Source: an uncultured bacterium
Lineage (GTDB): Bacteria > Babelota > Babeliae > Babelales > Vermiphilaceae
Reading direction: 5' to 3'
Assembly (NCBI GenBank): GCA_963695335.1
Contig: OY968764.1
Coordinates: forward strand, 1,088,001-1,152,000
Length of the DNA: 64,000 nucleotides
Part shown: positions 1 to 64,000 of the stretch, in pieces
How positions within the stretch are numbered: position 1 is the stretch's first letter
Layout: the number at the start of each line of letters is the position of its first letter
Notes under the pieces: model-generated
Told to the model about the DNA's origin: nothing
The model's database searches: none
Seen by the model: only the letters and a program-made list of their open reading frames with translations
Translations under genes and position numbers: made by a program

Positions 1-493
1 ATGGCGCTACACCCAATTTACCTCTTAACTCATTCATTTTTGCTTCCATTGCATCCAATTGCGCTTTTTCAATACCCACAGCTTTTGCTTGTTTAATAAA
101 CGTCATATATTCTTTTTCATGTTCAGCAGATATTGGTTGTGCTGCATTTGCAATTACTTCACTCAACTGTTGCCAATCTTGTGCAACTTTTTTTTCATCT
201 CCTATTCTTTTTTGTACACCGTTCATCTGCTCTTGCATGCCGGCAATAGATTTTTTATTTCCCGTAACTTTGGTAATATTTAATTTTTTCGCCTGCTGAA
301 TAAATGCTTGGTATATCTTGTTGTTTTCAGAAGAGATTTGTTCTTTTTGTTCTTTTAAAACTTGATCTAAAAATTTTGACCACTCACCAAAAAAATTGTT
401 AACGGTTAATTTTTGAACATCATTAATTGTTATCGCATAGCATGCGATACAATTAAAAACTAACAAACACAACACATTCTTCATACCACTCAT
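1..493 (-). CDS. Hypothetical secreted coiled-coil protein, runs off the left edge
   Basis: Hand translation from ATG at 493 (MSGMKNVLCLLVFNCIACYAITINDVQK...) stays open to position 1; AAGGAG RBS upstream; signal-peptide-like start. Confidence 0.7.
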   Translation of the reverse strand, partial: MSGMKNVLCLLVFNCIACYAITINDVQKLTVNNFFGEWSKFLDQVLKEQKEQISSENNKIYQAFIQQAKKLNITKVTGNKKSIAGMQEQMNGVQKRIGDEKKVAQDWQQLSEVIANAAQPISAEHEKEYMTFIKQAKAVGIEKAQLDAMEAKMNELRGKLGVAP

Positions 494-507
494 ACACATT
501 CTCCTTT

Positions 508-1041
508 TTACTCTCTTACCCACGTTTCATCAAAAGATTTTAATTCATCAGACATACAATTTAAATGATATTGATCAGTAATGCGCCACGATTTATTTTT
601 TTTCCAATTCTTACAATCACACACTTTACCTTGTATCTGACGATGAAACTCTGCCAAAAGATATGCATAGTGTTCATCAGCACTGTAATGATTCAAAACA
701 TTATTATATCGTACTATTCTTGGAAATAGAGGGTGCAACAGTGTCGTAACATTCCTATGCTTTATTGCAGTCGCAACAATTTGGGTTTGAACATGCGATA
801 TATCAGAACGGCACAAAGTATCACCTGCTGCGCACACCTCTTTTGCAATCATCTCTCCAGCATCAGCAAGGCTAAATTGTGGATCATCAATCAAGTTATA
901 AAAATCATTGTTGTTCTTAAAAAATAAACGCTGTTGCAAAACAACTGCCTTTTTACGCAACTGTTGCGTCATCATTCCGCTCATTGTTAATGGAAATGTA
1001 ATCATCACACTGACCACATACCTAATCTTTATGTAATTCAT
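508..1041 (-). CDS. Hypothetical secreted protein
   Basis: ORF 508..1080; likely start MNYIKIRYVVSVMITFPLTMSGM (signal-like). Confidence 0.6.
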   Translation of the reverse strand: MNYIKIRYVVSVMITFPLTMSGMMTQQLRKKAVVLQQRLFFKNNNDFYNLIDDPQFSLADAGEMIAKEVCAAGDTLCRSDISHVQTQIVATAIKHRNVTTLLHPLFPRIVRYNNVLNHYSADEHYAYLLAEFHRQIQGKVCDCKNWKKNKSWRITDQYHLNCMSDELKSFDETWVRE

Positions 1042-1290
1042 TCTAGTAATCCTTTTTCGCTCAAAAGTAAATAATAACATTATGTGATACTCTGGGAGAC
1101 ATTATCCCAAACCCATGTTTTATGTCAATGCGATGCCAAAAGCATATTTTTATTACATACGCGCAAATAAAAAGCTCCGCTATTAGCGAAAAGCTATAAA
1201 AAATGAAATTAAGCGTATTTATTGAGATTTGTCAAAATTCCATCAAACGGCTATCCTATAATAAAAATCATTAGACATTTAATGCGTTTA

Positions 1291-1316
1291 ATCCTTCAAA
1301 AATTCAGGATGAGCGC
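1291..1316 (-). repeat. Family A REP-like hairpin, single arm
   Basis: Reverse complement GCGCTCATCCTGAATTTTTGAAGGAT closely matches the arm at 2701. Confidence 0.75.
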
Positions 1317-1348
1317 AGCGAAAAACTGAATAAATTAAGGATCTAGTT

Positions 1349-2668
1349 ATGTCATCCTATAGACCAACACTCGATGATATCGTTGCACTGTGTAAAAGAC
1401 GTGGTTTTGTATTCCAATCAGCAGAGATTTATGGCGGCTTAAACGGCGTGTATGATTTTGGCCCACTCGGCAGCATCATCAAAAACAACCTCCGCAACAT
1501 GTGGACAAAATCAATAACCTCTCCTGATAAAACAGTTTTCTTTTTAGAAGGTGCGCTCCTTGGACCAGAAGCAGTCTGGAAAGCATCAGGGCATATCGAC
1601 AATTTTAATGATCCTATGGTTGATTGTACCAACTGTAAAAAACGTTTCCGTGCTGATGACCCAGATATCGATCTTAATGGTCCATGTCCAAACTGCGGAA
1701 AAATAGCATGGACACCAGCTCGTCAATTCAACATGATGTTCAAAACAGAACTTGGTGCAGTATCTGGTCACGTTGCATACTTACGCCCAGAAACCGCACA
1801 ATCTATTTTTATCAATTTTAAAAATGTCATGTCTTCTAATCGAGTAAAAATTCCGTTTGGTATTGCACAAATTGGTAAATCATTCCGTAATGAAATTACA
1901 CCAAAACAGTTCCTTTTCCGTATGCGTGAATTTGAACAGATGGAGATTGAATGGTTCTGCACTGCAGAAAGTTCACATGAATTTTTTGATTACTGGTGCA
2001 ACTTACGCCTTAAATTCTATGAAGCGATTGGTCTTACAATTAGCCGCATTCGTCTCCGTCCACATGAAAAAACTGAACTTTCTCATTATTCCTGCAAAAC
2101 AAGCGATGTTGAATATGAATATCCATTTGGATGGAAAGAGTTAGAGGGTATTGCGCATCGTGGTGATTATGATTTATCACAGCACAGCAAATTTTCTGGT
2201 AAAGATTTATCTGTTTTTGATGAAGAAACACAAACATCATTCATGCCGAATGTTGTTGAATGTTCAGTAGGAACGGATCGTCTGTTTTTAACCGTACTGT
2301 TTGATGCATATCATGTTGATACACTTGGTGGTGAAGAACGCACTGTACTCAAATTACACCCTGCCATTGCACCAGTAAAAGCTGCATTTTTACCGCTCAG
2401 CAAAAAACTGAGTGAAAACATGCGTCCTATTTATCATGCAATTGCTGCTGCCGGCTTTGCTGTTGAATTTGATGAATCAGGATCAATTGGTAAACGTTAC
2501 CGCCGACAAGATGAAATTGGTACACCGGTATGTTTTACATTTGATTTTGACAGTTTAGAAGATAACTGTGTCACCGTCCGCGACCGCGATACACTCAAAC
2601 AAGAACGGATTAATATTGAAAAGATTGAATTATATCTTGCCGACATGTTAAAAACTAAAAAGAATTAG
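1349..2668 (+). CDS. glyS: Glycine--tRNA ligase, homodimeric (GlyQS) type
   Basis: KRRGF..IYGG..YDFGPLG, YLRPETAQ, IGKSFRNEITP, SIGKRYRRQDEIGTP motifs. Confidence 0.97.
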   Translation: MSSYRPTLDDIVALCKRRGFVFQSAEIYGGLNGVYDFGPLGSIIKNNLRNMWTKSITSPDKTVFFLEGALLGPEAVWKASGHIDNFNDPMVDCTNCKKRFRADDPDIDLNGPCPNCGKIAWTPARQFNMMFKTELGAVSGHVAYLRPETAQSIFINFKNVMSSNRVKIPFGIAQIGKSFRNEITPKQFLFRMREFEQMEIEWFCTAESSHEFFDYWCNLRLKFYEAIGLTISRIRLRPHEKTELSHYSCKTSDVEYEYPFGWKELEGIAHRGDYDLSQHSKFSGKDLSVFDEETQTSFMPNVVECSVGTDRLFLTVLFDAYHVDTLGGEERTVLKLHPAIAPVKAAFLPLSKKLSENMRPIYHAIAAAGFAVEFDESGSIGKRYRRQDEIGTPVCFTFDFDSLEDNCVTVRDRDTLKQERINIEKIELYLADMLKTKKN

Positions 2669-2700
2669 TTAAAAAAGCCTATCTACATTAATTCTCCTTT

Positions 2701-2873
2701 GCGCTCATCCTGAACTTGTTGAAGGATTAAGCGCTTTAATTCTTCGACAGGCTTCCTCCTACGCATAAAGCTACGGAGGACACGGCAGGACGAGCGCGGA
2801 GGATGCATCATTCTAATTGGGGTCCCCGTCTGAAGGAACTGAAGATGGGGTTAAACAGGCTCAGAATGAGCGC
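2701..2873. repeat. Composite nested repeat: family A pair with a family B insert (2754-2785), plus a further A arm carrying family C (~2815-2853)
   Basis: GCGCTCATCCTGAACTTGTTGAAGGA ... TTCGACAGGCT[TCCTCCTACGCATAAAGCTACGGAGGACACGG]CAGGACGAGCGC ... AATTGGGGTCCCCGTC..GATGGGGTTAA-ACAGGCTCAGAATGAGCGC. Confidence 0.85.
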
Positions 2874-2906
2874 TACAAGTGATAGGTTATAAAAGCATAG
2901 GTCCAT

Positions 2907-4262
2907 ATGAGTAAGAATAAAATAATTGATATCTCACCAGCACATATAATTTTCTTTTCATTTTTCATCCTCATTTTGTGCGGGACATTACTTCTCGCAC
3001 TTCCGATAGCGCATACCAAAACAGTATCGTTTATCGATCTTTTTTTTACTGCAACATCAGCAACATGTGTTACTGGGCTTTTTACCATACCGCTCAGTAA
3101 TTTCACTTTTTTTGGCAAAGCAGTGATTCTCGCGCTCATTCAAATTGGTGCACTGGGACTTGCAACGATGAGTCTTTTTATTATTTCACTGTTTATTGAT
3201 CTGGGACTTGGAACACGCTTTATGGCGGGGCAACTGTTTGAACTTGATTCATGGCAAAATATCAAAAAAATACTTATTTTTACGTTTAGATCAACACTTA
3301 TTTTAGAGATTGTTGGAGCATTATGTTTTTATTCAATATTTAAATCAGAATATACTTTGAGTAATGCAATTTTCTTTTCACTATTCCATTCAGTATCAGC
3401 TTTTTGTAATGCAGGCATATCATTCTTCCATTTTTTAACAGAACAAAATTTGGAACATTATAATAGTAATTATCTCTTTCTGATAACCACCAGTATTTTA
3501 ACATTCTTTGGTGGATTAGGTTTTATCACCTGGCATGAAATTTCTTTACGTATTCGCTCATATTTTTTATCAAAAAAACCACATCGTTTTTCTTTGCACA
3601 GCAAAATTATTCTCTATGGTTCAGGGATGCTTTTAGTAATTACTTCTTTGTTATTTTTCTTACTTGAGTATTATAACACGCTCCACGTACTCCCTTTGCC
3701 ATTAAAAATTGTTAATTCCATCTTCCATGCAATTTCATTCAAAAGTTGTGGCTTTATATTAGGAAATTTAACCGCCTTTCTGCCTGCTACACTCTTTTTT
3801 ATCATGCTCATTGGTCTTATTGGTTCATCGCCAGGATCAACCGGAAGTGGTTTTAAAATCACAACATTTATACTATTTATTAACACTGTCAGAGCCGCAA
3901 TCAACGGTGAAACTTCTGTAGAAATATTTGAAAGAGAAATAGCACTTGATCAAATATTTAAAGTAATCGCAGTGATATCACTTGGTTTGGGATGGATTTT
4001 ATTCACCACATTCTGTTTATTGTTAACAGAAACTGATTGGTCATTTTTAGATGTTTTCTTTGAAGTTGTATCAGCGTTCAGCAACGTTGGGTATTCACTC
4101 AAAGGAACACAAACATTATCTATTATTGGAAAAATATTTATTATGGCAACCATGTTTATTGGCCGTATCGGATCACTCACATTTATTTTAGGCCTTAAAT
4201 TAAAAACAAGAAAAGAAACAGCTGAATACTCTTACCCTGAAGAACGAGTAATGTTGGGGTAA
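2907..4262 (+). CDS. ktrB: Ktr/Trk potassium uptake permease
   Basis: Four pore-loop motifs (SATCVTGL, SAFCNAG, SFKSCGF, SAFSNVG), GSSPGSTGSG, MFIGRIG, YPEERVMLG. Confidence 0.93.
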   Translation: MSKNKIIDISPAHIIFFSFFILILCGTLLLALPIAHTKTVSFIDLFFTATSATCVTGLFTIPLSNFTFFGKAVILALIQIGALGLATMSLFIISLFIDLGLGTRFMAGQLFELDSWQNIKKILIFTFRSTLILEIVGALCFYSIFKSEYTLSNAIFFSLFHSVSAFCNAGISFFHFLTEQNLEHYNSNYLFLITTSILTFFGGLGFITWHEISLRIRSYFLSKKPHRFSLHSKIILYGSGMLLVITSLLFFLLEYYNTLHVLPLPLKIVNSIFHAISFKSCGFILGNLTAFLPATLFFIMLIGLIGSSPGSTGSGFKITTFILFINTVRAAINGETSVEIFEREIALDQIFKVIAVISLGLGWILFTTFCLLLTETDWSFLDVFFEVVSAFSNVGYSLKGTQTLSIIGKIFIMATMFIGRIGSLTFILGLKLKTRKETAEYSYPEERVMLG

Positions 4263-4269
4263 TTACACC

Positions 4270-4339
4270 GCGCTCATCCTGAGCTTGTCGAAGGATTAAA
4301 GCGCTCGAAGATACCCTTCAACAAGTTCAGGGCGAGCGC
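4270..4339. repeat. Family A REP-like inverted pair
   Basis: GCGCTCATCCTGAGCTTGTCGAAGGA...CCCTTCAACAAGTTCAGGGCGAGCGC. Confidence 0.9.
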
Positions 4340-4373
4340 ACAAAAGATATATAAATTTAATAGAGGAAATAAA

Positions 4374-5015
4374 ATGAAATTTTGTGTCATTGGACTTGGA
4401 AGATTTGGCTATCAAGTAGCAACAGTACTTGCTGAAAATGGCATGGAAGTATTAGCCATTGATAGTGATGAATCAATTGTTGCATCAATTCGTGACTCTG
4501 TTGCTCATGCAATTGTAATGGATGTAACAGATGAAGCATCATTGCGCAGCATCGGTGTGGATGAAATTGATACCGTTATTGTTGCCATGGGTGAAAATAG
4601 CACACAGACAATTCTTATCACCGCAATTCTTAAAAAACATCTTAAAACACCATACGTTATTACGCGTGCAATTGATGAACTCAATAAAGAAATCTTAACG
4701 CTCGTTGGTGCTGATCGTGTTATTTTACCAGAAAAAGAGATTGGTATCCGCCTTGCTGATAACTTAAGTTCTCCCTTTGTTGATGTTACCCGTTTGACCA
4801 AACAGTTCTCTGTTATCAACATTGTTGCGCCAGAAGAATTTATTGGTAAATCTATCAAAGAGATCGATCTTTTTGATGAATATGAAGTACATTGTATTGG
4901 GAAAAAAGAAGAAGAAAAAATTATCTCAGTTGGTCCTGATTATATTATTAAAGAATTGGATAAACTGATCTTTGCCGGACCGAATAAGAATCTGGAAAAG
5001 TTAGCGAAATTATAA
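4374..5015 (+). CDS. ktrA: Ktr/Trk RCK regulatory subunit
   Basis: VIGLGRFG Rossmann motif, GADRVILPE; follows ktrB. Confidence 0.93.
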   Translation: MKFCVIGLGRFGYQVATVLAENGMEVLAIDSDESIVASIRDSVAHAIVMDVTDEASLRSIGVDEIDTVIVAMGENSTQTILITAILKKHLKTPYVITRAIDELNKEILTLVGADRVILPEKEIGIRLADNLSSPFVDVTRLTKQFSVINIVAPEEFIGKSIKEIDLFDEYEVHCIGKKEEEKIISVGPDYIIKELDKLIFAGPNKNLEKLAKL

Positions 5016-5021
5016 CAAAGA

Positions 5022-5046
5022 GAGGCCCCGCAAAGGGCCTCTTTAA
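5022..5046. terminator. Bidirectional intrinsic terminator
   Basis: GAGGCCC-CGCAAA-GGGCCTC between convergent genes, with A/T-rich flanks. Confidence 0.75.
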
Positions 5047-5070
5047 AATTGTATTAAAACTTATCGATTA

Positions 5071-6066
5071 TTATCGACCTATCTCAAAAGCATTGAACTT
5101 TCTAAAACCCCTCAATGCTTTTTGATGCAATGATAACGCATCATAATGCTTTTTATATATCGCATCAAACTCGTTAACTTTATTAAAAAGAGCATTTACA
5201 AAATCTACCAATCGATCTTTTTTAAAGTGTTCTGGCGTAAACACAGAAAGTGCTTCGTCAGACATGCCCAAATTACGATATGTCGAAACCCCTAATACCC
5301 CAACAACCTTATAACGAAGAATTTTATATTGTTGTAAACTATCTTCATCTGACTTCATTATTTTAGATAATACCGTATAATCAGGAATCCGTAATGAATT
5401 AATTGTCGATGTAACTGGTACCATTCTTCCTTTATATTCTCTAAACGGATAATCTTCAGCTTTAGACTCTCCAAACAAATTAGTCATAGAAGAAAGGGCA
5501 CCAAGAGAAGTACCATGAGCATCCATATCTGACTGAGTAAGAATAACAAAAATTATATTATTTACTACCTCAATAATCTTCTTAAAAATCATTTTACGCT
5601 CTTCAGAATCAGACATTTTATTAAACGCTTCAACTAAATCATCAAGTGTTGCATCTTTTTTTAACATTTCAATGCGCTGCATTACAGTTTTATTTATCAC
5701 TTCTTGTGGCACTAATAAAAATTGTTCAACTGCAATTGCACCATTAAATTGTTCTCGTGAAGGTTTTATCAAATCAACTTTATTGTTCAAAAGATCGAAA
5801 GCTAACTTAATATTTTCAATAGAAAAGGGAACAGTAATTTCTTTTGGTCTACCACCAAGATCTCCTACCATACTTTTTACCATCTCACTATGCTGTTCTA
5901 ACCAAGCTTGATCAATTAAAATACCATTACTTGTTCCTTGCGCATAAACAAAATATTTACCTTGTTGATACTGCTTTTCACGCTCATGCAATGGATCTGC
6001 TAACAAATTTATTCCAGCAATTGTTATACATAATACCATTAATCGTCCCAATACATTCTTCTTCAT
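5071..6066 (-). CDS. Secreted protein with possible Skp1/BTB-like N-terminal domain
   Basis: Signal peptide; segment LEQHSEMVKSMVGDLGGRPKEITVPFSIENIKLAFDLL resembles Skp1/POZ (by eye). Confidence 0.6.
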   Translation of the reverse strand: MKKNVLGRLMVLCITIAGINLLADPLHEREKQYQQGKYFVYAQGTSNGILIDQAWLEQHSEMVKSMVGDLGGRPKEITVPFSIENIKLAFDLLNNKVDLIKPSREQFNGAIAVEQFLLVPQEVINKTVMQRIEMLKKDATLDDLVEAFNKMSDSEERKMIFKKIIEVVNNIIFVILTQSDMDAHGTSLGALSSMTNLFGESKAEDYPFREYKGRMVPVTSTINSLRIPDYTVLSKIMKSDEDSLQQYKILRYKVVGVLGVSTYRNLGMSDEALSVFTPEHFKKDRLVDFVNALFNKVNEFDAIYKKHYDALSLHQKALRGFRKFNAFEIGR

Positions 6067-6099
6067 GAACTCCCCCTTTTTATTATTAAAAATATATCA

Positions 6100-6726
6100 T
6101 TATTGATATTCATTAACTGGTCTTGCTGAAATCACATCTCCATATAACAAGCTCTTGAAAAAGACGACTGGTAACATTTTTTGCGCACGTGCATTAAATG
6201 GTATTGTTGTAAAATTATTAGTTGCAGTTTTCACTCGTTTCAACGCCTGATATTTTGTTCCTTCAATACCTATTTCTGATCCATCATTTGTTGAATTAAT
6301 TGTGCTCAATTGCCCTGCTTCATAACGTTCTTTACCACGATTATAAAAATCTTTGAGCCCAATTGCTAAAATAAGATGTAATTCATCAGCCCATGCAGCT
6401 CTTTCATTAACTGGAATTGCTTCTAATGCTGCACGTATTTTCTGGGCATAATGATCAATCAATAGATCATTCAGTGCATCTTTTAAATGACTTAATGGTT
6501 GATTGTGTGTTACATAGTATTCTTTACGAGCAATGCGATCATATTTCAATTCACGAGTAGAAGCTGTTTTTTCACGCAGTTCTTTAATTTTTGCCTGCGA
6601 CCACTCAGCGGCAATCAGTTCTTTTTTGAGCTGCTCTTTAGTCATCTTGTTCTCAGAAGCTTGCGCAAACCCCACAAAAACCACCACGAGTAGTGCTATT
6701 GCGCATCTTAATCCATTATTCTTCAT
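6100..6726 (-). CDS. Hypothetical secreted protein
   Basis: MKNNGLRCAIALLVVVFVGFAQA signal peptide; GAGGGG RBS. Confidence 0.75.
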   Translation of the reverse strand: MKNNGLRCAIALLVVVFVGFAQASENKMTKEQLKKELIAAEWSQAKIKELREKTASTRELKYDRIARKEYYVTHNQPLSHLKDALNDLLIDHYAQKIRAALEAIPVNERAAWADELHLILAIGLKDFYNRGKERYEAGQLSTINSTNDGSEIGIEGTKYQALKRVKTATNNFTTIPFNARAQKMLPVVFFKSLLYGDVISARPVNEYQ

Positions 6727-6827
6727 GAAACTTTCCCCTCATATTAAAAAATGATCAATATTGTATCACTTTATATATTATTAAATTTTCAACCTGAAAA
6801 TCAATAAATGGGGGGGGGTAAAAACAG

Positions 6828-6853
6828 AAAAAGGCCCACTGGAAGGCCTTTTT
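6828..6853 (-). terminator. Intrinsic terminator after fic
   Basis: AAAAAGGCC-CACTGGAA-GGCCTTTTT. Confidence 0.7.
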
Positions 6854-6874
6854 AATACTCATTTTTCTATAAAA

Positions 6875-8095
6875 TTATAACGGATCGGTCCCTTGCTCTA
6901 AAATCGCAAGATATTTTTTGTACACATATGTCCGATCCCGCTTTTTGCCCGTAATCTCTTCCACAATATTCAATTGTTGCAAACGCTCCAATGCTGTTCG
7001 CACCGTAGGTTCTGTCATCTCAAGTTCTTTTGCAAGTAAACTAACCGATACTTGCGGCAACTTTTTTAAATATTCAAAAACTTCTTCGGCTGAAAATCGC
7101 GCTTTGCCTAAACTTTCAATTGCTTGCATATCTTTTGCAAACAAACGATTAATTTTTTCTATAGTTAAAGATGCCTGCTTTGCAGTAATTGCAACACCTT
7201 GCAAAAAGAATTCAAGCCACGTTTCCCATGTACCTTGCTCTCTAACCTGCTGCAACAAGTCATAATACAATCGACGATTCTGCTTTAAATATAAACTGAG
7301 ATACAAAATAGGATCAGCAAGAAAACCGCTTTCGCATAACATAAAAATGATAAGCAATCGCCCAACTCTGCCATTCCCATCTAAAAAAGGGTGAATCGTC
7401 TCAAACTGCACATGCACCAATCCTGCCTTAATCAAAATATGATATGGACATTCTTCGTCATATAAAAATTTTTCTAAATCAGATAAACACTCTTTAAGAT
7501 ATTCAGGTGATGGAGGAACAAATAAAGCATTGCCTGGCCGTGAACCACCAATCCAATTTTGCGATTTTCTAAATTCACCCGACTTCGCCAAGGCTTCTTC
7601 GGGCAGGCCTGGTGCTTTATGCTTCCCACGTCCCCCACGCAGAAGTACGTCATGAATTTCCCGTATTAAACGTAAACTTAAAGAAAAATCTTCTTTTATG
7701 CGCTTTAATCCATACATAATCGCTTCAACATAATGCGATACTTCTTCCACATCCTCAATAGCAACCTGAGGTTTTTGCTCCCTACTTCGCCAAGGCTTCG
7801 AAGGGCGCGCGTGCTCAAATAACATCAAATCAGCAAAGGAACTTTGCGTTCCTTCTATTTGAGATGATAAAAGCGCTTCTTTGCGCACATACATATAAAT
7901 GAATAACGATTTATTTTGAGCAAATTTTACACTAGCGTTCAAATTTGCAATAGCTTCAATCGCTTGATTTAAAATAGGATATAACTTCTCTACTTCTAAA
8001 GAGATTGGTGGTAACTTTTTAGGCACATACGCTTTATAATACGCCCCCGTTATGCCTTGCTTTACATACGTCCCAATTCTCTTTTTAATATCCAT
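6875..8095 (-). CDS. fic: Fic family protein (N-terminal inhibitory motif, C-terminal HTH) carrying two 10-aa repeat-derived inserts
   Basis: HPFLDGNGRVGR catalytic motif, SSQIEG motif, GEFRKSQNWIGG, C-terminal HTH-like region. Confidence 0.93.
   Translation of the reverse strand: MDIKKRIGTYVKQGITGAYYKAYVPKKLPPISLEVEKLYPILNQAIEAIANLNASVKFAQNKSLFIYMYVRKEALLSSQIEGTQSSFADLMLFEHARPSKPWRSREQKPQVAIEDVEEVSHYVEAIMYGLKRIKEDFSLSLRLIREIHDVLLRGGRGKHKAPGLPEEALAKSGEFRKSQNWIGGSRPGNALFVPPSPEYLKECLSDLEKFLYDEECPYHILIKAGLVHVQFETIHPFLDGNGRVGRLLIIFMLCESGFLADPILYLSLYLKQNRRLYYDLLQQVREQGTWETWLEFFLQGVAITAKQASLTIEKINRLFAKDMQAIESLGKARFSAEEVFEYLKKLPQVSVSLLAKELEMTEPTVRTALERLQQLNIVEEITGKKRDRTYVYKKYLAILEQGTDPL
7578..7607 (+). 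repeat. Family B 30-nt hairpin, in frame in fic
   Basis: CCCG ACTTCG CCAAGG CTTCTT CGGG CAGG; removal restores KAPGEFRKSQNWIGG. Confidence 0.9.
7780..7809 (+). repeat. Family B 30-nt hairpin, in frame in fic
   Basis: CCCT ACTTCG CCAAGG CTTCGA AGGG CGCG; removal gives FEHEQKPQVAIEDV. Confidence 0.88.
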
Positions 8096-8107
8096 TTTTA
8101 GGTTCCT

Positions 8108-8183
8108 CTATCTTTTCGTAACTAACCTCACTAAGAAAAGATAGCACTGTAACTTTTCTTAATACAGAGTTAAAGAAAAGATA
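8108..8183. promoter_or_regulatory. Two tandem inverted repeats, putative operators in the fic/SDR divergent promoter
   Basis: CTATCTTTTC..GAAAAGATAG (8108-8144) and CTTTTCTTAA..TAAAGAAAAG (8153-8180). Confidence 0.45.
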
Positions 8184-8238
8184 AACCATAGCCTTGTGGG
8201 CGAGCATTATGCTATTTATCATAAAAAAAGGAATTCTT

Positions 8239-8964
8239 ATGCATCAAAAAAAAGTAATAATAATTGGCGCCTCATCGGGTATGGGGCGCGAACTTGCAAA
8301 AATCATGGCCGCTCATAACTATATTGTGGGTGTTGCTGCACCCCAAGAAGATCTTTTGATATCTTTGCAACAAGAAATTCCGACAACCACCCATTACCGC
8401 GTTCTTGATGTCTGTCATGAAAATGCCCGTCATATATTATCTGATTTTATTGATCATATAGGTGGTGTTGATATTATTGTCATCTGCGCTGGCATTGGGC
8501 CACAAAATCCTGATCTATTATTTGATCTTGATAAACAAACGATTGATGTTAATGTTACTGGTTTTTGCGCAATGGCAACAATAAGCATGCACCATTTTAT
8601 ACAACAAAAACATGGTCACTTGGTTGTTATTTCATCCATTGCTGGTATTCGTGGCAATTACACTGCTCCTGCGTATAATGCATCAAAAGCATTTATTTCT
8701 AATTATTTACAAGGATTGCGTAAAAAAATTGCACGGGAAAATTGGAATATTAATGTTACTGATATCAAGCCGGGCTTTGTTGATACCATCATGCAGCACA
8801 CATACGCCAAACCATTCTGGATGATTTCTGCGCACAAAGCTGCTCAATATATTTTTAGGGGAATTGAAAAAAAGAAGAAAATTGTATACGTTTCACCAAT
8901 CTGGCGCCTTGTTGCATGGGGATTATATATTGCACCAGATTGGATTTATAATAAGTTTGAATAA
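8239..8964 (+). CDS. SDR family oxidoreductase
   Basis: IIGASSGMG, ISSIAG, YNASK, IKPGFVDT. Confidence 0.92.
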   Translation: MHQKKVIIIGASSGMGRELAKIMAAHNYIVGVAAPQEDLLISLQQEIPTTTHYRVLDVCHENARHILSDFIDHIGGVDIIVICAGIGPQNPDLLFDLDKQTIDVNVTGFCAMATISMHHFIQQKHGHLVVISSIAGIRGNYTAPAYNASKAFISNYLQGLRKKIARENWNINVTDIKPGFVDTIMQHTYAKPFWMISAHKAAQYIFRGIEKKKKIVYVSPIWRLVAWGLYIAPDWIYNKFE

Positions 8965-8968
8965 AAAA

Positions 8969-10789
8969 TTATTTTTTTATTGTTCTGATCGGCAAACATG
9001 TTTTGAGCAACTGCAATAACTGAGGCGATGTACCAGCCCAATCACGTAACATTGCATACGCTGGATCATTGTTTTGTAATGCTATAGCACCATTTTCTCT
9101 GCGCTCCATACACAACCGCTTAACCAATGATGCCACACCAAGATTTGTACATGCTTTATCTTCAATTTGAGAAAGTATCTGCTTATCTTCATATGTCAAT
9201 AAAGATATTTTAGAATGTGAATTATCTAAAAATATAAGTTCGGTACTATCATGCGAAAAACCAACACCCTTAAAACCTGCATATAATGTATCAATAGATA
9301 CTATCTGTTTATGAGTCGTTGCATCTTGTATAACTGTTTCAACATAAAGCATACCCCATTTGTTTTTAAGTGAATTACACATCAAGAATTCACCATTAGG
9401 ACTATACGCTCTATGCACTTGACTCTTTGGTTGCGACCAAAAACCAGCTTCAGGATCTTCTTTAAAAAAAGGATATCCTGAATAAAACATTTCAACAGAA
9501 TCTCCCACTTTCAGCATAGCTAATGTGTATTCAGAAGTATGAAATGCAACCTTATTGAGAGATGCAAACTCCCTACTATATTCACGATAATACGAACCAT
9601 TACCATCTGATTTGCTAATCTCTATTGAATAAAGGTCTGCAACGCCACATATTGATACCAGATAATTTCCAGAGCCTACCTGATACGTAGCAAATTTTTC
9701 TATCAATCCATCTGTTCTAAATGAGCTACGACCCGATTCTTTCTTATATGTACCTTGCATAGACCATATCTTATATACATTATCACGCCCTTCATACGTA
9801 GCTACACGCCACTCACTATTATCAGGTTCAAAACGCACACCAACAATAAAGTCAGGACTATCAACCGTAACCGATTCAATGAATGATAATCCATTCTGTG
9901 TTGTTATCGTAGAAAAAACCATGTCATGATCAGAATATGTCAGCACACCTTCAACGTCAGTTTTTGTTTTACTAAAACAAGAACCTTTAATATCTCCCTT
10001 ATGCCTAATACGTGTGGAAAATGTATCACTTGGATTATCATGATTAATGACCCACAATAAACATTGTTTATCTTGCACATCAGTAATACGATATTCATAA
10101 TTATCAATCGCGAAACAAATTGCATATGTTTGTCGGACTTTATCTCCAGTATATAAAGAAACAGGATACTGATGCGGATAGATGGTGTGGCAACTATTAA
10201 AAAACAGTGATCCCAAATAAATATTTTTGGTCAATAAATTACTCATGGTATCATGCATAGATTCTTTGAGAAACATCGACCCTTTACTATAAATCAGTTG
10301 CTCTTTAAAATAGTTACGCACATAATCTTCATCTTCATTTTTCAGATAACTTTTTATATGATTACGCAAACCATTATCGGTAAAATAAACTTCAATTAAT
10401 CGTTTGGTTACTTCAGGAACATCAAGCATCACTTTTTTACCATCTTCATTATACTGACCCGACGCTTTTATCAACAAAAGACGATCTCGCTTTGATAACT
10501 TGTTATAATAATCTGTAAACTTATCAGGTCTTACCGTCAACGCTGTATCAACTAAACATATTTCATCAGAACAGACATGTTGATATCTTGGAACAATGCC
10601 TCGTCGTTTAGTTATTCTATAATAATCCTCACAATGTTTATGCAATGCCTTCATGAACAGTAAATTTGATTTTGGAATGGAAATAACAGAAACATCTCCC
10701 ATAATATGAACAATGCCCTCATTCTTCATAGAAAAAAGGGGCGTTACCATTGTCGCCAGAATCAAGAATTGCATGCATATTTTATTCAT
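8969..10789 (-). CDS. Secreted protein with probable WD40-like beta-propeller region
   Basis: Signal MNKICMQFLILATMVTPLFS-MK; AYSPNGEFL and GFSHDSTEL blade-like motifs. Confidence 0.65.
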   Translation of the reverse strand: MNKICMQFLILATMVTPLFSMKNEGIVHIMGDVSVISIPKSNLLFMKALHKHCEDYYRITKRRGIVPRYQHVCSDEICLVDTALTVRPDKFTDYYNKLSKRDRLLLIKASGQYNEDGKKVMLDVPEVTKRLIEVYFTDNGLRNHIKSYLKNEDEDYVRNYFKEQLIYSKGSMFLKESMHDTMSNLLTKNIYLGSLFFNSCHTIYPHQYPVSLYTGDKVRQTYAICFAIDNYEYRITDVQDKQCLLWVINHDNPSDTFSTRIRHKGDIKGSCFSKTKTDVEGVLTYSDHDMVFSTITTQNGLSFIESVTVDSPDFIVGVRFEPDNSEWRVATYEGRDNVYKIWSMQGTYKKESGRSSFRTDGLIEKFATYQVGSGNYLVSICGVADLYSIEISKSDGNGSYYREYSREFASLNKVAFHTSEYTLAMLKVGDSVEMFYSGYPFFKEDPEAGFWSQPKSQVHRAYSPNGEFLMCNSLKNKWGMLYVETVIQDATTHKQIVSIDTLYAGFKGVGFSHDSTELIFLDNSHSKISLLTYEDKQILSQIEDKACTNLGVASLVKRLCMERRENGAIALQNNDPAYAMLRDWAGTSPQLLQLLKTCLPIRTIKK

Positions 10790-10874
10790 CGAAATTCTAC
10801 TCCGTTTATTACTTTGTATAATTGCATGCATAGAGTATAACATCTTCATTAAGTTATGCTCAGAATTATCTTAT

Positions 10875-11008
10875 TCCGTTCGCCCTGAGTGTTTTACGAA
10901 GTGTAACGTAGTAAAATGTATCGAAGGGTGCAAAAATATAAAGTTATTGTTATACCGCATCCTTCGATACATTTTTTTGAGGACAAAAAAACACTCAGGA
11001 CGAGCGGA
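10875..11008. repeat. Family D (family A with expanded loop) inverted pair
   Basis: CCGTTCGCCCTGAGTGTTTT..ATGTATCGAAGGGTGC ... GCATCCTTCGATACAT..ACACTCAGGACGAGCGG. Confidence 0.9.
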
Positions 11009-11023
11009 GTGGATTTTTAGGCA

Positions 11024-11052
11024 CAAAAAAAGAGACCCGTTTAAAGGTCTCT
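11024..11052 (-). terminator. Terminator after rplU
   Basis: A-run + AGAGACC..GGTCTCT hairpin. Confidence 0.7.
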
Positions 11053-11075
11053 AATTTTTTTTAATCAACTAAAAC

Positions 11076-11408
11076 TTACGCGATTGAATCAATACGAATA
11101 ATTGTTTTTGGTTGACGATGTCCGTTTTTCACGCGAACTTTTTTACGTCTTTTAAATTTAAACACAACTAACTTTGGATCTTTAGTTTGTTTAACGATAG
11201 TTGCAGTGATTTTACCGTTGACATGCGGTTGGCCAATTTCAAACTGACCATCAGCTAATTTACGGAATAAAACAGTGTTAATTTCGTACTTATCACCAGT
11301 TTCACCAACTATTTTTTCAATAGCTACAGTTTTGCCTTCGATTGCTTGATATTGCTTACCACCGTTTGCAAATATCGCGTATTTATCATATTTTTCTACG
11401 TGTACCAT
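11076..11408 (-). CDS. rplU: 50S ribosomal protein L21
   Basis: YAIFANGGKQY, VFKFKRRK..KNGHRQ. Confidence 0.96.
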   Translation of the reverse strand: MVHVEKYDKYAIFANGGKQYQAIEGKTVAIEKIVGETGDKYEINTVLFRKLADGQFEIGQPHVNGKITATIVKQTKDPKLVVFKFKRRKKVRVKNGHRQPKTIIRIDSIA

Positions 11409-11584
11409 TAGGTCTTTCCCTAGATATTATGTCCACATGGTTTTTAACCCTCAGTTTTCACTTGGTCAAAAAGCAACGCTGCGAACGAGATTTTAACTCA
11501 TATTTAAATGATTATTTTATTCATAATATACCAAAAAAAGGGGGGTGCGTCCAGTGAAATATATGTTTCAATTATGAGTATTCC

Positions 11585-11980
11585 AAGACCCCAACTTGAA
11601 CCGTTGGGGACCCCAGAAAAACCTTCACTCCGTTACGGTTGATTACGTGGAGGGTTCTTGCCAACCCTCCACACCTCGGGCACAAACGTTCCTTTTGATC
11701 CCTACGAGTTATAGGCTACGGTCCCCATCTGTTGATGGGGACCGTAGCCTATAACTCGCACATGTCTTTATTTAAATTATTAAAATAAGTACCTACACAT
11801 TTCGCATGATGGTTTAGGCTGCTTCTTAGCAGACTGTGGCCTGAATTCGAAATGATCTAAGGAATCAAAGGGAACATTTGTGTACGGGGTGTGGGGTGTT
11901 TACAAGAACACCCCACGTAAAAACACCGTCGTGAAACGAAGGTGAATACTGGGGTCCCCAACGGTCTAAGTTGGGGTCTT
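11585..11980. mobile_element. Non-coding MITE-like element with ~120-bp imperfect terminal inverted repeats and an internal perfect 25-bp hairpin
   Basis: Left end AAGACCCCAACTTGAACCGTTGGGGACCCCAG... versus rc of right end AAGACCCCAACTTAGACCGTTGGGGACCCCAG...; perfect stem 11705-11729/11734-11758. Confidence 0.7.
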
Positions 11981-11988
11981 AATCTTAA

Positions 11989-14583
11989 TCAATTTTCTTT
12001 ATATGACCACAGCAAATCAAACGCCTTTTTAGGTGATAAAGTATCAAAATCAAGCTCTGCAAGCATATTTGCCATTTTTATAGCCTTGCTCTGCTCAGCT
12101 AAAAGCCTCTTATTTTCCGCCTTTAAAGCTATATTTTCAGAAGATAAATCTAATCGATCAACTACTGCCGGCATGACATGCACCGTTCCTTGGGCAAAAG
12201 ACTGAACTAATGCACACGATCGCTCAATCACCTTTTCAGGCAAATGAGCCAATTTTGCCACTTCAATACCAAAGCTGCCATCAGCAACACCACGGATAAT
12301 GGTATAAAGAAACACGATGCCATGCTCCATTTTTTTACTCGCCGCCTGGTACACTGCAATCCCAGGATACGTCTGTGGTAATTGGGTCAGTTCATGATAA
12401 TGGGTTGCAAATAAGCAACGTGCACCAATAGTGGTGAAAATATATTCAACCACCGCCTGCGCAATGGCTAACCCATCAAACGTACTCGTGCCACGGCCAA
12501 CTTCATCCAAAATAACCAAACTTTTTTCTGTTGCCTGAGTACAAATCATGGCCGTTTCTTCCATCTCAACCAAAAAGGTACTTTTACCTTCAGCAACGTT
12601 ATCGCTTGCTCCAAGACGCGTAAAAATACGGTCAAGCAATGCAATATGAGCGTTGTGAGCAGGAACAAAGGAACCAATATGCGCCATCACAGAAATCAAT
12701 GCAACTTGGCGTAAATACGTAGATTTACCACCCATGTTAGGACCAGTAATAATCCATAATGATTGTTCATCAGTGAGCATGGTATCGTTGGGAATAAACG
12801 TATGGAACAGAGATTGCTCCACCACCGGGTGACGCCCTTTTGTGATGATAATATCACGCTTTTCATGTAAACTTGGTCGCGTATACCCATTATCATACGC
12901 TAAGCGCGCAAGCGATAATAAAGCATCAATGTGTGCAATTGCATGCGCTGATTTACGCAATGCTGAAATATGTTGTGCAACTTCACGCTTAATAGTTTCA
13001 AAAATTGCTTGTTCATGATGCACAATATCTTTACGTGCAGACTCAATGCCATGTTGCAACTGCTGCAATTCAGGTGTCATAAAACGCTCGCGTCCAACCA
13101 ATGTTTGTAATCGGCGATAACGCTCAGGAACAGCTGATAAATTGGCATTCGTGACTTCAATATAATACCCTTGTATTGCATTGTAGCGAATTTTAAGAGA
13201 TGTAATGCCTGTTGCATTTTGTTCAGCCAACTCAAGTTCCATAATTTTTTCATTACTGTTATTAACCAGCATGCGCATTTCATCAAGTTTGTGATCAAAA
13301 CCAAGTTTAATAATCATCTCTTGTGATGGTTCATCATGTAATGCTGCACGCAACAAATCAGATAACGCACTGAATTCACCTAAGTGGTCTACAATCACAC
13401 GCATTAAAAAAATATGTTTATACGCTGATATGCTTTTTTTAAACTGCGGAATAATCAATAACATGCGTGATAATGCGCTATAATCAAGCAGTGAGGCACG
13501 TTGCAGCGCAATTCGCCCCACCACCCGTTCAACATCACCAATATGCGCAAGTAACTGTTCCACATTATTTACCAATGCCACATCAGCACAACACAAATTA
13601 ATAACATCTTGCCGTTGCACAATTGCTTCTTTTTTAACTAACGGACGCAATATCCATTTTTTAATCATGCGAGAACCCATTGCAGTTCTAGCTCTATCCA
13701 TCACACTAAACAACGTATTTTTACTTGTACCATCGTGCGCATTTTTAACAAGTTCCAAATTGCGTTGCGTTGCTGCATCCATAATTAAAAAATCATCTGG
13801 TTTATAAAAAAAGAGTGTCGTAAATTGATCAAGTGATGCACGCTGATGCTTTGACATGTATGCATAGAAATAAAAAAGTGCTTGTCGCATTGCCTCATCA
13901 GAATCAACTTGTTCGTACGCTGATTGTGTGAATTGTTGTTGCAGCCATTGCTGTGCATCATGCTGCGATGACTCATCGTGTACAACGGTCGTAAAATATC
14001 CTAGTTTCTTAAAATAAGTCTGAAATTCCTGTGCACGAACAGCACCTGGTATTAAAATTTCATCAGGGAAAAAGCGAATCAGTTCTGATTCCAATAATTT
14101 TTCTGATCCAGCTGGCACTGTTGTAATAAAAATTTGTGCGGTTAATAGTTCACTAAAAACTAATCCCCACGAATCACCCGCGGGGTAAAATGAAAAAAGA
14201 TAGGATGCTGTGCGTTCATCCAAAAGTTTTGAATCTGTTAATGTTCCAGGAGTTAGAACTTGTTTTACACCACGCTTAACAATACTGCCTGGCTTTGGAT
14301 CTTCTAGCTGATCACACAATGCAACTTTAAAACCACCTTTAACAAGCTTTGCTATGTAATGATCAACTGCATGTATTGGCACACCACACAACGGAATTGG
14401 TTCACCTTTATTTTTACCACGAGCGGTTAATGCAATGCCCAAAAATGCTGCTGCTTGTTTTGCGTCATCAAAAAAAAGTTCGTAAAAATCACCGACTTGG
14501 AAAAAAAGAAGCGTATCGGTGTAATCAACTTTGATATCATGATACTGCTGCATCAATGGTGTATGTTCTTGATTTTTTATCAT
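11989..14583 (-). CDS. mutS: DNA mismatch repair protein MutS
   Basis: TPLMQQY..GDFYELF, ITGPNMGGKSTY, DEVGRGTST, FATHYHEL. Confidence 0.98.
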   Translation of the reverse strand: MIKNQEHTPLMQQYHDIKVDYTDTLLFFQVGDFYELFFDDAKQAAAFLGIALTARGKNKGEPIPLCGVPIHAVDHYIAKLVKGGFKVALCDQLEDPKPGSIVKRGVKQVLTPGTLTDSKLLDERTASYLFSFYPAGDSWGLVFSELLTAQIFITTVPAGSEKLLESELIRFFPDEILIPGAVRAQEFQTYFKKLGYFTTVVHDESSQHDAQQWLQQQFTQSAYEQVDSDEAMRQALFYFYAYMSKHQRASLDQFTTLFFYKPDDFLIMDAATQRNLELVKNAHDGTSKNTLFSVMDRARTAMGSRMIKKWILRPLVKKEAIVQRQDVINLCCADVALVNNVEQLLAHIGDVERVVGRIALQRASLLDYSALSRMLLIIPQFKKSISAYKHIFLMRVIVDHLGEFSALSDLLRAALHDEPSQEMIIKLGFDHKLDEMRMLVNNSNEKIMELELAEQNATGITSLKIRYNAIQGYYIEVTNANLSAVPERYRRLQTLVGRERFMTPELQQLQHGIESARKDIVHHEQAIFETIKREVAQHISALRKSAHAIAHIDALLSLARLAYDNGYTRPSLHEKRDIIITKGRHPVVEQSLFHTFIPNDTMLTDEQSLWIITGPNMGGKSTYLRQVALISVMAHIGSFVPAHNAHIALLDRIFTRLGASDNVAEGKSTFLVEMEETAMICTQATEKSLVILDEVGRGTSTFDGLAIAQAVVEYIFTTIGARCLFATHYHELTQLPQTYPGIAVYQAASKKMEHGIVFLYTIIRGVADGSFGIEVAKLAHLPEKVIERSCALVQSFAQGTVHVMPAVVDRLDLSSENIALKAENKRLLAEQSKAIKMANMLAELDFDTLSPKKAFDLLWSYKEN

Positions 14584-15119
14584 AGCTTATCATAAGACTG
14601 GGAATATTCATTTAATATAGCTTGAAATTCATCCGGCAACAGAAAGCATCTTATACGTTCTTGTTCCGTTAATGCAATATGAAAACGACCTTCATTATGA
14701 ATAAAACATCCTTGACGGGATATTAATGAGAATAAAATTTCATCTTGATAGTCCTTAAAGTAGAACAATGTCTGTGGCGTTATTGCCCAAAACTTTCGAC
14801 AACGTTTCTCGATCTCTATCCTATAAGCCGCCTTCAGACACCTATAACCTGCTGCATTAAAATTAAAAAATGGATCAAATTTTTTATATATTGTATCCAT
14901 TCTTAATAAACAATCGCTATAAAAACTATCTTTCTTAACAAGAGTAACAATATCTTGCGGAACTGCATACTTTTTCATGATTTCATCACATAAAAATATT
15001 TTTTTTGCTACACAATAATCATAAGGTTCTTTCAATTTTAATTTCATTGCACTTAATGATACATTGCCAACAACGCAAATAAGATATGCTGCCATTTTAA
15101 TTGTAACTATTTTATTCAC
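14580..15119 (-). CDS. Hypothetical secreted protein, overlapping the mutS start
   Basis: Signal-like N-terminus ending LSA-MK; ATGA overlap with mutS. Confidence 0.7.
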   Translation of the reverse strand: MNKIVTIKMAAYLICVVGNVSLSAMKLKLKEPYDYCVAKKIFLCDEIMKKYAVPQDIVTLVKKDSFYSDCLLRMDTIYKKFDPFFNFNAAGYRCLKAAYRIEIEKRCRKFWAITPQTLFYFKDYQDEILFSLISRQGCFIHNEGRFHIALTEQERIRCFLLPDEFQAILNEYSQSYDKL

Positions 15120-15185
15120 AAAATCCCCCTAAAAAAACAGTATACCTGAGTTGATTTTATATTATCACTCAAGTATACCGTTATA

Positions 15186-15215
15186 TATTACTTCGCTCAA
15201 GCTTCGTAGGACAAG
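15186..15215 (+). repeat. Family B hairpin, intergenic
   Basis: TATT ACTTCG CTCAAG CTTCGT AGGA CAAG. Confidence 0.75.
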
Positions 15216-15255
15216 TTCTGAGATTAAAATTACAATGATATTTTTATTGTTTTTA

Positions 15256-15618
15256 CTAAATCTGCTCTACTTCAGAATCAGAAACACGCTCAGGAATTAG
15301 CGTTGGATGAATCCAACTTGAATCCATTCCTTTGGGCACTATAAACCTACGATCACCAATTTTATAAATAGACTCTGGGAATGATAGCCCCAACTCTTTA
15401 TTCAATGTATCCAAGTCGATTACAATATCTGACTTTCTTGGATAAACTAACGTTTCACGTTCCCATGTTTTTTTTTCTATCCACTTTAATGCAAATGCTT
15501 TTTTCTTAGCCAAAAGATCTGCGTCACTGATCACATTATTTCTCTCATTTTCCATTGCACACAATGGTGCAATACTCATCATTAACAATGCTATTATCAC
15601 TTTTTTTGTTAACTTCAT
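15256..15618 (-). CDS. Hypothetical secreted protein
   Basis: MKLTKKVIIALLMMSIAPLCA-ME signal; GAGGAG RBS. Confidence 0.75.
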   Translation of the reverse strand: MKLTKKVIIALLMMSIAPLCAMENERNNVISDADLLAKKKAFALKWIEKKTWERETLVYPRKSDIVIDLDTLNKELGLSFPESIYKIGDRRFIVPKGMDSSWIHPTLIPERVSDSEVEQI

Positions 15619-15647
15619 CTACGACTCCTCAAAAAAACTTAATACCG

Positions 15648-16022
15648 CTATTGCCCTATGATTTTTCTAAATTTTTCTACATCCACTGGTAGCATTACCG
15701 TTGAGTATTCCAAGGCATCATCATCAGATGATACTGTTTGATTATTGCATTGTCCTATAATTTTTCTAAACTTTTCTGCATTCACCGGTTGCATTACTGT
15801 TGAATATTCCACATCATCATAAGATAATATAGTTTGTTCTCTACGCTCTTTTTCTAATCTTTGCTGACGAACCATTGCATCTCTATCTAGACTTATTTCT
15901 CTAGCAAGACGTTGCCGTTCAAGCAACCGTAATCCCATGCGATTTTGCTTATTTCCCATTGTATTCAACGATACTACGCTCAAGATAACTAATAACATCA
16001 TTGCGCTTTTTATTCTGTTCAT
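15648..16022 (-). CDS. Secreted protein with a duplicated (V/L)EYSTVMxPVxxEKFRKIIGQ motif
   Basis: Signal peptide; 33-aa-period tandem repeat, also visible in the DNA (15651-15722 versus ~15750-15820). Confidence 0.7.
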   Translation of the reverse strand: MNRIKSAMMLLVILSVVSLNTMGNKQNRMGLRLLERQRLAREISLDRDAMVRQQRLEKERREQTILSYDDVEYSTVMQPVNAEKFRKIIGQCNNQTVSSDDDALEYSTVMLPVDVEKFRKIIGQ

Positions 16023-16148
16023 GCAATAACTCCTATACATATTAATTTTTACTTCGTTACAATATATCGATCAAAGTATATCGATTAATAAGAAAAGAAA
16101 AATCCCCAGCTTTCGCTAGGGATCATATTTTTTACAATTTCAAACCCA

Positions 16149-17072
16149 CTAAAACAATGTAGCAATATGCTCAATAACCAACGACCTTTTAATCCTCTCC
16201 CCAATCATCGCCCTCTCTTCATCAGTCTCACCTTCAATATAAAAGAAAAGTTTTAATTGACGTTTAACATCAGTTTCAAAAGATATGAGCATAGTATCAA
16301 TTGCACTATAATCAACTACATCGCATGCCAGTTGATCAGAAAGACGTTTTAAAAATTCATTGTAATAATTAAAGAAATGTCGCGTAGTACGCTCAGCTAT
16401 TTGCTGCTCTTCAATATCAAGTTGTTTAGTTTTATATGTCATGTACCCACATATTTTTTCACCATCTAATACAAGACGGTTACATGCTTCTTGTAACAAC
16501 AACGTATTGTAATGCGTTTGATCAGCTGCCAACATATCTTTAATAACTTTAACTGTTGCAGTATATGGCACATGGGAACAGATATACCAACGGAGTGTAT
16601 TTGGATAATTCAATTTCCCATACACACCTTCCATCACAAACCCCATACCAGTCTGAAAACCACTCATACATGCAAATTTACCAAGATCAATCGCCTGTTT
16701 TTGAATATTTTCTTTACTCACCACAAATTTTCCCCAATCTACCCATGCAACTTTTTTATTATGCGCCCATTCACCCCAGGTGATTTTTGGAATCTCAATA
16801 GATTCTTTTGGTTTTTCTACTGGAATCAAGTTTTCAGTAACTTTGTTATGAGGAGTATTAAACCATGTCACAAAACCATATGTTACACGCGCTGCTACTA
16901 TACCAACCAATGCAAGGCGTATATAATAATCGCGCGTTACTTTTTTTTCTATACTTATCGCATGCTGATCAATTTTTTTCTGATCAAGCAGACGTACATA
17001 ATATATGTAATCTGCATTTACACACGGTGAAATTAAAATTGATAATGATAAAAGTAATTTTGCATAATTCAT
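16149..17072 (-). CDS. Hypothetical secreted/membrane protein
   Basis: Signal MNYAKLLLSLSILISPCVNA, one further hydrophobic segment. Confidence 0.75.
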   Translation of the reverse strand: MNYAKLLLSLSILISPCVNADYIYYVRLLDQKKIDQHAISIEKKVTRDYYIRLALVGIVAARVTYGFVTWFNTPHNKVTENLIPVEKPKESIEIPKITWGEWAHNKKVAWVDWGKFVVSKENIQKQAIDLGKFACMSGFQTGMGFVMEGVYGKLNYPNTLRWYICSHVPYTATVKVIKDMLAADQTHYNTLLLQEACNRLVLDGEKICGYMTYKTKQLDIEEQQIAERTTRHFFNYYNEFLKRLSDQLACDVVDYSAIDTMLISFETDVKRQLKLFFYIEGETDEERAMIGERIKRSLVIEHIATLF

Positions 17073-17152
17073 AAAATGCTCCGTAGGACTTATATTTTTT
17101 ATCTCTGCAGCGTAACAGAATTGTAAGATTTCTCAATCCAACAGCGCTCAAA

Positions 17153-17277
17153 CCCTTCGATACATTCTGCTACGTTTCACTTCGCAGAACACTCAGGGCG
17201 AGCGGGGGAGAATTATACACTCTTATTTCTTCCGCTCGTCCCGAGTGTTTTTGTCTTCAAAAATGTATCGAGGGATG
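17153..17277. repeat. Family D pair; the right arm lies in the last codons of uvrA
   Basis: CCCTTCGATACATTC..ACACTCAGGGCGAGCGG and TCCGCTCGTCCCGAGTGTTT..ATGTATCGAGGGATG. Confidence 0.88.
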
Positions 17278-19862
17278 AAAAGTAAGGCACTAAATACCGC
17301 CCCGTGTAACTTGCAGCACACTGTGTAACTTGAGCAGGTGTACCTTGTGCAATAATCTGCCCACCACCATCGCCACCTTCAGGCCCCAAATCAATGAGAT
17401 AATCAACTGTTTTAAGCACATCAAGATTATGTTCAATCACAATCATCGAATTATTCTTATCAACAAGACGATTAAGGACCTGTAACAATTTTTCAATATC
17501 ACTATTGTGCAATCCAGTTGTTGGCTCATCAAAAATATATAACGTATGTTGCTCACGTTTTGCCAATTCATCAACAAACTTAATACGTTGCGCTTCACCG
17601 CCAGAAAGTGTTGTTGATGGTTGCCCTAACGTCAAGATAATCAAGACCAACATCACACAATAACTGTAAACGTTTGGCGATTGTTTTATGATGTTCAAAA
17701 AAGCGTAATGCTTCATACGCTGTCATATTCAACACATCAGCAATTGATTTACCTTTATACGTAATTGATAACGTTTCACTGTTATAACGGGTACCATCAC
17801 ATGCTTTACACGTCATAATAACTTCAGGTAAAAAGTGCATTTCTACTTTAATAACCCCATCACCATTACATTCAAAACAACGGCCTTGTGGCACGTTAAA
17901 ACTAAATCTACCCACTGTATACCCACGCGCATTACTTTCTGGCAACGATGCAAACAGTTTTCTTATTTCATCAAAAACACCAAGATATGTTGCAGGGTTA
18001 GAGCGCGGTGTACGGCCAATCGGGCTTTGATCAATAACGACTAGACTTTCTAAATTTTCTGCACCTTTTAAATTAACTGCTTCAGTGCTAGCTTGTTTAT
18101 AGACTCTTTTATATCCGCCAGAAAACTCACGTTTTACCGCAGACACAAATTCATCCATAATCAAAGTACTTTTACCAGAACCAGAAACTCCAGAAACACC
18201 ACACAGCACTCCAAGAGGAAATTGTAACGTCACATCTTTTAAATTATGTTTTGATGCATGTTCTAGAGTCATAAAACCTTGGGGCATTCGTAATTTTTTG
18301 GGAATAACAATTCCACGTTTGCCACTTAAATATGCACCGGTTAATGAACTGTTATCTTTTGCTAAATCAGTTGGTGTTCCAGCGGCAGTAATTGCACCAC
18401 CCAACACACCCGCTGCAGGGCCCATATCAATAACGTAATCAGATTGTGCAATGGTATCCATATCATGCTCAACCACAACAACCGTATTATCTTGATCACG
18501 TAATTTTTTAAGTGTTTCAATTAAACGATCATTATCACGCTGATGCAAACCAATGCTTGGTTCATCAAGAATATATAATACACCACTCAATGCTGAACCA
18601 ATTTGTGTTGCAAGACGAATACGCTGCCCTTCACCACCCGATAATGTTCGTGCAGTACGGTTCAGTGTAAGATAGGATAAACCAACATCGTTGATAAATG
18701 TCAGTCTATTTTTAATTTCTCTGATTAATGTTTGTGCAATTTCTAATTCTGTTGATGTTAAAACTAATTCATCAAAAAATTGTATAAGTTTTTTAATAGA
18801 TAAATCACTCAAATCATAAATATCTTTACCACCAACAAACACTGATAATGCATACTTATTAAGACGTTTTCCATGACAATCCTTACACGTTTTAACCGTT
18901 GCATATTTATCACCAAAAAATTGTGGATAATCTGCTTTCCATAAATCTTTATCACCAGCACCCCACGGCCACTCATTAATAGTACCAAGGCCTTCACACC
19001 CTTTACATGCACCAATAGGAGAGTTGAATGAAAAACAGCGCGGTTCTAATTCTGGAATAGATTGCGAACATGCAATACACATACGATGCGATGAATAGAT
19101 ATACTCATGCTCTCCTACCATAATTTTACAGCTTCCACCCGCAAGTTTAAATGCCGCATTCACAGCTTCTTGCAAACGTGCGCTCTCTTCAAGGCTAACT
19201 TCAAGTGCGTCAATAATAACATCAATAGTATGCTTATAGCTCTTTTTTAAATTAAGATTTCGAATTTCATCGTGACATTTAAATTTATAGCGCTCACCAT
19301 CAATTTTAATGCGATAATAGCCGCGATCAAAAAGACGAATCAGCTCTTGCACAAACTCCCCCTTTTGCTCATGAACAATAGGAGCAAGTACAGAAATGGT
19401 TTTATGATTAAAATCTTTATGGAGCATCTGACAAATGGCATCAGCAGATTCTGCCCTAATTTCTAAGCGGCAGTTGGGACAAAACACTTTACCAATACGG
19501 GCAAAAAGAATACGGAAATAATCATAAATTTCAGTAATAGTACCAACAGTAGAACGTGGATTTGAGCCAACGGTCTTTTGCTCAATAGCAATTGCAGGAC
19601 AAAGACCATCGATACGGTCAACTTCTGGCTTTTTGCTAATTCCCAAAAATTGCCGTGCATACGAAGAAAGGGACTCTATATAGCGTCTTTTACCCTCAGC
19701 AAAGAGAATATCAAGCGCTAGAGAGCTTTTACCTGACCCAGAAGGCCCAGTGATAACCGTAAGCTTATTTTTTGGAATACTGACATCAATATTTTTTAAA
19801 TTATGCTCACGGGCGCCAAACACGTTGATCCAGTGAGTTATTACGGACGGTTTAATTTTCAT
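17213..19862 (-). CDS. uvrA: Excinuclease ABC subunit A, one frameshift near 17633
   Basis: [39 protein letters not shown], second ABC cassette; [19 protein letters not shown] split across frames. Confidence 0.95.
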
Positions 19863-20016
19863 ACATTCACCCTTTTAAGCCCAAAAACCATCGAAATATT
19901 ACCTATTAGTATATAATAGCAAAAAATCAGCCTTTCGCCAACCGGGGTGCATACAAAACTTAAAGGTTTTTTTGATTTTTCTCTATAAAACCTTATACTT
20001 AGACCTAGTTTGATAT

Positions 20017-20093
20017 GGTGGACGTAGCTCAGTCGGCAGAGCGCCAGGTTGTGGTTCTGGATGTCGTGGGTTCGACCCCCACCGTTCACCCCA
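20017..20093 (+). tRNA. tRNA-His (GTG)
   Basis: G-1, acceptor GTGGACG/CGTTCAC, anticodon arm CCAGG-TTGTGGT-TCTGG, GTTCGA, CCA. Confidence 0.96.
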
Positions 20094-20121
20094 TACTACG
20101 CTAAAGCTTCGTATGGCGCGG
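20091..20121 (+). repeat. Family B hairpin fused to the tRNA-His CCA
   Basis: CCAT ACTACG CTAAAG CTTCGT ATGG CGCGG followed by a second CCA. Confidence 0.85.
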
Positions 20122-20164
20122 CCAGCCTCTTAAAGGTTAATATTATATTTTAAAGAGCTTATCA

Positions 20165-20197
20165 CGCTCATCCTGAACTTGTTGAAGGATTAAGCGC
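20165..20197 (+). repeat. Family A single arm
   Basis: CGCTCATCCTGAACTTGTTGAAGGATTAAGCGC, identical to 2702-2734. Confidence 0.9.
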
Positions 20198-20277
20198 AAA
20201 AAGGCTGCATAATAAAACTTGCAGATCAACAAAAAAAGATATACATTATCTCTGTATTTAAAATCATTTGAAATATT

Positions 20278-20353
20278 CGGGGTGTGGCGCAATTGGTAGC
20301 GCACTCGCTTTGGGAGCGAGGGGTTGTCAGTTCGAGTCTGGCCACCCCGACCA
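20278..20353 (+). tRNA. tRNA-Pro (TGG)
   Basis: CGGGGTG/CACCCCG acceptor, CTCGC-TTTGGGA-GCGAG anticodon arm, CCA. Confidence 0.96.
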
Positions 20354-20374
20354 TTCTTTTAAAGGGAGAGATGT

Positions 20375-21307
20375 ATGAAATCTACTCATCGAATATTTTT
20401 TTTATTATCCATTTTACTTTCTTCAATAACACAAGCATCTATTTCCAGTAATCAACTCAAAACATGGCAAACAACATATCTCAGTGCTATGACGCCAGAA
20501 GAGTTACAACTCACCGCAAATTTTTTATATCTTTCATATGCTATTGCACTTGTTGAATCAAAAATACGACAATTCAACACTCCAATGACACATCTCAATC
20601 AATCTATCAGATTACATATCGCTAATTATGAAGATGCAACCAAGGAACTTGCATCACTCAAAACACTTTTAGATCGTCTTTCTATTGTTGCTGGCACACG
20701 TACTATTTATATGGAAACGTATAATATATGCCAAAAATATTTCAGTGAACATACAACACCAACTATTCAAGCCGCTTTAGAATATATTCAACAAAGTGCT
20801 CAAGTAGAGTTGCGCGCATGGGCAGATGAAAAAACAAGCACAACTGCTGATCAACTTAAAAAAGCAAGTGATGAAATACAGCAATCAGCTCAATATCTTG
20901 CAGCTATATCTGACACCTATAACGGCCTCAGCCAAGGAGATTTACCAGTCGAAATAGCACCAGAAAATGAAATCAATAAATCTCTTATTATGCTCAATCT
21001 TCTTTTAAGCAGCACTCCTCAATGTGTTACTGTTGCTGAAAACCTCGCCAGCGTATTTAATGAAACATCTGATGATGTATCACAAATTGTTACTGCAGGA
21101 GCAGAAATATATAAACAATATTATGCAATGATCCACTACATGATCATGTCACCAACATTTGATGAGAACTATACAACAACAATGTTTGGTATGCATGACA
21201 TATTGCCAGAAGAATATAAAACAGCATTGCCAAGCGCTCAAAACGTGTTTTCTCATATGTTAGAAACCACAAAATTATACACTCAATCAGAATTCGTACA
21301 ACAATAA
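20375..21307 (+). CDS. Hypothetical secreted helical protein
   Basis: Signal peptide ending TQA; GGGAG RBS. Confidence 0.8.
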   Translation: MKSTHRIFFLLSILLSSITQASISSNQLKTWQTTYLSAMTPEELQLTANFLYLSYAIALVESKIRQFNTPMTHLNQSIRLHIANYEDATKELASLKTLLDRLSIVAGTRTIYMETYNICQKYFSEHTTPTIQAALEYIQQSAQVELRAWADEKTSTTADQLKKASDEIQQSAQYLAAISDTYNGLSQGDLPVEIAPENEINKSLIMLNLLLSSTPQCVTVAENLASVFNETSDDVSQIVTAGAEIYKQYYAMIHYMIMSPTFDENYTTTMFGMHDILPEEYKTALPSAQNVFSHMLETTKLYTQSEFVQQ

Positions 21308-21322
21308 AAAAAAGGCTCTTTC

Positions 21323-21880
21323 ATGAACAGATATTTTAATTCATTCGCACTTACAGCTGCACTTCTTGCAACACAAACAACATCTTGCGTGCATACCCCT
21401 GTTGAATTTGCAAAATTAACATCCAAAATAACCAAAAATGCTGAACCTTGGTCACAAGATATTCAGGCATTGGATACAGAATTACAACTTGCATGGGCTA
21501 ACTTTTTTGCTTTTATTTTGGATGGAGAACCAAGCAAGGCTCTTATGAAATGTGCAGAATATATTGAATCACACGATGAAATGATTACATCTTCGCAAGA
21601 ATTGGCTTTTAGCACTATTCAAATTTTACAAGAATATAGTGAAAAAATTGAAGAAAAAATCAGCCGCAAAAAAAATATGACTGACGAGCAAGAAGAAACT
21701 TTACTACAAAAATTAGAAACAAAAATACAGGAACTAATCACATATATTAATGCAATCTATTATGAGCATGTATACAATAACCTTGTCACAAAAAGTTCTG
21801 CAACTCCTGCATTCATGTTTGATGACAATGGTGTAATACCTCAAGAAAAACGCACACGCGCTTTACCAAAACCTGAATAA
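21323..21880 (+). CDS. Hypothetical secreted protein or lipoprotein
   Basis: Signal-like N-terminus (..TTSC); co-oriented with the previous gene. Confidence 0.75.
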   Translation: MNRYFNSFALTAALLATQTTSCVHTPVEFAKLTSKITKNAEPWSQDIQALDTELQLAWANFFAFILDGEPSKALMKCAEYIESHDEMITSSQELAFSTIQILQEYSEKIEEKISRKKNMTDEQEETLLQKLETKIQELITYINAIYYEHVYNNLVTKSSATPAFMFDDNGVIPQEKRTRALPKPE

Positions 21881-21903
21881 AATTACATAATATTGTTGAT
21901 ATT

Positions 21904-21936
21904 AAAAACTCGCGTACAAACTACGCGAGTTTTTTT
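21904..21936 (+). terminator. Intrinsic terminator
   Basis: AAAAACTCGCGTA-CAAAC-TACGCGAGTTTTTTT. Confidence 0.85.
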
Positions 21937-21995
21937 GTTGTCTTTTTTACCCGTCTTTTTTTATCCTAAAGCAACCTGATAATTCATTGACTTTT

Positions 21996-22123
21996 TCCGC
22001 TCGTCCTGAGTGTTTTTGTCTTCAAAAATGTATCGAAGGATGCAACATAACAATAACTTCTAATTTTGCACCCTTCGATACATTCTACTGCGTTACACTT
22101 CGTAGAACACTCAGGGCGAGCGG
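21996..22123. repeat. Family D inverted pair
   Basis: TCCGCTCGTCCTGAGTGTTT..ATCGAAGGATGC...GCACCCTTCGATAC..ACTCAGGGCGAGCGG. Confidence 0.9.
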
Positions 22124-22194
22124 CGTGAAATCAAAAATCATGGTCATACAAAAAAGTAAATATTTATAACCTTCTTCACAACGAAAGAATCCCA

Positions 22195-22473
22195 ATGAAA
22201 ATAAGTGCCCCAAGCCTTGGACTCGCTGCAGCAATAACCATGTGCGCAATGTATTCATGTTTTGCTCTTGTTCTCAAATTTTGGCCATCACAAACACTCA
22301 AATTTGTTGGCACCATTCACATGCTACCAAAACTTGATTACATCAAATCTTTTATTAAAGTTACTCCAGAAGCAATTCTTATGGGAATCGCAACTCATAC
22401 AGCAATCGCTTTTTTTGTATTTTTCTTTATTGCTTTGGTCTATAATCTCATTCAAAGATTATTTGCAAAATAA
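22195..22473 (+). CDS. Small two-TM membrane protein (DUF5676-like)
   Basis: Two hydrophobic segments, H-containing loop, C-terminal LVYN. Confidence 0.65.
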   Translation: MKISAPSLGLAAAITMCAMYSCFALVLKFWPSQTLKFVGTIHMLPKLDYIKSFIKVTPEAILMGIATHTAIAFFVFFFIALVYNLIQRLFAK

Positions 22474-22568
22474 CTTATTTAAGCATCAAAATATCATAAC
22501 CATGATATACTAATCTATCCTCCTCCACTCAAACTCTGGAGGATAGTTTTTTTAGTAAGGGAAATTTT

Positions 22569-23666
22569 GTGGGCATCAAATACAGTTCAACACTGCGCTC
22601 TTTTGATTTTGTAACATTCATTTTTATGCTTATCATTGCAGCATGTGGACTACTCTTTATTTTCAGCGCAACATACACCAGTGAACAACCTTTCTCTTAT
22701 TTTTTTATTAAACAGTGCATTGGTATTTGCAGTGGCATCATCATCTATTTTTTATGTCTACTTCCTGATTATCGCACCATCATGCGCTGGGGATCGGTTG
22801 CATACTTCAGCGTTATTGCCCTTTTACTATTTACGCTTGTTAAAGGCAGTATCGGCATGGGAGCAAAACGTTGGATTAATTTATTCTTTTTTAAACTCCA
22901 ACCATCTGAATTAATAAAATTATTGTTTCCTGCATACATGGTGAATCACTTACATATGCAAAAAAAAACCATCATTCACTCATTCAGCACTTTTACACCG
23001 CTCCTTATTATGCTTGGCATCAGCTTTGTTCTTATTTTAAAACAACCAGATTTAGGAACTGCGCTCATTGTTCTTTTTTCCGGACTTATTCTATGTTGGC
23101 TTGCAGGATTACATAAAAAATTTTTTATGTATGGATTTTTAATCACACTCATCATGGCACCAGTGATATGGTCATTTGTGTTACGTGATTATCAAAAAAA
23201 TCGCATCATTGTTTTTCTGGGACAAGGTGATCAAAAAAAAGAAGGGTACCAAATTGAACAAGCGAGTATCGCAATTGGCTCAGGAGGATTGTTTGGCAAA
23301 GGGCTATTTAATGGAACACAAAACAGATTGCGATTTCTACCAGAAAGCAGAACAGACTGCATCTTTGCAGTCTGCTGTGAAGAAATAGGTTTGCTTGGCG
23401 CATTGGCTATCATTGCCTGCTACTTATTACTCTTTTTACGATCATTTTTTTTAATCGGAACGTTAAAAGATATCTATGCACAACTTTTTGCAACGGGGCT
23501 TATTTTGCACATTCTTTTGGCAACCATCATTAATATCAGTATGGTATTGGGCATGATGCCTGTTGTGGGCATTCCACTCCCACTCATAAGTTATGGATTG
23601 TGCAATTTATGGATTACCATTGCAAGCCTTGGGATATTCCAAAACATTATCATGCATTGCAGATAA
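22569..23666 (+). CDS. rodA: Rod shape-determining protein RodA (SEDS family)
   Basis: GAKRWI, QPSELIK, KQPDLGTA, GYQIEQ..AIGSGG, LPESRTD, VGIPLPLISYG. Confidence 0.93.
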   Translation: MGIKYSSTLRSFDFVTFIFMLIIAACGLLFIFSATYTSEQPFSYFFIKQCIGICSGIIIYFLCLLPDYRTIMRWGSVAYFSVIALLLFTLVKGSIGMGAKRWINLFFFKLQPSELIKLLFPAYMVNHLHMQKKTIIHSFSTFTPLLIMLGISFVLILKQPDLGTALIVLFSGLILCWLAGLHKKFFMYGFLITLIMAPVIWSFVLRDYQKNRIIVFLGQGDQKKEGYQIEQASIAIGSGGLFGKGLFNGTQNRLRFLPESRTDCIFAVCCEEIGLLGALAIIACYLLLFLRSFFLIGTLKDIYAQLFATGLILHILLATIINISMVLGMMPVVGIPLPLISYGLCNLWITIASLGIFQNIIMHCR

Positions 23667-23674
23667 ACAAATAT

Positions 23675-24871
23675 TTACCGATAATAAGACTCAAGCACAT
23701 CAGGATATATTGTAAGTATTTGTGGTGCAATGTTTTTATCACACTCACAATATAATCGTAGTAAATTCTTATCTTTTTCATCCAAAGCCTCTTGCACATC
23801 TTGATCCGTCACAGAAAACGTTTTTGTCAAAAACAATGCCTTCATCGCAGCATCAATTGTGTATACTTCTTCAATAACATTTTCTCGTGTTTTGCATGTA
23901 TAAATAACAGCCCTACGACATCGCAAATCAGTTACACGTATCCTTCTGAAAGATTTTGCCAAATCAAAAGCTTCACGTGCTCCTTTAACCGCACCACATT
24001 CTAAAAGAAAAATACCAGATTTCCACTGTTCCCTATCTGCAGCAATAAATAGTGGGTACTTTTCCCCAAAACAATCCGTAACCAAGTTATTGAAATCAAT
24101 ACCACGTTCAGAAAATATTTTTAAAATAGCATTTTTGCCACAGCGTACGGCTCGCGCTACCGAAGAAATACCATCTCTTGGTTTATCAATGACAACTCCA
24201 CGATTCAACAACATTCTAACTATTTCTTCATTTCCATGTTCAATCGCCATATTCAATAATGTTGCTCCATAACCTTGAACATCTGCACCATGTGTAAATA
24301 ATAAAGAAACCACAATTGTCAGGTTTTGCGCAACAGCATTAGAAAGAGGGAACAATAATGGACAGTCTATAAATCCAACCGTACACCAAAGCCTTCCTGT
24401 CTTTCTATAACGCACATCTGCACCATTTTTAATCCATGTTTTAATGGCATCCATATTCAAATTATATACTCGCACGTTAAGTAATTCTTCACTTAACATT
24501 TTATACTGTCTTGCGCCATGAGTCCGCAGCCTTTTTACAAAATCTGCTTCATAGACCCCGCATTTTCCACCAACATGTTTATCAAAACCATATCTCATAA
24601 ATTTTCTGGTGAAAATAGGGCAGTTGCATACTTTATTGCATTGTTTATTTACATAGGATAATGCCGAAACAAACTTCAATGATTCTGGTAAAGACAATGT
24701 ATTAAAAAACGAAAAATCTTGATGCGCTACAATTTCCAGTAGCATCGATGTATTGTTGCAAACGTGATTGCTCTGAACAATCTCACGCTCCATGCTATAA
24801 CTATTGCATGCAAACATGATACAACTGATAATCAAACAGAAACGATGTATATACTTGAAAGATATAACCAT
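23675..24871 (-). CDS. Secreted ankyrin-repeat protein
   Basis: Signal ending SYS-ME; GATLLNMAIEHGNEEIVRMLLNRG and neighbouring ANK-like repeats. Confidence 0.85.
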   Translation of the reverse strand: MVISFKYIHRFCLIISCIMFACNSYSMEREIVQSNHVCNNTSMLLEIVAHQDFSFFNTLSLPESLKFVSALSYVNKQCNKVCNCPIFTRKFMRYGFDKHVGGKCGVYEADFVKRLRTHGARQYKMLSEELLNVRVYNLNMDAIKTWIKNGADVRYRKTGRLWCTVGFIDCPLLFPLSNAVAQNLTIVVSLLFTHGADVQGYGATLLNMAIEHGNEEIVRMLLNRGVVIDKPRDGISSVARAVRCGKNAILKIFSERGIDFNNLVTDCFGEKYPLFIAADREQWKSGIFLLECGAVKGAREAFDLAKSFRRIRVTDLRCRRAVIYTCKTRENVIEEVYTIDAAMKALFLTKTFSVTDQDVQEALDEKDKNLLRLYCECDKNIAPQILTIYPDVLESYYR

Positions 24872-24967
24872 TGAAGCAACCCATCTTTAAAAATTTTTGT
24901 CTTACATTTGAAAATAAGTTAAGTTTACATTGAACAACAAATAAAAATAGCTTTTTTAAGGTATCTC

Positions 24968-25975
24968 ATGCAAAAAACACCACTCGTTCTTGATTTAGGC
25001 GAAACACCAGAAGAACGCTCCCATGATTTTTCTCCACAAACATTTGATGATTACATTGGACAAAAAGAACTTAAAGAAAAACTTTCTATTTACACACAAG
25101 CAGCAAAAATGCGAGAAGAACCCCTTGATCATCTTTTATTGTTTGGCCCTCCAGGGCTCGGCAAAACAACACTTTCTATGATCATGGCACAAGTCATGGA
25201 TGTAAATATTAAACTCTGCAGTGGTCCCATGATAGAACGCACGGGTGACCTGGTTGGTATATTATCAAGCTTACAACCACGCGATATTTTTTTTATTGAT
25301 GAAATTCACCGCATGCCCGCAAGTGTTGAAGAAGTGTTATACAGCGCCATGGAACAGTACCGTGTTGATGTTATTATTGGGCAAGGCGCTGGTGCAAAAT
25401 CAGTCAGTTTACCCATTCATCCATTTACACTTGTGGGGGCCACAACAAAAAGTGGTATCATCTCCGCACCATTGCGCAGCCGTTTTGGAATTATTGAACG
25501 TCTCGATTTTTATAATGATGAAGAGTTGCGTGATATTGTTTTGCAAAGTGCTCAATTTCTAAAACTTTCTATCACTCCAGATGCAGCACTCATGGTTGGT
25601 GCATGTTCACGCGGAACACCACGTATTGCAAAAAAAATTATTCGCCGCATACGGGATTTGGCGCAAGTACGCGGTGCAGATGTTGATAAACAGTTTGTTG
25701 AACAATCTCTCAAGTTCTTAGGCATTGATCATGATGGCCTGACTGCAGTTGATACCATGATTTTACAAAAAATCGTGTGCCATTTTAACGGTGGGCCCGT
25801 TGGCCTTGATACACTTGCATCACTTGTTGGTGAAGATGCTGATACTATTGAAATAGCATATGAGCCATATTTACTGCGCAAAGGTTATTTGGAAAAAACA
25901 TCTCGTGGAAGACAGATACCTGCAAATGTACTACCACAATTGATTAAGAGATTTGTTGGCCAGCAGACGATATAG
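24968..25975 (+). CDS. ruvB: Holliday junction helicase RuvB
   Basis: GPPGLGKTT, FIDEIHR, FTLVGATT, RGTPRIA, GGPVGL, EPYLL. Confidence 0.97.
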   Translation: MQKTPLVLDLGETPEERSHDFSPQTFDDYIGQKELKEKLSIYTQAAKMREEPLDHLLLFGPPGLGKTTLSMIMAQVMDVNIKLCSGPMIERTGDLVGILSSLQPRDIFFIDEIHRMPASVEEVLYSAMEQYRVDVIIGQGAGAKSVSLPIHPFTLVGATTKSGIISAPLRSRFGIIERLDFYNDEELRDIVLQSAQFLKLSITPDAALMVGACSRGTPRIAKKIIRRIRDLAQVRGADVDKQFVEQSLKFLGIDHDGLTAVDTMILQKIVCHFNGGPVGLDTLASLVGEDADTIEIAYEPYLLRKGYLEKTSRGRQIPANVLPQLIKRFVGQQTI

Positions 25976-26070
25976 TCCCTCTTGTTAGACAGATAATCAA
26001 ATTAGCAGTAAAATAAAAACATATCATACTTTATATTAGAAATCCTTATCAATTGCGGAGCGTAAACGCC

Positions 26071-26784
26071 ATGGCAGGTCATAGTAAATGGGCCAATATC
26101 AAGCACAAAAAAGCTAAAGAAGACGGTAAAAGAGCAAAAGTTTTCACAAAACTTATCAAAGAAATCACCATAGCTGCTCGCGAAGGCGGCGGTAATCCAG
26201 ACGGCAATCCACGCTTACGCCTTTTAATGGAAAAAGCACGTGAAGCAAACATGCCCATAGATAACACAATGCGGGCTATCAAAAAAGGAACTGGCGAACT
26301 TCCTGGCCAATCTTATGAAGAATGTATGTATGAAGGTTATGGGCCAAACGGAATTGCGGTAATGGTTGACGTTATTACAGACAATAAAAATCGTACTGTT
26401 GCTGAATTCCGTCGCTTATTTTCTGAAAACAGTGGTACACTCGGCGAAACCGGCACCGTTGGATGGATGTTTGAAAAACAAGGTGTAGTTAACGCAATCG
26501 GCAAAAAAACTGAAGATGAACTTTTAGAATTGCTCATTGATTATGATATCAAAGATATCCAAATTGATGATGAAAATATCACGATATATTGCGATATCAA
26601 GTCCCTTGAAGCAGTTAAAAGTGCAGTGGAAAAAGCTGGCTTAAAAATAGAAAATGCTGCGCTTGAATGGGTTGCAAAAAGTAGCGTTAGTTTACCTGAA
26701 GATAAAGCTGAAAAGGCACTTTCTTTTTTATCAACGCTCCAAGATCATGATGATGTGGAAAATGTGTACACTAATTTAGGTTAA
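26071..26784 (+). CDS. yebC: YebC/PmpR family protein
   Basis: MAGHSKWANIKHKK, YEGYGPNG, TDNKNRT, DDVENVYTN. Confidence 0.96.
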   Translation: MAGHSKWANIKHKKAKEDGKRAKVFTKLIKEITIAAREGGGNPDGNPRLRLLMEKAREANMPIDNTMRAIKKGTGELPGQSYEECMYEGYGPNGIAVMVDVITDNKNRTVAEFRRLFSENSGTLGETGTVGWMFEKQGVVNAIGKKTEDELLELLIDYDIKDIQIDDENITIYCDIKSLEAVKSAVEKAGLKIENAALEWVAKSSVSLPEDKAEKALSFLSTLQDHDDVENVYTNLG

Positions 26785-26822
26785 ATAAACATTTGTCCTA
26801 AAATTAAAGTTAATTATCCACC

Positions 26823-26998
26823 CCGCTCGCTTTAACCCCATCTTCAGCATCTTTCGATGGGGACCCCAATTGGAATGAAGTGAAAATTGGGGAATAAAGG
26901 GTGCAATGTAAAAAAGATTTTTTAGTTTTAATATTTTTCTTATTCCGCATCCTTCGATACATTTTTTTGAGAACAAAAAAACACTCAGGACGAGCGGA
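26823..26998. repeat. Family D pair whose left arm is interrupted by a family C double hairpin (~26833-26892)
   Basis: CCGCTCGC-TTTAACCCCATC..GATGGGGACCCCAATT..AATTGGGG-..AAGGGTGC ... GCATCCTTCGATAC..CAGGACGAGCGG. Confidence 0.85.
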
Positions 26999-27030
26999 GA
27001 AAAATAAAAAACATTTAAGGAAATTCCCCA

Positions 27031-27936
27031 ATGAAAAAATATATATTGTATAGCATGACAGGTTTTGCATCAAAAACATTTGTGATAACTGTACCATCAG
27101 GGGAACGCTCGACTGTTTCTGTGAGCTTAAAATCTCTCAATTCACGCTTTTTTGAAGCCTCTATTAAATTACCTCTTGGGCTCTCTCACTTAGAAACAGT
27201 ACTCCTCAAGCAGTTCAAAGAAACCTTACGCCGCGGACATCTTTATTTTACACTCTACGTAAGCAATCCTAATGTTTTTGAAGGTGGCATAACACCAGCG
27301 ATGAATGTTATTGATAGTTATATGACTGCAATGAATAACATCAAAACAAAATATCATTTGCCTGATGACATTAAACTCGACAATATACTCCGCCTCCCTA
27401 ATATTTTCTCCAAAGAAGACCAACCACTTGATGAAGCATCAACAGAACAAATTCTTGATGCAGTTACTGAAGTTGTTAATAAAGTTATAGAAGATAGAGC
27501 AGCAGAAGGTAGCAGATTAGCAATTGATCTTGATAAACGGATTAGCAATATAAAAACAGAGATGAAAACTATTTCTGAAAAAGCGCAGGTTGTTGTTGAA
27601 GAATGGAAAAAGAAAGTGCATGCAACAATTCAAGAGCTTGGTGCAGCTGATAATTTAATGGCTGATGCACAAAAAAGTGGTGTTTATTCTATGCTTGATA
27701 AACTTGATATTCATGAAGAAATTACACGTTTACACAGCCACTTAGACCAATTAATAAAAAACCTCAGCACTCAAGAGACTGAAAAAGGAAAACGTCTTGA
27801 TTTTACCCTCCAAGAATTAGGGCGTGAAATCAATACAATCGCATCCAAATGTTCTGATGCAACAATCAGTAGTCATGCAATCAACGTTAAAGTTGAAATT
27901 GAAAAAATACGTGAACAAATTCAAAATATAGTATAA
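27031..27936 (+). CDS. yicC: YicC family endoribonuclease
   Basis: SMTGF, KSLNSRF, DIHEEITRL, GKRLDFTLQELGREINT, EKIREQIQNI. Confidence 0.95.
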   Translation: MKKYILYSMTGFASKTFVITVPSGERSTVSVSLKSLNSRFFEASIKLPLGLSHLETVLLKQFKETLRRGHLYFTLYVSNPNVFEGGITPAMNVIDSYMTAMNNIKTKYHLPDDIKLDNILRLPNIFSKEDQPLDEASTEQILDAVTEVVNKVIEDRAAEGSRLAIDLDKRISNIKTEMKTISEKAQVVVEEWKKKVHATIQELGAADNLMADAQKSGVYSMLDKLDIHEEITRLHSHLDQLIKNLSTQETEKGKRLDFTLQELGREINTIASKCSDATISSHAINVKVEIEKIREQIQNIV

Positions 27937-27967
27937 ACACACAGTATAACAACCGGAATTTCCTACA

Positions 27968-28801
27968 ATGAAAAAAATTATTACAGTATTACTATATTGC
28001 CTATTGATGGTTGACACCACAATGCACGCAATGCTCTTTATACCAGAACCATCCGATGCTTCTACAACAATTCAACGTATTCCCACTATGTCATTAGAAC
28101 GCATAGGGTTATATATCGAAACTTTACCAATCAAAAAAGCTACTACTATCAAACAAAAACTATCTGATTCTTTTACATTTAACGTAGCTTTATTACCATC
28201 AGACATAAGAAAGCACATTGTATGGTATATGTTTAATGCAAATGAAAAAATAGCTGAGGAATATTATACAACACCACTTTTACATCTCTGCACAGAACTA
28301 AATAATGGCAGAAAAATTATATTAAATTCAAAACTACCCCTCAAAAAACAAGAAAAATTGGCAACGTTACTTGTTGGATTGCCTGCCACTCAAAAAACAA
28401 TTATCAATAATGTTATTAATCCATCTTTTGGCACACGGTTAGCCTATAGCGGCCCCGTTATCTCAGAGGATACATTGGCGACACTCGACACAACAACTGC
28501 CAATATTTTTTTTAAAAATCAAGACATTATCCAAGTACAAAAATTTGAGGAAGAAAACCCTTTATCTACTTATGTGTTTAACTGCTCGGCGCTAACACTT
28601 CTCTTATCTGCATGCTCTGCTGCTGGTATACACGCAATGCCATTCATAGCATGTTTCCTATTTAATCATTGCCCAGATCTATCACCAACATTTTCTGCTA
28701 CTTCCATGGCAACAAAGTTATCAGCTCTATGTTGGCTTGCTTTTATATCTACTACGATCAGAAAGAGAGACAGGGACAAAAAAATAGTTCTTCCAACATA
28801 G
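27968..28801 (+). CDS. Secreted/membrane protein with F-box-like motif; paralog of 30776..31636
   Basis: Signal, LLPSDIRKHIVWYM, C-terminal hydrophobic segments. Confidence 0.7.
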   Translation: MKKIITVLLYCLLMVDTTMHAMLFIPEPSDASTTIQRIPTMSLERIGLYIETLPIKKATTIKQKLSDSFTFNVALLPSDIRKHIVWYMFNANEKIAEEYYTTPLLHLCTELNNGRKIILNSKLPLKKQEKLATLLVGLPATQKTIINNVINPSFGTRLAYSGPVISEDTLATLDTTTANIFFKNQDIIQVQKFEEENPLSTYVFNCSALTLLLSACSAAGIHAMPFIACFLFNHCPDLSPTFSATSMATKLSALCWLAFISTTIRKRDRDKKIVLPT

Positions 28802-28856
28802 AAAACAACACAAAAACCGGTTAAATTAAGAACTTTTTCACCCATTTAAGGATATC

Positions 28857-30638
28857 ATGATTTTTTATAAGACTCAGAAGTTACTTCTCTTAGTGTATTG
28901 TCTATTCATCGCACCCATGCTATGTGCTGAAATCAACCGCGACTTAGAATTAGACACTCTTTTTTCCACAATCAATTACACGCATACTGTACAGGGCAGC
29001 AAAGCATTACAACAACTACTTGCGCACCCAACTGACAATGCAGAAACTTTACGCAACCGCCAAACTATTATTGCTCATCTTATTGAAGATCACAATCTTC
29101 ATACAAAACTCAATTCGTTATTACAAATATTGAGTACTCATGAACCTCATTTTGAGCACATGCTTCAGCAAGCAAGTGCCATTGAAACGGCAGCTCTTGA
29201 AGAATTTTATTTTTCACATCCCTCTTTCAAAGAATGGAACTATAGCCCTGCATGCCTTGAACTTGGTCAAGTTGCATATCTTGGCAATCTCTGTAGTTCA
29301 TTAGTTCAACATAGTCTTGCATATGCAGTTTTCACCCTAGGCCTTTCAGAAGAGCATACCTGCGCCGTTCATCCTTCCAAAAAACATGATCATCATCACG
29401 ATCACGGTCATGCTCATCACAATCATAAACATGATCATAATGATACATGCACCCATCATAGTCATCATGCCAATAACCAATTGTTGCAAAATCTTAAACT
29501 GTTTGCTCAATCACCACATGTTAGATATGCATTCCATGTATGGCATATCGTCGCTCAATTACAAGAGATTTACAGCATTCAAGCAATTGTTCGCAATCAT
29601 TGCAATTGTATTGTAGAAATACAAACGCAACTGATGGGCATTGCACATGGTATACGCGTACTAAAAAGCATCCATGAAGAGCTCAACAAATATCCTGAAA
29701 TTACAGCCCATTTGACGCATTATAAAGATCTTGAAAATGTATGTCTTTCAACAAACATTTCGCACAAACTACAAACCCTACTCACATTGCTTACAACAAA
29801 TACCTTTAAAGGAAAAGCTTCTCCATTTTCCCGCATTGGCGTTATTTTAGCGGCATACAAATTAATACAAGAGATTGGATACGAATTACATCCAGCCCTT
29901 AATGCTATTGGTGAAATTGATGCATATACTAGCTGTGCTCAACTGTTTAAAAACCATCAAAACAATCAATTAACATATAGTTTTGCACGATATATAACAA
30001 ACAGCACACATCCTCAACTGAGTGCCCATCATTTTTGGCATCCATTAGCTACAAGAGACTCCATTAAGCTCAATTCTCTTTCACTCGGTGCCTATGACGA
30101 ACCTCAGCACATAATCATAACAGGACCAAATGCATGCGGAAAATCAACAAGTTTAAAAACTATAACCTTGTGCGCATATCTTGCACAAACTATCACGCTT
30201 GTACCTGCGCAAGAATATAGTCAAACAGTCTACAAAGAGATCTACTCTTCTATGGTCGTATCTGATGATATTGTTAATAATAAATCTCTATTTGTTTGCG
30301 AACTTACCGATGCTGAAAATTTATTAGAAAAAGTTGAAAATCTAAAAACTGATGAATATATGCTCATCACTCTCGATGAGCTTTTCAAAAGCACTCACCA
30401 TGAAAAAGGCCAAGCAGTTGCACAACAATTATTGGAAAACCTCTATGCACATCCACAAGTAATTACATTGGTATCAACACATTTTGAACAATTAACTACG
30501 CTCTCGGACAAGCACAAAGATATCACTGTTAATTATACTATTGATGACTTCTTATTAAAACCAGGTGTTGGGTCTTCTCATAATTCTTTTGATATTATCA
30601 ACAAGCAAATAAAAAGCCGTTTAATTACATACGTATAA
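28857..30638 (+). CDS. MutS-related ATPase (domain V) with signal peptide and His-rich tract
   Basis: ITGPNACGKST, SLFVCE, LDELFKST, STHF; no mismatch-binding domain recognised; HDHHHDHGHAHHNHKHDH tract. Confidence 0.85.
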   Translation: MIFYKTQKLLLLVYCLFIAPMLCAEINRDLELDTLFSTINYTHTVQGSKALQQLLAHPTDNAETLRNRQTIIAHLIEDHNLHTKLNSLLQILSTHEPHFEHMLQQASAIETAALEEFYFSHPSFKEWNYSPACLELGQVAYLGNLCSSLVQHSLAYAVFTLGLSEEHTCAVHPSKKHDHHHDHGHAHHNHKHDHNDTCTHHSHHANNQLLQNLKLFAQSPHVRYAFHVWHIVAQLQEIYSIQAIVRNHCNCIVEIQTQLMGIAHGIRVLKSIHEELNKYPEITAHLTHYKDLENVCLSTNISHKLQTLLTLLTTNTFKGKASPFSRIGVILAAYKLIQEIGYELHPALNAIGEIDAYTSCAQLFKNHQNNQLTYSFARYITNSTHPQLSAHHFWHPLATRDSIKLNSLSLGAYDEPQHIIITGPNACGKSTSLKTITLCAYLAQTITLVPAQEYSQTVYKEIYSSMVVSDDIVNNKSLFVCELTDAENLLEKVENLKTDEYMLITLDELFKSTHHEKGQAVAQQLLENLYAHPQVITLVSTHFEQLTTLSDKHKDITVNYTIDDFLLKPGVGSSHNSFDIINKQIKSRLITYV

Positions 30639-30644
30639 AAACGC

Positions 30645-30711
30645 ATATATATTCAAATAAGACCGATCATAATAAAAATAATATTATGATCGGTCTTATT
30701 TGAATATATAT
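30645..30711. repeat. Perfect 30-bp inverted repeat with 7-nt loop
   Basis: ATATATATTCAAATAAGACCGATCATAATA / TATTATGATCGGTCTTATTTGAATATATAT. Confidence 0.9.
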
Positions 30712-30775
30712 TTTAACTCAACATTTTTTTCATTATCCCCTATTCTTAAATAAACAGAAAGGGAGAACTTCACCC

Positions 30776-31636
30776 ATGCTGAATATCTTAACAAAAACAA
30801 AAATTATCCTTGCATGCCACATACTACTCATCTGTGCAACAACCCATGCAATGGAACTTGTTCCTCTAACGCCTACAGCAAAGAAAAATTTTCAGATACG
30901 TTGCCTTCAAGATATTTCTAAATTACCTCTTAAATACATACGTCCGTGTTTTAATCTTTTACCAGAAAAAAAGCGCCATGAACTTTTAACAACAAAAAAC
31001 AAAAACGGTATCCCTCTTGCAGAATCATTAATCTTTAATGTTGCTCTCTTAGAAGAAGAAAAAGTGCAACTCCAAATCCTTACATTTATGATGGATGGCG
31101 ATGAACTTTCAGCTCATCTATTTCACAAAAAACCGTTTTGGTACGTACAAAGAAGATATCACTCTGCAAAAAAAATGATTGAAAAATCATCATTAATAAA
31201 GCAACCCATTGCGCTACTGTTTAGATTGCCTATAGAGCAACAAAAAGAAATAATGGGTATTGTAACGCCAAGTTTTACATCTCAGTTAATGAATGATACT
31301 GCGATCATAATTCATGAATACAAGGAAGAAGAAATTAAACTCTATGATCAAGAAATTCAAAAAAGTTTTTTTGCTAATGAAAATATCAAAATAATGACAC
31401 GTACTGCACGAAATAACATTACTGAAAAAGCTTGTAAACCATATATCTTAGGTGCAATATCAGGAATGGCATGCGGAGGAATTTCAATAGTTGCAACACA
31501 TATCAGTGGAAATAATGCTAGTCTCATTCTACAGATTCTGCCCCCAATGGGAGGAGGAGCTCTTATAGGACTAATCTGTGGCCATATTTATTATACATGC
31601 GTAGCTAAAAAAGAAGCTCAGCTCATTAACATTTAA
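30776..31636 (+). CDS. Secreted/membrane protein; paralog of 27968..28801
   Basis: THA-ME signal; LAESLIFNVALL versus LSDSFTFNVALL; VTPSFTSQL versus INPSFGTRL; two C-terminal TM segments. Confidence 0.72.
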   Translation: MLNILTKTKIILACHILLICATTHAMELVPLTPTAKKNFQIRCLQDISKLPLKYIRPCFNLLPEKKRHELLTTKNKNGIPLAESLIFNVALLEEEKVQLQILTFMMDGDELSAHLFHKKPFWYVQRRYHSAKKMIEKSSLIKQPIALLFRLPIEQQKEIMGIVTPSFTSQLMNDTAIIIHEYKEEEIKLYDQEIQKSFFANENIKIMTRTARNNITEKACKPYILGAISGMACGGISIVATHISGNNASLILQILPPMGGGALIGLICGHIYYTCVAKKEAQLINI

Positions 31637-31721
31637 TATTTTATTACTCAACATTTTTTGCAATATCCCTTATTCTTATAAGACATAAGCTTGAACAAAT
31701 TTTTAGGGACAAAAACAGAAC

Positions 31722-34700
31722 ATGTCGCAGCAACATTTTACGCATTTACATCTTCATACCGAATATTCACTCCTTGATGGTGCAATATCACTTGATAAAC
31801 TTGTTGAGTTTGGTAAAGCAACACAACTATAAAGCACTTGCCATTACCGATCATGGCAATATTTTTGGCGCAGTTAAATTTTTTCAAAAATGTAAAAAAG
31901 CTGGCATCAAACCAATTTTGGGCATGGAAGCTTATTTTACAGAAGATGCAAAAGTAAAAAATGCTGAAAAAAAATATTATCATCTCATTTTGCTCGTGCA
32001 AAATGAAATAGGGTACAAAAATCTTTGTAAACTCATCTCATATTCATATCAAGAAGGATTTTATTTTAAACCACGCATCGATTACGACATTCTTGAAAAA
32101 CATTCAGAAGGCCTTATTGTCACCACCGCATGTCTTGGTGGCCATATTCCTAAGCTATTAATGTCACGATCAAATCAGCAGAAGCAGAAGAGCGTATTGA
32201 TTGGTTTTTAAGAGTATTTGGCCGAGATCGATTTTATCTTGAAGTGCAACCAGAAGATCAACAAGAACAAGTTATTTTAAATCAAAAATTGTTTGAGTTG
32301 GCGCAACGAAAAAAATATTAATTGTGTTGCTGCAGGCGATTGCCATTATGTTGCGCTCGATGATCATGAAGCGCATGAAATTATGCTTGCAATTCAAACA
32401 CAATCACAAATTGACTGATCCCGATCGCTTCATTTGGTGATTGCCGCGTGTACATGCGCACCACAGAAGAAATGCTTGATGAATTTAAAGATCATCCAGA
32501 AGCGGTGTGGAATGCTGGCGTAATTGCTGATATGTGTAATTTTGATTTTGAAACAGATAAACTCTTTTTCCCACAATTTGAAATTCCTGCAGAACATACA
32601 CAAGAAACATATTTTGCACACATGTGCCGCATAGGTCTGCAACGATTAATAGACCAAAAACTTATTCCACAAGATCAAATAGAAGCATATCGATGCACGG
32701 CTTAGAATTAGAAATCGATCTGATTATCAGCATGGGATTTGTTGGTTACTTTTTGGTAGTGAGTGATTTTATTCAATGGGCAAAACGCAATGGCATTCCT
32801 GTTGGCCCTGGCCGTGGTTCTGCAGCAGGATCACTAGTTGCATGGGCATTGCAAATTACTGATATTGATCCACTTAAATATAATCTTCTTTTTGAACGAT
32901 TTTTAAATCCTGAACGTGTCAGCATGCCTGATATCGATATCGATTTTTGTATTGAAGGGCGTGAAAAAGTTATTCAATATGTGCGTGATAAATATGGCCA
33001 TGACAAAGTGTGTCAAATCATCACCTTTGGTACCATGATGGCAAAAGGTGTTATCAAAGATGTTGCACGTGTACTTGGATTTTCATTTGAAGATTCAAAT
33101 GCAATCACCAATCTTGATTCCTGAACAACTTAAAATTACGCTTAATGAAGCATTAGAACAAGAACCACGCTTAAAGAATTGATCGACAATAATCCACAAG
33201 TACCAAACATATTTTTGATATCGCATTTAAACTTGAAGGCCTAACCCGCCATGCATCAAAACATGCTGCTGGCATTGTGATTTCACCAGAACCAATTGAT
33301 GAAGTATTACCAGTTTATATTCCACCAAAAAGCAATGAATTGGTGACGCAATATGCAATGACTGAACTTGAAAGCATTGGATTTCTAAAAATGGATTTTT
33401 TGGGACTTAAAAACTTAACGCTCATTGATCGAGTACTGCAACTGATCAAAAAAAATCATAATGTTATGCTTGATATGAATAAACTCCCACTTGATGATGC
33501 AAAAACATTTGCACTGATTTGCGAAGGTAAAACATCAGGAGTGTTCCAGTTAGAATCTAATGGCCTAAAAGAAGTATTACGCAAACTGAAACCAGAAAAA
33601 TTTGAAGATATTATTGCGGTAAACGCACTGTATCGCCCAGGACCACTTGGTCTGGCATGGTCGATGATTTTATTGAACGTAGACATGGCGCAAAAAATTA
33701 AATATCTATTCCCTGAACTAGAACCAATTTTAGCAAGAAACATATGGTGTTATTGTATACCAAGAACAGGTAATGAAAATTGCTTCTGCAATTGGTGGTT
33801 ATTCACTTGGCGAAGCGGATATTTTACGCCGTGCAATGGGTAAGAAAAAAGCAGAAGAGATGGCAGAACAAAGTGCAATATTTGTTGAAAAAGCAACCGC
33901 ACGCAATTTTGATGGTAAAAAAGCAGAAGAACTTTTTGATCTAATGGCATATTTTGCTGGATACGGTTTTAATAAATCACACTCTGCTGCTTATGCACTT
34001 ATTGCCTATCAAACCGCATATCTAAAAGCAAACTATTTACCTGAATTTATGGCATGTCTTATTTCTTTAGAAGCCACGCATCCAGAAAAAATGTCATTCT
34101 ACTTACAAGAAGCAAAAGATTTAGGCATTACATTGTTGCCACCAGATATCAATAGATCAAGCATTGATTTTTCTGTTGTTGATGGCAACATTTTATTTGG
34201 ATTACAGGGAATTAAAAATGTTGGCCTTGCAGCGCTTGAAAATATTATTGAAGAACGCAGTAAAAAAGGCCCATTTAAAGATTTACTCGATTTTTGTAAA
34301 CGTGTAGATCTGCGCACAGCAAATAAGCGAGTGATTGAAAGTCTTATTTGTGCAGGTGCATTTGATACACTGCCCGGCAACCGTGCGCAAAAATACAAAG
34401 ACGTTGAACATATCATTGATCTTGCAACTACTCATAAAAAAAATAGCCTCACCGGGCAAATGGATTTATTTTCTATGGGCAAAAAAAATAGTGGTAGCGA
34501 CGATGAGTTACATATATTCTCTGCGTTGTCAGAATGGTCTGATAAAGAAAAGCTAGAAAAAGAACGGGAAGTTATCGGTTTTTACATCAGCTCACATCCA
34601 CTCGAAACGTATAAAAAACAGTGTGCATGGTTTGCTATTGAATCATTTGAAACTGCAACGGAAAAAGCAAAAAAAGCATCCGGAGAACATACAACGCTCT

Positions 34701-35173
34701 GCTGCGGACTGCTTAAAACACGCAAAGACATTGTCACCAAAAAAGGTGATCGCATGTCTTTCTTACAATTTGAAGATATGTCTGGAACTGCTGAAATTAT
34801 TGCGTTTCCCAAAACATTTGCAAAAGCCGAAAAATGGTTGAGTTCCTACCATGTTTTTATCATCAAAGGTACAGTTGATACTGAAGTAGAAACTGGTTGT
34901 AAAATAAAAGCTAATGATATTGTTCCTATTGAATTGGTGCTCAGCGAATGGCCGAATATTGAATATATATCACTTGTGCTACCAGATGAAGCAACAGAAG
35001 AAACAGTGACAGCTATTAAAGAGCTGATGACCAAAGGAACTTCTCCGCTGCATGTTATTTTCCATGAAAATGAAAAAAAATTGCGCTTAACAACAAAAGA
35101 AAAAATTCTTTTGAATGCTGAAAGTGCGCAAGCTTTGGAACAGTATAATATTACGATACAGTGTGGTTTATAA
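31722..35173 (+). CDS. dnaE: DNA polymerase III alpha subunit, with roughly ten apparent frameshifts in 31.8-33.75 kb
   Basis: [15 protein letters not shown] from ATG 31722, [49 protein letters not shown] found in successive frames. Confidence 0.93.
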
Positions 35174-35178
35174 TTTGA

Positions 35179-35265
35179 CGTTCGTTTACTTCGACAAGCT
35201 CAGTACGAACGGGATATAAATTTTTTTCTCTCCGTTCGTGGTGAGCCTGTCGAACCATACGAACG
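35179..35265. repeat. Family A variant pair (CGTTCG form) between convergent genes
   Basis: CGTTCGTTTACTTCGACAAGCTCAGTACGAACGG...CCGTTCGTGGTGAGCCTGTCGAACCATACGAACG. Confidence 0.88.
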
Positions 35266-35272
35266 ATAAAAA

Positions 35273-35791
35273 TTACTTCCCCAAATACTCAACCGCATGC
35301 TCATGCAGAACATCAAAATGTTCTCGTAGCACAACAACAAAATCTTCAACATGTTTTTTATTCTGATCAAGATCATCAAGCATCTGTTCAAGCCACTGTT
35401 TTTTTTGTCCAAAAGAATCAACGAGCACCTGCACATGTGCTTGTACTTTTATAACCATTCCTAAGGAAAGATAAAGCTGAATCAACTGACGATGAAGTGA
35501 CATTTCCGCAGGCTGCAAAACAACCAAATGTTCACCAACCGCAGCAGCCTCAAGAAAACGATGAGATTTTTTATACGCTTCCATTGCCTGATAATACAAC
35601 GCAACCGCTAATTCCGTTTCACCAAAAGAACAATAAATATCAGCCTCAAGCTGATATTTAATAGCATTATCATTAAAAGAGTGAGAAAGCAGGCGGTATA
35701 CACCTAATGCGCGCTCTTTTTCACCACGAGACACGCATTCAGCAATTTTAAACCATGCAATATTATGTTTATCAAATTGCGCCTGCTTCAT
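35273..35791 (-). CDS. TPR-like helical repeat protein
   Basis: EADIYCSFGETELAVALYYQAME-type helical repeats. Confidence 0.7.
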   Translation of the reverse strand: MKQAQFDKHNIAWFKIAECVSRGEKERALGVYRLLSHSFNDNAIKYQLEADIYCSFGETELAVALYYQAMEAYKKSHRFLEAAAVGEHLVVLQPAEMSLHRQLIQLYLSLGMVIKVQAHVQVLVDSFGQKKQWLEQMLDDLDQNKKHVEDFVVVLREHFDVLHEHAVEYLGK

Positions 35792-35810
35792 ATGTCACCC
35801 TCTGTTTTAA

Positions 35811-36116
35811 TTATTTTTTCTCAGCACTATTGGTACGCTGCAAAACTCGTGTTTTTATGTTTTCTTCTTTTACAAAAACGTCACTTTCTCGCGACTGGCT
35901 TCTTACACGACTATACACAGGTGAATCTTCTCTTTTCAAAGGCGAATCCACACTCAAAGTCTCACCATCTGTTAGCCGTCGGCCTTTGGTGACAGGTTGT
36001 AATGGAGTCCCACTACTTTTACGAGGAGATAATTTAATGACTTGACTAGATTGTTCCATTGAACACAAAAAAGAAGATGCTGTTATGCTTACCAGCATCA
36101 AAAGCACTTTGTTCAT
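35811..36116 (-). CDS. Small secreted basic Ser/Pro-rich protein
   Basis: MNKVLLMLVSITASSFLCS-ME signal; AAGGA RBS. Confidence 0.7.
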   Translation of the reverse strand: MNKVLLMLVSITASSFLCSMEQSSQVIKLSPRKSSGTPLQPVTKGRRLTDGETLSVDSPLKREDSPVYSRVRSQSRESDVFVKEENIKTRVLQRTNSAEKK

Positions 36117-36289
36117 CGTATTTCCTTTTTTATTAAATACTCGCGACAAATATGTGAATAAAAAAATTTACCACGATAAAACAGAATTAACAATAAACAA
36201 AAAAGATATGCAAGAATTTTTAAAATAAGAATTTTAATGGAAAAGAAAAAAGATTTAATCTGACTTTTTATTAGTTAGTCTAGCATACA

Positions 36290-36343
36290 CCTTCGATCCG
36301 TTTTCGCCTACGGCTTCTTCGGACTCACGCTACGTCGGACAGT
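36290..36343 (+). repeat. Degenerate family B copies, apparently one nested in another
   Basis: TCCG TTTTCG CCTACGG CTTCTT CGGA CTCA within CCTTCG...CTACGT CGGA CAGT. Confidence 0.55.
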
Positions 36344-36394
36344 CTTCGCTTCTGCTATCAAACTTTTTATATTATCAAAGTTATTATACTGCGG

Positions 36395-36429
36395 CGCAGC
36401 CAGACGAAGCTCGTTAGAGCGAAGACTGG
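36395..36429 (-). repeat. Family B hairpin fused to the tRNA-Phe CCA
   Basis: Minus strand CCAG TCTTCG CTCTAACGAG CTTCGT CTGG CTGCG. Confidence 0.82.
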
Positions 36430-36501
36430 TGCCGGGAGTCGGAATTGAACCAACGACGCGAAGCTCTTCAGGCTTCCGCTCTACCACTGAGCTACCCCGG
36501 C
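36427..36501 (-). tRNA. tRNA-Phe (GAA)
   Basis: GCCGGGG/CCCGGC acceptor, GAAGC-CTGAAGA-GCTTC anticodon arm, GTTCAA, ACCA. Confidence 0.96.
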
Positions 36502-36569
36502 GATGACAAAAAACTATCAATGTATGCAATTATGGTACCTGTTTGTAGGTTTTTGTCAATAAAAAGTGA

Positions 36570-37328
36570 CTATTTCTTCTTACAATATAAAGGCTTCGCC
36601 CTTCCCGCCTTCATAGCCTTAGGAACTGGGATCAAATCTCCCGTAATAACATCAAAAATATATGCATATATTGGAATGTTTGATGGTATCAATGGATGAT
36701 TACGAATTTTTTTAACGTCTTCAAGCATTGATTCAGCCAATCCATGGTTAATAGTGCGCCAATCAATACATCCATCTTTACATGGATTTGTTCCACAGCA
36801 ACTGCTAATATTAACCCACTTACATGCACTATTAGGCTCTAATGGACACAATGTTGTGTTACAGTTTTTAATAAGTTTTGCTTTCACTAAACTGCCGCGT
36901 AATAAATTATTCATAACATGATCAGTAAATTTCTGCATACCACAATCAGTGTGTTGGATAAGCATGATTTGTTCTACTTCAAGCAATTTATAAAGAATAA
37001 TAATTGACCTAATCCAATCTTCAGTCACCCTTCCTCCAGCATTACGCAAAATATACGTCCCAGGAGTCACTGTACTTAAAAAATCATTCAAACGATAATC
37101 CATACAGGTAATAATAGCCGCTTTTCTTACAGAAAACATATCCGGTTGAGGAATATATGTTTCTTCAAAAACGTCATCTGCGGCTAAAACTTGTGCAAGA
37201 AATTCACTATTTTCTGCATTGATAACTTCTTCATGCTTATTGCAAGGTGCCAACTTCTTTCTCGTGACATCATCATCACAAAGCGTAAGCATGCCACACA
37301 TCAGTAATGGCAATAACAATCTCTTCAT
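36570..37328 (-). CDS. Beta-class carbonic anhydrase with signal peptide
   Basis: ITCMDYRL, LRNAGGRVT, HTDCGM zinc motifs; start MKRLLLPLLMCGMLTLC after AAGGAG. Confidence 0.9.
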   Translation of the reverse strand: MKRLLLPLLMCGMLTLCDDDVTRKKLAPCNKHEEVINAENSEFLAQVLAADDVFEETYIPQPDMFSVRKAAIITCMDYRLNDFLSTVTPGTYILRNAGGRVTEDWIRSIIILYKLLEVEQIMLIQHTDCGMQKFTDHVMNNLLRGSLVKAKLIKNCNTTLCPLEPNSACKWVNISSCCGTNPCKDGCIDWRTINHGLAESMLEDVKKIRNHPLIPSNIPIYAYIFDVITGDLIPVPKAMKAGRAKPLYCKKK

Positions 37329-37347
37329 CGGAACTCCTTTGTTTGTA

Positions 37348-37440
37348 TTCGTGGTAAGCCTGTTTAATCCCATCTTCAGTTTCTTTCAACGGGGACCCCG
37401 ATTGGAACAAAGTGGAAATTGGGGCAAAACCATACGAACG
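37348..37440 (+). repeat. Family A variant arm with family C inserted (37364-37424)
   Basis: TTCGTGGTAAGCCTGT[TTAATCCCATC..CGGGGACCCCGATT..AATTGGGG]CAAAACCATACGAACG versus the empty copy at 35232. Confidence 0.87.
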
Positions 37441-37554
37441 CTCTTTTTATTTATCTTTCACTATTCTATAATTCATATCAAATTGCCAAGGATATCATTC
37501 TTTGTTATCTTGTTTACATATAAAAACCACTTTTTTATCCTTGCGGAATAATGT

Positions 37555-38592
37555 ATGAAAAGCCTCTCACAAGAACTTGAAATAATTAAAAAAGAACTTA
37601 CGGCAGCCATTGCCGCTGCAACCAATGAAAGCTCCTTGGAAGCAGTCCGTGTTGCATTTTTAGGCCGTAAAGGCAAAATTGCTGACCTCATGGAGCAGCT
37701 TAAAAATTTATCTATCGATGAAAAAAAAATAGTTGGTCCACTTCTCAACCAACTCAAAACAGATGCTCAGCAACAACTTGATGATCGCATAACATCACTC
37801 AAACAAGAAGAATCTGCTCAGAAAAAATTATCTCACAAAAATTTTGATGTTTCTGCATACAAACACACCGAACTTAAAGGAACATCTCATATTTACACTC
37901 AAATCATCGCTGATCTAGAAGATATTTTTATATCTATGGGATATAACATAGCTGATGGCCCTGAAGTGGAAAATGAGTTCTATAACTTTGAATCACTCAA
38001 TATTCCTGCAGATCATCCAGCGCGCGAGGCAGAAGATTCATTCTTTTTAGAAAAAAAGGGTCTTCTTTTGCGCACACAATGTTCTAACGTGCAAGTTCGC
38101 GTTATGCAAAACTCCCAACCCCCCATTGCTATCTTTTCACCAGGAAGAACGTATCGACAAGAAGCAACGGATCAAACACATGATTATCAATTCACACAGT
38201 ACGAAGTGATGCTTATTGATAAAAATATATCAGTGAGCAATTTGCTTGCCACTGCGCGCACTTTTCTACAAAGAATATTAGACAATGACACTATCGAAAT
38301 CAGAGCGCGTCCTGGATTTTTCCCATTTGTCGAACCAGGAATAGAAATTGATGCTTCATGTCCTTTCTGCACAACAGGTTGCTCTGTTTGCAAGCATACA
38401 CGCTGGATTGAGCTGTTTGGTAGCGGCATCATTCATCCTAATGTACTACGTGCTGGTGGCATTGACCCAACTGTTTATTCTGGATTTGCATTGGGTGGTG
38501 GTGTTGAACGCCTTGCCATGATTAAATATGGCATTAATGATATTCGCTTGTTCCATTCCAGCAAAATAAAATTCTTAAACCAGTTTGCTTAA
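37555..38592 (+). CDS. pheS: Phenylalanine--tRNA ligase alpha subunit
   Basis: FLGRKG, NFESLNIPADHPAR, LLRTQ, FPFVEPG, GFALGGGVERLAM. Confidence 0.97.
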   Translation: MKSLSQELEIIKKELTAAIAAATNESSLEAVRVAFLGRKGKIADLMEQLKNLSIDEKKIVGPLLNQLKTDAQQQLDDRITSLKQEESAQKKLSHKNFDVSAYKHTELKGTSHIYTQIIADLEDIFISMGYNIADGPEVENEFYNFESLNIPADHPAREAEDSFFLEKKGLLLRTQCSNVQVRVMQNSQPPIAIFSPGRTYRQEATDQTHDYQFTQYEVMLIDKNISVSNLLATARTFLQRILDNDTIEIRARPGFFPFVEPGIEIDASCPFCTTGCSVCKHTRWIELFGSGIIHPNVLRAGGIDPTVYSGFALGGGVERLAMIKYGINDIRLFHSSKIKFLNQFA

Positions 38593-38666
38593 ACCCAATT
38601 CTCTTGAATAGCACGCACCTATTTTATTATATTAACCCAGAGTCTATCTTGAAATTTAATCCTTCC

Positions 38667-38740
38667 CGCTCGTCCTGAGCCTGTCGAAGGATATCTTCGA
38701 GCGCTCGAAAGATACCCTTCAACAAGTTCAGGGCCAGCGC
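38667..38740. repeat. Family A inverted pair with central palindrome
   Basis: CGCTCGTCCTGAGCCTGTCGAAGGA-TATCTTCGAGCGCTCGAAAGATA-CCCTTCAACAAGTTCAGGGCCAGCGC. Confidence 0.9.
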
Positions 38741-38798
38741 ATGAAAAGAATTTATAAAGATAAATTCGTAAAAAATAGGGAAAAAGAAAGGGATTGTG

Positions 38799-39743
38799 AT
38801 GAAAAAGTTATTATCCACTGTTTGCATGCTTTCTCTAGCACAAACATCTCAAACTATGGAAACCGCTATGAAAATAAATAAAGCTGTTATTCCTGCTGCT
38901 GGTCTTGGAACACGTTTTTTACCTTACACAAAATCAATTCCAAAAGAAATGCTACCCATCTTAGAAAAACCATCAATCCAAATAATTGTTGAAGAAGGCC
39001 TTGGGTGTGGAATCAATGATTTTATTATTATCGCTAATGATGATAAACAAGCGCTGAAAAACTTTCTTTCTCATCAACCAGCACTTGAAAATGAACTTGC
39101 TGAACGAGGAAAATTAAATCTTCTTGAAGATCTCAACAAAATTATCGATGCGGCACAATTTAATTTTGTTCCACAATCAAAAGCACTTGGCCTTGGCCAT
39201 GCTGTACTCCAAACAAAAAGCGCTGTTGGTGACGAATATTTTGGTATTTTTTTACCTGATGAAATTATGGTTGGTGAAGTTCCTGCACTTGCACAACTTA
39301 TTGAAGTTGCACAAAAATATAACGCTTCAGTTATTGGGGTGCTCGAAGTTCCTCACGATAAAGTGTCATCATACGGTATTATTTCTATCAGAGAACAGTT
39401 AGAAGATGGAGTTTTTGACGTTGCTGAATTAGTTGAAAAACCTGCAGTTGAGCGAGCACCATCAAATTTAGCAATTGTAGGCCGTTATATTCTTTCTCCG
39501 CGCATTTTTGCTTCTTTGGAACGCACCAAACCTGGCGCCGGCAATGAAATTCAATTAACTGATGGAATTCTTGATATGATGCGCAATGGTGAGCGTGTTA
39601 TTGCATACGTTATGAATACATCACGTTATGATGTTGGCAATCCACTTGGATGGCTCCAAGCAAATATTGATATTGGATTTAAAAACCCAAAACTTGGCCC
39701 TGCTTTAAAAGAATATTGCGCGAAATTAATGGCAACTAAATAA
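38799..39743 (+). CDS. galU: UTP--glucose-1-phosphate uridylyltransferase with a signal-like N-terminal extension (alternative start 38868)
   Basis: KAVIPAAGLGTRFLP, PKEMLP, GLGHAV, VEKP, GAGNEIQLTD. Confidence 0.95.
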   Translation: MKKLLSTVCMLSLAQTSQTMETAMKINKAVIPAAGLGTRFLPYTKSIPKEMLPILEKPSIQIIVEEGLGCGINDFIIIANDDKQALKNFLSHQPALENELAERGKLNLLEDLNKIIDAAQFNFVPQSKALGLGHAVLQTKSAVGDEYFGIFLPDEIMVGEVPALAQLIEVAQKYNASVIGVLEVPHDKVSSYGIISIREQLEDGVFDVAELVEKPAVERAPSNLAIVGRYILSPRIFASLERTKPGAGNEIQLTDGILDMMRNGERVIAYVMNTSRYDVGNPLGWLQANIDIGFKNPKLGPALKEYCAKLMATK

Positions 39744-39745
39744 GT

Positions 39746-40951
39746 TTATATATGCAGCTCCTGATAGCCATTATCATAAACCTTAGAATAACTATAGCCA
39801 AAAACTTGATGCTGATCTTTATGATCCTGCAACATTTTGGCTATTTCTTTTCTCTCATCACTCACCTTAGGAGCATGGAAAAGATGCTTTAACTTGGGGG
39901 TATTATAATCAATCGCTGTTTTACCTTTCTTATCTTTTAAACGCACATCAGCATCTGCACTATTCAAAAGCTCCATAACCGCCTCAAGATTTTCTTTCTT
40001 AACTGCATAATGCAGTGGAGTCTTTTCATAAAAATCTCTACCATTCACATATGCACCTTTTTCAAGCGCTTTTTTTATAACAGTATCAAACCCACGCTCA
40101 GCAGCATAATGTAACACAGATTTTTTACCATCTTTGGTAGCACTTTCAACGGGTAAAATATCTTTATCAATTAAATCAAACAATACCTGCTCATCAGCAT
40201 AAAATATAACATATGGGAATGCTCTATCATCTACACAACCTCCACACATATTTTTTATAAGGTCCGTATTATGTGATAAAGATGCATTATAAAATATAGC
40301 ATCTATGTCATAATCTGTGCCTGTTTTTAACAAATCAAATACAGTTAATCCACTTTCTGACAAAATTGTATTAGCTTTATCTATTTTCTTAGAATCTTGA
40401 GAATCTATTGCTTCCCTTACATAGCGGAACATACGCCTATGAATATTTTTTAAACGACTATAATGCTCACGATAGCAACGCATTTCCTCTTGTATTGTTA
40501 TTTCTGGCTTTCGATGATGCGCTTTTTCCCCTTTTATTATTACCTCATACTTCTTTTTGTTTTTTCTAATACATCTTTCAATATCGCCCTTTCTTATATT
40601 TCTATGATGAAACCATACATGCTTGAACATCTGTTCATCATACCTCAGCGCAAAATGAACCAACATCTTAGTACATTGATAATAACTCTTCGCACAATGA
40701 TTACATGCATATGTTGAACACACATCATCACGCGAATAGGAACAATTCCGATCGGTATCATACAACTGATTATAATATTTAGATAATTGTTTAAGACGGG
40801 ATATCTCCTGAAACGTAAGCCATGATTGTATCTGATTACGAGCAATATCTTGGGGCAATAACATCATACTTGATGTTACCGGTTTATTTTTTTCCATGGA
40901 ATATAAAGGGCTCATGATAACAATGAACAATACTATAAACTGTTTGTACAT
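39746..40951 (-). CDS. Secreted ankyrin-repeat protein with N-terminal F-box-like motif
   Basis: LYS-ME signal; LLPQDIARNQIQSWL; SVLHYAAERG and KTPLHYAVK ANK repeats. Confidence 0.85.
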   Translation of the reverse strand: MYKQFIVLFIVIMSPLYSMEKNKPVTSSMMLLPQDIARNQIQSWLTFQEISRLKQLSKYYNQLYDTDRNCSYSRDDVCSTYACNHCAKSYYQCTKMLVHFALRYDEQMFKHVWFHHRNIRKGDIERCIRKNKKKYEVIIKGEKAHHRKPEITIQEEMRCYREHYSRLKNIHRRMFRYVREAIDSQDSKKIDKANTILSESGLTVFDLLKTGTDYDIDAIFYNASLSHNTDLIKNMCGGCVDDRAFPYVIFYADEQVLFDLIDKDILPVESATKDGKKSVLHYAAERGFDTVIKKALEKGAYVNGRDFYEKTPLHYAVKKENLEAVMELLNSADADVRLKDKKGKTAIDYNTPKLKHLFHAPKVSDERKEIAKMLQDHKDQHQVFGYSYSKVYDNGYQELHI

Positions 40952-41146
40952 AATCAATACATCCTCACTTTGTTTTTTTGAACATAAAACAAATAACAAT
41001 TATGTACAACGTCAAGAATCAAAAAATCAAGAAAAAGGAGAGAAACCCCGCAACAACAACCATCACCCTTGTATTATCACCCTCAAAAATTATATCTTAT
41101 GAATATCAAGCTCTTTGCGTCATAAGCCTAACGATTAAGGGTGGCA

Positions 41147-42058
41147 ATGAAATATGCAAAAAAAATAGTTTGTTGTATCGCAATACTCAACAGCATTGCA
41201 TTGCCCTATACAACTGATAAAACCAATAAAAATTACATACAACGCCGAAATCAAAAAACAAAAGAACGGCGAGATGGTACACCGCAAGAGCGCGCACAAC
41301 GAGCTGATAAACCATGGTTGCGCGAAAATCCTCCCGCAAGGCGCCGTGTCACGTGCACACTCGCAGAAGTAGCAAGCGATGCCATATGGGTTAATTTAGG
41401 TCTTTTTTCATGGGATTCACTCAAAATATTTGCAACCACAGCACCTTTTTTTGTTGGCGCTCGTATGATTGATGAAAAATTGCATCACTGTTTTTTTGAT
41501 CAAAGACATAAGAAAAATAGATATGAACCTGCTCAATGGGTTAAAGAAACTGCACGTTTAAGTATCGGAATACCAATTACATTATTGGGATTACAAGCTG
41601 TTTTCAGCCACAATGATGATATGCAAAGAACCAGTCAAGTTTTTTTGACTGGTATGCCGTTTGTATTACTCGCAAAAGATATTATCAAAAAACTTGATTT
41701 TGATGTCTGCAAAAGACCGTTTCATGAAAAGTTTGCAAAACATCAACGTAAATTTGGTGGATTTCCTTCAGGACATTTAGCTGAAGCAACATATACCGCC
41801 GTACTCTATGGCATGCGCTTTGGTCCAAATTTTGCATTGCCTTTGGGTGGCGTTGCGGTATTTGTTAGTATAATATTCTTATCAAGTAACCGTCATTATC
41901 TCTCTCAAATGATCGCTGGTGCTGGTTTTGGTGCAATGTATGCATTTTCTGCCAACCGCCTCATTGATTCAAGATTAGCACACAAAAGAGACTTTCAACT
42001 TGGTCTAACAAGAGATGATTATGGCCAACCTGCAATGCAACTGTCTATGAAATTTTAA
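41147..42058 (+). CDS. PAP2 superfamily phosphatase
   Basis: K..KRP, GFPSGH and S.RHYLSQ motifs. Confidence 0.82.
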   Translation: MKYAKKIVCCIAILNSIALPYTTDKTNKNYIQRRNQKTKERRDGTPQERAQRADKPWLRENPPARRRVTCTLAEVASDAIWVNLGLFSWDSLKIFATTAPFFVGARMIDEKLHHCFFDQRHKKNRYEPAQWVKETARLSIGIPITLLGLQAVFSHNDDMQRTSQVFLTGMPFVLLAKDIIKKLDFDVCKRPFHEKFAKHQRKFGGFPSGHLAEATYTAVLYGMRFGPNFALPLGGVAVFVSIIFLSSNRHYLSQMIAGAGFGAMYAFSANRLIDSRLAHKRDFQLGLTRDDYGQPAMQLSMKF

Positions 42059-43094
42059 TATTTTTAATTTGTTCGTATTGATTGATAGCTTCCTGTAACA
42101 TACTAACCGCAACTTTTAATTGATTAGCATGCGTGGATATATCAAGAGCTCCTTGATTATATTCCTGCAATAATTTTTCAAAAGGTTCCACTGATACTAC
42201 TGTATTTTTTATAACTTCCTGCGGGATACGCTTTAAAAAACTAAGCCCAGAAGAAAGCAACGCTATCTGCTTCATCTGGTAGTAATGCATCAACTCTTGC
42301 TGCGTGGGTAGCCTATTAAAATAAGCATTCAAAAATAGTTTCTCATGATGAAAATTAGTTACAAAAAATAAGCCCACAGTACCCAAATCATAAAAAGGAT
42401 CATCTTGAGCTGCATCTTCAAAATCAATAATATATAACCGATTTCCCGAAAAAATAATATTACCTGGATTCAAATCACGATGTGTTGGGGCAATAATATC
42501 TGAACGATTTTTAATAATAGAATCGATAATATTTTGTAAGACTTCATAACTAATAGACTGTGGAATTTTACCTTCTTTATGTACATAATCTAATTTTTCT
42601 TCAACTTCCTTAACCTTATCTCTCACTAATGGAAAATCTGGACCTGTATGTATTTTACGTAAAGATTTTCCTAATGCTCTGTACGTATCATCATTCATTC
42701 TATCAGCTTGCGTAAGAGGAGTTGGTTTAATGTATTCCATTATAATCCATCCCTCGTCAATATCCGACGCATACAAATGAGGACCCCAACTATTTTGGGA
42801 TGCAATAGTTTGAACAGCAACTTCTCTTACCTTACTCGCTTCTGACCGATGCCTCATAAATCTCACAACATAATGCTGATCATTACTATCTATTTTATAC
42901 AACTCTGACTCTGACATTCCTCCTTTCAGAGGAACTATTTTTAAATCCTTTGTGCCAGCTAATGCATATAAATTTGATAAAACATTAGTTTGCAAAAATA
43001 TTGATGGAATAGACGGCTTTTTTACCTGCAACGTACATAAAATAAAAGCTGCCAATAAGAATATACATCCTAATACTTTGATCTCTTTTTTCAT
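42045..43094 (-). CDS. Choline kinase/APH-family phosphotransferase with N-terminal signal or anchor
   Basis: LKGGMS, HRDLNPGNI, IIDFE, DPFYDL. Confidence 0.88.
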   Translation of the reverse strand: MKKEIKVLGCIFLLAAFILCTLQVKKPSIPSIFLQTNVLSNLYALAGTKDLKIVPLKGGMSESELYKIDSNDQHYVVRFMRHRSEASKVREVAVQTIASQNSWGPHLYASDIDEGWIIMEYIKPTPLTQADRMNDDTYRALGKSLRKIHTGPDFPLVRDKVKEVEEKLDYVHKEGKIPQSISYEVLQNIIDSIIKNRSDIIAPTHRDLNPGNIIFSGNRLYIIDFEDAAQDDPFYDLGTVGLFFVTNFHHEKLFLNAYFNRLPTQQELMHYYQMKQIALLSSGLSFLKRIPQEVIKNTVVSVEPFEKLLQEYNQGALDISTHANQLKVAVSMLQEAINQYEQIKNIKIS

Positions 43095-43183
43095 TATTTT
43101 TCTCTTGCTTTATAAAAAATTTTATTTGATCTTAACAAAAATTACACAATCTTAATAATAGACTATACAAACATAGGAATATC

Positions 43184-44020
43184 GTGAAAAAAATAACTAT
43201 ATTACTTACTATATTCTCATTAACTTCAACAAATAGTTTCGGTACAAAACCTCAAACTGAGTTTCGTGACTATGAAAATAATGCATCTGAAACTGTTAAA
43301 AATTTTTATCTCCTTAATCACACTCATCAAACATTAGATTTTGTGTTAGCACAAAAACAAAAATACGCAGCATTGAATAAACTGCGTATGGGAATTTGGG
43401 ATGCAATAGAAGCGCTTGATAACATTATTGATGAGAGTGATCCAGATTTATCATTACCACAAAGTGTTCATGCATTCCAGACAGCTGAAAAACTGCGCAA
43501 AGATGGCCACCCAGGCTGGCTTATTCTCACAGGCTTAATACACGATCTTGGAAAAGTTTTATTGCTATTCAATGAGCCGCAATGGGCTGTTGTTGGTGAT
43601 ACATTTCCCGTTGGCTGCGCATACTCAGATACAATAATCTTTACACCCTATTTTTATCATAATTCTGATATCAACAACCCTGCACTGCAAACACAATACG
43701 GCATATATACCCCACATTGCGGACTTGAAAATATACATATGTCGTGGGGACACGATGAATATTTGTACTCTGTTGTCAAAGATTATCTGCCTGAACAGGC
43801 TTTATATATTATTAGATTCCATTCATTTTATGCTGCACACAAAGAAGGTGCATATGACTATTTGATGAATGATTATGATAGATCGATGATGCCATGGTTA
43901 CAACTGTTTAGCACATATGATCTTTATTCAAAAAGCTTTGAGTCAGTAAATATAGAAGACGTTATGCCGTATTATAAAGAGTTGGTCGCTGAATATTTCC
44001 CGGAAACGCTTAATTGGTAA
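43184..44020 (+). CDS. Myo-inositol oxygenase (MIOX) with signal peptide
   Basis: DESDPD, HAFQTAE, IHDLGK, PQWAVVGDTFPVGC, SWGHDEY, IRFHSFY, YDLYSK. Confidence 0.93.
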   Translation: MKKITILLTIFSLTSTNSFGTKPQTEFRDYENNASETVKNFYLLNHTHQTLDFVLAQKQKYAALNKLRMGIWDAIEALDNIIDESDPDLSLPQSVHAFQTAEKLRKDGHPGWLILTGLIHDLGKVLLLFNEPQWAVVGDTFPVGCAYSDTIIFTPYFYHNSDINNPALQTQYGIYTPHCGLENIHMSWGHDEYLYSVVKDYLPEQALYIIRFHSFYAAHKEGAYDYLMNDYDRSMMPWLQLFSTYDLYSKSFESVNIEDVMPYYKELVAEYFPETLNW

Positions 44021-44023
44021 CTT

Positions 44024-44143
44024 GCACCCTTCGATACATTTTTCTTCGCTTACGCTATGAAAAACACTCAGGGCGAGCGGAGTGAGAGATCTTTCTTTCC
44101 GCTCGCCCTGAGTGTTTTGTCTTCAAAACGTATCGAAGGGTGC
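44024..44143. repeat. Family D pair between convergent genes
   Basis: GCACCCTTCGATAC..ACTCAGGGCGAGCGG / CCGCTCGCCCTGAGTG..GTATCGAAGGGTGC. Confidence 0.9.
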
Positions 44144-44162
44144 GAAAATAATTAGCTGGTAG

Positions 44163-44789
44163 TTATAGCTTCCCCAGCAAATCAGCAAAATATTGTGCCT
44201 CTTGAGCACTATCTTCAGCTTCGGTGATAGTCAACCCAACAACAATGCCGTCCGGTCCCAGCGAGACAATTTTATCCACATTTTCACGATTGATTTTTGC
44301 AGAAACAAAAATAGGCAAATTACTATTGCCTTTTATCATATCCCACTTATCAAGAAAGACGAGTGATTCAGCTTCACTATACGGCTGGTGAAATAATAAT
44401 GCATCTGCACCAAGATTTTTTGCTTCCAGCGCCGATTGCCCTACTGAATCAGAACCAATAAGATCAAGCATTACTTTAATATTTGCATTGTGCGCAGCGG
44501 TGGTTGTTGCATGAATAACATTACTCGATGTTCCTGCCATTACCGTAACCCAATCTGCTCCTGCATCAGCAAACAGATCTACAACTTCTTTGCCACGATC
44601 AACAATTTTTGTGTCCGCTAAAATAACTTTATCAGGAAATGCTTCTTTGAACTGTTTGACAGCATTGGTGCCGTGATGATAAATAAGAATTGTCCCCACT
44701 TCAATAATATCGGCATATTGAGCAACTTTTGAACCAATAGCAATCGCCTTATCTAAATCAATAAGATCAAATGAGATTTGTAACTTCAT
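44163..44789 (-). CDS. 3-hexulose-6-phosphate synthase / 3-keto-L-gulonate-6-P decarboxylase family protein
   Basis: MKLQISFD, DIIEVGT, VILADTKIVD, AGADWVTV. Confidence 0.88.
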   Translation of the reverse strand: MKLQISFDLIDLDKAIAIGSKVAQYADIIEVGTILIYHHGTNAVKQFKEAFPDKVILADTKIVDRGKEVVDLFADAGADWVTVMAGTSSNVIHATTTAAHNANIKVMLDLIGSDSVGQSALEAKNLGADALLFHQPYSEAESLVFLDKWDMIKGNSNLPIFVSAKINRENVDKIVSLGPDGIVVGLTITEAEDSAQEAQYFADLLGKL

Positions 44790-44867
44790 ATCACGTTCCT
44801 CAAAGAATGTGGAATAATGCCCATCTAGTATAGCAGGATTTATAATTAAAAAAAATGACGCTCCTTT

Positions 44868-45550
44868 TTAATCAATAATATGAGTAAGCATTTTGAGAGG
44901 TTCACGCTTTTCTTCCGTTTCAACAGGCTTGAAAAGATGTCTTACTGTTAACATATGAGAACTGTTTTTTACAATGTTAATCCCTTTTCTGACAAGTATA
45001 TCCGGCAATACAAGATTTGCCGTTTCATTAGTCACTGTTTCACCCATGTTTACGACAACGTTTTTTGGATCAGCTGTAATCACAAGAGCAGAAAGAGGAA
45101 TTATATTATCTTCTGGTAACGCTACTTCTTGTGTATCCCAATAATAACCCCCTGTTTTACCATTCTGCTTAAGTTCGCATGAATACATCTGCGCAGGCTC
45201 TCCTGGAATCAGTTGCCAGTGCAAAATAGTATTTTCAAATAACGCGATAGGAGTCATTTCTGGTGTTACCAAAATCGTAATTGCTGTTTTTTGATGTTTT
45301 CTTGGAAGCACAACTTCGCCATTATAATTTGATGCTGTCACAAATCCAGCATACGTAACCAAAATTCCTGCAATAGGAGCATGTTGCACAATGCCATGAA
45401 CAGTATGTTTGGCTAATTTACCAGGTTTTTTGATCTTTTGAGTAACTTGTTTTATATCAGGAATAGGTTTAAAAAAAAGGTAATTGTAGGATCAGCTACA
45501 ATCTTCACAAAACAGAATAGTGTGACAAGAACATAATAACTTTTTTTCAT
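44868..45550 (-). CDS. Hypothetical secreted protein, one frameshift at the A8 run 45471-45478
   Basis: MKKSYYVLVTLFCFVKIVADPTITFF joins KPIPDIKQV..QHAPIAGIL if one base is added. Confidence 0.65.
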
Positions 45551-45641
45551 ATACCGCCCCACAGGTAATACAAATTGTATTTTGCTCATAATCATGATAC
45601 CATAGATCAAAATATAAAAGCTATATTTTACAGGAATAAAA

Positions 45642-46289
45642 ATGAACAAACAGCATCCAGAGAACAATTCTTCATCCACTCAATTAGACATATTAGCCAA
45701 AGAATATGGCTTAACACAATCCCAAACTGATATGTTCGGCAGGTACTTGGAACTTTTGATTGAATGGAACAATAAATTTAACCTGACAGCAATAACTGAC
45801 CCTCAAGGTATTATACAGTACCATTTTAACGATTCTCTCGCGCTATCGCGATACGTCGATTTGACAAAAGTGCATTCAACTGCTGATATTGGTACGGGAG
45901 CTGGGTTCCCTGGAATTCCTTTAAAAATTTTATATCCTCATCTGCATACAGTGCTTATTGAAGTGAACAACAAAAAAAGAAGTTTTTTAGAGTATATTAT
46001 CAAAGAATTTTCACTCGATAATGTTACTGTTTATCCGCATGACTGGCGAACGTTTTTACGCAGTACCCATCATTCAATAGATTATTTCTTTGCCCGAGCA
46101 TCACTACAACCGGAAGAGCTTGTACGTATATTCAAGCCAACATCCCCATATAAAAACAGTACACTGGTGTACTGGGCGTCGCAACAATGGGCTCCTGAAA
46201 AAATAGAAGCGCCTTTTATAGAAAAAGAGGTATCCTATACAATAGATAACAAACAGAGGAAGTTTGTTTTTTTTAAAAACCTACCCTAA
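45642..46289 (+). CDS. rsmG: 16S rRNA m7G527 methyltransferase RsmG
   Basis: WNNKFNLTAI, HFNDSL, DIGTGAGFPGIPL, KKRSFL. Confidence 0.94.
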   Translation: MNKQHPENNSSSTQLDILAKEYGLTQSQTDMFGRYLELLIEWNNKFNLTAITDPQGIIQYHFNDSLALSRYVDLTKVHSTADIGTGAGFPGIPLKILYPHLHTVLIEVNNKKRSFLEYIIKEFSLDNVTVYPHDWRTFLRSTHHSIDYFFARASLQPEELVRIFKPTSPYKNSTLVYWASQQWAPEKIEAPFIEKEVSYTIDNKQRKFVFFKNLP

Positions 46290-46311
46290 AGTTGTACAAG
46301 CATAATCTTAA

Positions 46312-46385
46312 CGCGCTCATCCTGAACTTGTTGAAGGATTAAGGCGCGCTCAAAGATATCCTTCGACAGGCTCAGGACGAGCGCG
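46312..46385. repeat. Family A inverted pair
   Basis: CGCGCTCATCCTGAACTTGTTGAAGGA...TCCTTCGACAGGCTCAGGACGAGCGCG. Confidence 0.9.
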
Positions 46386-46424
46386 GGGAATAAAATCAAT
46401 TTAGAGTTAGTAAGGAATAGCATC

Positions 46425-47825
46425 ATGAGAAAAAACTCTCTCTCACGTCATCTCCACGATATCTGGCACAGCGAAAAAGGTGAAAAATATGGCGTACTAC
46501 TGCGCTATTTCTTACCCGAATTTATCACTAACTTCCTCTTATACGCAATGCCATTCTGGCTTGATGCAGCATTTATTGGATCTCTCGCATCAGTGCATAC
46601 GTATGCAACACTTGGCGTTACTAACAGCTTTCTCCATTTAATTATTAAAGTTGGTGAAGCCCTTTCTGTTGGAACCATTGTCATCAGTGGCCAATTTAAT
46701 GGGCAAAGCTCTTTTGAAAATGTTGGCCGCACTATTCGCGATGCTTTTTGGCTTACTACTATTGTAGGAATACTCTTTGGTAGCTTTCTTTTTTTTGGTG
46801 CACATACTATTTATACATGGTACGGTGTTTCAGAAGAAATCATAGCACTCGGCGTTCCATTTTTACGATTACGCGCCGTAGGTGTTCTTTGCATGTTTAT
46901 TTATCTTGCATTAGTGGGATTCTTACGAGGCATTAAAAATGCCCGCACGCCCATGAAAATTTTTATTTTTGGATCAATACTTTTTGTTTTCTTTGATTAC
47001 GTACTTATTTTTGGAAAATGGGGATTTCCTGAAATGGGGTTACAAGGTTCAGCCCTTGCAACCATTATTCAATACGGCAGCATGATGGTCATCGCGCTTG
47101 GGTATGTACTATTCAATGAAAAAAACCGCAAATATGGTATCAAACTTTTCTCTGCACTCACTGATGTCTCATACGTTAAACATCTTATCTCTGTATCATG
47201 GCCAGTCATGCTTGATAAAGCAGTGATGGCATGGGCATATGTATGGCTTGGCAAAATGGTTGCAACAATGGGAACCAACGGTATTGCGGCTGCATGTGTG
47301 GTAAAAGATATGGAACGTTTTGCATTCTTGCCTGCGCTTGCATTTGCGCAAGTTATTACATTTTTGGTGAGCAACGATGTTGGAATAAAAAACTGGGATG
47401 GCGTTAAAGTTAATATCAAAAAAATAATGGTTTTAGCATCTGGGATGGTATCAATTGTCCTTGGATTTTTTATTTATAAACGGGAATACATCATCAACAT
47501 TTTTGATAAAAAAGGTGATTTTACCGATCTAGCAATGCAAGCGTTCCCGCTCCTGAGTATATTTATTATTTTTGATTTGATACAATTAATCCTATCAGGG
47601 GCGCTGCGTGGCGCTGGTAATGTTCGCATTGTAATGATAGTACGATTTATTACCTGTTTTTGTTATTTTGTTCCCATATCTTATCTGTTATCAACAGTAA
47701 CATTCAACAATGAAGTAATAAAACTTGTTCTACTTTATGGGTCATTCTATCTTGGCAACGCATTAATGAGCATATGGTATATTAGACGATTCCGCAGTGA
47801 ACATTGGAAAACACCAACGGTTTAA
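46425..47825 (+). CDS. MATE family efflux transporter
   Basis: About 12 TM segments; GFLRGIKNARTPM, LIFGKWGFPEMGLQGSALAT, GALRGAG. Confidence 0.9.
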   Translation: MRKNSLSRHLHDIWHSEKGEKYGVLLRYFLPEFITNFLLYAMPFWLDAAFIGSLASVHTYATLGVTNSFLHLIIKVGEALSVGTIVISGQFNGQSSFENVGRTIRDAFWLTTIVGILFGSFLFFGAHTIYTWYGVSEEIIALGVPFLRLRAVGVLCMFIYLALVGFLRGIKNARTPMKIFIFGSILFVFFDYVLIFGKWGFPEMGLQGSALATIIQYGSMMVIALGYVLFNEKNRKYGIKLFSALTDVSYVKHLISVSWPVMLDKAVMAWAYVWLGKMVATMGTNGIAAACVVKDMERFAFLPALAFAQVITFLVSNDVGIKNWDGVKVNIKKIMVLASGMVSIVLGFFIYKREYIINIFDKKGDFTDLAMQAFPLLSIFIIFDLIQLILSGALRGAGNVRIVMIVRFITCFCYFVPISYLLSTVTFNNEVIKLVLLYGSFYLGNALMSIWYIRRFRSEHWKTPTV

Positions 47826-47840
47826 ACCAAAGGAAAATAC

Positions 47841-48134
47841 ATGACACAACAACAACTTATTACGCACGAAGAAATTGAAAAAATTGCACGTCTCTCACAC
47901 ATAGAACTTCAACAAACAGAAATCAAAGCCACAATACAACACGTCAGCGCAGTATTGAGTTATGCTGCACGCGTACAAGAAATAGCAAAAGATGTTACGA
48001 TTCCATCTTTAAAAAACAGCAATGTTGAACGTGAAGATGTTGTTATTCCTTGCAATGCACAAGCTATTTTGGCGCAAGCACCAGAACGTGAAGGCGACTT
48101 CTTTGTTGTTCCAGTAATTATCGAAAGCCAATAA
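47841..48134 (+). CDS. gatC: Asp/Glu-tRNA amidotransferase subunit C
   Basis: IEKIARLS, REDVV, APEREGDFFVVP. Confidence 0.9.
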   Translation: MTQQQLITHEEIEKIARLSHIELQQTEIKATIQHVSAVLSYAARVQEIAKDVTIPSLKNSNVEREDVVIPCNAQAILAQAPEREGDFFVVPVIIESQ

Positions 48135-48154
48135 TGAACATTTATCCATCTCCT

Positions 48155-48195
48155 GCGCTCGTCCTGAGCTTGTCGAAGGATATCTTTGAGCGCTC
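48155..48195 (+). repeat. Family A single arm between gatC and gatA
   Basis: GCGCTCGTCCTGAGCTTGTCGAAGGATATCTTTGAGCGCTC. Confidence 0.88.
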
Positions 48196-48225
48196 TTATG
48201 AAATAAAAAACACCATAGGAAAAAA

Positions 48226-49674
48226 ATGAGCATTCATCCATTTATCACAATCCAAGAATTAGAACAAAAATTAGCAAACAAAGAAATCACTCGAGAAGAA
48301 ATTCTCGAATTTTATCTCAGACGTTTTGAAGCATTTGATGGGCAAATTGGTTCAGCATTAGAAATCTTTGATAAAGAATCAATTTTACAAAATAGCAATG
48401 CTCAAGGCGGCGAACTGTTCGGCATCCCTGGTCTTATTAAAGATAATATTTGCCAAAAAGATCGCATAACATCCTGTGCATCAAAAATATTAGAAAATTT
48501 TATTGCAACGTATGATGCAACTGCCACTCAACGCCTGAAAAAAGCTGGTGCATTACTCATTGGGCGCGCAAACATGGACGAGTTTGCAATGGGTAGTTCC
48601 ACTGAAACATCTGCGTTTCAAAAAACTCATAATCCATGGGATCTTACACGTGTACCAGGCGGTTCAAGTGGTGGATCTATTGCAGCAGTAGCTGCAGGTC
48701 TTGTACCATGGGCGCTGGGTTCTGAAACAGGTGGATCTGTGCGCCAACCAGCAGCATTATGCGGAATTGTGGGACTTAAGCCAACGTATGGTTTAATTTC
48801 CCGTTATGGCTTAGTTGCCTATGCATCATCACTTGACCAAATAGGTATCGCAACACGAACCGTGTATGATAATGCGCGCGTACTTTCCGTGATTGCAGGT
48901 AAAGATAAAAACGATGCATCAATGCAACAAGTAGATACAAAAGATTATACACAAAAGCTTGATGGTAAACTGCCACACAATCTTAAAATTGGTGTTGTAA
49001 AAAATGCCCTCTATGCAGAAGGCATGGATGCAGAAATTATAGAAAAAATTCAACAAGCAGTTAAAGTTTTTGAATCACAAGGTGCATCAATCACAGAGAT
49101 GCAACTCCCAACGCTTGATTACGCAGCAGCAACATACTTTATTTTAAGCCGTGCAGAAGCTGCATCAAACTTGGCACGCTTTGATGGTGTGCGTTACGGA
49201 CTCCGTAATAAAAAAGCACAAAGCTTATCAAAAATGTATTTCACAAGTCGTCACGATGGTTTTGGGCAGGAAGTACGATCACGTATTCTCGTTGGTAATT
49301 ATGTACTTTCAGCAGGTCATGCTGGGCAGTTCTATAATAACGCACAAAAAGTACAAAGACTTATCAGCCATGAATTTAAACAAGCATTTGCAGATGTTGA
49401 TATCCTGGTTATGCCGGTGCACCCTGCTCCCGCATTCAAATTAGGGGCTTTTGAAAACGATAAGTTGCAAATGGATCTGCAAGACTACTTTACTTGCGCA
49501 ATGAACATAGCAGGAATCCCTGCGCTTGCATTGCCATGTGGTATGAGCAAAGATAACTTGCCTATTGGGTTCCAGATTGTTGGTCCTCATTTATCTGAAG
49601 AACTACTATTCCAAGTTGGCCATGCATTCCAGCAAGCTACTGATTGGCATACAAAAACGCCTGCGGGATATTAA
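48226..49674 (+). CDS. gatA: Asp/Glu-tRNA amidotransferase subunit A
   Basis: [47 protein letters not shown]. Confidence 0.97.
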
Positions 49675-49690
49675 AAAAAAAGCACACAAT

Positions 49691-49727
49691 AAAAAAAGAG
49701 CCCTGGGTAAAACCAGAGCTCTTTTTT
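49691..49727. terminator. Bidirectional terminator
   Basis: AAAAAAAGAGC-CCTGGGTAAAACCAGA-GCTCTTTTTT between convergent genes. Confidence 0.8.
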
Positions 49728-49738
49728 ATCATTATTAA

Positions 49739-51601
49739 TTAATAACAAGGTATCGAATTAAGCAGATTATTAATGACAGCTAATTGAGCCGGTGATAACT
49801 GACCAGTTTTTTCTTCTAAAATAGTCTCAGCATATGCAATAAGCTCTAAAACAGCATCTTTCACTTCACACATATACCAATTTGGTACATCTCTATGCAA
49901 TGGACCTTGATCTTGATCACATGAATATATATGCGCTAAAACCTCTGCTACATTACTCAAACCTTTTGAATGACTTTCCAAAGCAAGCAAGCGATTGTTG
50001 ATTATTTCTAAAGCATGCGAAAAGTCTATCTCTTGTTGTTCAAGCGCCGCACGTTGCTTTTGCACTTCATTTAATAAAAGCACTGGCAGTACTTGATATT
50101 GAACAGTACGAGGTTGGCCGTCACTCCCCAGAACTACAATTTGAGGAAATACTTGCGCAACTTCTTCAGCAATGAGCCCATATTGCTGCACTTCCAACGG
50201 ATCATCATTATACACAAAAGTTACTGGATTAAGCTTATAAATAACTTCAGAAACTTCATTCATATCACGTATATCATGCTTAACCGTTCTTGTTGATAAA
50301 ACTGTGCCAAGCTGCCCTGCTCCATCAATAAGAACAGGAACAGAAGCTGCAACGGTAACCCCTTCTATGCCTTGGATAAAACAATTTGTATGAGTGCCAA
50401 GAGTTCCAATACGAATTGCACCACTTTCATCGGTACCATTATTAGCAATATAAATATTATTAGCACTAGAGCTTAACGTTGAGCCGTTTCCTGCACTGCT
50501 ACCAATAGCAATATTAAAACCTCCCTGTACATTAGAAAGTGCTTCATACCCAAGCGCCACGTTATTACCATTTATAGATGAGCTACTAACCATTGAACGA
50601 TAACCAATTGCAACATTTTGATCAGAATCACAATTAAACAAATTATTCACCCCAATACCAACGTTTTGTGATCCGTTATTACCCGCATTGTATCCCATAA
50701 TAACGTTGTCATCGCCTGAAGCAAATGATGATACCCCAAGAACAACATTCTGAGATCCTGTTATATTGTTTGCCATGGAAGTATCGCCAATTGCCACATT
50801 AAGACGTCCTGTTGTGTTAAGAAACATCGATAAATAACCAATGCCTGTATTAAAAGAACCTGTTGTATTGCTTAACAAAACACCAGTACCAACTGCAGTA
50901 TTATGCTGCCCTGTTGTATTACTTAAGAGCGATATAGCACCCATTGCCGTATTTCCTGCACCAGTTGTATCGTTCATTAATGAACTTGCCCCAAATGCTG
51001 TATTTTGTGTACCAGTCATACTAAAATTACCCGCAGCTTGACCAACAAATGTGTTCAAAGAAGCTGCAGGGTACGTATGAATAAATGGCATACCATTTTT
51101 AATAACATTACCAATATCTTCACTGACTGAATCATTAAGAGAAATATTACAACCAACAGTCAGATCACAATTGATATCTGTAGCCCCTACAAATAAGTCG
51201 TTCACAGACAAAGTGCCACTCACTACCTCATCAACAACTGATAAATTATTTATGCAAACAGCGTCTATACAACTTGTTATTATTAAATCAGCTACAGAAA
51301 GCACACCATCAATTTCAACATTCTTTCTAAATTTTACATTCCCATCAAATGATACAAAATCTTCAAACTTCACATGATCTTTAAATTTTACATCTTCTTC
51401 GAACGTCACTTTATCAAAAAATTTCGCCTTATTAAGTACAAATAACTTCTTTCTAATTTTTAGAATTGAATCTTGACCACAATCACGTTCTTCTTGTGCA
51501 AAATCCTCATTTTCAAATCCATCCGCCATTCCATTATCCGCTTGCATTATCTGCACTGATAATCCCAAAAAAACAAACAACAAAAAAACCTTCATTCTCA
51601 T
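49739..51601 (-). CDS. Secreted trimeric fibre/adhesin-like protein with NTAxG repeats and a peptidase S74 intramolecular chaperone domain
   Basis: ~14-aa repeats (NTAFG/NTAMG/NTAVG/NVAIG); STRTVKHDI..LNPVTFVY..YGLIAEEV; coiled coil; signal peptide. Confidence 0.85.
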   Translation of the reverse strand: MRMKVFLLFVFLGLSVQIMQADNGMADGFENEDFAQEERDCGQDSILKIRKKLFVLNKAKFFDKVTFEEDVKFKDHVKFEDFVSFDGNVKFRKNVEIDGVLSVADLIITSCIDAVCINNLSVVDEVVSGTLSVNDLFVGATDINCDLTVGCNISLNDSVSEDIGNVIKNGMPFIHTYPAASLNTFVGQAAGNFSMTGTQNTAFGASSLMNDTTGAGNTAMGAISLLSNTTGQHNTAVGTGVLLSNTTGSFNTGIGYLSMFLNTTGRLNVAIGDTSMANNITGSQNVVLGVSSFASGDDNVIMGYNAGNNGSQNVGIGVNNLFNCDSDQNVAIGYRSMVSSSSINGNNVALGYEALSNVQGGFNIAIGSSAGNGSTLSSSANNIYIANNGTDESGAIRIGTLGTHTNCFIQGIEGVTVAASVPVLIDGAGQLGTVLSTRTVKHDIRDMNEVSEVIYKLNPVTFVYNDDPLEVQQYGLIAEEVAQVFPQIVVLGSDGQPRTVQYQVLPVLLLNEVQKQRAALEQQEIDFSHALEIINNRLLALESHSKGLSNVAEVLAHIYSCDQDQGPLHRDVPNWYMCEVKDAVLELIAYAETILEEKTGQLSPAQLAVINNLLNSIPCY

Positions 51602-51692
51602 AAAAACCCTTTTTTTTAATGATATAAAAAATAGACTGTTTTTACTCATATAGAAAAGGGAATTTATAAGTCAATCAAATTAAAAAATCACA

Positions 51693-53005
51693 CAGGGCGA
51701 TCGCATTTAAAACCCTGGATTTATAAGGGTATCCAAAATAAAATTAGGGTCACTATTTCCTCTTCGTAATTTATTTCCCAAGCTGAAATCTGAGGTTTTT
51801 CTGGTTAAAAGTGAATTAACGAAGGCACTGAGAAAATTAAAATTTTGAGCCCCATGGCCTTTTCTTAAGCTTCTTTGATCATCGTTAAAATTGACATCAA
51901 GACTTCTGTGAAGATGGTTTTCGATGCTCCAATGGGCACGAATATAACCCAAGATACGTTCGGGATCTGCTGGTAGGCTGCTGATAAAAAGACGTATATT
52001 ATTTGCATTTCTTCTTTTACCTTCAACCTTTGATTCTATAAGAGTTATTGATTTTAGATTGGTCCATTCTTTCTTTTGATAGATCCAATCAATATATTCG
52101 GTTGAATAGCACCTTCGGATTTCTTTTCTACCATGCTTATAATCGATAGTTTCATGATATTTATATGCAATTTCTTCATGTTCACCTTGTGCGAGTGTAC
52201 GTAAAAAAAGGTCAATATCTTCGTAAAGTAAACGATTATTCAGTTTAACTGGCAAGATATAATCACCGCCTCGTGCGATAATTTTTTTTACAAATGCTTT
52301 TCTTGTACCCATCGCATCAATAGTGATTACTTTTCCCTTTAAATTTAGCGTATCTAATACGCGATTCATACCGGTTAATTCATTATTGCCATCTGGAACA
52401 CGTGCTTGCTCAAGAACTATTTTTGATGAAGGACTGAATGCATTTATTAACGTAAACGGATTGTTTGAAGACCAAGCTTCTATGACTTTGCCATCAATTG
52501 CGATATGGTCGCTATTATCATGCAGTGCAACTTCGAGCCAAAGCACTAACCAATCTTTTAATTCTTTTGGATTTAAAAGTAAAAAGACACGATGGAAGGT
52601 ATCATGTGATGGAATACCATTTGGAAGCCATATTTTATCATGTAACCATTCTTCATGATCATGTGCAAATCTCACCACATGTACCCAGTTTTGTGCACCG
52701 GAAAATATAGCTAAAATTGCAATCAAAAGTATTACGACAAGTTCATGTTTTTTACATCGATCAATTCTTGGATCAGTGACTTCTTCTAAGCATGCTATAA
52801 GATTTGCCAAATGGTCGTAGTTATGCCATATTTCATGCAGTATGATGCTCATTAAAAATCTCCTTTTTCAAGTGGGACGTTTTTTTTGAGCATCATACTT
52901 TTTTTATTTTGTTCCGTCTTTATCCTCCAGCCTCCAATACAAATAGTGTATCAAGTGAATTTCGAAATTTCCGTTAAAATCAGAGTTTTAAATGCGATCG
53001 CCCTG
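51693..53005 (-). mobile_element. ISAs1-family insertion sequence, 1313 bp
   Basis: 25-bp terminal inverted repeats CAGGGCGATCGCATTTAAAAC(C/T)CTG (24/25 identical) flanking a transposase. Confidence 0.93.
51707..52852 (-). CDS. ISAs1 transposase
   Basis: DPR, GIPSHDTFHRVF, IAIDGK, ITIDAMG, YILPVK.N, RAHWSIENHLH..LDV.F..D. Confidence 0.95.
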   Translation of the reverse strand: MSIILHEIWHNYDHLANLIACLEEVTDPRIDRCKKHELVVILLIAILAIFSGAQNWVHVVRFAHDHEEWLHDKIWLPNGIPSHDTFHRVFLLLNPKELKDWLVLWLEVALHDNSDHIAIDGKVIEAWSSNNPFTLINAFSPSSKIVLEQARVPDGNNELTGMNRVLDTLNLKGKVITIDAMGTRKAFVKKIIARGGDYILPVKLNNRLLYEDIDLFLRTLAQGEHEEIAYKYHETIDYKHGRKEIRRCYSTEYIDWIYQKKEWTNLKSITLIESKVEGKRRNANNIRLFISSLPADPERILGYIRAHWSIENHLHRSLDVNFNDDQRSLRKGHGAQNFNFLSAFVNSLLTRKTSDFSLGNKLRRGNSDPNFILDTLINPGF

Positions 53006-53156
53006 GATCATCAATCCTGCGCAACATATAAAAAGCTTTATTTACTGACTTTTTATCTTCAATTCAAACAACACTATTGCCATTTGCAATTTAACAACCA
53101 TATAATAAAAATGATACTAAGATTTATTTTGTATAAAACCTGACAAGGATATTGCT

Positions 53157-53321
53157 ATGAGAAAATATATATTTTTTATATTCATCATCATAAACATCCT
53201 ACATGTTACCAACCTCATGCCATGCCCTTGTGAATTTTCAGCTGATGATGAACGACCATTTTTTGAACAGTATGAAATAGAAAATAAGAGCGCTGACGCG
53301 CAAGAAAAGGATAAAAAATGA
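53157..53321 (+). CDS. Small secreted protein (54 aa, below the ORF-track cutoff)
   Basis: MRKYIFFIFIIINILHVTNLMPCPCEFSADDERPFFEQYEIENKSADAQEKDKK*; AAGGA RBS; TGA overlaps the next ATG. Confidence 0.6.
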   Translation: MRKYIFFIFIIINILHVTNLMPCPCEFSADDERPFFEQYEIENKSADAQEKDKK

Positions 53322-53692
53322 AAAAAATAAATACGATTGCGCTCGCCCTGAACTTGTTGAAGGGTTTCTTCGAGCGCTCGAGGATATCCTTCGACAGGCT
53401 CAGGACGAGCGCGGGACTACTACTACTCATTTCTTTAACACCTCTTGCAGCGGGTCCTTATTGCATAGATAAACAAGGACACTCTCTTGCATGTCCCTGC
53501 AATTGTGATGCTGTAAGAAGAAGATATTGTATTGATTGCACTCATTTGCAAGATGCTCAGCCATTAACTGTTATTGACTCTACTCAGAAACAAATATATG
53601 GTTCAACAACAAAGGCATACATCCCTGAAGATCTAAAACATGCGCTTGAAAAATTGGCTGCTCAGTACGTTAAAAATAAATATGATGTATAA
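53318..53692 (+). CDS. Small Cys-rich secreted protein with a 25-aa repeat-derived insert in its signal peptide
   Basis: MKKINTI[ALALNLLKGFFERSRISFDRLRTSA]GLLLLISLTPLAA; CPCNC and CIDC motifs. Confidence 0.7.
   Translation: MKKINTIALALNLLKGFFERSRISFDRLRTSAGLLLLISLTPLAAGPYCIDKQGHSLACPCNCDAVRRRYCIDCTHLQDAQPLTVIDSTQKQIYGSTTKAYIPEDLKHALEKLAAQYVKNKYDV
53339..53413. repeat. Family A inverted pair, 75 nt, in frame in a CDS
   Basis: GCGCTCGCCCTGAACTTGTTGAAGGG..TCCTTCGACAGGCTCAGGACGAGCGCG. Confidence 0.92.
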
Positions 53693-53708
53693 TAATCGCT
53701 CGCACTTT

Positions 53709-53736
53709 AATCCTTCAACATGTTCAGGATGAGCGC
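53709..53736 (-). repeat. Family A arm supplying the ppsA stop codon
   Basis: rc GCGCTCATCCTGAACATGTTGAAGGATT; its TGA ends the ppsA frame. Confidence 0.8.
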
Positions 53737-56126
53737 GAGCGCATCAAAAATGATAATACTGAATCGCTATTTAATGAAAGTGAATCAATACCCTCTTTAA
53801 TTAAAAATTCAGCAATATCAGGATAATCCGATGGTGCTTGACCACAAATGCCAATATATCGTTTATTTTTATGCGCACCTTCAATTGCCATTGCCATCAT
53901 TATTTTAACTGCTTCATCACGTTCATCAAACAATTCTGCAAGAATTGTAGAATCACGATCAACACCCAAAACCAATTGTGTTAAATCATTTGATCCAATA
54001 GAAAAACCATCAAAATAACGTGCTAAATTCATCAATCATAATCACATTTGATGGAACTTCACACATCATTACAAATTCCAAATCATTTAGTCATGCTTTA
54101 ATCCATGTTTTGCCATTTCAGCTTCAACCAACTGTGCTTCTTGCACCGTGCGCACAAATGGAATCATAATTTTTATATTTTTTAAACCCATCACGTCACG
54201 CAGCGTGCATAAGGGCTGTACATTCCAATGCAAACGCTTGCTTGTAACGTTCATTGTAATAACGTGATGCTCCACGAAACCCAATCATCGGGTTTTCTTC
54301 TTCTGGTTCAAAATAAGCTACCACCAATAAGATTACGATACTCATTACTTTTAAAATCAGAAAAACGCACCGTTACTGGTCGTGGATAAAAAGCTGCTGC
54401 AATCATACCAATACCTTGTGCTAGACGTTCAACAAAAAAATCTGTTTTTTTACTGATATGCAGCAGTTATTTCATCTATTTTAGCTTTCATTCTTTATCT
54501 TTAACTTTTTCAGGATGAATAAGTGCCATGGGATGAATTTTGATAAGATTCGTGATAATAAATTCCATACGCGCAAGACCAACTCCTGCAACTGGTAAAA
54601 ATGATGTCTGAAATGCACTATCAGGATCAGCAATATTAACCATAATATCAACTGTTGGTTTGGGGATATCTGTAAGAGCTATTTTTTTAATGGTATATTC
54701 CAATTTTCCCTTATAAACAGCGCCTGTAGCGCCTTGAGAACAATCGATCGTTACCACTTCTCCAGTTTTTATTACAGCAGTTCCGTTATCAGTCCCAACA
54801 ATTGCAGGAATACCCAATTCTCGGCTCACAATTGCTGCATGGCACGTGCGCCCACCACGATCAGTAATAATACCTGCTGCACGCTTCATTGCAGGAACCC
54901 AATCAGGATCAGTCATTGTTGTAACAATAATCTCACCATCTTTAATTTTACTAATATCTTTGGCACTTTTTACTACACGTGCTATACCAGATACAATTTT
55001 GTGACCAATACTCAAACCAGTCACAATAGTTTCTTTTTTTGCACCGTTTTTTATAATATAGCGCTGTAATGCAACTTCTTTTTTACCACCATAAATGGTT
55101 TCTGGGCGTGCTTGCACAATATACAATTTCCCATCATGTCCATCTTTTGCCCACTCAATATCCATGGGTGACCAGACTTGTCCTTCGAAGCTTTAGCGAA
55201 GTAGGATTTCTTTAATTTTGAATAATAGTTTTCAATAGTAACCACGAACTGTGCGAGTTCAATAATTTCTTTATCAGTTAATGCAAAAGTATGCTGATCT
55301 TTCTTTGATACTTTTACTGTTTTTATATGGGCATGCCCATATATAATCTTTGTCTTTTTATCACCACATAATTTTTTAATAATTGGTGTAAACCCTTCGC
55401 AAGCGTGAGTTTATGCACAACAAATTCATCTGGAGTCACCAAGCCTTGTACAATTGATTCACCAAGTCCATACGATGCATCAATCATCACCACATCTTTA
55501 AAACCAGTTTCTGTATCCAATGAAAATGCAACTCCAGAAACTGCACCATCAGAACGAATCATTTTTTGTACACCAATAGAAAGCGCAACTTTAAAATGAT
55601 CAAATCCTTGATCAATGCGATACATAATTGCACGATCAGTAAATAGAGATGCTATACTTTTTTTGCATGCATCTAATAACTTTTCATCACCAACCACATT
55701 TAAAAATGTATCTTGTTGACCAGCAAATGATGCTGTGGGTAAATCTTCAGCTGTTGCAGAGGAACGAACCGCAACATCAATATTATGTTTCTTATACCGA
55801 GTGGAAAGTTCATGATACGCTTGCAGAATTTCTTGTGCCAAATCATCTGGCATTGTTCCACTCATAATAAGTTTACGAATTTCAGAACCAACTGTATGCA
55901 CGTTTTTTGTACCATGCAGTTGCTTCATAACTGATTTCATTTTTGCAAGCAACTTATTTTCATTAATATAGTGCCAATACGCATCTGCTGTTATGGCAAA
56001 TCCCATAGGCACTCTAATCTTTTGTGATGAGAGTTGCGTTATCATCTCACCCAATGATGCATTTTTTCCACCAACCTGGCTAACATCAGCAAGACGTATT
56101 TCATCAAAATATTTTATATAGCGCAT
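53724..56126 (-). CDS. ppsA: Phosphoenolpyruvate synthase, with many apparent frameshifts in 54.0-55.4 kb
   Basis: [66 protein letters not shown] found in successive frames. Confidence 0.92.
55177..55206 (-). repeat. Family B 30-nt hairpin, in frame in ppsA
   Basis: TCCT ACTTCG CTAAAG CTTCGA AGGA CAAG = [10 protein letters not shown], between YYSKLKK and PMDIEW. Confidence 0.88.
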
Positions 56127-56141
56127 ATTCTCTCACTTACG

Positions 56142-57341
56142 TTATATCAAAAAAGCTTCCAATAAATTCAACCAATTAGGATTACCCTCAGTCCAATACA
56201 AACCATAATATGATGGATCAAGTGAGAAACGAGAAAAATATATAGAAATCCCACCTGCTTTAGAATAACGTGCGCTCGTAACATTAGCTTTAACAACATG
56301 AGCAAGCAAACGTAATCCGTTATTCACAAGCTGTTTAAACTGATTAATCACTGAATTTGATAACTTTAATCCATCAATATATTTCAATACATTCTTATAA
56401 AACTGGCATAGATCAATATAAATACCTTGATCAAAAGAAGGACAAAGATTAGTATTAATACATTTTTTAAGAGCAATTCGAACATCTGTACTATTTTTTC
56501 CTGTTAACTGTGTTGTTAAAATTTGAGCAACTGCACTACAATTATCAGCCAATGGTTGCAACAAATTTAAATCAATTGCCGACAATGTATAATCAGATGT
56601 TCCCGTATACTCTTGTTGATATGCACGTACCATTAACTGAGCAAAAGAAAGCGGATCAAAAGTCTGAGTTGCACATTGGCGTAACACATATGCATATTCA
56701 AATCCATCCACAGGAACTTCTTCTTCCGATGCAACCATATAATCGGCACACGCAGACAATGCATATGCCATTTCAATTGATCCTAAAAAAGACGCATCAA
56801 ATACTATAATGTCAAACTTTTGTCCCCCACGTAAACTATTTTTTGCCCATGAGAATGCTTGCAAACAATCGCGATCTGTTAAATAATTATCGGTATCAAA
56901 ATCATAACAAACTCCCTTAGTCTGCATCATCGTAGATCTATTTAAAGGCCCCGATCCATGATTCCACAACACCACAGCAATATGATCTGAAGGATAATCA
57001 ATACAGGCCCATTGCAATGCTTCTTGCAATGTTGCCACATCACCACTATCGCGCACCATTCTATCACCAATTTGCACTATTGATCCGTTTTCAATATACA
57101 ATTTTGCACTGTATTTTTGTTGCCCCTCTTCATGCAGCGTAAGATATACTATGACATTAATATTCTCATTAGAACCAGCTTGTGCCATTTCCTCTAAATC
57201 TAATAATGCATATTGACTCAGATCATTTGCTGCCGCCATATATACCAAAAATGTCCACGGTTTTTGTTCAATAGCCTGCACTCTGCACATAAAAAAAGAA
57301 GCGCCTACAATACATAAGCCCTTCCATACATCTTTTATCAT
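56142..57341 (-). CDS. Clostripain-family (C11) peptidase homolog, secreted; catalytic Cys apparently Ser
   Basis: WTFLVYMAAANDL, WNHGSG, FDASFLG..EMAY, MVASEE, GISIYF. Confidence 0.85.
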   Translation of the reverse strand: MIKDVWKGLCIVGASFFMCRVQAIEQKPWTFLVYMAAANDLSQYALLDLEEMAQAGSNENINVIVYLTLHEEGQQKYSAKLYIENGSIVQIGDRMVRDSGDVATLQEALQWACIDYPSDHIAVVLWNHGSGPLNRSTMMQTKGVCYDFDTDNYLTDRDCLQAFSWAKNSLRGGQKFDIIVFDASFLGSIEMAYALSACADYMVASEEEVPVDGFEYAYVLRQCATQTFDPLSFAQLMVRAYQQEYTGTSDYTLSAIDLNLLQPLADNCSAVAQILTTQLTGKNSTDVRIALKKCINTNLCPSFDQGIYIDLCQFYKNVLKYIDGLKLSNSVINQFKQLVNNGLRLLAHVVKANVTSARYSKAGGISIYFSRFSLDPSYYGLYWTEGNPNWLNLLEAFLI

Positions 57342-57414
57342 ACTCTCTCCCTTGTAAGAAGATTATTACAAATCAATATCCACATCCTAAAAAAATTGAT
57401 ATACCAATTTCTAC

Positions 57415-57448
57415 AAAAAAAATAGGTCCGTGTTTTTCACGGACCTAC
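57415..57448 (-). terminator. Intrinsic terminator
   Basis: A-run + TAGGTCCGTG-TTTTT-CACGGACCTA. Confidence 0.8.
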
Positions 57449-57474
57449 CTTTAATATTCTTTCTTAATCAGCGA

Positions 57475-58056
57475 TTATAATACTGCTATGTATTCTGCGC
57501 CTGTAACTTTACTTAATGCTTTTTTCCAAGCTTCTTTTGGAGTCACAAGAAGAATAAATATAGCTGCGGCTTCAGGTAACAATTTATTATTTGTTTCTAG
57601 TTGTTGTAACACATATGCATCAAACAGTCCCATTGCACCCGATGGTTTTTGTGCTACTTTATTACGTTTAAGCGTAACAACAGAACCATCATCTTCTTTG
57701 GTTCTAACAGTTTGCTCATCAAGTTTGAATTTTGCTCCAACAAAATATTTATCAATAAAACTCAAAATAGTTGCGCGAGAATCAGCATCAAAAATATTGT
57801 AAGAATTGAGCAACGCTATAATATCATCTTGCATATTACTATAGTCATAAGTCCCTCTTGGTTTTGTATCCAAACGAACTTTTGCAGCAAGTCCTAGCGC
57901 AACAGCAGCAACAAGCAAAGTGTGTTTATTAATAGGACAAACAGAACTGTCTGTTGCGAATGGATTTAAAAAATTGAAACAAGAAACATTACTTGATGAG
58001 ACAACCATTGCAAAAGCTAATGCAACTGATTTTGTACGTGCCGTCAAAGTGATCAT
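57475..58056 (-). CDS. Hypothetical secreted/membrane protein
   Basis: Signal-like N-terminus, further hydrophobic segment. Confidence 0.7.
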   Translation of the reverse strand: MITLTARTKSVALAFAMVVSSSNVSCFNFLNPFATDSSVCPINKHTLLVAAVALGLAAKVRLDTKPRGTYDYSNMQDDIIALLNSYNIFDADSRATILSFIDKYFVGAKFKLDEQTVRTKEDDGSVVTLKRNKVAQKPSGAMGLFDAYVLQQLETNNKLLPEAAAIFILLVTPKEAWKKALSKVTGAEYIAVL

Positions 58057-58220
58057 AATAACCCTTTTTTGTGTAAAAATGTAAAACATTGAGTTCAATT
58101 CTGCTTAAACGATATACCATAATATAAAAAAGTCAAAAAACAGTAACCATTTTGACATGCAATGTAACTTACATATAATAAAATCTATCCATTAAATTCT
58201 TTATAATTGGAGTAGTAAAC

Positions 58221-58835
58221 ATGTATGCATGTATTAATAAACAGATACGATATTTTTTTGTCATATTACTTTTTTGTAATGTATGCACTTCACAAACAGA
58301 TTCTAACGAACTTCCCTCATTATATCCCACGCACTACTATATAGCAGCAACGGCTGCAGCATTACTTATTGGGAAATTATGGTACGATTACTTTTACAAC
58401 AACAGCTCAACTCCAGAAGAAACAATTGAATGCTGCCAAGCAACATTTAGTACCATACAGCAAGATATCATTCATTATCAGAAACTATACAACAATGATG
58501 CACACATGAGCGATTGGGAACTCAAAGAACTCATCTTAGACAACAGTAAAGATCCATATCCATTTTTGGAATATTACAGATCGCTCCAAGATGCTTTACT
58601 GCTCTTACAACAACATCACGCAACCGTTACAACACACATCGCTGAAATTAAAAAACATGAAAAAAAACTAAAGTACAAAAATCTAACTCTGCAACTTAAA
58701 CGAGAAGGGACAAATCTTGAAAAGCAGATTGCAAAAATAATATCTTTGATAACAATACTCCACATGAGAATCCAATCATTCAAAGAATATCATGAAGATT
58801 GTTATTATTGGAAAGAAAAAATGGGCAGTGCATGA
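58221..58835 (+). CDS. Hypothetical membrane/coiled-coil protein
   Basis: GGAG RBS; signal plus TM segment; ATGA overlap with the next gene. Confidence 0.7.
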   Translation: MYACINKQIRYFFVILLFCNVCTSQTDSNELPSLYPTHYYIAATAAALLIGKLWYDYFYNNSSTPEETIECCQATFSTIQQDIIHYQKLYNNDAHMSDWELKELILDNSKDPYPFLEYYRSLQDALLLLQQHHATVTTHIAEIKKHEKKLKYKNLTLQLKREGTNLEKQIAKIISLITILHMRIQSFKEYHEDCYYWKEKMGSA

Positions 58836-59920
58836 AAAAGCTTTTCATTATTTTTATTATGATAGCAGTACCACACATCTCTCATCTTTTTTGTATGGAA
58901 GCTATGAAAAACACATCTGCAAGCAAGCAAGGCATAATTTATGCACCATGGCGAGAAAATTATGTTAATGCACCACAAAAACCATACATGTTAACCAACA
59001 AATCCTGCACACTTTGTAATATCATCAATAATAAAAACAACCCTGAAAATCTTATTTTACATCGCGGAAAACATTCACTGATTATGCTTGCAAGTCAGCC
59101 ATACATAGACAATGGTATACATCTTCTGATTGTTCCGTATGAACATAAAAAAGAGATATCTGAACTATCGCCAGAATCATATCATGAAGAAAATATGTTT
59201 ACTCAACAACTATGTGCCTTATTTTCATCACACGCCAATGAAACATACATTAACTCTAATCAAGGCTCTGCTGCCGGAGCAAGCATACCAGAACATCAAC
59301 ATAAACATATCATCATCAACCATGCCCCCATTTATTACAATCTTAAAGACGCAGTACAAAACACAAAAAAGCAGATTAATCTGCCAACGCTCTATGAACA
59401 ACTACTCCCGCAAATAAAAAGTTTAGAAAATGTTAGTGTTCCTCAAACGCAACTGTTTAATGTCCACAAAAACTGTTATTACTGCTCAATATTACAAAAA
59501 GATCCCCAAGAAAACTTCATTATTCATCGGGGTAAACATGCAACAATTATGCTCTCTCATTACCCTACCTATTTTGGAGAAATAGATATTATTCCCAATG
59601 AACACGTTGAAGCACTCGAAGCAATGTCAGCTGAAACATATGAAGAAATTAATAAGCTCACCACAGAAATGTATCCTCTTGCGCTTAAAATAATAAATGC
59701 TCAGGATAGTAATATTGGATTAGTTTCGTATGGTAGTAAATCACCGCAGAAAGAGCATATCAGACAAAAATTGATTCCGCGCAAAGATAGTTGGAAAAAA
59801 ACACCAATCACAAAAAGTAATCATATCAGCGGTGATATTAAAAGATTTTATAACAAATTATTATCAGAATGGCATTCGTTACTCGACAAAAATTACTACA
59901 AACAAACGGCAAAATTGTAA
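58832..59920 (+). CDS. Secreted tandem HIT-domain protein (Ap4A phosphorylase-like)
   Basis: YAPWRENY, CTLC, HLLIVP, NQGSAAGASIPEHQHKH; second copy CYYC..HRGKHA..IIPNEH with a degenerate triad. Confidence 0.85.
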   Translation: MKKLFIIFIMIAVPHISHLFCMEAMKNTSASKQGIIYAPWRENYVNAPQKPYMLTNKSCTLCNIINNKNNPENLILHRGKHSLIMLASQPYIDNGIHLLIVPYEHKKEISELSPESYHEENMFTQQLCALFSSHANETYINSNQGSAAGASIPEHQHKHIIINHAPIYYNLKDAVQNTKKQINLPTLYEQLLPQIKSLENVSVPQTQLFNVHKNCYYCSILQKDPQENFIIHRGKHATIMLSHYPTYFGEIDIIPNEHVEALEAMSAETYEEINKLTTEMYPLALKIINAQDSNIGLVSYGSKSPQKEHIRQKLIPRKDSWKKTPITKSNHISGDIKRFYNKLLSEWHSLLDKNYYKQTAKL

Positions 59921-59924
59921 CAAC

Positions 59925-59957
59925 AAAAAAATAGGACTGATCTAAATCAGTCCTATT
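59925..59957. terminator. Terminator between convergent genes
   Basis: AATAGGACTGAT-CTAA-ATCAGTCCTATT. Confidence 0.8.
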
Positions 59958-59978
59958 ACAAAATCACAATTATATTTC

Positions 59979-61049
59979 TTACTTCTGCAGCGCTAATCTG
60001 CGCCGTTCTTCACGATCAAGCGTACGTAAAGCTTCAACAATCTCATCAAGATCACCTTCAATAACATAATCTAATTTTTTCAATGTTATATCAGCATTAT
60101 GATCAGTAACACGATTTTGCGGGAAATTATATGTACGCGTTTTTTCAGCACGCATACCTCTTCCCACTTGATCTTTACGCTGTTTGCCAACCTCAGCTGC
60201 ATGACGTTCTTTTTCAAACACAAGTAAACGTGATTGTAACACTTTCAAAGCTTTAGCTTTATTTTTGTGCTGAGAACGCTCATCTTGGCATGAAACTACA
60301 ACACCTGAAGGGATATGGGTAATACGCACGGCTGAGTCAGTGGTATTAACATGCTGACCACCAGCACCACTCGCACGGAACACATCAATACGCAAATCAG
60401 CAGGGTTAATGGTTACATCAACTTCTTCCGCTTCAGGCAATACTGCCACTGTGGCTGTTGAAGTATGAACACGTCCCTGCGTTTCCGTTTTTGGTACACG
60501 TTGCACACGATGAACACCCGCTTCAAACTTTAAATGCCCATAAACACCAGTGCCTTCAACGTGCAATGTTACATCACGAATACCACCAAGATCAGTAAAA
60601 CTTTCATCAACCACCGTTGCTTTCCAACCCTTGCGCAATGCATAGTTTGTATACATTCTCAAAAGATCAGCTGCAAACAATGCCGCTTCTTGCCCACCTG
60701 CTCCTGCACGTATTTCTATAAAAACTGAACGTTCATCATGTTCATCAGAAGGGATCATAAGATCTTCAAGAGCTCTCTCTTTTTGCAGTTTTTGCAGTTC
60801 AAGATCATGCAACTCAAGCTTAAAAAGTTCCGACATTTCTGGATCTTCTACTGAACTTTTGAGCTGATTTTTTGCATCAACAATCAATGCTTCACAGCGT
60901 GCAAGATCTTTCTGCGCATCTATAATACGCAAAAGACGAGCCAGCTCTTTTTGCAGCACAATTCTTTTTGCGCTATCAGTAACAGTAGCTAGCTCGCTTG
61001 CAAGATCGTCATATTTTTTTTGCAATAGAGCGATATCAGACATATTCAT
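59979..61049 (-). CDS. prfA: Peptide chain release factor 1
   Basis: EIRAGAGG, HRVQRVPKTE (PxT), GAGGQHVN, RTYNFPQNRVTDH. Confidence 0.97.
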   Translation of the reverse strand: MNMSDIALLQKKYDDLASELATVTDSAKRIVLQKELARLLRIIDAQKDLARCEALIVDAKNQLKSSVEDPEMSELFKLELHDLELQKLQKERALEDLMIPSDEHDERSVFIEIRAGAGGQEAALFAADLLRMYTNYALRKGWKATVVDESFTDLGGIRDVTLHVEGTGVYGHLKFEAGVHRVQRVPKTETQGRVHTSTATVAVLPEAEEVDVTINPADLRIDVFRASGAGGQHVNTTDSAVRITHIPSGVVVSCQDERSQHKNKAKALKVLQSRLLVFEKERHAAEVGKQRKDQVGRGMRAEKTRTYNFPQNRVTDHNADITLKKLDYVIEGDLDEIVEALRTLDREERRRLALQK

Positions 61050-61055
61050 AAAAAT

Positions 61056-61259
61056 TTACGCTTTTTTTGCGTATTTTTTATTGAATTTATCAATACGACC
61101 AGCAGTATCAACAAATTTCTGTTGGCCAGTAAAGAAAGGATGACAATTAGAACAGATAGTAACTCTTAATTCATTATTTGTTGAATGAGTTTCAAATGAA
61201 TTACCACATGCACAGCGTGCAGTGACTTCATGAAGATTTGGATGAATATTCTTTTTCAT
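61056..61259 (-). CDS. rpmE: 50S ribosomal protein L31, zinc-binding form
   Basis: [26 protein letters not shown]. Confidence 0.96.
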
Positions 61260-61348
61260 ACAATGCCCTCGTTATTTTATGTTTTTATAAATCTATTTCT
61301 AGGGAATAATATTCTAAATGTAACTGAAAAACGTCCTTTTGTAAAGGC

Positions 61349-62995
61349 TCAAAGGCTCATAAGCTCATCTTGTATACTCTCTTTAACCAGCTGAACAATC
61401 CCTTCAATCTTCTCTTGATCCCCCTCAAACACAATCCCTGAGTCGGAATTGAGCACTATTTTTACGTTAGCCCCTTCAAGATTAGCAACCGTAGCGCTAT
61501 CACCATGAAGTACGGTAAAATGGGTTCCCTCTTTTTCCAGACATCCAGTGATAATATGGAACATTTGGGTGGTCCCAATAAAAGGGAATTGCCCGATATT
61601 AAGTGCAAAAGCCTGATCTTTGGTGATTAAAGCAAGACGTTCAAAACCTTGCGCAAGCATAATTGGTGTTGCCACAGTGGTCAGTACTATCACCACAATT
61701 GCTATCACATAATGCGATGGCTGAATAATGCCTGATCCGAATAAAATAGTAGAAACAACAAGGCCAACTTCCCCGCGAGCAACCATAGATGAACCAAATA
61801 GATACGTGTCAAGTCCTGTCCACTGATAACTATCTTTATGAGCAAAACGGTTACTCAATGCAGTAGCCATCCAACACCCCACCAATTTAGAAATAATGGC
61901 AATCACCAAAAGTACTATAACCAAGAACCAGTCATACCCATTGAGCAATCTCACATCAAGTTGCAATCCTATTGATCCCAAAAATATAGGTAACAAAAAT
62001 GCATTAACAAAGGGGGAAATAACCTTCTCTGCTGCATGCCTGTGATCGCCCATACGATGAAACAAACCCGCAAAGTATGCACCGGTAATACCTGCTAATC
62101 CGCCAACAATTTCAGCAAACGCAAAATAAACAAGCATCACACCACTGGCTACGGGAGCAATAAGATGCGATAAATGAGAGCGTTTTAACCATTCAAGACT
62201 TGGACGCACAATATAATACCCCACACCACTCATCACAATAAATGCAATAACTATAGAAAGCATTGCAAAGCCCACCGATGTGCCATGACCTTGCAACATT
62301 GCTCCATCAACAGCTCCCAGAACCCCTGCTTGAACAGCCAAAGAAAAAACTGCTAATAAAATAACAGCAAAAATATCATCCGCAACCGCTGCACCCAATG
62401 CTGCTTTAGAGCTTTTGAGGTGCATTTTATTATACGCAAACAACATCGCTACCGGAATAGAAACACTTGTAGCAGCAAAGATAAGACCCATACCAAGAGC
62501 CTGTACCATATTCCATTCACCACCTAAACCATAATACAATGGTGCTGCAATCATAATGATAGGCAACACTGCACCAAAAATTCCGGCTAATATAGCAACA
62601 GGTCCAATAGAAAAAGCGTCTTGCAAATCAGTTTCATGCCCTGCAATCCACAAAAGATATGATACGGTTAATGCAGATGAAATAAGCAACACAACAAACA
62701 ACATAACATCATAACTCGCAAGGCTATACAACTGCCCTGTCATATGGTCAAGTAAAAGTAATGGTTGAGAAAAAAAAGAAAAAGCACCAACATTCAACAA
62801 TGATGGCCCGAGTAAAATACCTGCAACAATACGTCCGGCTATCACGGGAAGACCTAATAATTTTTTTAAAATTTTTCCCCATGTAATGGTCCACATCAGA
62901 ATAATAGCCAAAAATAGCGAAAATTGTGCAACAAATGCAGGCGATAAGCCTGCTGTAACGAGTAAACCTGCTGGGATAGTTAATTGATCTTGCAT
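61349..62995 (-). CDS. Cation:proton antiporter (CPA2/NapA-like)
   Basis: GILLGPS, AATSVSI, LGAAVADD, GAYFAG, MVARGEVGL. Confidence 0.9.
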   Translation of the reverse strand: MQDQLTIPAGLLVTAGLSPAFVAQFSLFLAIILMWTITWGKILKKLLGLPVIAGRIVAGILLGPSLLNVGAFSFFSQPLLLLDHMTGQLYSLASYDVMLFVVLLISSALTVSYLLWIAGHETDLQDAFSIGPVAILAGIFGAVLPIIMIAAPLYYGLGGEWNMVQALGMGLIFAATSVSIPVAMLFAYNKMHLKSSKAALGAAVADDIFAVILLAVFSLAVQAGVLGAVDGAMLQGHGTSVGFAMLSIVIAFIVMSGVGYYIVRPSLEWLKRSHLSHLIAPVASGVMLVYFAFAEIVGGLAGITGAYFAGLFHRMGDHRHAAEKVISPFVNAFLLPIFLGSIGLQLDVRLLNGYDWFLVIVLLVIAIISKLVGCWMATALSNRFAHKDSYQWTGLDTYLFGSSMVARGEVGLVVSTILFGSGIIQPSHYVIAIVVIVLTTVATPIMLAQGFERLALITKDQAFALNIGQFPFIGTTQMFHIITGCLEKEGTHFTVLHGDSATVANLEGANVKIVLNSDSGIVFEGDQEKIEGIVQLVKESIQDELMSL

Positions 62996-63076
62996 ACCAA
63001 TACTCCATTTATTAATAATTTTTTAAGACTTATTTAAATGTATATATATACCATATTTTGCGGCTTCTTAAAATAA

Positions 63077-63100
63077 ATAAAGCCCCAACTGGGGCTTTAT
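63077..63100 (-). terminator. Intrinsic terminator
   Basis: ATAAAGCCCCA-AC-TGGGGCTTTAT. Confidence 0.7.
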
Positions 63101-63125
63101 ACACACAAACAACTTTTTTAAAAAT

Positions 63126-64000
63126 TTATACCATAAAGAGATCATCACCTTTTTCAAAATCAACAATCAATTCTAAAAGCTTAATCCACAATGATTTTTG
63201 TGCAAAGCCTGTTGCATAATATGAGCTATCAATATCTTTCCACGGTAAATATATCGCAACGCCGCGAGCAAGATCTTGTGTGCTAAAACCACCACATCGA
63301 GCAACGATTAAAGAATCTGTTGTTCGATAAAAATTCTGCAAACTATCTTCTATTGCAAACAGATTATCTGACGATTTCATTTCTAATAATCCAACTTCTA
63401 TGAGTTTACAAAATGCTATAAGATCACTATACATTGGCCATAAACAAAATCGTGGGCTCAGGTTGCGAGCTTCAACAAGTATCTCTTCAATGCTAGGCGT
63501 CTGTAGCAACTGTTCAATAACAACATCTAATGCACGACTAACATTATATATATGCGATAAATCAAGTGCTGCATGAGTATATACACCAGAACTATCATGT
63601 TCGCTATAATATGCATCAAAAGCATCAACCATCCCCATACCAACTTCACGTACAGAAAACCCTTGATTAAGCACCGCCATTAATCCCTGATAATCAAACC
63701 CATCTGCTAAAGAACAACTTTGATTACCTACCAAATAATGCGCATACGGCGCAACCAAATATGCTATTTCAAACATGTCACCCATACATGTATCAAATGC
63801 AAGAATATCTATTTTTTGACCATTCAAAATATCACGATGAATAATTTCCAAACTTGCTACCACATCATTATTATTGAGATATGTGCGTGGATTAGTATTA
63901 AACATAAATCCTCGATGTTTTTTATGTTCTTTAATTGATTTAAGTGTGCAACCACATTGACTATTTAACGAACCCTCATCCATTTCCCACTCCTTGGTTA
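63126..64000 (-). CDS. Clostripain-family (C11) peptidase, N-terminus beyond the window
   Basis: IDILAFDTCMG..EIAY, YLVGNQ, DGFDY, GVAIYLP. Confidence 0.78.
   Translation of the reverse strand, partial: TKEWEMDEGSLNSQCGCTLKSIKEHKKHRGFMFNTNPRTYLNNNDVVASLEIIHRDILNGQKIDILAFDTCMGDMFEIAYLVAPYAHYLVGNQSCSLADGFDYQGLMAVLNQGFSVREVGMGMVDAFDAYYSEHDSSGVYTHAALDLSHIYNVSRALDVVIEQLLQTPSIEEILVEARNLSPRFCLWPMYSDLIAFCKLIEVGLLEMKSSDNLFAIEDSLQNFYRTTDSLIVARCGGFSTQDLARGVAIYLPWKDIDSSYYATGFAQKSLWIKLLELIVDFEKGDDLFMV

Follow-up and report, generated by a model that had tools for sequence, protein, structure and literature searches.

The window, by which we mean the whole 64,000-nt stretch of DNA analyzed, belongs to a 1.37 Mb genome in one contig (G000). 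It carries a fic gene on the minus strand (ORF 6875..8095) encoding a SoFic-like protein of 406 aa with Fic_N, Fic, and HTH domains. SoFic is the best solved relative of this protein, and the catalytic motif HPFLDGNGR is intact. None of the three neighboring ORFs (5071-6066, 6100-6726, and 8969-10849, all on the minus strand) has a Pfam match. Two copies of a short hairpin repeat lie inside fic, and five further copies are present in the window:

7578..7607, + strand: 30-nt hairpin copy with arms CCCG/CGGG and tail CAGG, a 10-aa addition to Fic near residues 163-172
7780..7809, + strand: 30-nt hairpin copy with arms CCCT/AGGG and tail CGCG, a 10-aa addition to Fic near residues 96-105
15186..15215, + strand: degenerate intergenic copy
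20091..20120, + strand: copy with the CCA end of tRNA-His as its left arm; arms CCAT/ATGG
36297..36327, + strand: 31-nt copy, inverted partner of the tRNA-Phe copy, with tails facing
36396..36429, - strand: 34-nt copy with a longer central hairpin, left arm the CCA end of tRNA-Phe, arms CCAG/CTGG
55177..55206, - strand: 30-nt copy in a frameshifted PEP synthase gene, common to the intact ortholog of comparison genome G005 and absent in comparison genome G008

An earlier, sequence-only reading had proposed the two fic copies, and both their positions and their 30-nt lengths are right. Deleting them in silico returned the predicted peptides, FEHEQKP and KAPGEFRKSQNWIGG. The same reading expected clean 10-aa gaps on alignment with Fic orthologs, and we found such gaps at both insert sites in nearly all of 80 homologous loci (75 at one site, where 5 rows were unaligned, and 78 at the other, where 2 rows were unaligned). 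The empty site in one locus (L001) matches the fic DNA junctions at exactly 30 nt. Among the 119 closest Fic protein homologs, 3 have an insert at the residue-163 site (7578-7607) and none has one at residues 96-105. The predicted model places each insert in a low-confidence stretch between helices (residues 96-112 and 156-178), and both are read in minority frames of the family.

We also looked for the assembly chimeras that had been named as a possible refutation. Contigs of two public runs from two studies (X1 and X2), 90-95% alike to the window, span 7749 to 8199 and are ungapped at 7780-7809. Other public contigs extend 9 nt into the copy at 7578-7607, where read support is partial, and three other Fic proteins carry the insert at that site. 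Among the fic substitutions listed (40 of 70 rows, from contigs that need not be one organism), 34 of 39 are synonymous, and the gene therefore looks to be under purifying selection.

Of 26 homologs, 4 have an insert at the residue-163 site, and these do not group as one clade; four changes are needed on the tree, and a single clade of the four is rejected (p-AU 8e-86). The copies at this site in the window's genome and in genome G010 share their arms and a TTCT variant, and the four fillings could represent one gain spread by recombination, or precise losses. In addition to this copy, the G010 fic gene (L471:1971-2260) has an inverted pair of the repeat, 57 nt or 19 aa long, placed in frame inside the catalytic motif (HPFLDG-NGR). 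Because this pair interrupts the motif, the in-frame state of an insert is no proof of tolerance, and inserts are not always harmless.

The repeat unit reads arm(4)-N-CTNC-GYY RA RRC-TWYG-N-arm'(4)-CAvG over 30 nt, with arm pairing that ends after four bases. The core matches the window's genome exactly at 42 sites and with one mismatch at 38; the reversed genome gives 0 and 1. A filtered structural set holds 111 copies in G000, 28 in G005, and 76 in G008; the unfiltered sets (133, 37, and 91) include false matches. The arm covariation claimed for the window extends to the family, since Watson-Crick pairing holds at the four arm positions in 161, 168, 159, and 160 of 184 distinct 30-mers, values reached by none of 2000 shuffles (which ignore relatedness). 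In the same 30-mers, the variable-base pair and two central pairs also covary, and the middle base of the internal loop shows no covariation. Variants with a longer central hairpin occur mainly at tRNA ends. As DNA, the repeat is predicted to fold weakly (-3 to -4 kcal/mol), and the RNA fold is more stable. The earlier reading set coding copies of 30 nt against non-coding ones of about 30-35 nt; in the unfiltered set, however, most non-coding copies (51 of 79) also measure 30 nt. The copy at 55177-55206, put forward as a third coding copy, does measure 30 nt, but its host PEP synthase gene is split by frameshifts. That gene (53739-56126, minus strand) is broken into several ORFs and its G005 ortholog is intact; gene fragmentation overall is not worse in G000 (21/394) than in G008 (34/357).

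With 111 copies of a 20-40 nt imperfect palindrome, often in inverted pairs, the family has the features of a REP in the broad sense. Close neighbor pairs are tail-to-tail in 11 of 23 cases. Of the 191 phylum genomes, 135 have the core pattern (4 control matches in all), as do 10 of 50 other genomes, of which one is G007 again and one is probably a member of the window genus; the remainder include records titled Opitutia, Sphingomonadales, Nitrospiraceae, and Rickettsiaceae. It also occurs in 94 viral-contig stretches. In genome G058, four tandem copies with a period of 31 nt were seen (C12:27113-27221). Rfam recognizes only tRNAs in the window, and searches of the repeat at seven cassette loci gave no match at E values up to 1.

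Next, we examined where copies insert. In the window's genome, of which about 90% is coding, 43 of the 111 copies lie inside 36 ORFs (crude ORF calls). The three genomes G000, G005, and G008 together have 87 copies in ORFs, 68 of them in sense orientation and 77 with an ortholog; in comparisons among these genomes, 45 of the 77 correspond to a gap of 8-14 aa, most often 10. Genes with copies include ftsZ, tsaD, valS, pheT, a PcrA-like helicase, pepA, and trxB (32 orthologs were scanned for names, and 20 had none at that cut-off). All six repeat-bearing genes that were checked, ftsZ and tsaD among them, are single copy. Multiple copies are not peculiar to fic, as ten ORFs contain two or three. 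In tsaD, copies of opposite orientation occupy one loop in G000 and G005, and G008 has none. Copies also insert into one another and into repeats of a second family (family A, below), and self-nested 30-nt insertions are matched by empty sites.

Sequence flanking the inserts is less conserved than the whole proteins (0.47 vs 0.65 at 28 sites, lower in 19 of 28, p 0.004), and it is likely that selection keeps ORF inserts in loops and linkers. One of the six frames accounts for 52 of the 79 30-nt ORF copies, some of them common to several genomes, against 33% expected from target preference and stops (p 3e-8). It reads S/P-x-F-A-K-A-S/T-x-x-R/K. Covariation supports the earlier proposal that the DNA structure is the conserved unit, but this frame preference does not fit its corollary that the peptide is irrelevant. 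Likewise, the picture of a mobile REP- or RPE-like micro-element that adds 10 residues in loops holds up, while there is little need for filtering by frame, given a default unit of 30 nt, or 10 codons, everywhere.

The main landing place of the repeat is the tRNA 3' end: directly after 14 of the 35 tRNA/tmRNA genes in G000, the left arm of a copy is the CCA end. Target preference is weak, with a pyrimidine at +1 in 56 of 66 ORF sites. We considered whether the arms are copied from the target and rejected this, as the first arm base equals the first post-tail base in 75 of 142 cases against 56 expected, an excess that a shared pyrimidine preference explains. No excess of target-site duplication was found in 204 contexts, where direct repeats occur as in shuffles. 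A 7-nt direct repeat surrounds the element in 3 of 75 viral contexts (L323, L330, and L343), unlike the genome copies. There is no replication-strand bias (56:77, p 0.08; 46:45).

The sequence-only reading had suggested a search for mobilizing genes flanked by the element. A RAYT or reverse transcriptase partner did not materialize, as RAYT is above cut-off in only 1 of 191 genomes and no reverse transcriptase was detected in G000. The remaining suggestion, a GIY-YIG gene, proved fruitful. The window's genome has three stand-alone GIY-YIG genes and one long one. Two of them, outside the window at C1:205100 and C1:895128, encode proteins of 81 and 80 aa whose best solved relatives in the PDB are Slx1 nucleases, and an inverted repeat pair lies upstream of each. 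In the Atlas, their relatives are labeled GIY-YIG family proteins and come from several phyla; residues Y6, Y18, G20, R28, H32, and E64 of the GIY-YIG domain are invariant in 19 members. Upstream of the second gene (C1:894800-895100, L083) we observed a tandem duplication of about 155 nt, with an inverted repeat pair in each unit and the first copy placed after a decayed tRNA-like end.

Repeats adjoin Slx1-like genes well beyond this genome. A copy within 350 nt upstream or 200 nt downstream is found at 21 of 30 Slx1-like genes vs 3 of 22 other single-domain GIY-YIG genes, counts that omit loci whose gene the search pattern missed. In a set of 83 metagenome and viral loci, in which metagenome matches have 50-63% identity and GC content ranges from 27 to 70%, the repeat is near the gene in 58, compared with 2 of 83 reversed controls; 105 repeat matches lie near the gene and 1 in 60 kb farther out. 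An inverted pair is present at 35 of the 83 loci, and at 42 an antisense copy, distinct from the tRNA-attached copy, precedes the gene by 24-272 nt. At 51 of 120 nuclease loci, two of them duplicated, a copy sits at a tRNA or tmRNA end, representing 23 tRNA types as well as tmRNA, and the order is often tRNA end, inverted pair, gene. In genome G082, the only two core matches flank the nuclease gene. Part of the adjacency of repeat and nuclease could stem from a shared preference for tRNA ends.

In a tree of 85 proteins, built on 78 columns with every second metagenome locus, the repeat is present at 52 of 64 members of the Slx1-like clade and at 4 of 21 outside it. The clade splits with support of 100/98 from L112 and L132, whose motifs suggest the cd10448 type, and it shares 31% identity with L132 over 65 columns. 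Nuclease homologs occur in 121 of the 191 phylum genomes, with 0 to 10 genes per genome. Repeat and nuclease are found together in 110 genomes, the nuclease only in 11, the repeat only in 25, and neither in 45, kin among these genomes not being independent. The 25 of 135 repeat-bearing genomes that have no nuclease match count against the nuclease as mover. At 1e-6, none of five further genomes with copies (completeness not given) has a nuclease match, and one of these, G236, has a different small GIY-YIG gene 134 nt from a copy. Three nuclease homologs were found in viral contigs, and annotated plasmids and phages gave no match. None of 80 viral repeat copies has a GIY-YIG gene within 500 nt, which is what dispersed copies should show.

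A second repeat accompanies the other GIY-YIG genes. The family A palindrome, CTTCGAYA...YTCAGG.GARCG, has 225 matches in G000, 21 of them in the window, and 0 in the reversed control. Positions in the window include, among others:

4293-4340: family A
10900-11010: family A
17154: family A
22038-22120: family A
26951: family A
35188-35255: family A
44028-44138: family A
46336-46385: family A
53362-53735: family A

Family A lies beside 15 of 22 GIY-YIG genes of the other clade vs 1 of 30 and 1 of 76 Slx1-like ones. We label this clade UPF0213-like, in line with UPF0213 hits in the PDB. Its member in the window's genome, at C1:565584, is flanked by family A repeats with nested 30-nt copies. Indeed, family A repeats often hold hairpins of the 30-nt type inside them, and 16 of the 111 G000 copies follow a family A arm. 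Family A and its GIY-YIG clade possibly form a second undescribed repeat-nuclease pair.

We favor, at a probability of roughly 0.6, the reading in which the 30-nt hairpin is recognized and spread in trans by the small Slx1-like GIY-YIG nuclease. The autonomous form would be the cassette of tRNA end, inverted pair, and nuclease gene. By analogy with SsnA at NTS repeats, the nuclease would attach to the hairpin in single-stranded DNA and cleave next to its tail, on the strand that has the CNTG tag 5' of the stem. Host repair would then paste a repeat copy at a new site. Insertions of a 10-codon unit into an ORF would be in frame by default, and selection would subsequently favor loops and linkers and the frame that gives a Ser/Ala/Lys-rich peptide. 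The anatomy of the repeat, its insertions, the covariation, and the linkage to the gene are observed; binding by the nuclease, choice of strand, cutting, and the pasting step are inferred. A fuller form of the proposal makes the 80-aa protein the equivalent of a transposase for a widespread selfish cassette that docks at the CCA ends of tRNA/tmRNA genes and pastes 30-nt hairpins into genes; this we hold tentatively, at slightly under even odds. GIY-YIG nucleases are not known to have a strand-transfer step, which counts against mobilization, and the lack of replication-strand bias counts against a single-stranded DNA mechanism, which might give one. The weak predicted folding of the DNA also speaks against this reading.

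The alternative that survives best, although we consider it unlikely, is that the nuclease is the cognate binder but has been domesticated, for example to trim incoming or branched single-stranded DNA, with the repeats spread by host recombination or by template switching at hairpins. The demonstrated role of SsnA (PMC11893778) is restriction of transforming DNA, and a domesticated enzyme would suit the absence of target duplication, the weak target preference, the rare variants shared by same-site fic copies, and the persistence of repeats in the 25 genomes without a nuclease match. However, copies at 23 tRNA types and tmRNA and a gene number of 0 to 10 per genome are what a selfish cassette would show, and homologous recombination would hardly yield exact 30-nt units at unrelated empty sites.

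We find it considerably less probable that the element acts and moves as RNA, folding over the CCA end of tRNA precursors as a processing or termination signal and being reverse-transcribed. The left arm as the CCA of 14/35 tRNA/tmRNA genes, the sense orientation of 68/87 ORF copies, the stabler RNA fold, and the missing replication-strand bias all point that way. Against it, the 94% complete window's genome, the one genome searched, has no RVT_1 (reverse transcriptase) match, target duplication is not in excess in the 204 contexts, no Rfam family covers the repeat, and antisense copies stand directly before the nuclease gene.

There is little chance, in our view, that a Y1 HUH transposase (RAYT or IS200 TnpA), able to cut and join hairpin-tagged single-stranded DNA without target duplication, moves the repeat as a REP. 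HUH chemistry does fit an anatomy of a 4-nt foot, an imperfect hairpin, and no duplication, and G000 has three identical IS200 TnpA genes. These elements (C1:369218, 574578, and 1166633; L085-L087) have ends of their own, though, and the scarcity of RAYT (1/191 genomes), the repeat-rich genomes G008, G009, G033, and G170 with no match even at E 0.001, and the GTAG foot in 0/111 copies speak against such a mover. Mobilization by the other single-domain GIY-YIG clade, the partner of family A, or by either clade, seems to us just as improbable. The 16 copies nested behind a family A arm, the arrangement at C1:565584, and the G236 case would fit it, but the repeat marks few genes outside the Slx1-like clade (4/21 vs 52/64 inside) and family A shows the reverse pattern. 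An assembly artefact can be dismissed, given inserts on independent contigs, same-site inserts in three other Fic proteins, and a core pattern in 135/191 genomes with 4 control matches in all.

Returning to the Slx1-like nuclease as the mover, in-frame inserts alone are ordinary; the new part is the tRNA-anchored repeat-nuclease pair. CGTC REPs were concluded in PMC3733652 to be without a dedicated transposase. The pair makes the movement of RPE-like and CGTC-type palindromes directly testable: the candidate enzyme has 80 aa, its proposed 30-nt substrate is well defined and covaries naturally, empty sites are clean, certain targets recur, and there is a putative autonomous form anchored at tRNA ends. 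The pair also gives an abundant clade of "GIY-YIG nuclease family protein" a likely substrate and would explain recurring peptide inserts (SFAKAS, EALAK, LRQGF) in proteins of small-genome bacteria. If the reading is true, this would be the first GIY-YIG protein shown to mobilize a REP-like element. It would add to Ssn a second family of single-stranded DNA nucleases specific for both sequence and structure, would steadily supply essential proteins with new 10-residue loops, and might provide a new single-stranded DNA tool.

In the open-access literature (PMC3733652 without its consensus figures, PMC11893778 without its supplements), we found neither this repeat described nor any account of repeats next to bacterial GIY-YIG genes of the Slx1-like kind, and literal core strings and one peptide gave no match there. 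The closest precedents for the inserts are RPE-1 to -7 and the intragenic GTAG/CGTC REPs, which likewise lie in frame in conserved genes, on either strand, in several frames, and in exposed loops; here there is one exception, inside a catalytic motif. The comparison with RPEs had been drawn before with small size as the distinction. In-frame insertion is indeed known, but small size is not new, since PMC3733652 describes intragenic REPs that encode 7-10 aa and in some cases occur two to a gene, as well as RPE-4 singles encoding 9-10 aa. PheT, tRNA synthetases, and a DNA helicase are also targets in Rickettsia, where net inserts among the rows listed in PMC3767692 are 68-192 nt vs typically 30 nt here; RPE-1 is about 150 nt (PMC10969869). 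Motif and peptides set the present repeat apart, as its consensus lacks the ATGAC motif of RPE-4/6/7 and the peptides ALAK, LRQG, PSPRL, and AKAS do not appear in the intragenic table of PMC3733652. Unlike RPEs, it also comes with a candidate enzyme attached.

REP/REPIN elements with RAYT are similar in having inverted pairs of short palindromes beside an enzyme gene and scattered non-autonomous copies, and differ in the GTAG foot and RAYT gene seen here in 0/111 copies and 1/191 genomes; the partner here is a GIY-YIG protein, not an HUH one. Like MITEs, the repeat is non-autonomous, non-coding, and would be moved in trans, but it is much shorter and without target-site duplication.

Another close system is NTS/SRM with Ssn (SsnA, cd10448). 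As described in PMC11893778, SsnA-type GIY-YIG proteins cut single-stranded DNA beside CGTC-type hairpins that flank their genes; restriction of incoming single-stranded DNA was shown, and mobilization of the repeats was only hypothesized. Both systems have a hairpin of about 30 nt that is oriented, bears a short unpaired tag, and occurs in many copies per genome, and in both the repeat flanks a small single-domain GIY-YIG gene (here at 21/30 and 58/83 loci). However, the SRM pattern is found in none of the 111 copies and has 0 matches genome-wide in G000. The tag here is CNTG rather than CGTC (CCTG in 27, CTTG in 18, and CGTG in 15 of 111), the nuclease is Slx1-like, and the arms are short and freely variable with compensation. 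Anchoring at tRNA ends, which goes unmentioned in PMC11893778, is characteristic of the present repeat, and 43 of its 111 copies lie in ORFs, compared with the 2% given there for NTS in N. meningitidis.
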